A stretch of DNA of 34,225 nt from a virus. Lineage: Duplodnaviria > Caudoviricetes. Of the stretch, positions 1-34,225 are shown in pieces. The position numbers were made by a program, and so were the translations under genes. Numbering within the stretch: position 1 is the first letter of the stretch; every line of letters starts with the position of its first letter. Location: positions 1 through 34,225 of IMG/VR virus record IMGVR_UViG_3300042109_000062; one strand, 5' to 3'. The notes beneath the pieces are model-generated. The model made no database searches. It was not told where the DNA came from and worked only from the letters and a program-made list of their open reading frames with translations.

Positions 1-1
1 C

Positions 2-343
2 TTGACCTGTTTCCATAGTCCATTCGCCAGCCCTTTGCAATGGAGACAGCAAATCGTTGTCCGAAAGAGGCCCGTATTCGGCAACGACTTCAATGTGGTA
101 CGGGCTGTCGCCGTATCGCTCATTAATAGAGATTTTCTTGAACCTTGCTAGCGGCGCACTAGGGTGCCCTGCGCCCCATTGGGTTAGGCCGCATGCCGTA
201 GCAATGGCACTTGTTGAATCTGTCGGATTGCCTTGCAGCGTGTCATTGGAAAGCGTGCAGACAAATCGCCTAATACAACTAAAAGTACCAGGGTTTTCTT
301 CTTCGTAGTTTCGTGCGAGCTCAGTGACAGATGTAATGGCCAT
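2..343 (-). CDS. Tail protein downstream of tape measure (partial, runs off window)
   Basis: Translated by hand (not in ORF track): ATG at 343, MAITSVTELARNYEEENPGTFSCIRRFVCTLSND..., open to the window edge. Starts 4 nt after the tape measure stop, the usual distal-tail position. Confidence 0.7.
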   Translation of the reverse strand, partial: MAITSVTELARNYEEENPGTFSCIRRFVCTLSNDTLQGNPTDSTSAIATACGLTQWGAGHPSAPLARFKKISINERYGDSPYHIEVVAEYGPLSDNDLLSPLQRAGEWTMETGQ

Positions 344-347
344 AATG

Positions 348-3203
348 TTACCGTGCGCCAACAATCGATACGGGCCTGCTGAAATAATTGTCGGCGGCCC
401 TGCGGATGTTGTTGTTGATATCACGAAGCTGCTGCGTTTGCAGACGCTGCTGTATCAGTTGCAAGTCTTGTGATCTCGTTGCAAGATCGACAACTAGGGC
501 AGCGCCCTCCTGCGTTCTGACATCAGTGCCCTGTATCATTTGCGGGCCAAGCGTGTTCAGCTGCCGCAATCGTTGTGCTTGGCGGTTTGCCTCTGCTTCG
601 GCTGCCTTGCGTTGTTCCTCAATAAGTTTTTGTTGCCGAGCGTTTTCCTCCTTCTGCATCCGCTGCTGCTCATCCGCTGCTGCCTGCGCTGCGGCCACTT
701 GTTGTTCGGCGTATTTGTCTTGAACTGCTAGTGCGTTTTGTTGAGCAGCCTCGGCCATTGCCTGCTCTTGCTTAGACGCCTCTTCGCGGCGGCGATTTTC
801 TTCTTCGATGTTGCGGAGTTCGTTGTTAAACAACTCCTGCTGTCTAGCAACTTCACGATCAAATGCTTCAGAGTTTAAGATTCCGTCGCGCGCCTGCTCC
901 TGAGCAGCAGCGATCCCCTGCTGCAGCCGCAGTGCGGCGTCAAAGCCGGCCTGGCCAAACTCTTGAGACTTGGCAACCAGGCCGTCAATGTTGTTGTTGA
1001 CCGCGTCGAATGCTGCCTGAAAGCCTTGGCCGAAGCCTTGCTCAAGTGCCTGCTGCTGGTCCTCCAGGCGGGCTTGCAGTTGGTCGAGCTCGCCTTGCCG
1101 AGCGGCAGCGGCGTCAGCCTCGGCGACGTTGTTGGCCTCTCGTGCTGCGGCCAGTTGCTCCGACACACGGGCCTGCTCCCGCTGGACCACCAGCAAGTCC
1201 TGCTCGATGCGGGCGGCCTCGTCGTTAGTCTGCAGTAGCTGGTCGAGACGCTTCTTGTCGGCGTCGGCCTGAGCCTGTGCAGCGTCAGCAGCCTCCTGCC
1301 GCAGTTGCCTCTCCTTTGTCAGCTCGCCGTTCAGTCGCTCCATGAAGTTGTTCATGATCTCGATCTGGTCGGCAGTCAGTTCGCCTTCCGCCGCCATCTG
1401 CGAGAACGTCGCCAGCGTGGCCTGCGACTGCTCAAGGAATGCCGACGTGCCGCCCTCGGCTGTCGATAGGAACTGGTCGAGGTCCGCAGTTGCGGCAGCC
1501 AGGTTAGCCTGCACCTGAACTTCTGGGAGCCGTGCGTTATCGATCTCCGACCGCAGCCCACGGATAAACCGCTGGCCTGCACCAACGCCAGCCGCCGTGG
1601 CGTCACCTTGACCTCCGGTAAAAATGCTGTTGAAAGTGTTTGCGGCATTTGCTGCCGCGGCTTTCATCTCCTGGGCATTTTTGCGGGCAGACTCTTCTGA
1701 CGCTGCCACCAGCCCGGACCCAAACGCTTCTAGGTCATCGCTCAAATACCCGCCGATGTTTTCAATGATCTTGCCAAAGCCAATCAAAAGCGTGTCTATG
1801 CCGATCTGGATGGCGTTAAAGGCAGCCCGAATACCTTCTGCACCTGTTAACAGCACCTTCGACGCCACGTCGAAAACGTCTGCCGTGTACGTCAGCGTTT
1901 CCCCGAGCGATCCAAAGTTTTCTACAAACGTGTCGAAGATGCCTGCGAAATATTCTGCTCCTTCCAGCAGCACGTCTGTGATGGCGTTGGCAATGCCGGT
2001 GCCGCCGGTGCCTTGTGATCCGCTCCATTCCTCAACGAATCGCAAGAACTCGTTAGTGACGGCCGTGACCGCTGGCGCGAGATTGCCGATCACCTGGCCC
2101 ACGATGCCGTTAATGGTTGCGGCCACTAAGTCAAAAGCGTCGTTCATGTCGGCGACGTTGTTGACCTGCGTCTCACTGATGATGATGCCGAGCCGCTCGG
2201 CACGGGCCCGTAGTTCCTCAATGCTGGCCGCACCTTCACGAAAGAGCGGAGCCAGTGCCGCACCCTGCTTGCCGAAGATGGCGACGGCGGCGGCAGCACG
2301 GTCTGCGGCCGTCGGCAGCTGCGAAATAGCCTGCCCAATCTCTGAAAACTGCTGCTCGGGCGACAACGCCCGCAGTTCCTGCAGCGACAGGTTGATTTCT
2401 TTCAAAGCCTTGTCGAGTGCATCACCAGGCGTGGCCTTGCCGATGCTCACGGCCAGCTTCTGCACGGCATTGCCGAACGCCTCGGTATCCACGCCAGCCA
2501 ACTTGGCTGCGAGCGAGTAGCCCTGCAGTGCCTCGACGCCTATGCCGGTTCGAGCCGACAGGTCGTTCAGCGAGTCGATACCAGAGTTGACAGACGTGAC
2601 CAGCGAACTAATGCGAGTAGCAACATCTCGGAATGCGTTGCCGATAGCTTGAATACCGCCGACGATAATGCGGCCGACTTCAATGCCGGCGAGAAGCCGG
2701 GTGTTGTCTGCTAATGACTTGATTTCTTTGTCGGTTTTGTCTGCGGCCTTGCCCACTCTGTCCAAGTCAGTGCGAGCTTTTTGGGCTGCTCTGTTGTACG
2801 TCTCTTGCGAGATGCGGCCAGCACGCAACTGCTCATCAAGCTCGTCCATTGTCTCCCGATATCGTTCAGTCGGGGAAATGTTTGCGCGAGTGATTTCGGC
2901 TGCACGCTTGAACGCAGCGGCCTCCTTGTCGATTTCCTCGCGAAGGTCTGCAAACTTCTTGGCAAACTCGCGAGGATCGAGGCCGCCCTCTAGCTGCTGC
3001 TGCAGTTTCTTAAACTCAGCGTTGAAGCGAGTCTGCGCAGCAGCACCAGCTTCGCTTTCCTTTGCAAACTGGTTAAAGACGGCAGTGGCCTTCTCGGCCT
3101 GCTCCCCAAGGTTCTCCAGCGCCCTCTCTGCTGGCGTAAGATTCTTGGCGACGCCAGATGCGTCGGCAGAAATCTTCATTGCCAGTGAAAGGATGTTGGC
3201 CAT
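348..3203 (-). CDS. Tail tape measure protein
   Basis: 951 aa, Ala/Gln/Glu-rich and helical. Typical N-terminus (MANILSLAMKISADASG) and TMP-like core (SLNDLSARTGIGVEALQG...AVAIFGKQG). Follows the tail assembly chaperones. Confidence 0.93.
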   Translation of the reverse strand: MANILSLAMKISADASGVAKNLTPAERALENLGEQAEKATAVFNQFAKESEAGAAAQTRFNAEFKKLQQQLEGGLDPREFAKKFADLREEIDKEAAAFKRAAEITRANISPTERYRETMDELDEQLRAGRISQETYNRAAQKARTDLDRVGKAADKTDKEIKSLADNTRLLAGIEVGRIIVGGIQAIGNAFRDVATRISSLVTSVNSGIDSLNDLSARTGIGVEALQGYSLAAKLAGVDTEAFGNAVQKLAVSIGKATPGDALDKALKEINLSLQELRALSPEQQFSEIGQAISQLPTAADRAAAAVAIFGKQGAALAPLFREGAASIEELRARAERLGIIISETQVNNVADMNDAFDLVAATINGIVGQVIGNLAPAVTAVTNEFLRFVEEWSGSQGTGGTGIANAITDVLLEGAEYFAGIFDTFVENFGSLGETLTYTADVFDVASKVLLTGAEGIRAAFNAIQIGIDTLLIGFGKIIENIGGYLSDDLEAFGSGLVAASEESARKNAQEMKAAAANAANTFNSIFTGGQGDATAAGVGAGQRFIRGLRSEIDNARLPEVQVQANLAAATADLDQFLSTAEGGTSAFLEQSQATLATFSQMAAEGELTADQIEIMNNFMERLNGELTKERQLRQEAADAAQAQADADKKRLDQLLQTNDEAARIEQDLLVVQREQARVSEQLAAAREANNVAEADAAAARQGELDQLQARLEDQQQALEQGFGQGFQAAFDAVNNNIDGLVAKSQEFGQAGFDAALRLQQGIAAAQEQARDGILNSEAFDREVARQQELFNNELRNIEEENRRREEASKQEQAMAEAAQQNALAVQDKYAEQQVAAAQAAADEQQRMQKEENARQQKLIEEQRKAAEAEANRQAQRLRQLNTLGPQMIQGTDVRTQEGAALVVDLATRSQDLQLIQQRLQTQQLRDINNNIRRAADNYFSRPVSIVGAR

Positions 3204-3205
3204 GG

Positions 3206-3496
3206 CTACTCAAACATGGCACCAAGCTTGGCTAGCTCGCGAGCCATTTCGTCAGATGTTTGCGGTGGTTTTTCTATCGGCACGAAATCGGACGCCTTTG
3301 GTGCCTTGCCTCTTTCGCTGTACGGCGCGAGCACGGCACTGGTGAGCAAGCCCGTCTGCTGCCACGGATCCGGCAGGGCGTGGTAGTAGCGGGTGAACGC
3401 CACCCACTCACTTAGCTCCTGCGAATCCATGCGGCGAGACAACTCACGCACTGTCATGCCAAGGTGCCCGGCGAGGCGGAACAGAAACCTCCGCAT
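3206..3496 (-). CDS. Tail assembly chaperone, gpT-like C-terminal part (expressed as G-T fusion by -1 frameshift)
   Basis: FLFRLAGHLGMTVRELSRRMDSQELSEWVAF resembles gpT-like domains. In the -1 frame of the upstream chaperone. Confidence 0.85.
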   Translation of the reverse strand: MRRFLFRLAGHLGMTVRELSRRMDSQELSEWVAFTRYYHALPDPWQQTGLLTSAVLAPYSERGKAPKASDFVPIEKPPQTSDEMARELAKLGAMFE

Positions 3497-3507
3497 CGGC
3501 CGGGTCT

Positions 3508-3885
3508 TTAGTTTTTTGCTAGCTCCTCCACGTCGCTTTCGGTCATGTTGTTGTGCTTCATCGCTCGGTCAAACAACTTCGTCACAACGGCCGACGACTT
3601 TTTTGCAAGCCGCTTAATGCCCTCCTCGTCGAAGAGCCTGTCGCCGCTCTCGGGATGGCACAAGCAGCGAGCGAGGTACTTGGTACGGAAGTTCTCAATG
3701 CCACGCTCCTTGTTGCCGATCCACTCCTGCTCGTAGGAGTCACGCTCCTCGACGGTCATGACGCGGATGCCGAGCACCAGCGGCTTGCCGTCCTTGTCCT
3801 TCCATTCCTTGACAGTGACCTTGAGAACCGACAGGTCGTCGGAGGCAAGGATCTGGGCTGCGAGCTCTTCGACTGACAGAGGCAT
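3508..3885 (-). CDS. Tail assembly chaperone gpG-like
   Basis: 125 aa, between tail tube genes and tape measure. Ends ...VEELAKN on the slippery sequence A AAA AAC. Confidence 0.85.
   Translation of the reverse strand: MPLSVEELAAQILASDDLSVLKVTVKEWKDKDGKPLVLGIRVMTVEERDSYEQEWIGNKERGIENFRTKYLARCLCHPESGDRLFDEEGIKRLAKKSSAVVTKLFDRAMKHNNMTESDVEELAKN
3511..3517 (-). other. Programmed -1 ribosomal frameshift slippery site A AAA AAC
   Basis: Minus strand reads GCA AAA AAC TAA. The -1 frame continues CTA AAG ACC CGG CCG ATG(3496) with no stop. Confidence 0.85.
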
Positions 3886-3894
3886 AATCTACTC

Positions 3895-4212
3895 CTAGGG
3901 CTGAACGCGAAGCGTGACGCCGTAGCGGGCCACGTCATTGACTTTGCCTTCCAGCGTCAACTTCTCGAGCACCGCCGTGGCTCTGTAGGCAAGCCCGCCA
4001 CCTGCGAGGGTGAACAGCGACCGCACGCCGTAGTTGGCAGTCGAGATGTTGGCCGTGTGAAGGCACGACATCTCTATAGTGCCTAAGTCAAGCGTCCATG
4101 TGCTGTCACGCGCGAGAGGCATCGCGTTGCCATGCGTGACTTTTATTAAAGCGACCTCGCCAAAGGCTACGCCGCCCCACGTCGCCGTCACGCCCGCAGA
4201 GTAGGTAGCCAT
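3895..4212 (-). CDS. Tail-tube-like protein 2 (short paralog)
   Basis: 105 aa, beta-rich. N- and C-terminal patterns resemble the upstream 130 aa protein. Confidence 0.55.
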   Translation of the reverse strand: MATYSAGVTATWGGVAFGEVALIKVTHGNAMPLARDSTWTLDLGTIEMSCLHTANISTANYGVRSLFTLAGGGLAYRATAVLEKLTLEGKVNDVARYGVTLRVQP

Positions 4213-4231
4213 GACGGTCCTCCGTCACGGA

Positions 4232-4624
4232 CTAGCTGCGAGCAATCCGAACCGTCACCTGGCCTCGGATAGCGTCCTGCGTCGCCAAAGTCAGCGTAGA
4301 GCTCTGCACGGTGCCGGCACGGCTGAGAAGCGAAGAGCCACCAACCGTGATGGACACTGTGCCGGTCGCACGGTCGGCAATCAGAGACTTGCCGACGTAG
4401 TCAACCTGAACGGTCTGTCCGGTATCGCCGGACACCGAGCCGGCCAGCGGCAGATCAAGTGTCTTCGCAGTCTCGCCGGCGGTCTGGCCGAGGTGGGCCA
4501 CGTTGATCTTGTCTTCCTCGGCAGTCGGGTCGGTCGCCGACACCACGATGTTGGTGACGGTGAAAGCGGTCCCGCCAAAAGAAAAAACTGTGCCGGCACC
4601 ATCATGCGGGGTTTCAAACGGCAT
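4232..4624 (-). CDS. Major tail tube protein (putative)
   Basis: 130 aa, T/G/V-rich beta protein with a KINVAHLGQ loop motif. Directly follows the tail terminator. Confidence 0.65.
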   Translation of the reverse strand: MPFETPHDGAGTVFSFGGTAFTVTNIVVSATDPTAEEDKINVAHLGQTAGETAKTLDLPLAGSVSGDTGQTVQVDYVGKSLIADRATGTVSITVGGSSLLSRAGTVQSSTLTLATQDAIRGQVTVRIARS

Positions 4625-4627
4625 CGC

Positions 4628-5047
4628 TTATATCTCCTGCCAGAGGACTGAATACTGCTGGTTGACGGTCAGAATCGGCGGAAGGTCGCCACCCGCGAGT
4701 TGCACCACGCCGTCAGACTCTGTATCTAACGACACGTTGCGAACGCTCACATAGTTTGCCACTGTGGTGCCGTAGCCATCCAGAACCGAGCGGCACTTGT
4801 CGGCGATGTCGCGGGCCTCTCCGTACGTCTCTGCGTACACGTCCACGGCCACCAGGACGACGCTCATGCCCATCGGTCCGCTAAGCGTTTGCGACCGCTG
4901 GACGCCCGTGCGACGCCAGGTCACAAACGGCAGCGATGCCGAGGCCGGCGCGACCACGGGAAACACCCGCTGACCTACCACGGACGCTACGGCCGGGTCG
5001 GCCACCAAGGCATTGGCGAGCAGCTGCTCCGGGCTCTTAAGTGGCAT
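4628..5047 (-). CDS. Tail terminator / tail completion protein (DUF3168-like)
   Basis: VGQRVFPVVAP...LPFVTW...VDVYAETY pattern, plus synteny. Confidence 0.8.
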   Translation of the reverse strand: MPLKSPEQLLANALVADPAVASVVGQRVFPVVAPASASLPFVTWRRTGVQRSQTLSGPMGMSVVLVAVDVYAETYGEARDIADKCRSVLDGYGTTVANYVSVRNVSLDTESDGVVQLAGGDLPPILTVNQQYSVLWQEI

Positions 5048-5049
5048 GC

Positions 5050-5820
5050 CTAGCCTCCTGCCTGGATGATGGCACCGGTGATGGTGCCGGTGCTTGAGCG
5101 TGCGACCTTGGCCAGAGCGGCGTCCAGCGACAGGCTCAGTTCACGCTGCAGGATCTCGGCCATCTGGCCACGGGTTTCGTTCCATGCGGTTTGCACAGGA
5201 GACACGCCAGCACGACCGCCAGCCGGCACAGGGTCCAACCGGAGAGCTTGCCCCTTTTTGCCTTTCTTGAAAAAGGCGTATGGCTTGTCTGGAGTGCCGT
5301 CTGCATTGATTCCAAACTGACCGCGTTTGTTCCAGCTAGAGGCAATCATGGCACCCTGGCCAGATACTTCATGCTGCGAGACGTTGGCCACTACGCCAGA
5401 CTTCATGCGGCGAACATGCGCCTTTCTGGTGTATGCCTTGTCGGCGATCTTCTTGATCTGCCGCTCCTTGGTCCCAAACTCAATCCACCACTGATGAAAC
5501 CCTCGCTCCTTGCCGAGTCGCACGCTGCCAGGGCCAGCAATCTCTGTTCCTCGCTCTCGCTGTGATTGGCGATAGCCGATCAGCCCAACGGCACCGCCGT
5601 TCTTGGGATAGGACACAACCTTTGACGAAACAGCACGCTTGAGGTTGCCGGTCGGCCCGATCGGCGTCAGCTGCTGCAGACGCTGCTCCGCTGGTCGCAC
5701 GGCCTTCTGTAACGCCGCCTTGAGTGTCGCGGCCAAACCAGCGTTATCAAACAACTTCCCGAGCGCCTCTTTCGCCGCTGCGATCTCGCCAGCGTCGATA
5801 GCCACCGTGATGAACGACAT
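5050..5820 (-). CDS. HK97 gp10-like tail component
   Basis: TPIGPTGNLKRAV and HQWWIEFGT motifs, plus synteny. Longer than usual (256 aa). Confidence 0.8.
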   Translation of the reverse strand: MSFITVAIDAGEIAAAKEALGKLFDNAGLAATLKAALQKAVRPAEQRLQQLTPIGPTGNLKRAVSSKVVSYPKNGGAVGLIGYRQSQRERGTEIAGPGSVRLGKERGFHQWWIEFGTKERQIKKIADKAYTRKAHVRRMKSGVVANVSQHEVSGQGAMIASSWNKRGQFGINADGTPDKPYAFFKKGKKGQALRLDPVPAGGRAGVSPVQTAWNETRGQMAEILQRELSLSLDAALAKVARSSTGTITGAIIQAGG

Positions 5821-6137
5821 CAGACGGCCTCCTGGCAGATCAGCTCGTGCTCGGTGCGGTTGTCGTGCTCGAGGATCGACACAATTTCAAGCACGCGGCC
5901 ACGCCACGACAGACGCATCTGCTGCGTCAGCCCGCTCAAATACCGCATCCGTACGCGGTGGCTGGCCTCGGTCTGCTGCTGGCCCTGCAGAAAATACTCG
6001 CGTGCCGAGATGCCTTCGACGCTGGCCCATCTTGTTGCGTACGTGCCCCATGTCTGCGTGACCTCTCCCAGCGGCGTGCGGTTTTCCGACGCCTGCTGCA
6101 CAGTGACACGCTCTCGAAGCCGGCCGGCAACTATCAC
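5820..6137 (-). CDS. Head closure / head-tail adaptor (SPP1 gp16-like)
   Basis: AGRLRERVTVQ...RWASVEGISARE...HRVRMRY...MRLSWRGRVLEI. GTG start at 6137 overlaps the upstream stop (GTGA). Confidence 0.88.
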   Translation of the reverse strand: MIVAGRLRERVTVQQASENRTPLGEVTQTWGTYATRWASVEGISAREYFLQGQQQTEASHRVRMRYLSGLTQQMRLSWRGRVLEIVSILEHDNRTEHELICQEAV

Positions 6138-6532
6138 GAGGCACCCCACATGATGAGCGTATAGGTGCCAGTGCTGGCTCCTGCTTCAAGCGTCGGTATC
6201 GGCTCTTCATCAAACAGCTGTGTCACTGCAGTCTCGCCATCCGACGACACAACTCGAAACGAGTTGACTCCAGCGTCGTACAGGGCGCGGCGAGTTGTGC
6301 CAGACCAAGCAAAAGCAAGCTTGTATGGCGATGTAAGCTCAACAAGTGTTCCAGATGCGTTTCGGTAGTTCGCAAAGTTGATTGTTACGTCCGCAGTGCC
6401 TGCCGTCGCAGTCATGCGCACAACCTTGCCAGACGCATAGCCGGTGCTTGACTCAAGCGATAGCACCTTTAGCCGACTGCCAGACGTGTCGTGAAAAAGG
6501 GCGTCAACAGTGATGCGGCCGTCGATGCTCAT
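6134..6532 (-). CDS. Hypothetical virion-module protein, paralog B
   Basis: 132 aa, 4-nt stop/start overlaps on both sides. Shares GRITVDALFHD with the upstream gene. Confidence 0.75.
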   Translation of the reverse strand: MSIDGRITVDALFHDTSGSRLKVLSLESSTGYASGKVVRMTATAGTADVTINFANYRNASGTLVELTSPYKLAFAWSGTTRRALYDAGVNSFRVVSSDGETAVTQLFDEEPIPTLEAGASTGTYTLIMWGAS

Positions 6533-6936
6533 GAGCCGTAGACGATTAGCGTGTACGTAGAAGTTGAGTTGGCTGCGCGAACAGTCAGGCTATTTAGCTC
6601 GTATGCGTTTCGTGTCGTCGCAATCTCTCCGTTGGAGTAAACCGAAAATGAAATCTGTTCAATTTCATCAACCCCTTGCGCGATTACGTCGGTTCCTACA
6701 AGTGCAATACGCTGCACTGAGTTGAAGACGACAAGATTTCCAAACGCATTTCGGTACGGAAAGCCCGACGAACTAGGATAGAACGTGAGGCCATCTTCAT
6801 TGCATGTCCCGCTTACGACGCACACAATGCCATCCGAATACCCGTCTGCCTTGGTGAGCGAGATCACGTTGATCGCGTTGGTCCCGTCCTTGTCATGAAA
6901 CAAGGCGTCAACGGTGATTCGTCCCTCGACGGTCAT
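6529..6936 (-). CDS. Hypothetical virion-module protein, paralog A
   Basis: 135 aa, ATGA overlap with the connector stop. Paralog of 6134..6532. Confidence 0.75.
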   Translation of the reverse strand: MTVEGRITVDALFHDKDGTNAINVISLTKADGYSDGIVCVVSGTCNEDGLTFYPSSSGFPYRNAFGNLVVFNSVQRIALVGTDVIAQGVDEIEQISFSVYSNGEIATTRNAYELNSLTVRAANSTSTYTLIVYGS

Positions 6937-7529
6937 CGGTACGAACCCCAGCGTTGCGAGTCGAGCAGGGCTTTCACGCCGAATGGCACCTCGACGCTGC
7001 CCGCGTTGTCGGCTGCGGTACGGCGCTCATACAGCGTGCCGACGACCATCAAGATCGCGTGCCTAATGGCGGCCGGCACGCTTGATCCGCTCGCTCCGTA
7101 GCCGCCCCACCACGTCACCGTGACGGCGTTGTAGTCGTCAAGGTTTGCGGGCCACGTCCCGCTCCGCAGCTGCCGCACCACGCCGGGCGTTGAGTTGCGG
7201 TCCACACGGTAGGACGCAGTCGAAAGCGTGGCAGTTGCCTCGTTGCCGAGCGTATAGGTCACGCTGACTGCCGTGGTCGTGCCGCTCGTCGCAATCGGCG
7301 GCCGTGGCAGCTCGATCTCGTACGGGAACGAGTCAAGCCGCATTGTCCACTGGGTATTGACCAGCGACCGGTCTAGGTACTCTTCGACCCACTGGCGAGC
7401 CGCAGTGATGAGCGTGCCGATATAGGTATCGTCGTCGCTCGTATCCACACGCAGGTGAGCCTTGGCCTCCGCGACCGTAACGGGCTCAAGTGCCGGCTGC
7501 GTCGTGCGAGTCAGGCTGCGGTACTGCAC
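6933..7529 (-). CDS. Head-tail connector (HK97 gp6 / SPP1 gp15-like)
   Basis: EPVTVAEAKAHLRVD...DDTYIGTLITAARQWVE...VPAAIRHAILMVVGTLYERR. GTG start at 7529 with a GAGAGG SD. Confidence 0.92.
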   Translation of the reverse strand: MQYRSLTRTTQPALEPVTVAEAKAHLRVDTSDDDTYIGTLITAARQWVEEYLDRSLVNTQWTMRLDSFPYEIELPRPPIATSGTTTAVSVTYTLGNEATATLSTASYRVDRNSTPGVVRQLRSGTWPANLDDYNAVTVTWWGGYGASGSSVPAAIRHAILMVVGTLYERRTAADNAGSVEVPFGVKALLDSQRWGSYR

Positions 7530-7728
7530 GGGGACGACCTCTCTTGCGTGGCGTAGCGTCGGCCTTCTCGGCCTGGTGCTCAATGGCCGCCGTCTCGATC
7601 AGGTCGCCCTGCTTGTCCTCGACGGCGATGCCTCTACGGATCCAATCGGTCGCCATCCCGTCCGGCACGTCTGGCAGCACTTGGCCACGCCGGTAGACAC
7701 GGTACGACTGCGTCATCCTGATTCTCAT
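7486..7728 (-). CDS. Small head-module protein (80 aa)
   Basis: MRIRMTQSYRVYRRGQVLPDVPDGMATDWIRRGIA...PRKRGRPR. ATGA overlap with the glycosyltransferase stop. Resembles small proteins found between capsid and connector genes. Confidence 0.7.
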   Translation of the reverse strand: MRIRMTQSYRVYRRGQVLPDVPDGMATDWIRRGIAVEDKQGDLIETAAIEHQAEKADATPRKRGRPRAVPQPDSHDAAGT

Positions 7729-8471
7729 GATTTCCCTACGCTCCATGCAGTTTCCGGTCGCTGGCCGCCGTTGTTGGTGAACTCGGTCGTCCATTGAAAC
7801 GTCGGCTTTGTCAGATCCTTGCCGGGCCACGTCACCACGTACTCGCCGTGGCCGATTACGACCCGTGGCGTGATGAATACGCGGTTCCCGCTTTCTCGCC
7901 AATTCCGCCAAAACCAGATATCAGGATCCAGCCGCCCGTCGTTCCATGATCCATCAGGACCGGGCTTGCTGTGAAACCAAGGCTTTTGGCATCGCTTTAG
8001 AGCCGCCGTGCTGATGACCGTAAGCCCGAAGTGAGCCGTATCCACTTCCTGGACGGGCTCGCCGAACCAGCCCGCAGGGACGCTTGTCTGGCCGTCTGGT
8101 GGCGGATTGTCCAGCGTGCCCTTGAGCGTGAGCATCGGCCGGCCGTCTTCACGCTTGGTCTGCATGCCGGTGATGGCATCGCACTGAAACGTCATGGCCA
8201 TCGCAAACAGCGTCTCAACGTCTTCGCGCGTGAAAAAACTGTCGTAGTCGATCGTCAGCAAATACTCGGCTTTGTCGATGAATTGCTCCATCACGCGGGT
8301 ATTGACCTGATCCCAGAACGCTCCAGTGCCCATCGTCGGCCGGATGCCGAGCGGCATCAGTGCTTGAGCCCACGAAAAGAAGTTTGACGTAAAGCCCAGC
8401 CGAGGCATGGAGAGAATCGCCTCGACGCGGATATCTACCTGCGTATCGCCGACACGCACCAGCATGAGCAC
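7725..8471 (-). CDS. GT-A fold glycosyltransferase-like protein
   Basis: YLLTIDYD (DxD), EVDTAHFGLTVI, KPWF, DPDIWFW and VVIGH motifs typical of phage GT2-like enzymes. Confidence 0.75.
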   Translation of the reverse strand: MLMLVRVGDTQVDIRVEAILSMPRLGFTSNFFSWAQALMPLGIRPTMGTGAFWDQVNTRVMEQFIDKAEYLLTIDYDSFFTREDVETLFAMAMTFQCDAITGMQTKREDGRPMLTLKGTLDNPPPDGQTSVPAGWFGEPVQEVDTAHFGLTVISTAALKRCQKPWFHSKPGPDGSWNDGRLDPDIWFWRNWRESGNRVFITPRVVIGHGEYVVTWPGKDLTKPTFQWTTEFTNNGGQRPETAWSVGKS

Positions 8472-8476
8472 CTCAC

Positions 8477-8516
8477 AAAAACGAAAACGGGTGGCCCACT
8501 TGCGTAAGCCACCCGT
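8477..8516 (-). terminator. Rho-independent terminator after capsid/decoration genes
   Basis: Minus strand ACGGGTGGC-N12-GCCACCCGT followed by TTTCGTTTTT. Confidence 0.75.
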
Positions 8517-8541
8517 CTAGGTTGATGAGGCTGTCAAGCGC

Positions 8542-8982
8542 TCAGCCGGCGGTGTTGACTTTGACGCCCTTGGTCGTGGCGTCGTACGGGCCTTCCTCGC
8601 CACGAGCCAGCCGAGCCGCCACCACGATCACGGTGTCGGTGTTCGGCGACGCCTTGACCTGGAGGTATCGCTTGTGGCCACGGCAATCCACCTCGAGCCG
8701 CGAGACAGTCATCGTGTCAGTGACGGTCTGGCCGGCATAGGCAGCCGGCTTCAGATCGCCAGAGAAGCCGGTGACGGTGGCGTACGTGCCGCCAGACGTA
8801 TCCGACTCCTGCAGGGTCAGGGTCTGGGCCACGCTCGACGTGCTGGCCGCCGGGCCGAAGATCACGTCGATAGAAGCGTAGTCAAACCCGAGGGTATCAA
8901 GCGTCAGCGTGTTGGTCTGTGACGAGGTGTAGACCGCAGCCTTCCCCGACACGACCGACTTGGTGGCAGCGACAGAAATCAT
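8542..8982 (-). CDS. Capsid decoration/cement-like protein (putative)
   Basis: 146 aa T/S/V-rich beta protein right after the MCP. LDTLGFDY, LQESD and KRYLQV patterns. Confidence 0.6.
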   Translation of the reverse strand: MISVAATKSVVSGKAAVYTSSQTNTLTLDTLGFDYASIDVIFGPAASTSSVAQTLTLQESDTSGGTYATVTGFSGDLKPAAYAGQTVTDTMTVSRLEVDCRGHKRYLQVKASPNTDTVIVVAARLARGEEGPYDATTKGVKVNTAG

Positions 8983-9009
8983 CTGATGGGTACTCCTAGA
9001 GGGTCAGGC

Positions 9010-10326
9010 TCACGAGGCAGCGGTCTTAAGGGCGATCACGGGGCCAACGGTGCTGGTGTCGCCGAGCGAGTGGAAGTTCGCCGTGGCACGAACGACGCCG
9101 GAAACCAGCGTTTGGTCGAGCTCGACGAACCGCTCCGAAGACACCCGCAGCTGGTAGCCCTGGCGGATACCAAGAGCACCGGCCATAGCGAGGTCGCCGA
9201 AGAGCACCTTGATCTTCGACACGTCCGAGCCGAGCGTGGCGTTCATCGGATGCACGAGCACCACGGGGTAGCCCATGAACGTCAGGCCGAAACCGTTGGC
9301 CACGCTCGCGTTGCCGCCCTGCGCCAGATCCAGCCGCTGCATCGCGGCGTGGTAGCCAGCCGGCGAGATGTACCAGCGGGCACCAGGCAGGCTGTACCGA
9401 GGAGCCTTCGCGAGCACCGACAGGAAGTCTTCCTTGTCGAGCGTCTCAAAGCTCACGTTTCCGCTCGCGGCCGTCACCACGCTGGCCGAGTAGGCCGAGG
9501 TGTTGATCTTCGTCGCAACGCCGTGATGGCCGCCGTAGCTCGAGGTGCCGTCGCCGATGAACGCGGCCTCGTCGAGAGCCTTGGCAACCGCCAGGCTGTG
9601 CTCGGTCGCGATCAGGTCGGCCACGCCAACGCCATCGGCGAAGAGCTCGTTGCTGACCTTGGTGGCCACGCCGAACTTCTGGGCGACGAGCTGCACCTGC
9701 GTGCCGGTCATGTCGCTGTAGGTGAACTCGGCATTCTCGCCCATCCACGCGCCCGAGACGCCGCTGACCCGCTTCGGGATCGACAGCACGTCGGACGACA
9801 TCGAGAAGTTCTGCAGGGCAGTCGGGGCCACTCCGTACGTCTCGACGTTGCGGATGACGGTGCTGGACAGTTCATCCGGCACGCTGAAGCCACCGGCCGA
9901 GTTGACTCCCTCAACCATCGTGCGGGCCTCAACGCCGTGGTCGTTGCACCACCGACGAGCATCGGCGTCACCGCCGTAGGTCGCCTGCAGCCACTTGCCG
10001 ACCCGGTAAGCCTCTTCGTGGGAGCGAAACGCCTTGAGCGTCCGGCTGTCGCGGACGGGCTCAACGCGGGGCTTCGCCTCGGCGCGAACCTCGGGAGCCG
10101 GGCTGCAACGCTCCGCGACGCTGCGAAGGTTCTTGGCCGACTCGGCGACCTTTGCCTCGAAGTCGATCTGGCCGGCGAGCTTCTGGGCACGCTCGGTCAG
10201 TCCCTTCAGCTCCATCTCGCGGGCGTTGGTGTCGCCGGCGTTGTCGGTGGTGTCGAGGGAGGTCAGAGCCTCGATGCGAGTCGCGACCTCAGTGGCCTCG
10301 TTGCGGAGGGTGGTGAGCCGGTCCAT
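9010..10326 (-). CDS. Major capsid protein, HK97 family
   Basis: N-terminal coiled-coil delta domain, AGGFSVPDELSSTVI, KVSNELFAD, AFIGDG, FMGYPV and LFGDL motifs. Confidence 0.96.
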   Translation of the reverse strand: MDRLTTLRNEATEVATRIEALTSLDTTDNAGDTNAREMELKGLTERAQKLAGQIDFEAKVAESAKNLRSVAERCSPAPEVRAEAKPRVEPVRDSRTLKAFRSHEEAYRVGKWLQATYGGDADARRWCNDHGVEARTMVEGVNSAGGFSVPDELSSTVIRNVETYGVAPTALQNFSMSSDVLSIPKRVSGVSGAWMGENAEFTYSDMTGTQVQLVAQKFGVATKVSNELFADGVGVADLIATEHSLAVAKALDEAAFIGDGTSSYGGHHGVATKINTSAYSASVVTAASGNVSFETLDKEDFLSVLAKAPRYSLPGARWYISPAGYHAAMQRLDLAQGGNASVANGFGLTFMGYPVVLVHPMNATLGSDVSKIKVLFGDLAMAGALGIRQGYQLRVSSERFVELDQTLVSGVVRATANFHSLGDTSTVGPVIALKTAAS

Positions 10327-10362
10327 ACGTGATGTCTCCAGGGCGTGATTGCCGTGGAGTTC

Positions 10363-10393
10363 ACGATGCCACTACGACCGGGGTGTCTTGCAG
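10363..10393 (-). promoter_or_regulatory. Putative late promoter CTGCAAG-N18-CATCGT upstream of MCP
   Basis: One of four copies of the CTGCAAG-N18-YANNNT motif. Confidence 0.6.
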
Positions 10394-10542
10394 AACCGCA
10401 CTTGAGAAAGTGTTGTTTTCACAAACGCCACCGCACGAGCACCGCACCGTGGGCAACGCAGATACCGCTGCCGTTCATCGCCGCATGCACGGCTTGAGCG
10501 ACACCGCAACTTCTCGCCGCAGGTGCAGCGGGCCTCAGACAT
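10372..10542 (-). CDS. Small zinc-finger protein, Ogr/Delta-like (56 aa)
   Basis: Translated by hand: MSEARCTCGEKLRCRSSRACGDERQRYLRCPRCGARAVAFVKTTLSQVRFCKTPRS. Overlaps the protease stop. CxC...SSR...RYLRCxxC pattern. Confidence 0.65.
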   Translation of the reverse strand: MSEARCTCGEKLRCRSSRACGDERQRYLRCPRCGARAVAFVKTTLSQVRFCKTPRS

Positions 10543-11170
10543 TGCGGAGCCTCAGCATGGCGGCCCACGCCTGGGCGACGCCACGCATGGCCGAACGCAC
10601 GGCAGGCGGGGCCGCTTGCTCACCCTGCGACGCCAGCCATGCCTCGTAGGAACGCATGGCCACGCCGGCACTCGTCTGCGGGTACGCCGGCACCAGCACC
10701 GGCCCAACGTCGTAGAGGCCCGACACCTCGCGGATCTGCCGCACGGCCTTGCCGTCCTCGCCGGTGCGGAATGACTCGTTCTTCGGGTCCACCGTGAAGG
10801 CGAACGACGAGCCACGCACGTCACGCCGCTGGATGAGCTCGAGCACGTCGGCCCGGCTCACGGGCGGCGTTACCACGTACTTCAGCCCCTTATCGTCGCT
10901 GGACAACTCCAGCGTGCCGCTGGACGTGCGGCCCAGCACGATGTTGCTGTCGTGGTTGAAGAGTGCGACCACGTCGCCCTTGCCACGCTGGCGGTTCAGA
11001 ATCTTGTCGAACGCACCCGGCAGGATTTCCTCTTTGAATCCGCCCAGGTCGAGGCTCAGCCGGTTGTACACGGCGGCATAGCCCACGATGGCGGCCCGGC
11101 CGTCGGCACGGCTCTCGATCACGAGCTCGTCGTCGTGCTCAAAGGCGAAGTCACGGCGTTCAATCTCCAT
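10535..11170 (-). CDS. Prohead protease, HK97 family
   Basis: IVGYAAVYN, EEILPGAF, ALFNHD, LGRT, GSSFAF and VLVPAYP motifs. Confidence 0.95.
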   Translation of the reverse strand: MEIERRDFAFEHDDELVIESRADGRAAIVGYAAVYNRLSLDLGGFKEEILPGAFDKILNRQRGKGDVVALFNHDSNIVLGRTSSGTLELSSDDKGLKYVVTPPVSRADVLELIQRRDVRGSSFAFTVDPKNESFRTGEDGKAVRQIREVSGLYDVGPVLVPAYPQTSAGVAMRSYEAWLASQGEQAAPPAVRSAMRGVAQAWAAMLRLRNV

Positions 11171-12458
11171 CTGTGCTGTCCTCCTGCTCGGCCTGGTCTT
11201 CGGCGTCGTCCTCTGGGCTGTCCTCGGCTTCGACCACCACCGGCGGCTCGGCCATCGGCTCCGCTGCCGGCGGCTCCTCGCCAGCCTTGTCCAGCGTGGT
11301 CATGTTCAGTTGGATGAAGTGCTTGTCGCCCTCGGGGCCGAGCGGGTTGAGATTCTCCATCTCACGCACTTCGTTAATGCTCATCCACCCGTTCTGGATC
11401 GCCGAGACGTAGTAGGCGGAGCGGCTCGCATGGTCGCCACGCAGCAGGCCGCTGACGTTGTGCTCGGCAAAGTACGTCTCATCGTCGTCGATGAGGTCAC
11501 GGGCAATCGCCGCTTCCCACCGCTTGAGATGCGGCAGCAGGCAGTGCTGCACGAACTCCGTGCCCTGCACTTCGATGTTGCTGTAGGTCGAGCGGGTCAG
11601 GTCTTGAATCATGTGCGGCGGCACACGGAACGCCCGGCAGATTTCGATGACTTGATACTGGCGAGTCTCAAGGAACTGCGCCGCCTCGTTGCTCTGCGAC
11701 AACTCGTGGGCCTTCACGCCGTTGGGCAGCACGGCCGTGCGGTGAGCCCGGTCGCTGCCACGGTGCATCCGCTCCCACTGTTCACGCAGACGCTCGGCCG
11801 CCTCCACGGGAATCGGGTTGTCGCTCTCCAGCACGATGCCGGGCCGGGCACCGTTGCCGAAGTACGTGGCACCGTGGGCCTCCAACGCCTGAGCCAGGCC
11901 GATGGCGTTCTGGAACAGCCGGTACGTCGGGATTGGGTGAATGCCGTCGCTCGTCGTGTACCGCAGGGCGAAGATCTGCTCCTGGCGGTACACCGTCTGC
12001 CGGCCATCCGGCTCGCGGTACAGGTAGCGGATCTGCCCGTTCTCCAGCCGCTCCTCCTCCATCCGACTGCTGTGCAGCGGCCAGAGCTCGCCAACCGTGC
12101 CACGCGGGCCGGGCCGCTTCTCTGCGTACGACGCGCCATAGTGCAGGTAGAGCCCCGTCATCCAATCGCGGAACTCCTGAGCCGTCTGCCACGGATTCGG
12201 CTGCGTGTGCAACAGACGGTACAGCGGGTGCTCGGGCACCTTACGCTTGCCGCCAGTGGCGACTCGCTCGTACAGATGCAGCGGCAGCGACGAGACCGAA
12301 TCTGAGATGACTCGGATGCACGCCGTGTAGGCCGAGCAGGCCATGGACGTGTCGGCGTTGACCCGGATGCCGGACGACGTGCGGCCACCGCCCATCTCGC
12401 CCCAGTCGATGCCACGGAGCTCGTGCATCCGGTAGTCGTTGGTGGCTGTCTCGTTCAT
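11160..12458 (-). CDS. Portal protein, HK97 family
   Basis: CIRVISDSVSSLPL, QPNPWQT, FGNGARP, AQFLETR, ICRAFRVPP and INEVREMENL motifs. Confidence 0.96.
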   Translation of the reverse strand: MNETATNDYRMHELRGIDWGEMGGGRTSSGIRVNADTSMACSAYTACIRVISDSVSSLPLHLYERVATGGKRKVPEHPLYRLLHTQPNPWQTAQEFRDWMTGLYLHYGASYAEKRPGPRGTVGELWPLHSSRMEEERLENGQIRYLYREPDGRQTVYRQEQIFALRYTTSDGIHPIPTYRLFQNAIGLAQALEAHGATYFGNGARPGIVLESDNPIPVEAAERLREQWERMHRGSDRAHRTAVLPNGVKAHELSQSNEAAQFLETRQYQVIEICRAFRVPPHMIQDLTRSTYSNIEVQGTEFVQHCLLPHLKRWEAAIARDLIDDDETYFAEHNVSGLLRGDHASRSAYYVSAIQNGWMSINEVREMENLNPLGPEGDKHFIQLNMTTLDKAGEEPPAAEPMAEPPVVVEAEDSPEDDAEDQAEQEDSTDGD

Positions 12459-13930
12459 AGGGTGATGATGTCCCAGGTGCCTGCCGTAGAAGCCGACGTT
12501 GCGTAGACGCCAGCCGCCATGGTCAGTGCCACGATGCCGTCAATCCGCTCGTGACTTCGTTGCTTGCTCGGCTTGATGTTCTGCCCGTCTGTCTGAATCG
12601 CCACGTTTCCGGCCTGCCACGTCAGCACCTCGTGCCCGCCGTGCAGGAGTTTTCCACCGACGATCCACGCCTCAATCTGCTTGGCTGGCGCAGACATGGA
12701 GCCGTAGCCCTGTCCGAAACCTACAACGGGCAACCCGTCCTCTTGCAGCAATTGCGTGAGATGAGTCGAGTTCCAGCGGTCCACTGCTATCTGCCGAAAC
12801 CCGTACTTCTTGGCCAGGTTGTTGATGTCGGCACGCACCTGCGAGTAGTCCGTGACGTTGCCTTGCGTGACGTGCAGCAGTCCCTTCCGCTGCCACACGT
12901 CATACGGCACCTTATCCCTGCGGACCCGCTGATGCAGGTTCTCTTCAGGAATCCAGAAGTGCGGCTCCACCCAGAAGGTGCCGTCATCCAGCGGAAACAG
13001 AATCACGAACGCCGTCGTGTCGAACGTCGTGGCCAGGTCGAGACCGGCAAAGCAGTCACGGCCGGCAAGCGGCACCGGGCACGGCGTGTTGCCCTGTGCC
13101 CAGCGATCCATGCGAAGCCAGCGTGTGTCCTGCTCCGTCCACTGGTTCAAGTACAACTGCCGGAACGTGTTCTCATACGTGGGCATTTCCATGGCCCGCT
13201 GGCACTCGCTCCGCAGAAAGTCAAGCTTGATCGAAACACCAAGATTCGGATTAGCAACAGCCCACGTCTTTTCGTCCTTCCAATCGGCAGCAGGATCCGC
13301 ACAGTAGATTGCCGGCAGAAATGTCTCGTCCTTGATCGCCCCAGTGCGAACAGCCTCGGCGTACTTCCACACCTCCCAGCACACAGACTTCTTGTCGTGG
13401 CCAGCCGTGGTCAACGCCACAGTGAGCGGGTTGCGTCTGGCCCCCTGGCTCGAAAGCATCACTTCCCACATCTCACGATTGCTGACGTGGAGCTCGTCAA
13501 AAATCACAGCGTGAGCCGAAAGGCCGTGCTGGATTCCGGCCTCGGCAGAGAGTGCCTTGTACGTGGCGTGCGTTGACTCCCGCACGATGGCGTTGCGGTA
13601 GACCTTGAGATGCTGCCGCAGCACCGGCGACTGCTCCACGGCGATCCTGGCGGTATCGAATACAAGGCGCGCCTGATCCCTTGAGGCAGCACACGAGTAC
13701 ACTTCGGCACCGGGCTCGTCCTCGAGCATGCACCTGAGTGCGATGCCAGCAGCCAGCGTGCTCTTGCCGTTCTTGCGGGGCAGGGCCAGCAGCGAGGTGC
13801 GAACCTTTCGCCGGCCACCTTCCTCGGCGAACAACGCCCGCAGGTAGTCCCGCTGCCACGGCTGGAGCAGGAACGGCTTGCCGCCGAGCTCGCCCTTGGC
13901 GTGCGTCAGGTGCTTTTCGAAGAACCGCAC
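12455..13930 (-). CDS. terL: Terminase large subunit (start uncertain)
   Basis: Walker A PRKNGKST, Walker B VIFDELH, TTAG coupling motif, nuclease motifs GLDLA and RIDG. First GTG after terS is at 13930. Confidence 0.95.
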   Translation of the reverse strand: MRFFEKHLTHAKGELGGKPFLLQPWQRDYLRALFAEEGGRRKVRTSLLALPRKNGKSTLAAGIALRCMLEDEPGAEVYSCAASRDQARLVFDTARIAVEQSPVLRQHLKVYRNAIVRESTHATYKALSAEAGIQHGLSAHAVIFDELHVSNREMWEVMLSSQGARRNPLTVALTTAGHDKKSVCWEVWKYAEAVRTGAIKDETFLPAIYCADPAADWKDEKTWAVANPNLGVSIKLDFLRSECQRAMEMPTYENTFRQLYLNQWTEQDTRWLRMDRWAQGNTPCPVPLAGRDCFAGLDLATTFDTTAFVILFPLDDGTFWVEPHFWIPEENLHQRVRRDKVPYDVWQRKGLLHVTQGNVTDYSQVRADINNLAKKYGFRQIAVDRWNSTHLTQLLQEDGLPVVGFGQGYGSMSAPAKQIEAWIVGGKLLHGGHEVLTWQAGNVAIQTDGQNIKPSKQRSHERIDGIVALTMAAGVYATSASTAGTWDIITL

Positions 13931-13964
13931 CGCCAGGCACGATGAGCACTTGTTGCACGGCTTA

Positions 13965-14423
13965 TCAGCCGAACATGAGGCGGTCTTCGTCGTCGTTGGA
14001 CGCTGCTTGCTCAACGGCAGAGACTCTCGCCAAAGCGGACGCCGTAAGGCCAAACTGCTCGGCGAACCGCAGCATGTGCAGGCGGGCGTCCTTCTTTCGG
14101 TACCAGGCCGGGTGATTCATCACCCTACCTTTGTCGTCCATGAACGTGGCCCCGTGCTGCTTCAGTTCCACCTCGGCCTTGACCATGTCTGCCAGGGCGT
14201 CGCAGTAGGCGGCCAGCGTGTGCTGGTGCCGCATGCTCATCACCTTGGACGCCTCAAGCATCGGCACGATGCGTTGCCACTCGGCTTGGCCGATCTCGCA
14301 CAGGTAGCTAGGCGGCTCTGGAATTCCAGCCGGTGCCTCAATGCCGCTCTTGTGCGGGCCTCTAACGCGAGAGCCCCGGAGCTTAAGAATCGGCTTAGGC
14401 GTCGGCTTTCGGCCCTTACCCAT
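13965..14423 (-). CDS. terS: Terminase small subunit, P27 family
   Basis: GRKPTP...LKLRG, PPSYL, LAAYC, NHPA and FGLTASA motifs. TGATG overlap with the ligase stop. Confidence 0.92.
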   Translation of the reverse strand: MGKGRKPTPKPILKLRGSRVRGPHKSGIEAPAGIPEPPSYLCEIGQAEWQRIVPMLEASKVMSMRHQHTLAAYCDALADMVKAEVELKQHGATFMDDKGRVMNHPAWYRKKDARLHMLRFAEQFGLTASALARVSAVEQAASNDDEDRLMFG

Positions 14424-15172
14424 CACGCTATCCGCAGGAACGCTGGAAACCGCGGCACGCCGGCGTCTGTCATCTGCTGGAACTTGAACGTGAACACGGT
14501 GCCCACCCGTGGCGGCTTACGCCGCAGCGAGTCCGTCAGCCCTGACGATACACGGAACACGGTGCCGTCTTGCATCCGTGCCACCAGAGCACCAACGCTT
14601 CGGCGGTTGCGGCCCGTGCCCGGCTCGTACCCGATCACCGTGGCCTCAGCGTCCAAGAACGTCTTGACCTTCAGGAGCGATGCCGACCGCTTCCGCTGGT
14701 ACGCACTGCCCGGCTCGCGGAGCATCACGCCTTCGCCGCCAGCCCGCACGATCTTGCACAGCACGGCAGCGAGCTCGTCACGACCACAGCACCGCTGCTG
14801 CTCAAGCACGAACGCAGGGCCGGTGCTTCCTGCCAGCACGTCACGCAGCAGCTGCTGCCGCTCCTCGAAACCACCAGTCGCCGACGGGGCGTCGAACACG
14901 GCGTAGCGGATCGGCCGCCACGAATCAGCGTCGATCCGGCGGTACGCACCGACGACGCTCTGGAACGTGCCGCGCCCGGCCCACAGTTCCCCGTCAAGGC
15001 TGACGCCACGGGGCAGGGACGACACAAAAGACGCCGGGGCGTTGATCTCGTTGCCGGTCCTAGTCGCGAGCGTGTAGCCGTCCCACACCGCACGCACGCC
15101 GTCGAGCTTCTCGCTCATCCACCAGCCGGCCGGGTCGCTGCCTGACCAGTTCTTCGCCAGCATCACCGACAT
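14423..15172 (-). CDS. ATP-dependent DNA ligase, minimal (LigE-like) type
   Basis: Motif I SEKLDGVR, LDGELW, VFDAP, GEGVMLR, LLKVK and an OB domain ending PRFPAFLRI. No signal peptide. Confidence 0.95.
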   Translation of the reverse strand: MSVMLAKNWSGSDPAGWWMSEKLDGVRAVWDGYTLATRTGNEINAPASFVSSLPRGVSLDGELWAGRGTFQSVVGAYRRIDADSWRPIRYAVFDAPSATGGFEERQQLLRDVLAGSTGPAFVLEQQRCCGRDELAAVLCKIVRAGGEGVMLREPGSAYQRKRSASLLKVKTFLDAEATVIGYEPGTGRNRRSVGALVARMQDGTVFRVSSGLTDSLRRKPPRVGTVFTFKFQQMTDAGVPRFPAFLRIA

Positions 15173-15663
15173 GCGACAGCCTCCACGTTGAGATCAGCCA
15201 GCGTGATCGTCGCCGGCTCGCAGTCCACGGGCGAAATAGTCCAGCAGTACCAACGGCCGTCGGGATGCCTTGACGGGGGCAGCACCGACTGTGCGGGCTT
15301 GCCGCCGAATCGGATTTCTAGGCCGCCGTGTTTTCGCCAGCCGCACGGCGGCACGGGATCGCTGAGCCTGAAGATGCGGTGCTCACCACGCCCGCTGGTG
15401 TAGGTCGGAGTGCGAGCGTCTGTCAGGCCCAGCTGCTCGAGCAGCCGGCGGCCGGCGGCGTCATCGTATTCAATGTCGATCAGCGATCCGTGCCCAAGCA
15501 TGATGCCGACGTTGTAGCCGCCGGCAATCCACTTGCCGATCAAGTCTGCCATCGTCGTGGCGAGCGTGTGCCACGCCATGCCAATCGGCATCTTGCCGCG
15601 CTTTGCCACACGCACGCATGCAGCACCGTGGCCAAGCAATGCGAGCAGTTCGTCATCAACCAT
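15163..15663 (-). CDS. Stand-alone bifunctional DNA primase/polymerase (Prim-Pol) N-terminal domain protein
   Basis: GKMP, YNVGI, LIDIEYD, TSGRGEHRIF and QSVLPPSRHPDG..Y motifs. ATG at 15663 preceded by GGAGGT. Confidence 0.8.
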   Translation of the reverse strand: MVDDELLALLGHGAACVRVAKRGKMPIGMAWHTLATTMADLIGKWIAGGYNVGIMLGHGSLIDIEYDDAAGRRLLEQLGLTDARTPTYTSGRGEHRIFRLSDPVPPCGWRKHGGLEIRFGGKPAQSVLPPSRHPDGRWYCWTISPVDCEPATITLADLNVEAVACR

Positions 15664-15714
15664 GCGGCACCTCCGATGACGCAAACATACGCTCATCATC
15701 GGCCCATTTTCAAC

Positions 15715-15985
15715 GGGTCGTTGCGTGCATTTCGTGCCTGGAAAACAGGCTCAAAAGTGCTGCGGCAACGCGCACTAAAAACGTGCGATTACGCATCACA
15801 CGAGCGTCTTGCAGGTGCCGATTTTCTTGAAGGCTGCGACACACGCACATGCGTCCGAGAGCCGCCAGGCGTCACGCCACGCACTAGGGGCCACCATTTT
15901 CGGCCACGCATGCGTGGCGGAACGATGGTTTTCCTCAGACGCTGCCGGTATGGCAGCAGGCACCCTCCCAGGCTTCACCAGTTCG
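15715..15985. other. Probable cos/packaging initiation region
   Basis: About 270 bp with no convincing ORF, just downstream of the HNH gene and upstream of the terS operon (canonical cos position in HK97-like phages). Contains the perfect 16-bp palindrome GCCACGCATGCGTGGC (15903-15918). Confidence 0.5.
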
Positions 15986-15987
15986 CG

Positions 15988-16320
15988 TTAGCGGGCGTCG
16001 CGATGTGTCTTGCGTGTGTGGCATCCATGGCACAGACACTGGCCTGCAGCAACGTCGTAGCGGCTCCTGCCGTCCATGCACCGATCCGTGCCTTCCATCA
16101 CTGGCGACACATGGTCTGCATGGGCTTGCCCCTTTTGTGTGCAGACCACACCACAGGACTGGCACTGCCACGCATCCCGCGTGAGCACGGCCTGCCTCCA
16201 CTTCTTGTGGGCCACTGAGCAATAGCCACGGGCTGCCGCGTTGGGCCTGGTGCTTTCGTCTCGCTGTGGGCGTGACGCACGCAGACGCAGCGGCCTGTGG
16301 CATGGGATGCGTTGGGGCAT
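15988..16320 (-). CDS. HNH endonuclease (packaging-associated, HK97 gp74-like)
   Basis: AARGY...WRQAVLTRDAWQCQSCG...HADHVSP...QCLCHGCHTRKT. Confidence 0.9.
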   Translation of the reverse strand: MPQRIPCHRPLRLRASRPQRDESTRPNAAARGYCSVAHKKWRQAVLTRDAWQCQSCGVVCTQKGQAHADHVSPVMEGTDRCMDGRSRYDVAAGQCLCHGCHTRKTHRDAR

Positions 16321-16676
16321 TACGACTTGAGCGACACGATGCCGGCCGTGCCCGTGCTGTTGGTCGTGGCCGACACGATCTTCAAGAACGACACGCCGAA
16401 CACTGCATCAGGCAGGGCATAGATGCGTCCATCTGTGCTCGAGGGGGCCAGCGTGATGTCTGCCACCGAGCCATCCGCTGCGTACATGCGGCGGAATGCG
16501 CCATCTACCGTGTTGCTGCCCCACATCTGCAGCGTGCTGCTATTAGTGCTCATCGTGCCCAACGACACGACACCACCAGCCATGTCGTCGAGACGCAGTG
16601 TGGTAGCGAGAGTGGTTGTCGAATACAGCGTGACGTTGACATCACGCTCGTACCGCTTGATCTTCACATGGCTCAT
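16320..16676 (-). CDS. Hypothetical beta-rich, probably virion protein
   Basis: 118 aa, T/S-rich, AGGAG SD, downstream of a late-promoter motif. Confidence 0.7.
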   Translation of the reverse strand: MSHVKIKRYERDVNVTLYSTTTLATTLRLDDMAGGVVSLGTMSTNSSTLQMWGSNTVDGAFRRMYAADGSVADITLAPSSTDGRIYALPDAVFGVSFLKIVSATTNSTGTAGIVSLKS

Positions 16677-16725
16677 GGCTTATCTCCTGTGGCTCGGGGC
16701 ATGGCCCGTATCGTGGCCTGCTCAC

Positions 16726-16756
16726 ACTGTAGGCGGAATCGGCTGGATTCTTGCAG
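16726..16756 (-). promoter_or_regulatory. Putative late promoter CTGCAAG-N18-TACAGT
   Basis: Intergenic copy of the four-copy motif. Confidence 0.65.
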
Positions 16757-17038
16757 TTATGCGTCCAGCGTCACCATCGTTGACGCATACACAGACGCGG
16801 TGATTTCCTCGACGACGCCAGACTCTATGAGTTGCGGAAGCAGATCCACGGCAACGGTAAACGTGCAAAACTCATCTGGAACTGCCACCATGCACCGCCC
16901 TCGAGTGTCCCTGGTGGCTTCTGCTGCTGGTGGCATGCAGGTCGTGGTGCCGGTTGCTGGGCTCGGCAATCCCCACGCCTGGTCTAGCGTGCCACGAACC
17001 TGCTCATACGTTGCCGCTTGCGACCGAAAATACCTCAT
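16757..17038 (-). CDS. Hypothetical protein (93 aa)
   Basis: MRYFRSQAATYEQVR..., ATGA overlap with the LamG-like gene. Confidence 0.7.
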   Translation of the reverse strand: MRYFRSQAATYEQVRGTLDQAWGLPSPATGTTTCMPPAAEATRDTRGRCMVAVPDEFCTFTVAVDLLPQLIESGVVEEITASVYASTMVTLDA

Positions 17039-17820
17039 GCGATGGTGACTCCCCATTTCTTGCCGAGATACTTTTCAACCGCAGACCTCTGCGTGCTGGT
17101 CAGGATCGCGGAATAGATCAGGATTTCGCACAGCGTCATGCCGTAGGTGCGACTTGAGTTAAAGCAGTCGCAGCCGACTGAAAAGTTCTTTGCGCCTGCT
17201 GCCGTGCTTGCCGAAAAGATGGCCAGCACTGCCACGTCGGTGGTATTTGGAAACGGAGTCACTGAATATGCGTCATTGCCAATGCCGGTAACGCTGCCCT
17301 TTGCTACAGAGGAGCCGTTCCTCCAAAACGTAACGCTTGCAGAAGGCGCCGGGTTTAGGCCAAGCTCTCCTGGCGCGGCGACGTTGTTTGATCCAACAGT
17401 GAGCGTGAACGCTGTATCAGAGTTTGCAGTCAGTGCCGAAAGATTTGCTGCTGCGTTGGTATTGGTCGCGCGGTACGAGATAATGGCACCATACTGCGCT
17501 GGCGTGCCGTCTCGCCTGGCGACGATAAACATGGTTTCGTTGGAAAACGACCCGCCCATGCAGGACAGGTAGTGGTTCACGCCGTCAAACACCAGCGCAC
17601 TCTTGCCGTTGATCGTAGCCGTCCGCGTCGGTTGATCCAGGCCCACAGACTGCACAAGTGTGCGGCTGTTGCCGCTTTTGTCTGCCCATGCGCTGACGCC
17701 AGTTGCGGTCGTGATCGTCGTCGAGTCGCTGGCGTCGTACCATGCCGCAAGGCCGCTGATGCTTTTCGGGTTGAGGCCCGTTGCTTGTGGCCGCAATAGT
17801 CTCGGGCTCATCGGACTCAT
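17035..17820 (-). CDS. LamG/concanavalin-A-like beta-sandwich protein (putative adhesin/virion appendage)
   Basis: LAAWYDASD, WADKSGN, LVFDG, EILIY and VEKYLGKKW motifs. Start MSPMSPRLLRP overlaps the upstream stop. Confidence 0.75.
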   Translation of the reverse strand: MSPMSPRLLRPQATGLNPKSISGLAAWYDASDSTTITTATGVSAWADKSGNSRTLVQSVGLDQPTRTATINGKSALVFDGVNHYLSCMGGSFSNETMFIVARRDGTPAQYGAIISYRATNTNAAANLSALTANSDTAFTLTVGSNNVAAPGELGLNPAPSASVTFWRNGSSVAKGSVTGIGNDAYSVTPFPNTTDVAVLAIFSASTAAGAKNFSVGCDCFNSSRTYGMTLCEILIYSAILTSTQRSAVEKYLGKKWGVTIA

Positions 17821-18026
17821 CGAGTCACCTCGCAGCGTCCTGTTTCGCACTTCGCTTGCACCGCTTCCACGCTCGCCACGCCATCACGAACAGCAGCCTT
17901 ATCCACCACGGCTGCCCGTGCAGCACTAACCGCAGCGGCTGCTCGAGCGGGCTCAGTGGCGAGCTTGTGCGGGTCAGCAGAAAGCCACACCAGGAATGAA
18001 AGGACACACTGCCAGAGCCACATCAT
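17817..18026 (-). CDS. Small membrane/secreted protein (69 aa)
   Basis: MMWLWQCVLSFLVWLSADP..., overlapping stop/start on both sides. Confidence 0.6.
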   Translation of the reverse strand: MMWLWQCVLSFLVWLSADPHKLATEPARAAAAVSAARAAVVDKAAVRDGVASVEAVQAKCETGRCEVTR

Positions 18027-18274
18027 GGCTTCACCTCGTTGAGTTTCCGCCACACGTACATGACCAGCAGCGAGCCGACGACAGAAAACACGAAGCCAGC
18101 AGGCCGATACGACGATCCGGTGACGATTGATCCGACGAGCCCGCCGGCAATCGACCCGGCCACGCCGATGCCGATCGTCTGCAGCCGGTTTGCAGGTGCC
18201 GCATCTGGCCAAAGCCACTCGGCGATGCTGCCGGCGATGTATCCAAACACCACCCAAACAACGAGAGAAATCAT
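18023..18274 (-). CDS. GlsB/YeaQ/YmgE (transglycosylase-associated) membrane protein
   Basis: 83 aa, three hydrophobic segments. WVVFGYIAGSIA..L.P, IGIGVAGSIAGG and SVVGSLLV patterns. Confidence 0.8.
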   Translation of the reverse strand: MISLVVWVVFGYIAGSIAEWLWPDAAPANRLQTIGIGVAGSIAGGLVGSIVTGSSYRPAGFVFSVVGSLLVMYVWRKLNEVKP

Positions 18275-18528
18275 CACCAGCCCTCCGCGTGACAGATCAT
18301 TGAATCTTCGCCGTGTCGTGCGGCGTACGTTCGCTGCGGCATCGGCTCGGCAAACACGGCGACCCACAATCCAAGCTTGGCAATTTTTGCGAGGAAGCGT
18401 GCCACGGGCCTGTCTCGCTGCGGGTGAAACGGATTCACGGGGTTAAAGCCGGGAACGCTGGCGACGAGGTAGCCCACGACGAGGCAGGCGAGGCACGACA
18501 GGACGAGGGTGGAGCGGGTCATGGTCAT
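18274..18528 (-). CDS. Small membrane protein (84 aa)
   Basis: MTMTRSTLVLSCLACLVVGYLV..., starts 2 nt after the peptidase stop. Confidence 0.65.
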   Translation of the reverse strand: MTMTRSTLVLSCLACLVVGYLVASVPGFNPVNPFHPQRDRPVARFLAKIAKLGLWVAVFAEPMPQRTYAARHGEDSMICHAEGW

Positions 18529-18530
18529 GG

Positions 18531-19691
18531 TTAGAAGGCCAGTTGATGGTTGACCGAGGCCGTCGTCTTGACGGTTTTCGGCGCGGGTTCCGGTTGCATC
18601 CATTCGATGTGGTTTAGGTCGCGGTACTTGAATCCGTTGACGCTGCCAATCACGAACGAGTCGCCTTGTGCCAGGATGGCCTCGGCGTCCTTTCGCGTGA
18701 TCCAGAACGAACCATCCGGTTGATCGGCCGGGTGCTTGCCGCCGCCGACGTAGTTGCCCCACGAGTTCATCACCAGCACGCCGTCGCGTGGGTTTTTCAT
18801 AGGCTCGGCTGATCCGGCACCGTTGTTCTTGGCGTACTTGACCGCCACGATGCACATGCAATGGTTCCAAGTGCTGGCCCGGCTGCAGAAACCGTCCGCG
18901 TCTCGAGCACCTGACGCGAAGCCGATGTTCGAGCAGATAGGCACGCACATGCCTGACTCCAGTGCTGCCGTCAGGCTGGCCCAGTCTTCGCAGAGTGCGA
19001 CAGCCTTTGCTGTGTGCTCGTTGGCCTTGGTGGCGAGATCTTTGGGAACGCCGTACGCTCCCCACTTCTCGGAGAGCGGTATCGAGTAGTTGGTCAGGTC
19101 GATGTCGCCGTACTTGTCGCGGTACAGGATGCCGCCGATGCTCTTGTCTTTGCACCGGCCGGACACCCAGCGTGCAGCTGCACCGCCATAGCTGCCGTCA
19201 CTCCACCCGGCAAACGTGACTGGAGGCAGCCGAGCCGCCGTCCTGCTGCCGCCATAGATCGGTTCGGTTGCCACGACTCGCGGAAGATCTGCCAGGTTGC
19301 CAGCGACGTGGTCCACGCACTGGCCGATATATGAGCCCATCGCCCATCCAAAGCTCACGCACGACCCGTGCTGGCCTTGATTCCACGGTCCGAAAGCCGT
19401 TCCGTACTTTTGCCGGTGGCATCGGTCTGCGAATCGGTAGAGATACGAATCGACGCCTTTCGCACCGGCGATGACCTCGGCACCGGCCTGAGCAAACTTC
19501 GGCTGATCCAGTTCGGAAAGAAACTTGCGGACGCCTTCTGGGTTGGCGACGTAGCCGTAGTTGCCCTCGAGCCGGTCAGCGATGCGCCCGACGTACCGCG
19601 AGACAACGGTGCCGAGCACGGCCGCAAATACGACGAACGCAATCGCAGAGAATGTCCACTGCGATGGGTGCTCAGTGTCACTTCGCCGCAT
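18531..19691 (-). CDS. Membrane-anchored papain-like (C1A) cysteine peptidase
   Basis: N-terminal TM helix. QGQHGSCVSFG (Gln/Cys), WNHCM (His) and VMNSWG (Asn) motifs. Confidence 0.82.
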   Translation of the reverse strand: MRRSDTEHPSQWTFSAIAFVVFAAVLGTVVSRYVGRIADRLEGNYGYVANPEGVRKFLSELDQPKFAQAGAEVIAGAKGVDSYLYRFADRCHRQKYGTAFGPWNQGQHGSCVSFGWAMGSYIGQCVDHVAGNLADLPRVVATEPIYGGSRTAARLPPVTFAGWSDGSYGGAAARWVSGRCKDKSIGGILYRDKYGDIDLTNYSIPLSEKWGAYGVPKDLATKANEHTAKAVALCEDWASLTAALESGMCVPICSNIGFASGARDADGFCSRASTWNHCMCIVAVKYAKNNGAGSAEPMKNPRDGVLVMNSWGNYVGGGKHPADQPDGSFWITRKDAEAILAQGDSFVIGSVNGFKYRDLNHIEWMQPEPAPKTVKTTASVNHQLAF

Positions 19692-20223
19692 CGGTTGCCG
19701 CCCTCCCGATGTCGCGGTAGGCCGCGACCCACGCGGCACGTACTTCAGGCGTCAGCGGCCCTCCGTCCGTTCCGACTTTTTCGTCGAGGTATCTGGCGAT
19801 GGCATCTCTGGCTTTCGGCTGGCGGTCGCCGATGGAAACGCCACGGCAGCGCAGAATCCGAGCCGCCTTTCGCAGTTCGTCAACTGAGACACCCGTCGCC
19901 AGATAAGGCGTCGGCTGGCTCCCGTCAAACTCAATCTCGTCGGCGAGCTCATGGCAGAGTGCTCCGATGAGGGAGGCGTCGTCACTGGCGGTCGGAGAGA
20001 CGAACATGCCACGTAGGACGAGTGGCCCGGCGTCCGGCTCTGGCGTCGGCTGCTCGTCAGCAGTTGGCCACCACATCACGGCCAGCGCCACAAGCAACAG
20101 GGCCACGGCAACCAACTTCTGCGGCTCTAGCTTCCTCACCCAGTTCATAGCGGGGCGAAGTTTCTTGACATCGACGCCGTAGAAAAGCGCGAATGCAGCG
20201 GCCACCAACGCAAGCGAAATCAT
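19678..20223 (-). CDS. Membrane protein with two N-terminal hydrophobic segments
   Basis: 181 aa, AGGAG SD, two TM segments followed by a PTPEPD linker. Confidence 0.72.
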   Translation of the reverse strand: MISLALVAAAFALFYGVDVKKLRPAMNWVRKLEPQKLVAVALLLVALAVMWWPTADEQPTPEPDAGPLVLRGMFVSPTASDDASLIGALCHELADEIEFDGSQPTPYLATGVSVDELRKAARILRCRGVSIGDRQPKARDAIARYLDEKVGTDGGPLTPEVRAAWVAAYRDIGRAATDAAK

Positions 20224-20232
20224 GCGAGTCTC

Positions 20233-20505
20233 CTAGTCCGTATCTGATTCTGCCTCATCGTCCCCGTCTCCTTGCAGCGGGGGCGTGACGTTGACCACGT
20301 CGTTCAGCCAATCCCATCCGGCTCGGTAGCAGTCCATCGCCTCTTCGTGGGCGTCCTTGCGATCAAGCCGGAACGGCTGCTTAAACACCTCTTCATCGAG
20401 AACCTTGCCGTTGCCATCGGTCACGTAGGTGTAGACGTACTGCTGACCGTACTCGACGACGATGCGACGCAGCACATCCTCCTTGCCTCTTGGGGCCAGA
20501 CTCAT
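20233..20505 (-). CDS. Hypothetical protein (90 aa)
   Basis: MSLAPRGKEDVLRRIVVEYG..., ATGA overlap. Confidence 0.7.
   Translation of the reverse strand: MSLAPRGKEDVLRRIVVEYGQQYVYTYVTDGNGKVLDEEVFKQPFRLDRKDAHEEAMDCYRAGWDWLNDVVNVTPPLQGDGDDEAESDTD
20247..20277 (-). promoter_or_regulatory. Putative late promoter CTGCAAG-N18-CAGAAT
   Basis: Copy of the four-copy motif, just upstream of the membrane/peptidase cluster. Confidence 0.6.
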
Positions 20506-20876
20506 GGCGTGGCTTCCCAGGGTTCGCAATCGTCTCCGTACTCGACGTGCTCGCAAGCCTCGCCCTCCAGCGGTATCCGCATCAGCGAAACGTGCGATGT
20601 CTTCGTGACGCGGCGATCCTCGCGGACCTCGTCAGTCCACGTCGATTGGATACGCAAGCACGCCTGCTGGATCTCGGTGGTTGTCGGATCACGCTGGCGA
20701 GCCGGCTTCTGCCGCAGGCGTCGGTCGTGCCGTGGCGGCAGGCTCCAGACGTGCTTGAGCCTGATGACTTGGTCGCGGGTAATAGTCCACCGCTCGCACA
20801 GTAGCCGCATAGGCATGTGCGTGAGCCAATCTGCGCGGAATGCCGTCAGGCTGATTGTTGCGGTCTGACCTCGCAC
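20502..20876 (-). CDS. Putative HTH protein (GcrA-like N-terminus)
   Basis: AFRADWLTHMPMRLLCERWTITRDQVIRLKHVWSLPPR. Start uncertain (GTG 20876). Confidence 0.55.
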   Translation of the reverse strand: MRGQTATISLTAFRADWLTHMPMRLLCERWTITRDQVIRLKHVWSLPPRHDRRLRQKPARQRDPTTTEIQQACLRIQSTWTDEVREDRRVTKTSHVSLMRIPLEGEACEHVEYGDDCEPWEATP

Positions 20877-21736
20877 GGCTCCGGCATCCAAGACATGAGC
20901 ATCCGCTGCGACGGGTTCAGATACAGGTGCTGCCCGGTCGCCTCGGCGATGCTCTGGTGAAACGGCACATGCTCGCAGTCTGCGGTGCCGTCGTACGTGC
21001 CTCGCAGATAGGCGTCGGTGCGGTAGATGGTCATGCCGCCGAACGCACTCGACACAAGCACTGGAGGCGAGCCGACAGGCGGCAGCCAAGAGAAACCGAA
21101 ACCGCCGTAGCCGTTCTGGTAGGTGTCGTAATAGCAGCGATGCTGCCCGACGCCGCGAAGCGCCCAGAGGTCGTAATGCACCCACAGCGGTCCGTTGCCA
21201 AAGTCGTATTGAAACAGCGACACGCTCGACATGCCGTAGGCACCCGGCATTTCGACAAGCCAACCGATGCCGCTGAGCACGCCCTTCTCGTTCCAGCCGC
21301 CCCATGCGTCGAAGTCCACGACCACCACGTAGTCGGAGTCTGCAGCACACGCTCGCACCCACCGCTGGCAGGCGTCGCGGTACTCGGCGAGAGCCACGGT
21401 GCGCCGGCCGGCGAACTCGGCTGCGTACTGCTCGCGGCCAAGCATCTGGTAGTGGAAGGTGGCCTGATTGTGCTCGCGTGCGAAAGCCGCAAGCACCTCG
21501 AGCGTCTCATCCTCGCAGTCGTTCGACTCAACGTGTAGTTGCCACGTTTTGCACCGTCGCCCGAGGCTCTCGGCTAGGCCGAGGTTCTGCGCCAGCCTTG
21601 CCGCACAGTTGCGAGCGAGCCCGACAATGGCAATCCTGCTGTGACGCAGCCTCTCGGCACCTTCGGCGACACGCTCCTGATACGGCAGCAGGAATGGCTC
21701 GCTTGGAAACCAGAGCTTTGCCGGCATGTCAGGCAT
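20846..21736 (-). CDS. GT-A fold glycosyltransferase (CAP59-like)
   Basis: IAIVGLARN, VESNDCEDET, LAEYRD, YVVVVDFD (DxD), SAFGGMTIY and DCEHVPFH motifs. Confidence 0.75.
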   Translation of the reverse strand: MPDMPAKLWFPSEPFLLPYQERVAEGAERLRHSRIAIVGLARNCAARLAQNLGLAESLGRRCKTWQLHVESNDCEDETLEVLAAFAREHNQATFHYQMLGREQYAAEFAGRRTVALAEYRDACQRWVRACAADSDYVVVVDFDAWGGWNEKGVLSGIGWLVEMPGAYGMSSVSLFQYDFGNGPLWVHYDLWALRGVGQHRCYYDTYQNGYGGFGFSWLPPVGSPPVLVSSAFGGMTIYRTDAYLRGTYDGTADCEHVPFHQSIAEATGQHLYLNPSQRMLMSWMPEPCEVRPQQSA

Positions 21737-22496
21737 ACGGCACCTGCCTCCTCACGCACATGGCACGGCGCACCTCTTGCGGCAGATTCGTGCCGTCCAC
21801 CCACTCGCGGCACCGCTTGTAGAAGTGCTCGCGGCTCTCGCCTTCGCGGCCGATGGCACCGTACCCGGCCGGATCTTGAGTGAAGACCGCACCGAACTGC
21901 GGCACGTACGTGCAGCCATGCATGGCCGCTACCGCGGCGTATCCAATGGCGTCGCTCCACGGACCCATGCACCAGAACTCACGCTCGGCGAGCCACAGCA
22001 GATGCTCTCGGCGGATACCGGCACCTATCCCCGTCTCACTCGGCCACTGCCAATGAACAATGCGGTCGCAGGTGGCCGCCGCGTCGAGCGTCGTCGTCTC
22101 GGTGTATCCGCTGATGACTCCGTGCGTCACGCGGTTAGACGTGTCGCACACGTAGTAGTCGGTGAAGACCACTGCAGCATCAGCGTGGGCCTCGATGTGC
22201 CCGAGGCACCCATGCACTAGGGCGTCGTCGGCACCCATGCACACGACGTGCGTGCCCACCAGCGACGGGTAGACCGTGGCCGAAGCTTCTTGCCAATCAT
22301 CGCTTTTCTCGTCGTGACGCACGTATCGCACGCATGGGTAGTGCTGCTGCACATGCTCTACGACTGCCGCCGTGTCGTCCGTACTTGCGTCGTCAATGAC
22401 GACCACTTCGGCCGGGCCTTGAGCGGCCGCCGAGACAATGGCTCGAGCAAGCGTCTCCGCTCGGTTCCACGTCGGGATGACAACCGACACGCTCAC
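21729..22496 (-). CDS. Glycosyltransferase family 2
   Basis: VSVVIPTWNRA, VVVIDDASTD and MGADD motifs. Confidence 0.88.
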   Translation of the reverse strand: MSVSVVIPTWNRAETLARAIVSAAAQGPAEVVVIDDASTDDTAAVVEHVQQHYPCVRYVRHDEKSDDWQEASATVYPSLVGTHVVCMGADDALVHGCLGHIEAHADAAVVFTDYYVCDTSNRVTHGVISGYTETTTLDAAATCDRIVHWQWPSETGIGAGIRREHLLWLAEREFWCMGPWSDAIGYAAVAAMHGCTYVPQFGAVFTQDPAGYGAIGREGESREHFYKRCREWVDGTNLPQEVRRAMCVRRQVPYA

Positions 22497-23167
22497 AGCT
22501 TGGCTCCCGTGCAGATCGCCAGCCTGTAGTGCGCCATCGGGCCGAAGCCGGTGTGCAGCGTCTCGTCGTTCATGCCAAACAGGTAGACGTTTCGCCAGTA
22601 GTGCAACAGCGTGTCACGCAGCCCCTGTTCGGTCTTGCAGTTAACGTGCCCGGCCTTGCTCACTGCTGATGCGTATGGCTGCGACTCAAGCGACGGGCAG
22701 CCAAAGATCACGGTGCCGTGGACGCCTACGCTCAGTGCCATGTTGCCGAGGAAAAATCCCTCACGCTCGGCCGGCACATGCTCAAGCACGTCGAGAGCAA
22801 ACGCCGCGTCAAACTCCTGCAACAGACGGTCTGGCGGAAACGTCGGCTTCGCCGTCATGTCGTGTTGGCGTACCACGACGTTCTGTTGCTGGCGGCTCCT
22901 GGCGTATTCGACGAATCGCTCGTCAAAATCCACGCAGACAAGCGTGCCGACATCGCGGGCCACCACGGCCGATGCCCAAGCGTCTCCGCAACCGACCTCA
23001 AGCACTCGTTTGCTGCCGGCCAACATCTTGGCCACGAACTTGTACCGGGCAAGCGTAAACCCGAGCCGCTTCGGATCCGTTCGCCATGTGTAGTTTGCCA
23101 TGATGCCGAGCTCGGAGAGCCCGCAGGAGGCTAGGTCGTGCAGCGGCTGATATTGCGTCTCGCTCAT
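22493..23167 (-). CDS. Class I SAM-dependent methyltransferase
   Basis: ARYKFV, VLEVGCGD, CVDFD and FDAAFALDVLEHV motifs, typical of glycan-associated methyltransferases. Confidence 0.88.
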   Translation of the reverse strand: MSETQYQPLHDLASCGLSELGIMANYTWRTDPKRLGFTLARYKFVAKMLAGSKRVLEVGCGDAWASAVVARDVGTLVCVDFDERFVEYARSRQQQNVVVRQHDMTAKPTFPPDRLLQEFDAAFALDVLEHVPAEREGFFLGNMALSVGVHGTVIFGCPSLESQPYASAVSKAGHVNCKTEQGLRDTLLHYWRNVYLFGMNDETLHTGFGPMAHYRLAICTGAKL

Positions 23168-23562
23168 GACACTCGCACAGTCGTGCGCCCCTCCGTGCCA
23201 TACGACTTCTCGACCACAAGCCGGGCCACGCAGGTGTCGTCGCCGACCACGTCCTGCAGAGCGTCCAGCACGGCTTTGCCGATGTTGTCCACGTCGGGCC
23301 TCGGCAGTCGCGGTGCCGTGGCCTTCACGCCTGCCTTGTTCATGTGTGACTTCGGTCTGGCAAATACCGCATCAATCACCACGTTCAGCGGCTCGTCCGT
23401 GGCCGGAACGCTAGCCGCTCGAGCAGCTGCTGCTATTGCTTGGCGATACGCATGCACCGGATGCGTCTTCGGCACGTAGGCGCGAGCAAAGCCGCCGCGA
23501 GTTGAGACACGCGGCCGAGGCTGCGGCACCGGGTCGCCGTCAATGCTGAACGTCCACGACAT
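23164..23562 (-). CDS. rusA: RusA-like Holliday junction resolvase
   Basis: GDPVPQPRPR, RPDVDNIGKAVLDAL and GDDTCV...KSYG motifs. Confidence 0.9.
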   Translation of the reverse strand: MSWTFSIDGDPVPQPRPRVSTRGGFARAYVPKTHPVHAYRQAIAAAARAASVPATDEPLNVVIDAVFARPKSHMNKAGVKATAPRLPRPDVDNIGKAVLDALQDVVGDDTCVARLVVEKSYGTEGRTTVRVS

Positions 23563-24319
23563 GCTCTGACGGTAGCGGCGTAGTCAACTCGCCGGTCGTC
23601 GTCTCGGAGATCCAGCCAATGTAGTCGCCCACTCGCGTGTGGCCGCTTTCCTGCCCGGTCGTGCTGAGCACCTGGCCTTTGCCGTCCCGCATGACTATGG
23701 AGTGAATACCGGCAAGCCGACCGCGCACAAGCATCGCACCGCCGCTGTCGCCTGGTGCTGTCAGGATCTCGCGAGCCGACGTGCCGGCACACCCGTGGCA
23801 GATCCATAGGCTCCGGTCACGCCTGCAGATCGTGTTGGTTCCGGCCCGCCGCTCGCCATCAATGGTGTCGTAGCCGGTCGTTAGCGGCCCCGTCGCACCG
23901 TAGCCGACAATCACCACGTCGTCGCCGATGGCCTCTGTGCCGTCCGCCAGCAGCGGGTACGCCGCAAACCCTAGCGGCTCGTCGCAACGCAAAAGGGCCA
24001 GGTCGTGCTCGCCCATCATGGCGTGGCGAAAGCCGGGGTGCACAATTACGCGGCCTACAATCCACGTACGGTCGCCGAGATGGACGCTAGCCTGCTTGGC
24101 GTCATGCACGACGTGAGCGGCCGTAAGCAGCCACTGGTCGCTGATGGCCACGGCAGACCCGCAGCCAAGCTCTCCTTCGTGGTTCTCGGCGTAGAGCTTG
24201 AGCACGTAGCCGTGCTGGTCGCCGGCCTCAAGGTAGCGGGCGTCGTCGATTGCCGGGTCTGTCGTGCCCGCGAAGGCCGACCCGCACAAACACAGAAGAA
24301 TCAGCAGGCGTCGCCCCAT
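23540..24319 (-). CDS. Secreted trypsin-like (S1) serine protease
   Basis: Signal-peptide-like N-terminus and catalytic triad motifs LTAAHV, DLALL and GDSGG. Confidence 0.9.
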   Translation of the reverse strand: MGRRLLILLCLCGSAFAGTTDPAIDDARYLEAGDQHGYVLKLYAENHEGELGCGSAVAISDQWLLTAAHVVHDAKQASVHLGDRTWIVGRVIVHPGFRHAMMGEHDLALLRCDEPLGFAAYPLLADGTEAIGDDVVIVGYGATGPLTTGYDTIDGERRAGTNTICRRDRSLWICHGCAGTSAREILTAPGDSGGAMLVRGRLAGIHSIVMRDGKGQVLSTTGQESGHTRVGDYIGWISETTTGELTTPLPSEHVVDVQH

Positions 24320-24325
24320 GCACGG

Positions 24326-24356
24326 ATAATGGCATCCGTGTCACGCTGTCTTGCAG
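24326..24356 (-). promoter_or_regulatory. Putative late promoter CTGCAAG-N18-CATTAT (leaderless protease transcript)
   Basis: Copy of the four-copy motif. The ATG lies 6 nt after the -10-like hexamer. Confidence 0.62.
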
Positions 24357-24428
24357 CGGCGTTACGAAGGCTGCGTAGCAGCGGCATTGCGAGCGGCGCG
24401 GCCGCGTCGTGCGAAAGCGTAGGAAGTT

Positions 24429-24477
24429 ATGCAGCGGATGGTGCTGCTATGGGAAACAACAGAAACAATGGTTCTCT
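24429..24477 (+). repeat. Degenerate attC-like site 1
   Basis: Remnant left arm ATGCAGCGGA (24429-24438) and R' core GTTCTCT (24471-24477). Confidence 0.45.
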
Positions 24478-24480
24478 GCA

Positions 24481-25305
24481 CTACGCCACGCCAATCGGTA
24501 GCGCCTGTTGTGCCAACCGTTTCCGGCTGATCTCGACGTACTCCGGGTTCACTTCGATCCCGATGAATCGCCGCCCCGTCTCGCGGGCCATCTTCGCCGT
24601 CGTGCCGCTGCCACTGAACGGGTCGAGCACAACGTCGCCGGGGTTGCTCCATGAGAGGATGTGATCGCGGGCTAGGGCTTCTGGGAATGGCGCAGGATGT
24701 TCGTTTCCATCTCCTCCTACGTTCATTTGCCAGACGTTTGTGCGAAGCCCAAAAGCGGGTGTGATGCCAGATCCGGTTGCCCTCGCTCCGTTTTTCACGC
24801 ATCGACCTCCAGCCGTTTTCCGAAAGACCTTGCCAGCCGTTGCATTTGGGCGATCGGTTATCCGGTTCACGGTCGCGGGCAGTCCATTTGCAAACACGAA
24901 CATAAACTCCGCCGATTGCGGATATGCAAACTTGCTTCCATTTGCACCCTTTGGCGGCTTGTTCCAAATCATCGTGTCCAAAAGACGCAAGCCGATGCTC
25001 TTGAAGTGCAACGCCTGCCGATAGCTCGCGCCAGATTCGTCGGCGTCTTTCGTAGAGTCCGCCACGTTCCACACGATCACCCCGCCCGGCTTGAGCAGCC
25101 GCTTGAGATTCCACGCCACCCCGTAGAAATCCCACGAGTGGCCGCCGTAGGTACGGAGGTCGTCGTATGGCGGGCTCGTCACAACGAGGTCAATCGACTC
25201 GCTCGGCATCTGCCGCATTACATCGCAGTTGTCGCCGCAGATGATTTGGTCAAGCGGGAGAGAACCAGCCGATGCAACGGACGGCCCTGCTACGTCATGT
25301 GTCAT
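24481..25305 (-). CDS. Orphan DNA amino-methyltransferase, beta class (SPPY, probably N4-cytosine)
   Basis: IICGD, DLVVTSPPY, HPAPFP, VLDPFSGSGTT and FIGIE motifs. The start codon lies within the attC-like site. Confidence 0.93.
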   Translation of the reverse strand: MTHDVAGPSVASAGSLPLDQIICGDNCDVMRQMPSESIDLVVTSPPYDDLRTYGGHSWDFYGVAWNLKRLLKPGGVIVWNVADSTKDADESGASYRQALHFKSIGLRLLDTMIWNKPPKGANGSKFAYPQSAEFMFVFANGLPATVNRITDRPNATAGKVFRKTAGGRCVKNGARATGSGITPAFGLRTNVWQMNVGGDGNEHPAPFPEALARDHILSWSNPGDVVLDPFSGSGTTAKMARETGRRFIGIEVNPEYVEISRKRLAQQALPIGVA

Positions 25306-25347
25306 GGTGAGTTTTCCGGTGGCCGCCGTTGATCTTCCGTGTTCTGA
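25259..25347 (+). repeat. Intact integron attC-like recombination site 2
   Basis: AGAGAAC-CAGCCG-AT(G)CAACGG(A)CGGCC ... GGCCGCCGTTGAT-CTTCCGT-GTTCTGA: AAC/GTT cores, unpaired spacer, and L boxes with two extrahelical bases. Confidence 0.8.
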
Positions 25348-25348
25348 T

Positions 25349-25645
25349 CTACGCAACCTCTGCTAACTTCGCCCGCAGAACCCGGATGCACTCGTCGTTC
25401 TCTTCGTTGCTCGCCGGGTCGCTACGCTCGCTGGCGTTGCTCTCGGCAATGGCGAGTTCTTGCCGCAAGATTTCGACGGCTGCGGCCTTCTTCATCTCTG
25501 CGTCACGCAGCGTCCGCAAGAACGGCAGCGCAGCCTCTACGAGCGCGTGCATGGCACCGCCCCTTGCGTGCCAATCGCCGCGGGTCGTCTCCTTCTCTGC
25601 CAGCGTGATGATTGCGTCCAGTTCCCTGATGTCGATCATCTCCAA
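25349..25645 (-). CDS. Hypothetical protein (98 aa) in attC-bounded cassette
   Basis: TAAGGAG SD before a TTG start. Stop is adjacent to the attC-like R' box. Confidence 0.68.
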   Translation of the reverse strand: MEMIDIRELDAIITLAEKETTRGDWHARGGAMHALVEAALPFLRTLRDAEMKKAAAVEILRQELAIAESNASERSDPASNEENDECIRVLRAKLAEVA

Positions 25646-25653
25646 TGCTCCTT

Positions 25654-25725
25654 ATCAGGACCACGCGATGCCGTCTGCGGAATTGTAAGTCAGCGGTCGC
25701 GGGCCGCTTATCCTGCGTGTTCTGG
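25654..25725 (+). repeat. Partly degenerate attC-like site 3
   Basis: ATCAGGAC-CACGCG-ATG ... GGGCCGCTTAT-CCTGCGT-GTTCTGG. Right arm conserved, left arm damaged. Confidence 0.6.
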
Positions 25726-25794
25726 CTATCTACTAGCCACTTACTAACTTCCGAATTTTTTTATATTTGCCGCTTACCAGATTACGGCGACGGT

Positions 25795-25810
25795 ATCGCT
25801 GGCGTTCTTA
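25795..25810 (+). repeat. attC-like right half-site 4
   Basis: AT-CGCTGGC-GTTCTTA with the same spacing as sites 2 and 3. Overlaps the upstream gene's stop codon. Confidence 0.5.
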
Positions 25811-26011
25811 GGCGAGCCCAGCCATGTTGCGAGCCTGTCGCAGAATCTCGTCGTGTAGTGCCCGCTCGTTTTCCCACGCCACCTTCCAACCATCACGCTC
25901 AATCCGCAACCGCTCGATCTCGCCAGCCGCCTCCGCGAGCAGCGCCGAGCGGTCCAGCGCACGGCACGCTTTGACGCTCTCGCGGAGACGCTGGACAAGG
26001 TCGTCGCTCAT
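25808..26011 (-). CDS. Hypothetical protein (67 aa)
   Basis: MSDDLVQRLR...EAAGEIERLR pattern, common in small phage early proteins. ATGA overlap. Confidence 0.7.
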   Translation of the reverse strand: MSDDLVQRLRESVKACRALDRSALLAEAAGEIERLRIERDGWKVAWENERALHDEILRQARNMAGLA

Positions 26012-26394
26012 GACCTGGCCCCTTGCGGCAAGTATTCGCCTCGACGCCACGCACTCACCTTGCCGATGGTCGTGTTGTCTCTCTCGCACCGCCGCTGCTC
26101 GTAGTGCCGCTCGCGACACTCTCGTGCTCGGGCTTCCACCCAAGGCGACAACGCCAAACTATCCAGCGACGCCGCGTCATCCTCTGGCGACGGCGGCGGC
26201 GGCTCCTGCGAGACAGGCACGTAGTCAATCTTCCGCCTCGGCAGCTGATACCGCTGAGCCCAGGTGTAAATCGTGCTTGTTGACACCTTGAACCGCACAG
26301 CGATCTCCGCTTTTGTGCGACCCTCTGCCCACATCGCAAACAACGTCGCCACGTCGCCGCCAGTGTGGTGATTCATCTTCGACTTCGCAGGCAT
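26008..26394 (-). CDS. HTH protein (GcrA-like N-terminus)
   Basis: LFAMWAEGRTKAEIAVRFKVSTSTIYTWAQRYQLPRR. TGATG overlap with dnaN. Confidence 0.72.
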   Translation of the reverse strand: MPAKSKMNHHTGGDVATLFAMWAEGRTKAEIAVRFKVSTSTIYTWAQRYQLPRRKIDYVPVSQEPPPPSPEDDAASLDSLALSPWVEARARECRERHYEQRRCERDNTTIGKVSAWRRGEYLPQGARS

Positions 26395-27497
26395 CAAGCG
26401 TCCTCCGACAGCGGCATGATGACGCCACGGTACTCGCCGCACGTTATCGTCACAGCGCCGCCGGGCTCGGTCGTGTGAATCGACACGTTCGGCTCCTCGT
26501 CGCTCGGCACGCCGTGCAGGTACTCAATCACGAATCGAGGATCCATCTTGACTCTGCAAGGCGTCCCGGCCTGCACCACGTCGCACTTGACCTTTGACTC
26601 GCCGTACTCAGACGACTTGCCAGTGAGCACGAGCGACTCGCCGAAGTCGTAGAGCACACCCCTTGACTGCTCGCTTGTGACGACGCCGGCCGCCCTGGTC
26701 GCAGCCAAGAGTTCGCCACGGTCTACCGCGTGCGGCTCAGTGCTCGCCTCGGGGAACACGTCGCGCCAGCGTGGGAACTTGCCATCTAGCAGGCGGGCGG
26801 TCAGCACGCCTCCGTCGAACGTAAGCACCACGTCCGACTCGGTCGCCTCGATCTGCACCGAGCCCTCGCTGCGCTCTGCGAGCGTGGCTGCGAATCGCAT
26901 GGCCACTGCTGGCACCAGCGTCTGCGAGTTGTCCACCGCCTGGTCAGTCTCGGTCTGCACCGCAGACAGACGCCGGCCATCGGTGGCCACAAACGTAGGG
27001 TCGCCGCCGGTCACGTCAATGAGCACCGCGCCGAGGGCGTAGCGGCTCGACTCGCTGTCGCATGCGTACGACACGGCGCGAACCGCTCGCACGAACTGGT
27101 CGGCCGGCAGGCGGCAGATAGGCGTCGCACCAGCGGTCTCCCAAACCGGGAACTTGGCAGCGTCCTCGGTGGGCAAATCCCACCTGCCCCGTCCGCACTT
27201 GATCGTGACTGCACCAGCCTTTGGCGTGAGCGTCACGCTGTCGCCATGGCTGCACGTCCGCAGGATGGCCAGTAGCCGCTCGGCCGGCAGCAGCATCGGC
27301 TCGCACATCTCGCCAATCTCGCGGTCAATGCGGATCTCGAGGTTGGTCCCCGTGATGAGCCCGTCGCCGATGCGGACGTTGCCCAGGATCGGCTTCGCTC
27401 CGCGGCTCGACACGACCCTCGTCACGTCCTGCAGTGCCGCCAGCAGCGTGCCGGCCTGCATGGTCAATCCCGTTCTTTCCCTAGTTGCTGTCGCCAT
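26394..27497 (-). CDS. dnaN: DNA polymerase III beta sliding clamp homolog
   Basis: 367 aa. KPILGNV, TGTNLE, SSRYALGAV, VATDGRRL, RLLDGKFPRWRDVFP and VIMPL motifs. Confidence 0.93.
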   Translation of the reverse strand: MATATRERTGLTMQAGTLLAALQDVTRVVSSRGAKPILGNVRIGDGLITGTNLEIRIDREIGEMCEPMLLPAERLLAILRTCSHGDSVTLTPKAGAVTIKCGRGRWDLPTEDAAKFPVWETAGATPICRLPADQFVRAVRAVSYACDSESSRYALGAVLIDVTGGDPTFVATDGRRLSAVQTETDQAVDNSQTLVPAVAMRFAATLAERSEGSVQIEATESDVVLTFDGGVLTARLLDGKFPRWRDVFPEASTEPHAVDRGELLAATRAAGVVTSEQSRGVLYDFGESLVLTGKSSEYGESKVKCDVVQAGTPCRVKMDPRFVIEYLHGVPSDEEPNVSIHTTEPGGAVTITCGEYRGVIMPLSEDA

Positions 27498-27606
27498 TCC
27501 GTGGCTCCTTCTTTGCGAGTGTCATCCCAACCAAGATGCCAAGCACGAACGTCGCACCCAGCAATGTTTCGCCAATCGAAATCCAGACGAAGTCAACGAC
27601 GTTCAT
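27481..27606 (-). CDS. Small single-TM protein (41 aa)
   Basis: Translated by hand: MNVVDFVWISIGETLLGATFVLGILVGMTLAKKEPRNGDSN. Fills the gap with an ATGA overlap. Confidence 0.6.
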   Translation of the reverse strand: MNVVDFVWISIGETLLGATFVLGILVGMTLAKKEPRNGDSN

Positions 27607-27866
27607 AGAGATGCCCCCGGATCGTCCTCGTCGTCCGCCAACAGCGGCCAGTCACGCGGCTGCGTCCTGGCTTCTATTTGCTCGAAATAGCACGCCTGAC
27701 GCACCAGCCGGTCCTGCAGCTGCAGGATGGCGTCGGCAGCCTCAAGTGCCGTCCGCTGATTGCGGCGGATCTCTTTCCGCATTGCACGGTACGAAGGATT
27801 ACGGCACGCCATGTCGCAGCAGAGTGCAAACTCACGCAGACGGGACACGATTACGTCAGGCGCCAT
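27603..27866 (-). CDS. Hypothetical protein (87 aa)
   Basis: IVSRLR...LEAADAI pattern. Overlaps both neighbours. Confidence 0.65.
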   Translation of the reverse strand: MAPDVIVSRLREFALCCDMACRNPSYRAMRKEIRRNQRTALEAADAILQLQDRLVRQACYFEQIEARTQPRDWPLLADDEDDPGASL

Positions 27867-28083
27867 AGATCACCTTGATGTTTCGAGTCTTGCCTGGCTC
27901 GCGGCTTATCCATCCCTTTTTCTCAAGAGCGTCAAGGTGGACGGTTGCGGCGTGCGGAGACTTCGCACCGATGGCGGCGGCGATCTGCCTGACGGTCGGC
28001 GAGTACAGGGCCATGTTTGCCCGGATGAAGTCCAGCACCTCTTGCTGGCGAGCGGTCAGCCGCTCCTTGGCAATCTGCGTCAT
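27856..28083 (-). CDS. LexA-type N-terminal DNA-binding domain protein (no peptidase domain)
   Basis: LTARQQEVLDFI...SPTVRQIAAAIGAKSP...HLDALEKKGWISREPGKTRNI, 75 aa. Confidence 0.9.
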   Translation of the reverse strand: MTQIAKERLTARQQEVLDFIRANMALYSPTVRQIAAAIGAKSPHAATVHLDALEKKGWISREPGKTRNIKVIYGA

Positions 28084-28976
28084 AGATCCTCCTCCTTGAG
28101 TTTCACGGCCTCTGCAAGCGCCACGACTTCGTGCGGCCGACGGTATGGTGCCGGCCGGTACTGCGAAAACTCTTTCGCCTTTCGATCCAGCAACTGCCGC
28201 TTAGCCACGTCCTCTGGCGTCTTGCCTGCTGACCTGTTGGTGCCGCCCTTGTCCTGCGAGCGAGTCAGCCAGGCCACAAAGAACCGACGCCAGTTTGATT
28301 TCTTGGCTCTTGTGGGATTTCCACGCAGCCATTCGGTAGCCCGCAGAAGCTCTATGTCCACGACGCACGCCGGGTACGCCTCAGCCCACGTCTTTCGGTC
28401 TGCGTCAGAAATCCCCTGCCATCCAGCATCCAAAGTCCAGCGGATCGGCTCGTGGTGCTGCGAGCGTTTCCGACGCTTCGGCGGATCGCTCGTAGCAACA
28501 ACCGGCGCAGCCGGTTGAATAATTTCTCCGTCAGGAGAAATGCCTGCATTTGACGTTGACGTTGACGTTGACGTTGGATGGCATCCGTTTGCTGTGCGTT
28601 TGCTATGCGTTTGCCGTGCGTTTGCTATGCGCGACGCATCACCGCACCACCGCCCAGACGCCGCAGACTTCGCAGCCTGCGATCGCTTCTCTCGGATCTC
28701 GACGCACCGGCAGCGGTGCTCCTCAAGCTTGGCGTTCCGCCTTGTGCCGTCTTCGCAGGCCGGGAACTTCTCCGACAGGACGTTCCAGCATTTGCCGACG
28801 CCAGCAGACAGCCTCTCGAGGTCGGCCAGGTCAGCCGGAAGACAGCCTCTGTCCCACTGGATCATCAGTAGAGTCAGGTAGTGGCCTCGTTCCTCAGCAG
28901 TCCAGCCAATGGTGCTGGTAAGGAAATCACGAACGTACAGCGGGAGGTAAACGTCCACGCGAGTGTCAGCGGGCAT
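28080..28976 (-). CDS. Replication initiator-like protein (DUF1376/YdaU family N-terminus)
   Basis: YLPLYVRDFL..T...TAEERGHYLTLLMIQW...LP. TS-repeat linker. C-terminal KSNWRRFFVAWL. Internal iterons. Confidence 0.82.
   Translation of the reverse strand: MPADTRVDVYLPLYVRDFLTSTIGWTAEERGHYLTLLMIQWDRGCLPADLADLERLSAGVGKCWNVLSEKFPACEDGTRRNAKLEEHRCRCVEIREKRSQAAKSAASGRWCGDASRIANARQTHSKRTANGCHPTSTSTSTSNAGISPDGEIIQPAAPVVATSDPPKRRKRSQHHEPIRWTLDAGWQGISDADRKTWAEAYPACVVDIELLRATEWLRGNPTRAKKSNWRRFFVAWLTRSQDKGGTNRSAGKTPEDVAKRQLLDRKAKEFSQYRPAPYRRPHEVVALAEAVKLKEEDL
28588..28631. repeat. Four tandem 11-bp repeats TTTGCYRTGCG (probable origin iterons)
   Basis: TTTGCTGTGCG TTTGCTATGCG TTTGCCGTGCG TTTGCTATGCG inside the initiator gene. 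Confidence 0.75.
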
Positions 28977-29187
28977 TGGAAGCCTCACGGGCCTGTAATT
29001 CCTTTTGCCACTGCACGGCCTCTGCGGCCTGCTTCACAAGCTCAACGTGATGCCGGCCTATAGCGTTCGACGCTTCATACAACGCGCGGCTCGACTCAAT
29101 CGACCGACCGTCCTCAGCCGCCATGTCGTTCAGCATCTTTCGGATCAGACGCATGAGCGTCTGCGTAAAAGCCGGTGGCTTTGTCAT
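28966..29187 (-). CDS. Hypothetical protein (73 aa)
   Basis: AAGGAG SD. Overlaps the initiator start. Confidence 0.65.
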   Translation of the reverse strand: MTKPPAFTQTLMRLIRKMLNDMAAEDGRSIESSRALYEASNAIGRHHVELVKQAAEAVQWQKELQAREASNAR

Positions 29188-29257
29188 CTCGGACTCCTTT
29201 CCATTCCGCCCCGCTGCGTCGAAGCGGCATCGTGCCTATCACGAGGGCGGCGTCGAT

Positions 29258-30025
29258 CTACTCAACAGCCAGCTCTCGCTTCTCCCGAAGCCCAGCGTTG
29301 TAGAACTTCAGCAAGCCATGCGCGATCGCCGCCGGGCGTGTGGAACTACTAATGAGCTTTCTCACGCCAGACGCAAACCGAAGAACGTCAGCGACGGTTT
29401 TTGTGCGAAGTTTCTTGACAAGCCTTGTGCGGTCAATGTCTTCGCACTTGTGAAGAAACAGGCTCATGCCGTCCACGATGTCGCCGCGAAGAGCGTCATC
29501 CTCGCCGCCCCAGCAATCGCAAAGAATCCGCAACGTGTCGATGACGTGCTGGGTGCCACCACGACTGTACGACCGCTGCACGCTGCGTACGCACTTGATC
29601 CAAGGCCAGACGCCACCCTTGCCGCCATCAAGTCGGATCTTGAGCCCAAGCGAGTGAACAGCGTTCTGTATCGCCACGGCTTCTTCGTCGCCCTCTGCAA
29701 GGAGAGCCTTGAACAAAGCCACTGCGTTGACGTTCGCCCTGTCCTTGTTCACCTTGCGAAAGACGGCGGCTTCGTGCTGGGGTCCGCTTGAATCAAAGAT
29801 GCGGCACGGCACTTTGTTCCGGCCGATCTTTCTCGCAGCCGAAAGACGCTGTAGTCCGTCAACAACCCAATACGTCCCATCAGGCCGCTTGCCTACAAGC
29901 AGCGAGCCAAACGCATCATCATCGAATCGCTTGGCGATCCTGTTAATCTGATAGCCGATCATTGTCCGCTGGTAGGCGTCTGCGATATTCAGAACATCCA
30001 CCGCAAGTTGCCTCTGGTCTGCCAT
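29258..30025 (-). CDS. ParB/Srx-like domain protein (DUF6551-like)
   Basis: YQR...IAKRFD..AFGSLLV..R.DG.YWVVDGLQRLSAA...EAAVF..VN. Confidence 0.75.
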   Translation of the reverse strand: MADQRQLAVDVLNIADAYQRTMIGYQINRIAKRFDDDAFGSLLVGKRPDGTYWVVDGLQRLSAARKIGRNKVPCRIFDSSGPQHEAAVFRKVNKDRANVNAVALFKALLAEGDEEAVAIQNAVHSLGLKIRLDGGKGGVWPWIKCVRSVQRSYSRGGTQHVIDTLRILCDCWGGEDDALRGDIVDGMSLFLHKCEDIDRTRLVKKLRTKTVADVLRFASGVRKLISSSTRPAAIAHGLLKFYNAGLREKRELAVE

Positions 30026-30071
30026 TGCGTCACCCTTTCACTAGTGTCCTTTCACCATCCTCGGCCGCACG

Positions 30072-30416
30072 TCACCGCGACGCCGCCGTTACTTTCCACA
30101 CGCTCGCCATCCGCCCACTCGCCGTCCGCCTGGTCCCGCACTCCACCACCAACCCGCGCCGCACGAGCTCGATCCGCCGTGGCCGCTGCGTTGACGGGTT
30201 CATCCCCAGCCGTCGCTGCATCTCCTCGTCGGTAAGTCCACCTGGAGTCGCCGCCAGGAGCTCGAGCACACGCCGCTGCATAGCGTTCAGCGTCGGCGCG
30301 TCGAGCGAGTCAGCCGCAGCTGCCGATGTCGCGCTGCCGCGCACGGCCGGGGGGCGTTGTGCGAAGAGCGGTAGGTCGGCGACGCGAGACACAACGTCGA
30401 GGTAGTAGTCGCTCAT
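30072..30416 (-). CDS. Winged-helix DNA-binding protein
   Basis: TSAAAA...RVLELL...GLTDEEM..RLGM..STQRPRRIELV.RGLV...R.TASGR.A.VW. AAGGA SD. Confidence 0.78.
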   Translation of the reverse strand: MSDYYLDVVSRVADLPLFAQRPPAVRGSATSAAAADSLDAPTLNAMQRRVLELLAATPGGLTDEEMQRRLGMNPSTQRPRRIELVRRGLVVECGTRRTASGRMASVWKVTAASR

Positions 30417-30523
30417 GGAATCCTTTCCGTGTATTGGCCCGTGTCGCTGTGCTGCGCCGGTGGTTACTCGCCACTCCCGGTGGGCGGCCAATGCGGCTCT
30501 ATGGCCGCTGCCAATGGCGTGGC

Positions 30524-30763
30524 CTAGTACCCGCTCCGATCTAGATAGGCGTCCTCTTGCTCCGTGGTCCGCTTCGTGCCAGGCCGCAGCCTGACGGGCG
30601 GCAGACTTCTCCACCGTCTGCGGTTCTCTGCCTCAAGCCGTCGCTGCTCAATCGCCTCGGAGCATTTCTCGGCCGCAATCTCGCCGTCGATCTCGTCGAT
30701 GTACCGCCGCCACTCGTGGCGGTTACGCTGCGGGTCGTCGCTGAAATGCACAGGCGTGCTCAT
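30524..30763 (-). CDS. Hypothetical protein (79 aa)
   Basis: ATGA overlap with the recT stop. Confidence 0.65.
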   Translation of the reverse strand: MSTPVHFSDDPQRNRHEWRRYIDEIDGEIAAEKCSEAIEQRRLEAENRRRWRSLPPVRLRPGTKRTTEQEDAYLDRSGY

Positions 30764-31599
30764 GCCGTCACCTCGTGCTCAGCGGCCTCGTGGGCAAAGT
30801 CCGTTCCGCTGTCGCTCGACTCAATCAGCATCTCGGCGCGGTGCCGCATCAGGGCAACAAGCTCGTCGTGCTCAGCCGGCGTGAAGATGCCTTCGCCGAG
30901 CCGGCGATCAACGAGCCGGCGTAGCGTGTCGAGCCCGTCGATGGTGTCGGCCTTGCTGACCGCCAGGCGGGCCTTGCCCATCGGGTCTTCAGCCGTCTTC
31001 GGCGGATCTGCCGGCTTCACCACGCCCTCGAGCTTCGGCCGGATGACAACCGGCTCGCGAGCCGGCTCGTAGTCCTGAGCCTCCTCGGCTGTCACCAAGC
31101 CCTTGAGCACGTCGGGGAAGGCGTCACGCAGGGCGAAGCCACGGGCACGCAGTTGCAGCATCCGCTTGGGGTACTGCGTCCACGGGCCAGCCTTGCCCCA
31201 GAGTCCGGCCTTTTTGGCGTCGGCCACGCTGAACCGAGCCACCGTTGGATTCTCATAGCCACGCCGCTTGGCCTGGCACGTCGCCACCATTGAGTCGCCG
31301 TCGCCCTCGATAGACTCGCGGACGTGCTCACAGACGGGCGATCCCATGACGAGGGCCAGCGCTGCGTCTCCCCACACGCTCGGCCGCCCGTTGATGCAGG
31401 CAATGCTCTGCAGGCTCTGCATCGGAGACAGCCCCACCTCGCTTCCGTGCTGAATAGCCAACAAGCAGGATTCCGGCTTGTTCTTGAAGTCCTTTGGAGC
31501 GAAGTCGCTGGCAGCCACCATCTTGGCGAACCGGTATGCGTCATCGAACGATTGGAGGGCAAGTCCGCCTGCCGGTTGCGTGCTGATTTCTGTGGTCAT
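30760..31599 (-). CDS. recT: RecT-family single-strand annealing protein
   Basis: AIQHGSEVGLSPMQSLQSIACINGRPSVWGD, AKKAGLW.K.GPW.QYPKRML..RARGFALRDAFPDVL.G motifs. Confidence 0.85.
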   Translation of the reverse strand: MTTEISTQPAGGLALQSFDDAYRFAKMVAASDFAPKDFKNKPESCLLAIQHGSEVGLSPMQSLQSIACINGRPSVWGDAALALVMGSPVCEHVRESIEGDGDSMVATCQAKRRGYENPTVARFSVADAKKAGLWGKAGPWTQYPKRMLQLRARGFALRDAFPDVLKGLVTAEEAQDYEPAREPVVIRPKLEGVVKPADPPKTAEDPMGKARLAVSKADTIDGLDTLRRLVDRRLGEGIFTPAEHDELVALMRHRAEMLIESSDSGTDFAHEAAEHEVTA

Positions 31600-31733
31600 C
31601 GCGTCCCTTTCTGCGTTGTGGAAAATGGCCCGCTCGGCGTCATGCTCTGCGGGTGGTGTTGCGTCCTTGCTGCTGCGGTTCCACCGCACTCCTTCCGGCA
31701 ACTAGCTCCGCTGGCTGCCGGTCCTGTGTGCCT

Positions 31734-31964
31734 TTAGTGCGTCACGTCGCCAGCCGACACGGACAGCCACGCCCCTGGCATCTCAATGCTCAGCCGGTCG
31801 CCGTCGATGGCGAAGATCCGGCCCGACCACCGCGTGCCGGCGGTGCAGCCGCTGACGAAGTCGCCAATGGCGTAGGTGCGAGGCGAAACCGTCTGCTCGT
31901 GCAGGCAGCTCGCGGCGGCGAGGTACTCGTTTTCGTGGGGGCTGCTGTCGTTCGTGGCAATCAT
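31734..31964 (-). CDS. Hypothetical protein with SH3-like C-terminal barrel (76 aa)
   Basis: AAGGAG SD. YAIGDFVSG...WSGRIFAIDGDRLSIE. Confidence 0.65.
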   Translation of the reverse strand: MIATNDSSPHENEYLAAASCLHEQTVSPRTYAIGDFVSGCTAGTRWSGRIFAIDGDRLSIEMPGAWLSVSAGDVTH

Positions 31965-31992
31965 CGGGGCTTCTCCTTCGTGTAAGGGGCGC

Positions 31993-32020
31993 AGTGTACG
32001 CCCGTTCATCGGTCAGTCAA
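31993..32020 (-). promoter_or_regulatory. Sigma70-like promoter TTGACT-N16-TACACT
   Basis: Near-consensus -35/-10 upstream of the early operon. Confidence 0.65.
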
Positions 32021-32116
32021 ACCATTTTTGCGTGCGTGGCGCACGGCAAAAACGACAAGTAGGGGAGTGGAATTGGCGCACAGTAGTGGGTGGCGGTAGC
32101 GGTAAACATGGCGAGC

Positions 32117-32144
32117 AGGATACCGATAGCGGTAAAAGTGTCAA
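32117..32144 (-). promoter_or_regulatory. Sigma70-like promoter TTGACA-N16-TATCCT with operator TACCG-N4-CGGTA (32121-32134)
   Basis: Consensus -35, with the palindromic operator overlapping the spacer and -10. Confidence 0.72.
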
Positions 32145-32284
32145 CCAAGAATCCGCCACGGCATGGCGGCCAGCAGTTCGAGCAAGTCGTGAAGGGCTCG
32201 AGCCGCTGGCGAATCGGTGCCGAGCTCCTGGCCGATGCGGACAAGCACCAGGGCTGGGAGCAGGTCGTTGAGGTGGCGTGTCAC
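32141..32284 (-). CDS. Small hypothetical protein (47 aa)
   Basis: Translated by hand: MTRHLNDLLPALVLVRIGQELGTDSPAARALHDLLELLAAMPWRILG. GTGA overlap with the upstream stop. Confidence 0.55.
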   Translation of the reverse strand: MTRHLNDLLPALVLVRIGQELGTDSPAARALHDLLELLAAMPWRILG

Positions 32285-32553
32285 GTTGCGGCCCCCATCT
32301 GGCAGGCGGTTTCGATCATGCAGCGAATGGCCTCGGTCTTGTAAGACTTGACGGCAGCGTCAAGGCTGGCGAACCGCTTGCCCATTCCACGCCAGGCGCG
32401 GTTCATGGCGTTCTGAATCACAACTTGCACGTAGTTCGTCGCACCACGGCAAACGATCACGAGGGCGGCGTGCTTGCCACACTGCATTTCGACGTAAAGG
32501 TATTCGTTGCCAAGGGCGGTCTGGCGGCTGGTGTCGAGAATGTTGATGTCCAT
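32281..32553 (-). CDS. Hypothetical early protein (90 aa; alternative leaderless start at 32598)
   Basis: GGAGA SD before ATG 32553. First gene after a strong promoter. Confidence 0.7.
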   Translation of the reverse strand: MDINILDTSRQTALGNEYLYVEMQCGKHAALVIVCRGATNYVQVVIQNAMNRAWRGMGKRFASLDAAVKSYKTEAIRCMIETACQMGAAT

Positions 32554-32604
32554 CGTTTCGTCTCCAGGCTTAAGTGTCGCGGCCCCGTGCCGCGTCATGC
32601 CACT

Positions 32605-32632
32605 AGTTTACCGGTATCGGTAAAGATGTCAA
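32605..32632 (-). promoter_or_regulatory. Sigma70-like promoter TTGACA-N16-TAAACT with operator TTTACCG-N4-CGGTAAA (32607-32624)
   Basis: Consensus -35 and palindromic operator. Confidence 0.75.
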
Positions 32633-32675
32633 CAGGGGATGAAAGATTTTTTGGAAACCCTGAAAACGCCGGTAG

Positions 32676-32939
32676 TTAGCGGACTTTCCGGCGGCTGGCG
32701 GCCTTTTTCGGCTTTGCCTCGGCCTTTTTCTCAGCCTTGCGGACGTTGGAGTGCGGGGCAAGTTCTTTCCGCAAGGCATGGCAGCCCTCGACGCTGACCA
32801 TCCACGCTCGCTCGTTGGCCTTAAAGCCTGCCAATCGCCCCTCGCGGAGCCGTAGGCGGATAAGCCCATCAGTGCAGCCGACAATCCCTACGGCCTCCTC
32901 GACGCTGCACCACTTCCCGTCAGGTGTCATTGCAACCAT
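32676..32939 (-). CDS. Excisionase/MerR-like HTH protein (candidate repressor or Xis)
   Basis: WCSVEEAVGIVGCTDGLIRLRLREGRLAGFK....WMV, with a basic tail. Divergent from the integrase. Confidence 0.8.
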   Translation of the reverse strand: MVAMTPDGKWCSVEEAVGIVGCTDGLIRLRLREGRLAGFKANERAWMVSVEGCHALRKELAPHSNVRKAEKKAEAKPKKAASRRKVR

Positions 32940-32945
32940 GCTCCA

Positions 32946-32973
32946 ACTCTACCGCAGCCGGTAGACGTGTCAA
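32946..32973 (-). promoter_or_regulatory. Sigma70-like promoter TTGACA-N16-TAGAGT with operator TCTACCG-N4-CGGTAGA (32948-32965)
   Basis: The ATG of the HTH gene is 6 nt after the -10 (leaderless arrangement). Confidence 0.72.
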
Positions 32974-33030
32974 ACCGCCCAATCGTTGCCACCGCTACGG
33001 CTGTCGCCGTATAGTGGTGTACGCAATCTC

Positions 33031-33048
33031 TAGTGGAGGCGAGGGGAG
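33031..33048 (-). other. Candidate attP core matching the 3' end of tmRNA (or tRNA-Ala)
   Basis: Minus strand CT-CCCCT-CGCCTCC-A-CTA = end of T-loop, T-stem, acceptor strand with U70 and discriminator A. Adjacent to the integrase. Confidence 0.65.
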
Positions 33049-33110
33049 ATGTACTTTTGTACAGTAGTGTACGGTAGACGGCATGGATGCCATGAGAGGA
33101 GACAGCCACC

Positions 33111-34028
33111 ATGCCGATGCCGATGCGAGAACTACTCGAGCGATACGCCCTGTTACGCGGTCTGAAAGGCAAGACGGTCAAGCTCTACGAAATGCTCCTA
33201 GACCGCCTACAAGCGTTCCTAGGACACGAGCCGACTGCGGCCGACCTCGATGACCTAGTCATCAGCCGCTACCTCCGGTGGCGAGCAGAGACGCCTGGCT
33301 GGCGTGGTCGGCTGCCCAGTGCGGCCAGCGTCCGCAAGGACCGCGTGATGCTGGCCGCGATCTGGACCTACGCGGCCCGCAAGAAGATCGCCGCCGAGTT
33401 TCCCGAGCTCCCAAAGGTCAAGGTTCCCAAGCGCCTGCCTACCGGCCGCGCCTACACAGCAGAAGACGTGTCCAGACTGATACGTGCCGCTCGGCATCGC
33501 AGGGGGCTAGTAGGCGGCCTGCCGTCCGCCTGGTGGTGGCAGACCATCCTCTACGCCATCTACTGCACTGGCGAGCGTCTTGAGGCCACCATGTCGCTCA
33601 GGTGGGCCGACGTGGATCTAGAGCGGTGTCGGGTCGTTTTTCGAGGCGAGCACCGCAAGGGCGGCACCAGAGACATTGAGCGGCAGATTACGCCGCAGCT
33701 GGCCGCCATGATGGCCCTGCACCGCCGCAGCCCTGATGACCTAGTTTGGCCTTGGGATCGACGCAGCCGCTGCCAGTGGGCTTCTCTCAGGATCCTGTGC
33801 CGGATAGCCGGCGTGCAGTACCGAGGATTCCACGGCCTGCGTCGGACGGCCGCGAGTTACGCCGCCCTAGCCGGCGGAACGGCGGCAGCCACGCAGCTGC
33901 TCGACCATTCGGACCCTAATCTCCAAAAAGTTTACGTGGACCCGCTCATTTGCCCTACGGACTCCAGCAGCATCGCCGGACTGCCACCGCTAGACCTTGG
34001 CGATCACGGGCCAGGCAAGCCTCGCTGA
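33111..34028 (+). CDS. int: Tyrosine recombinase / phage integrase
   Basis: Catalytic R (TGER), K (HRKGG), HxxR (FHGLRR), H (LLDHS) and Y (KVY) residues, with a core-binding N-domain. Confidence 0.92.
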   Translation: MPMPMRELLERYALLRGLKGKTVKLYEMLLDRLQAFLGHEPTAADLDDLVISRYLRWRAETPGWRGRLPSAASVRKDRVMLAAIWTYAARKKIAAEFPELPKVKVPKRLPTGRAYTAEDVSRLIRAARHRRGLVGGLPSAWWWQTILYAIYCTGERLEATMSLRWADVDLERCRVVFRGEHRKGGTRDIERQITPQLAAMMALHRRSPDDLVWPWDRRSRCQWASLRILCRIAGVQYRGFHGLRRTAASYAALAGGTAAATQLLDHSDPNLQKVYVDPLICPTDSSSIAGLPPLDLGDHGPGKPR

Positions 34029-34094
34029 GCCGAGCAAGCGGGGAGGCGACGGCGAAAGGAGGAAACCGCCGCCTGCGACCCGCCGCCCGGCTCA
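34026..34094. terminator. Long GC-rich hairpin between convergent genes
   Basis: TGAGCCGAGC...GCCCGGCTCA outer stem, inner stems and an AAAGGAGGAAA loop. No U-tract. Confidence 0.5.
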
Positions 34095-34223
34095 CGGATA
34101 CCACGGCCCGACAAAGTGCCGATGCTCCTCGGCTCGTGCCTGCTCAACCGCCGCCTGGTGCTTGAGCCGACTGACCTCAGCGAGCAGCCGCAGCGCGTCG
34201 GCCGCGAGCGTGCCCGAGGTGCC
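34092..34223 (-). CDS. Hypothetical phage protein, 3' end (partial)
   Basis: Translated by hand: ...GTSGTLAADALRLLAEVSRLKHQAAVEQARAEEHRHFVGPWYP*, open to the window edge. Confidence 0.55.
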   Translation of the reverse strand, partial: GTSGTLAADALRLLAEVSRLKHQAAVEQARAEEHRHFVGPWYP

Positions 34224-34225
34224 GG

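Follow-up and report, generated by a model that had tools for sequence, protein, structure and literature searches.

Background

The question raised by this locus is how a phage without an integron integrase (IntI) of its own could carry integron-like gene cassettes and exchange them. The DNA concerned, referred to below as the window, is the whole of a linear virus record of the IMG/VR type, 34,225 bp long and estimated to be 85% complete; the sequencing runs that hold this stretch are freshwater or lake metagenomes. The initial annotation had described an inverted array of four attC sites and had proposed that the phage uses attC recombination, probably by an IntI supplied in trans by the host, as a hotspot for gene swapping. 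This overall interpretation is supported, the attC match, the switches of gene content at G|TT, the reversal of the genes and the distribution of IntI all being as predicted: the locus is very probably an integron platform without an integrase, residing in a temperate phage, the cassettes of which are likely moved at G|TT by the chromosomal IntI of the host.

Gene setting of the cassette region

On the structural side of the window, Pfam identifies terminase, portal, prohead protease, capsid, head-tail and tail genes; the other genes include RecT (PF03837), a LexA-like repressor, DUF1376, a sliding clamp, RusA (PF05866) and glycosyltransferases, and a tyrosine integrase (PF00589) is encoded at 33111-34028. 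By this gene set, the window belongs to a temperate tailed phage. The cassette region is flanked by an HTH gene and a trypsin-like gene, everything here being encoded on the minus strand, and may be assigned to the early operon on the strength of its gene content. A scan of 24250-26100 found one promoter and one terminator, compared with 0.6 and 2.1 by chance; these counts being close to chance, no promoter is claimed. An Rfam search of the window gave no match at E values up to 5. Between the attI site and the packaging genes (20846-24319) are two glycosyltransferases, a SAM methyltransferase, RusA and the trypsin-like protease, which has a hydrophobic stretch at its N-terminus and takes the place of another small gene that most relatives have here.

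The locus consists of one attI, one live methyltransferase cassette and two locked cassettes (Table 1). The window has one intact attC, not the four first counted, and two broken ones, with the genes on the attC bottom strand. The orientation of these genes on the minus strand, opposite to that of normal cassettes, had been recognized correctly, as had the position of the stop codons, which abut or overlap R boxes (24481-83, 25349-51 and 25808-10).

Table 1. Features of the cassette region, in window coordinates
Feature	Position	Strand	Basis or remark
attI-type entry site	24426..24477	+	host attI matrices
Cassette 1, intact	24472..25341	+	from attI crossover TT to the G of its own attC; carries DNA methyltransferase gene
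N6/N4 DNA methyltransferase gene, 274 aa	24481..25305	-	PF01555, E 2.5e-41; phrog_67, E 1.5e-66
Intact attC, Planctomycete type	25259..25347	+	89 nt; geometry detector, covariance model
Cassette 2, locked	25342..25719	+	96-98-aa gene, broken attC
96-98-aa gene, unknown family	25349-25645	-	no Pfam, NCBIfam or PHROG match
Broken attC	25655..25725	+	aligned with intact site L036:4998-5084
Cassette 3, stump	25720..25804	+	first 75 nt of a cassette fused to an attC right arm
Last R' box, GTTCTTA	25804..25810	+	overlaps stop codon of resident 67-aa gene
Resident 67-aa gene	25808-26011	-	stop codon overlapped by last R' box

The intact attC site and the methyltransferase cassette

The site at 25259-25347 has the full attC architecture attributed to it, with boxes, spacers and extrahelical bases all present. 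On the left, R'' (AGAGAAC, 25259-65) is separated by a 5-nt spacer from L'' (GATGCAAC, 25271-78); on the right, L' (GTTGATC, 25328-34) is separated by a 6-nt spacer from R' (GTTCTGA, 25341-47). The L boxes pair at 7/7 positions, and G25274 and A25281 are extrahelical on the top (+) strand with six pairs between them. The bottom strand, which is the recombining strand, is the gene-sense strand, and its first extrahelical base is C and its last T. The AAC and GTT ends, the pairing of the L boxes, the 5-6-nt spacers and the length agree with the attC definitions (boxes, spacers, length of 57-141) in the accessible text of PMC5027507. The R''-L''-L'-R' hairpin, the crossover at AAC of the bottom strand, the spacers, the T as last extrahelical base and the 6-bp stem are likewise those of classical cassettes, as far as these are described in the accessible parts of PMC5027507 and PMC4889954. 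The first extrahelical base is C instead of the bottom-strand G that the former source gives as usual, not required; C occupies this position in 185 of 193 sites in viral loci and the window, and in most Planctomycete host sites too.

A detector relying on geometry only found this site and no other in 34 kb, compared with 0.2 and 0.03 sites per shuffled window (two versions, 30 shuffles each). The expectation that an attC model would recognize the site was borne out by our own covariance model, built from 40 bacterial sites on Planctomycete-rich genome contigs, which had its only match in the window at 25259-25347 (51.5 bits, E 1.3e-10, the window being among 17 sources searched with the model). 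Raw folding energy was unremarkable in comparison with shuffled sequences (z of -1.05 for the top strand and -1.40 for the bottom) and was therefore not used as evidence; constrained folding gave a probability of 0.77 that the bottom strand pairs both its R and its L boxes.

The ends of the methyltransferase unit are complementary, as had been claimed: the start of cassette 1 (GTTCTCT) complements the R'' of its own attC at 7/7 positions, as in a unit that can be circularized. A cassette 85-88% identical to this one lies directly behind attI in L027, a 5.2-kb locus with no likeness to the window beyond this copy. The start codon of the methyltransferase is probably the ATG at 25303-05, to judge from the conserved N-terminus and from relatives; this ATG falls within the attC loop, the left arm of the attC being spanned by the first 15 codons. 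The ribosome site before it reads GGAAAA in the window, which has TT at 25313-25314 of the plus strand where related sites in the sequencing runs show CC; translation of the methyltransferase may be weaker with the window's version.

The attI-type entry site

The GTTCTCT at 24471 had been taken for a right end of the attC type, and proves to be part of an attI-type site instead. An attC at this position is ruled out, there being no left arm, no hairpin and no model match. Two GTTAT-like repeats, at 24426 and 24446, precede an L box (ACAGAAA, 24459-65), a 5-nt spacer and the crossover G|TT at 24471/24472; the site stands at the top-strand 5' end of the array, and its R box is completed by cassette 1.

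Host attI sites were assigned by position and core match, which yielded a site in 18 of 31 intI loci and none in the other 13. With a matrix made from 13 distinct host attI sequences, 24471 ranked first among 68,394 window positions (22.3 bits; next score 9.9, best of 20 shuffles 14.5), and when host sites were left out in turn, 12 of the 13 scored 22-37 bits, with one outlier at -31. Since half of the loci behind this matrix (9/18) had been picked by a motif written after the phage sites had been seen, the matrix was rebuilt from eight loci found by a 7/7 complement to the R'' of the first cassette (seven sites, GTT omitted); 24471 again ranked first, of 68,392 positions, with 17.8 bits compared with a shuffle maximum of 16.6, and GTTCTCT follows it. 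By these matrices the site resembles the attI found beside a cognate intI, the host sites being themselves positional assignments. The presence of attI, which the initial annotation had missed, would explain how cassettes enter.

Related loci, too, have a conserved site that forms no hairpin at the gene-distal end of their variable region. Within 1.5 kb upstream of the array, a match to the host matrix above 15 bits was found on the attC strand in 25 of 47 phage arrays and on the other strand in one; in 22 of the 47, no match was found within that distance.

Broken sites of cassettes 2 and 3

The right ends at 25719 and 25804, both presented earlier as attC sites, are not live: both are broken, neither matches the covariance model, and an intact R'' and L'' are present at neither 25655-25725 nor 25804. 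In the site of cassette 2, R'' reads TCAGGAC, its AAC changed to GAC, and a 16-nt deletion between two copies of CGCGATG removed most of L''; the right arm and R' are still present (G at 25719). The ends of the unit with the 98-aa gene are complementary at 7/8 positions, as reported earlier, and the mismatch lies inside AAC. The same sequence of 25655-25725 recurs in L001 and in contigs of runs X1, X5 and X6, and is therefore no assembly slip. The stump of cassette 3 originated by deletion of about 290 nt at 25794/25795: its remnant (25720-25794) matches, at 92% identity over 76 nt, the beginning of a 329-nt cassette that is intact in L006 and has an R'' (CCAGAAC) complementary to GTTCTGG, and L129 contains both sides of the deletion. 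The last R' of L002 is at the same place as the box at 25804 of the window. Having lost their attC, cassettes 2 and 3 are likely fixed genes.

The 98-aa gene has 16 homologues, all unnamed or hypothetical. Those at L018:2336-2458 and L024:2275-2556 lie outside arrays, among the normal early genes and without an adjoining attC, and suggest that resident phage genes are the source of cassettes. A family that is both an ordinary phage gene and a cassette, with attC at the 5' end of the gene and not at the 3' end, offers a handle on cassette genesis.

The parent of the stump occurs in three viral contigs (L006:6088-6422, L129:12-303 and L076:4717-4998) and contains a strongly folding stretch of about 190 nt, with no convincing gene and no Rfam family; one base pair is changed on both sides between L006 and L076, and the L076 copy includes a tRNA-like piece scoring 29.4 bits, below the cut-off. 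An ARAGORN scan for tRNA made three weak calls in 268 sequences, none of them in the intact copies. This parent cassette is possibly an unnamed RNA carried as a cassette, of which the window has lost the folded core.

Breakpoints between strains

A query with the sliding clamp retrieved 24 related loci. One contig, L001 (the same contig as L152, and counted once), matches the window without a mismatch over the 8,885 bp from 34225 to 25341; the two first differ at 25340, immediately before G|TT, and from there L001 has another attC and another methyltransferase gene until it ends 143 nt beyond the breakpoint. Even if the contig were a join of two phages by way of cassette 2, this junction exists in nature. 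In runs X1 and X5, contigs start exactly at 25341, which is what a branch point would produce, and contigs of X2, X3, X12 and X13 match from 25325 with five differences and join cassette 2 to a third attC. L002 has both flanks in common with the window, with four other cassettes between them and the likeness resuming at 24475; L011 and L012 diverge right after the AAC of a site; and L014 has an attI-type site without an attC before it. Gene content thus switches exactly at G|TT in relatives, as predicted in the initial annotation: at 25340 in L001 and at AAC in L011 and L012.

These comparisons show that units are exchanged at the G|TT of R', with the attC body travelling with the gene on its left, as recombination of the bottom strand would have it. 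Because the attC body changes together with that gene, the crossover falls in R', which implies use of the bottom strand as in bacteria; the reversal is then one of the gene and not of the choice of strand. A circular junction joining 25341 to 24472 was found in none of the assembled contigs of 8 of the 24 listed runs, assembled contigs being prone to drop rare forms; the runs that hold the stretch best may be the window's own source.

A dead relic, that is, a piece of host integron captured once and now decaying and immobile, would likewise have broken attC sites (two of three here), a cassette reduced to a stump and no intI. Such a history is nonetheless very unlikely for a locus in which 25341 has three different neighbours in otherwise identical DNA, the score of attI falls in the 22-37 bits of all but one of the host sites, and the cargo is phage-like (DUF551, methyltransferases) and reversed, unlike host cargo.

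Cassettes of related phages and of bacteria

A 20-letter pattern retrieved at least 142 viral loci (about 230 estimated). Counts were made on 138 distinct cassettes from 54 viral loci and on 128 cassettes from 32 loci of the genome collection; the contigs having been picked by pattern and being related, these counts are not independent and describe a group. All four variable core bases were complementary between a cassette's own ends in 102 of the 138 phage cassettes, compared with 20 of 138 when the comparison was made within sites (2000 permutations: mean 20.8, maximum 34). Complementarity therefore follows the cassette and not the site, and it was found in 96 of the 128 cassettes of bacterial arrays as well.

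Reversed genes are the rule in related phages, as had been suspected from the window: the longest ORF lies on the bottom strand in 116 of the 138 cassettes, on the top strand in 6, and is unclear in 16, the corresponding numbers for the 128 bacterial cassettes being 29, 82 and 17. By a ribosome-site rule, 86 of 101 clean phage cassettes had a gene on the bottom strand only, 5 on both, none on the top only, and 10 on neither; the same rule gave no orientation for 84 bacterial cassettes (13 top, 10 bottom, 61 none) and was replaced for these by Pfam scans, in which 15 of 80 top-strand ORFs and 1 of 84 bottom-strand ORFs had a match. Pfam matches were found for 30 of the 116 bottom-strand phage genes (20 DUF551, 6 DNA methyltransferases and 4 others). 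A ribosome site together with an ATG is present in the attC loop on the bottom strand at 105 of 154 phage sites and on the top strand at none, compared with 9 and 4, respectively, of 161 bacterial sites. Median cassette length is 302 nt in phages vs 497 nt in bacteria. Three genome-collection loci with phage-like arrays (L213, L241 and L269) are within the bacterial counts of complementarity, ORF strand and loop ATG, are kept separate in the ribosome-site rule, and are excluded from the bacterial Pfam scans.

The sites occur in near-identical families, often with a ribosome site and ATG, and the window encodes both RecT and RusA, so that the hairpins might be no more than repeated translation-start elements through which homologous recombination shuffles genes with no part for IntI. 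Little probability is given to this explanation: the divergence between the window and L001 starts with the first base to the left of G|TT and extends throughout their attC bodies, and homologous exchange leaves unexplained both the complementarity of cassette ends (102/138) and a host-type attI without homology to attC. Homologous recombination can still spread junctions that already exist.

The integron integrase and the host

The site-specific exchange favoured here calls for an enzyme, and the claim that the phage has no IntI of its own held. The window's tyrosine integrase scores 11.7 bits with the IntI model TIGR02249 (cut-off 265), has no IntI match in NCBIfam, matches phrog_1, and aligns with host IntI in one 91-residue match at 35%. 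IntI was found in none of 30 related phage records, a set that includes the complete L002 and in which 17 records are at least 90% complete, and 25 of the 30 array-bearing or related records have no IntI candidate at all; no intI stands beside the array in the window (85% complete) or in the complete L002. That the phage's PF00589 integrase, present as it is, or the IntI of a co-infecting phage does the recombining in place of the host's chromosomal enzyme therefore has only a slight chance of being right, given this distance from IntI, its absence from the 30 records, and an attI that matches the chromosomal attI of the host.

IntI was expected in the host, and 42 of the 121 genomes of the likely host family (the Pirellulales family of genome G001) encode a protein above the TIGR02249 cut-off. 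The family has IntI, a matching attI and the same attC type. A host among the Pirellulales is likely, judging from the likeness of the sites and from a phage-like 42.8-kb contig (G119:C24; L339-L341) binned with a genome of that family that has IntI; this contig encodes an integrase 69% identical to the window's and carries the same reversed sites, with attC matches at both of its ends. A prophage junction that would fix the host was looked for and not found. The Pirellulales attI lies downstream of intI on the same strand and is followed by the cassettes, and none was found upstream of intI in four loci. In the loci read (L290-L293 and L300-L328), intI points towards attI and the array, and it follows a gene for an ABC transporter ATPase; in classical integrons intI mostly points away from the array, according to the accessible text of PMC4889954.

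On one host contig (G108:C92; L342:1-870), intI and attI are immediately followed by a reversed DUF551 cassette that has attC sites of the phage type. The first two cassettes of this contig are reversed and of phage type, and one of its attC sites is 96% identical to a site in L055; a reversed phage-type first cassette was seen in 1 of the 17 first cassettes looked at. By its neighbours, which include ORFs named from their translations as an ABC transporter ATPase, a sulfurtransferase, a ROK-family protein and other housekeeping types, this is a chromosomal integron. The capture of phage cassettes by it, represented by one metagenome-assembled contig, is a lead, not proof.

Proposed mechanism

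Host IntI would act in trans, during lysogeny or infection. It would fold the bottom strand of attC, cut it and link it to double-stranded attI at AAC/GTT, the mechanism described in the accessible text of PMC5027507. Recombination of attI with attC would excise 24472-25341 as a circle of 870 nt, bringing attI next to cassette 2, and a new circle entering the emptied slot would produce the state seen in L001. The cassette genes would be read by transcription that proceeds from the phage's replication genes to attI; reversed cassettes would then all be expressed and forward ones silenced, and the most recent arrival would come at the end of the transcript instead of at its beginning. A ribosome site and start codon are often provided by the attC loop, so that a cassette brings its own translation start. 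The window, with one attI and one attC 870 nt apart, offers a clean substrate pair.

Reversal might act as a filter, the most speculative part of this scheme: phage transcription would run antisense to a forward host cassette inserted at the phage attI, and phage cassettes might likewise be antisense within the host array. One could also speculate that, with the genes read in the direction of replication, the bottom strand becomes the template of the lagging strand, an arrangement that raises recombination according to the accessible text of PMC5371416. A broader proposal, tentative and held with slightly less than even confidence, is that a mirror-image pool of Planctomycete phage cassettes runs on host IntI by way of a copied host attI, that reversal keeps this pool and that of the host apart although both depend on one enzyme, and that the hairpin doubles as translation start and N-terminal peptide. 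If so, host cassettes, including anti-phage ones, would be silent in the phage and phage cassettes silent in the host array, and the host chromosome could still store phage cassettes.

Comparison with known systems

Clusters of attC sites in phages are already known. Qi et al. (2023; PMC9892861) described phage CALINs and integrons with attC clusters and DNA methyltransferase cargo, and five of six phage attC sites tested recombined with IntI1. These CALINs resemble the window in having attC in phage DNA without intI, and methyltransferases as cargo. TJE1 and PH101 have the typical orientation, and P12002L has divergent sites; the sole attI before a CALIN in that study is in a cryptic Shewanella prophage, also with intI. 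The accessible text of Qi et al. mentions neither a systematic reversal nor start codons within attC, nor any pair of strains that diverge at G|TT, and its supplement has no match to a Planctomycete phage. By the definition of a CALIN in the accessible part of PMC4889954 (at least two attC sites, no intI nearby), L002 with its four sites is one and the window with its single intact attC is not: the window works like an integron and is not a complete integron. The locus contributes a pair of strains that diverge from the crossover base onwards, a match to attI derived from the host, and a reversed cassette in a host integron. In titles and abstracts, with subscription papers thinly covered, no phage attI without intI and no systematically reversed phage cassettes were found.

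Chromosomal integrons of Pirellulales and other Planctomycetes, for which a Planctomycetes attC model is named in the accessible text of PMC8352920, are like those of the phages in attC geometry, in the extra G and A of the top strand, in attI consensus and in end complementarity. They differ in having intI and forward genes, whereas the cargo of the phages is phage-type and their cassettes are shorter. In classical integrons, as the accessible parts of PMC5027507 and PMC4889954 describe them, the choice of strand points genes away from attI and Pc, and the opposite orientation silences them; the phage cassettes, unlike these, have genes on the attC bottom strand that point towards attI as a rule.

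Integrons are seen as bacterial devices, and have lately been viewed as stores of anti-phage genes (accessible text of 10.1101/2024.07.02.601686); in the present case they appear to serve a phage, through the same enzyme and entry site, for accessory genes of its own. This would provide a site-specific route for part of the mosaicism of phage early regions. The accessory cargo of the phages includes DNA methyltransferases that would counter restriction.

A reversed cassette encoding a Lar-family (restriction alleviation) protein, with its start inside attC, was observed at L193:1625-1966, on a 4.2-kb contig where it lies within an array of bacterial-type sites.

Follow-up and report, generated by a model that had tools for sequence, protein, structure and literature searches.

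The window analysed here, a stretch of DNA of 34,225 nucleotides, is most of the genome of a temperate long-tailed phage (an estimated 85% of it). It encodes a terminase, a portal, an HK97-like capsid, tail genes, a RecT-like protein, DnaN and a tyrosine integrase, and nearly all of its genes lie on the minus strand. It is a lake phage and occurs in freshwater runs. A short array, flanked by an HTH gene and the gene of a trypsin-like protease, closes the replication/early block; its last gene is predicted to encode an N6/N4 DNA methyltransferase. The protein matches PF01555 with an E-value of 2e-41 (142.8 bits, the cut-off being 26.7) and has the catalytic and SAM-binding motifs. The coordinates of the array and of other features considered below are given in Table 1.

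The host is probably a planctomycete of the order Pirellulales. Sites related to the attC-type site of the window are present in Planctomycetota, among other phyla, and the phage DnaN has matches at 38-42% in Pirellulales and one copy at 56%, which lies on a short contig. Since the DnaN comparison covered this one order, the host is inferred.

Several other features were observed in the window. The gene of the DNA polymerase III beta clamp (26394-27497, minus strand) scores above the TIGR00663 cut-off and is conserved in related phages. The trypsin-like protease (23540-24319, minus strand) has a signal-like N-terminus, and its gene lies directly behind the attI-like site; in relatives, a different gene encoding a secreted-looking protein of 100 aa occupies its place. 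An 11-nt unit is repeated three to four times in tandem at 28583-28626, inside a replication-initiator-like gene, and these repeats are possibly origin iterons. Glycosyltransferase-like and methyltransferase-like genes are found between RusA and the packaging module (21729-23167, minus strand).

Table 1. Features of the array and of its surroundings (positions in the window unless a locus is named)
Feature	Position	Strand	Remarks
attI-like docking site	24426-24477	+	repeats GTTATGC (24426) and GCTATGG (24446)
L-like box of the attI-like site	24459-24465		5-nt spacer to the R box
R box of the attI-like site	24471-24477
Cassette 1, 870 bp: methylase with its attC	24472-25341		gene inverted relative to canonical cassettes; junctions in L093 and L094
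Orphan DNA methyltransferase (predicted), 274 aa	24481-25305	-	Pfam N6_N4_Mtase / phrog_67; SPPY motif before FxGxG
attC-type site	25259-25347	top strand on +	scanner geometry, covariation, L093 junction
R'' of the attC-type site	25259-25265
Stem	25271-25286
Loop	25287-25320		34 nt
Partner stem	25321-25334
R' of the attC-type site	25341-25347
Likely start codon and site-encoded leader MTHDVAGPSVASAG(S)	25262-25305	-	frame, family matches, decayed relatives
Weakened Shine-Dalgarno-like GGAAAA	25312-25317	-	6 nt before the ATG; family mostly GGAGGA
Cassette 2, 378 bp	25342-25719		contains ORF 25349-25645 (-), no assigned identity
Cassette remnant, 85 bp	25720-25807		follows immediately on the stop codon of the upstream phage gene; ends in an R' box and a partial attC arm
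RecT-like annealing protein	30760-31701	-	bears on the homologous recombination alternative
Phage tyrosine integrase	33111-34028	+	no match to the integron integrase model TIGR02249
Minimal 50-nt attC variants	L059:120-169, L065:859-908, L068:129-178, L083:679-728

Borders and layout of the cassettes

Over 2.3 kb, locus L093 and the window share 98.9% identity. The two sequences match up to the tetranucleotide GAAC (25344-25341), which we take to be the integron cut point, and L093 then continues with a different attC and a different gene. Since the divergence falls exactly at GAAC, the site and the gene downstream of it form an inverted cassette of 870 bp. In L094, the attC of the window is found directly behind the upstream phage gene and in front of other cargo, and the sequence rejoins the window at 24478. 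As expected of attC sites, the natural junctions in L093 and L094 fall at AAC of R' on the bottom strand. Stop codons are found no more than 13 nt from the next cut point in 68 of 93 cassettes. Together, the junctions, the stop positions and the sharing of attC families between pairs of sites (see below) indicate that the unit consists of an attC and its downstream gene (24472-25341). The original prediction of a reversed layout, with the attC ahead of the gene, is supported by the L093 junction.

The ORF of cassette 2 has its own AAGGAG and a likely start at ATG 25639. In the attC of this cassette (25658-25722), about 16 nt are missing between two short direct repeats, and an attC fold is no longer formed. 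The locus thus contains one intact site, one decayed site and one remnant, and agrees with the definition of a CALIN, that is, at least two close attC sites without intI; relatives have up to six attC sites per locus. It does not agree with the definition of a canonical cassette, whose ORF lies on the top strand and ends at or near R'': the methylase ORF is a bottom-strand ORF with its start within the site.

Loose ends at 25344-25346 occur in lake assemblies, and no joint skipping the cassette was found in eight runs of assembled contigs. One contig in X2, joining the attC family of the window to the tail of a related methylase, was considered as a circle and rejected; its remainder does not map to the methylase, and it is read as another array order. 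A frame lock of whole cassettes was also rejected, as their lengths modulo 3 are distributed as 58/45/38 of 141, although missed sites may blur this count.

The attC-type site and the methylase start

The window was scanned for the attC geometry, namely AAC, a spacer of 5-7 nt, a stem with two extrahelical bases, and GTT. A single match was found (25259-25347, score 16, 14 of 14 Watson-Crick pairs), and ten dinucleotide shuffles produced six matches in total with a top score of 11. The R'' and R' cores (AAC and GTT) are separated by spacers of 5-8 nt from paired L boxes. The R''/L'' arm, where attC sites have two or three extrahelical bases, contains two, G25274 and A25281 (plus strand), which are nearly invariant in 34 related sites. 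In these sites 93.6% of 606 cells are paired, with 104 two-sided changes compared to 33 in shuffles; since the 34 sequences were picked from scanner hits, part of this pairing is built in, and the argument from it is partly circular. Only five cells of the set are wobble pairs, and slid controls drop to 25-51% paired. The structure is thus maintained by compensatory changes in this preselected set. The folding energy of the site is not exceptional (z-scores -1.2 and -1.7); therefore the case for attC relies on geometry, covariation and junctions. An Rfam search of the window gave no match, and the GenBank phage collection contains no match to the site. Judged by its sequence, the stretch 25259-25347 is confirmed as an attC-type site. 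The attC-like hairpin originally predicted here is thus the sole scanner match of the window and retains compensatory pairing in relatives.

The R' box, GTTCTGA, departs from the consensus GTTRRRY and resembles the host sites. The crossover at R' presumably falls between 25341 and 25342. According to the accessible part of Nivina et al. (PMC5027507), the arm with the extrahelical bases marks the strands, and the bottom strand is the recombinogenic one. Here these bases are on the plus-strand arm next to AAC; therefore plus is the top strand, and the coding strand of the methylase, and its mRNA, correspond to the bottom strand.

Both the ATG (25305-25303, minus strand) and the GGAAAA motif (25317-25312) lie within the loop. 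The methylase frame then passes through the L''/R'' arm and enters LDQIICGD of the N6_N4_Mtase domain, exactly as had been predicted for this ATG and its upstream purine stretch. Two details of the prediction have to be corrected. The leader is indeed encoded by the site, but it comprises 14 residues (MTHDVAGPSVASAG and part of a Ser codon) rather than 17. The residues S-L-P belong to the methylase: leaderless homologues start with MPSLP, MSALP or MNLP followed by LDQI, and homologues without a long leader begin 2-6 residues ahead of LDQI. Similarly, the purine stretch is in the loop, but the Shine-Dalgarno box of this copy is a weakened variant. GGAAAA is seen in one of 29 members of the attC family, most copies having GGAGGA-like motifs; GGAGGA-like forms occur in lake assemblies too, where the variant of the window is in the minority.

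The only in-frame ATG, GTG or TTG codons upstream of LDQIICGDNC are ATG 25305 and TTG 25356. No such codon that would allow a start downstream of 25259 is present between the site and this conserved N-terminal motif. The TTG overlaps the upstream stop; given its frame and the weak GGAAAA, the window copy could also start at this TTG. The original prediction that hairpin folding could couple the gene to the upstream stop is unsupported; the distance between this stop and the ATG is 43 nt. In three decayed relatives (L001, L002 and L009, two of them near-identical) the first arm of the hairpin is lost, and the ATG and the leader are in the same place, with an in-frame stop three codons upstream of the ATG. 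Thus ATG 25305 is the likely start of the methylase. In the predicted RNA fold of the window, the Shine-Dalgarno position is unpaired and the AUG is in a weak inner hairpin; over 98 sites, the mean unpaired probability across the loop is about 0.5-0.6. The modelled folding is compatible with initiation in the loop and is not a proof of it.

The same three relatives, around positions 2900-3860, have the appearance of a domesticated methylase cassette, with the leading hairpin and the trailing GAAC border eroded and the leader kept.

Start signals and leaders across viral sites

A pattern describing only the arms, with the loop left free, found 41 viral loci. Each of the 42 matches listed has an ATG in frame within its loop; 17 of them also have an in-frame stop directly ahead of the site. 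Over all viral loci there are 186 sites, nine of which are near contig ends and were left out. Of the remaining 177, 97 are direct fusions (85 with a Shine-Dalgarno-like motif), 11 have a short leader ending near the downstream start, and three have a short unlinked leader. At 66 sites the leader frame has no ATG, which is a point against the reading favoured below.

In a viral set gathered with patterns from the attC family of the window, which includes near-duplicate phages and is enriched for this family yet covers 62 attC families, a Shine-Dalgarno-like motif and an ATG open through R'' were observed at 106 of 181 unique sites, versus six of 200 sites from bacterial genomes. The frame at R'' is common to 99 of these 106 sites. 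An ORF ends at R' on the bottom strand at 138 of 164 viral and 27 of 153 genome sites. This stop-position test took over from a comparison of longest ORFs (110 vs 60 in viral and 43 vs 119 in genome sites), which is noisy in GC-rich DNA. Bottom strands are purine-biased, as stated in the accessible part of PMC5027507. This bias may have pre-adapted the loop, but alone it gives no such pattern of Shine-Dalgarno box and ATG in bacterial sites.

Capture of genes just upstream of their native starts, which should leave an extra Met, was considered and rejected: an own Met within the first ten residues is seen in 12 of 87 distinct fused cargos, no more than in the background.

Minimal attC variants of 50 nt (Table 1), devoid of loop, Shine-Dalgarno box and ATG, occur in the same arrays, and their cargo has its own start. 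In L069, L080 and L083/L094, a protein of 290 aa is encoded behind a leader ORF of 25-27 aa whose stop overlaps the start of the cargo; three different attC variants stand in front of it.

The attC family of the window heads 19 protein clusters, 15 of them by fusion, and at the DNA level it precedes 23 cargo 5' families. Its cargos include C5 methylases and another N6/N4 type; of 17 cargo proteins tested, 13 have no Pfam match. Unrelated proteins with the same leader, whose existence had been predicted, were thus found well beyond the methylases, and the DNA of the leader-bearing sites keeps the attC pairing. As the same hairpin family occurs before many unrelated genes, it is likely to be a swappable gene-start module, in support of the prediction that the recombination site doubles as a portable start.

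The leaders are exchanged too, since the methylase body SLPLDQIICGD is found with at least six different leaders matching other attC families (at the DNA level for two families). Of the 21 cargo families that recur, 12 are found with more than one attC family. Among 24 listed swap pairs, which are not independent, 14 cease to be identical at most 3 nt from the R'' core (GTT); the spacer, moreover, mutates within attC families. This position of the ends hints at site-specific exchange at the R'' core. Pairs of sites with the same cargo share the attC family in 20 of 47 cases and the upstream flank in one of 47, and pairs with the same upstream flank share the attC family in three of 39. In the other 27 of 47 same-cargo pairs, the attC and the cargo are unlinked, which is not explained by plain recombination at R'. 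Such shuffling of leaders between cargos agrees with the suggestion that ORFs are captured in frame, but no capture itself was seen.

The attI-like site and the mode of cassette movement

The array ends at the motif 24459-24477, preceded by two GTTATG-like repeats 20 nt apart. This end motif recurs in unrelated phages. It lies downstream of same-strand attC sites in 48 of the 50 cases having such sites; 12 further cases have no detected attC, and the motif was never found with opposite-strand sites. Four relatives of the methylase cassette adjoin it. A 56-nt profile of the phage end sites was run over 26 Pirellulales intI loci and matched L313 (E-value 7e-5), L296 (0.008) and L309 (0.05), the best control being 0.11 in 505 kb of other genome loci; only three of the 26 loci reach 0.05, which counts against the likeness. 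A longer profile (130 nt) gave nothing at E<0.4 in the genome loci, where the 56-nt core did match. The match in L296 is located just after the intI stop and not at the head of the array. The match is followed, in L313 and L309 and on visual inspection also in L305, by a gene in forward orientation and by an attC of the same direction, and the host cores align with the phage end sites. Given this likeness to host attI, the phage likely keeps an attI of the host type; sequence likeness and the position at the array head are what identify it.

Integron integrases above the cut-off were found in 20 of 121 genomes of the order Pirellulales and in none of 11 phage records, which comprise the window (estimated at 85% of its genome) and ten related records (estimated to be 90-100% complete). 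Thus these records do not have an intI beside the array, as a complete integron would. A consensus scan of 24200-26100, uninformative by itself, gave no promoter-like site on the plus strand.

Phage CALINs, i.e. attC clusters without an integron integrase, some of them with methylases, have been published (Qi et al. 2023, PMC9892861), and IntI1 was reported there to recombine phage attC sites. The present arrays are similar in that attC sites occur in phages lacking IntI and carry orphan N6/N4 methylases. However, the accessible part of that paper treats cassettes with the usual layout or with divergent sites and says nothing of bottom-strand genes, starts inside attC or exchange of leaders; it mentions an attI with a CALIN only in a Shewanella prophage having its own intI. 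Canonical cassettes, as treated in the accessible text of Nivina et al. 2016 (PMC5027507), have the same R and L boxes, two extrahelical bases, the cut in AAC of the bottom-strand R' and a purine-rich bottom strand; bottom-strand selection keeps their gene on the top strand under Pc, with the attC behind it. In the window, in contrast, the gene is on the bottom strand, the attC comes first and Pc is not needed. The R' of the window begins with GTTC, and its first bottom-strand extrahelical base is C, as opposed to G16 of class 1 sites in the same text; the host sites share both features with the window.

Recombination sites bearing translation signals for a cassette gene are known as well: short ORFs in attI1 (ORF-11) and in attC aid translation of the downstream cassette (PMC8876359, accessible part of a review citing Jacquier et al.). 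Those ORFs are separate, short, on the top strand, and act on the next cassette, whereas the start in the window, located on the bottom strand, is part of the cassette that it serves, and in its family it is mostly fused to the protein. The chromosomal integrons of Pirellulales (L291, L296, L305, L309, L313) have the same attC layout and length, GTTC/GTTA cores and a closely similar attI core; unlike the phage arrays, they have mostly forward cassettes, attC loops that rarely contain a Shine-Dalgarno box and an ATG, and arrays beside intI. Finally, IntI can join attC to short genomic GWT sites, leading to attG insertion and SALINs (bioRxiv 10.1101/2022.09.11.507474, in its accessible part), a possible route to new cassette ends, but the phage arrays end at a conserved attI-like site and not at scattered secondary sites.

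A literature search, with subscription journals largely outside it, found no published description of bottom-strand genes starting inside attC, although the supplements of PMC9892861 may show inverted genes; the accessible parts of PMC8352920, PMC4889954 and bioRxiv 10.1101/2022.09.11.507474 do not mention this layout. The observation itself is real, and what is new is a cassette with a bottom-strand gene starting inside attC, within the known integron cassette system.

We favour, with a probability of about 0.75, the following reading: an integron-type attC heads an inverted phage cassette, its loop holds a likely ribosome-binding site and start, and the IntI of the host likely inserts cassettes at the retained attI-like site. 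The geometry, orientation and frame, the GAAC borders, the spread over unrelated genes and the likeness of the end site to host attI are seen directly; the start of translation in the loop and the recombination by IntI we infer. Host IntI would recombine the bottom strand at R', adding cassettes at the attI-like site at the far end of the phage early operon. Given bottom-strand genes and a site oriented against the operon, each insertion would place the new gene at the end of the early transcript. The promoter of the phage operon, and not an integron Pc, would transcribe the array, yielding an mRNA that corresponds to the bottom strand, and ribosomes would start in the attC loop, where each added gene brings its own start. 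A second, rarer exchange near R'' may put different attC leaders on one gene body, which would be workable because most sites cross R'' in the same frame. The leaders are likely to be low-information extensions, exchanged or left behind upon decay of the hairpin.

One alternative is that the attC-derived linkers now act mainly as shared homology for a RecT-like recombinase of the phage, the hairpins being relics and selection keeping the start. Indeed, the window encodes a RecT-like protein, the 11 phage records have no IntI, site 2 is decayed, decayed hairpins retain the ATG, and some leader swaps share 9-20 nt before the core. On the other hand, GAAC is all that is shared at the L093 junction ahead of two different attC families, at most 3 nt are shared before GTT in 14 of the 24 listed (not independent) swap pairs, compensatory pairing and fixed extrahelical positions extend over many families, and a conserved attI-like site closes the arrays. 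We therefore consider this explanation unlikely. It is rather improbable that the attC itself is mobile, by exchange at both R' and R'', as a small start-codon module inserting before genes, with the cassette a by-product. In that case the attC would not be expected to track the downstream gene over the upstream flank (20 of 47 versus three of 39), nor the stops to lie at most 13 nt from the next cut point in 68 of 93 cases, as in tight gene cassettes, even though 12 of 21 recurring cargo families are each combined with two or more attC families, at least six attC-type leaders are found on one methylase body, and top-strand recombination at R'' is documented at a low rate in the accessible part of PMC5027507.

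A tyrosine recombinase encoded by the phage, such as the integrase of the window, might move the cassettes instead of host IntI. This integrase, however, does not match TIGR02249 and is encoded 7.8 kb away in a lysogeny position, and the attC and attI-like sites match those of chromosomal integrons, so its involvement is very improbable. The chance that the ATG in the loop is an accident of gene calling, with the methylase starting further in, is slighter still. The weak Shine-Dalgarno box of the window copy would agree with it, but in this frame the next ATG (25218) comes only after the conserved LDQIICGDNC segment, and the ATG position and the Shine-Dalgarno box are conserved in the family and missing from bacterial sites.

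An inverted cassette inserted by host IntI would turn the textbook cassette round, with the recombination site placed ahead of the gene and supplying its start. A phage could therefore extend its early operon at the end with accessory genes, often anti-restriction methylases, and would need neither an integrase of its own nor a cassette promoter. One prediction is that many phage proteins bear short attC-derived N-termini irrelevant to their function. To our knowledge, it is unexplained how a gene first becomes joined to an attC; the leader reassortment at R'' suggests one specific route that can be tested. A speculative and somewhat doubtful extension is that planctomycete phages run a "reverse integron" on host IntI: top-strand recombination at R'' would graft a ribosome-binding site and a start onto any gene, at a short GTT motif close to its 5' end, and the unit would be closed just after the stop through bottom-strand recombination at R'. 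If this were true, phage early operons would be a place where integron cassettes arise, and the origin of cassettes would become testable.

In the Pirellulales integrons L291, L296, L305 and L313, the attI and the array are at the 3' end of intI and have the same orientation as intI. In L291 and L296 a half motif of the attI-like type directly follows the intI stop. A Planctomycetaceae MAG (L180:6860-7111) contains one site with a Shine-Dalgarno box and an ATG on the bottom strand, together with an inverted ORF, in a chromosomal-looking and mostly forward attC array, as if a phage-type cassette had entered a host array. A similar site was observed in L210.
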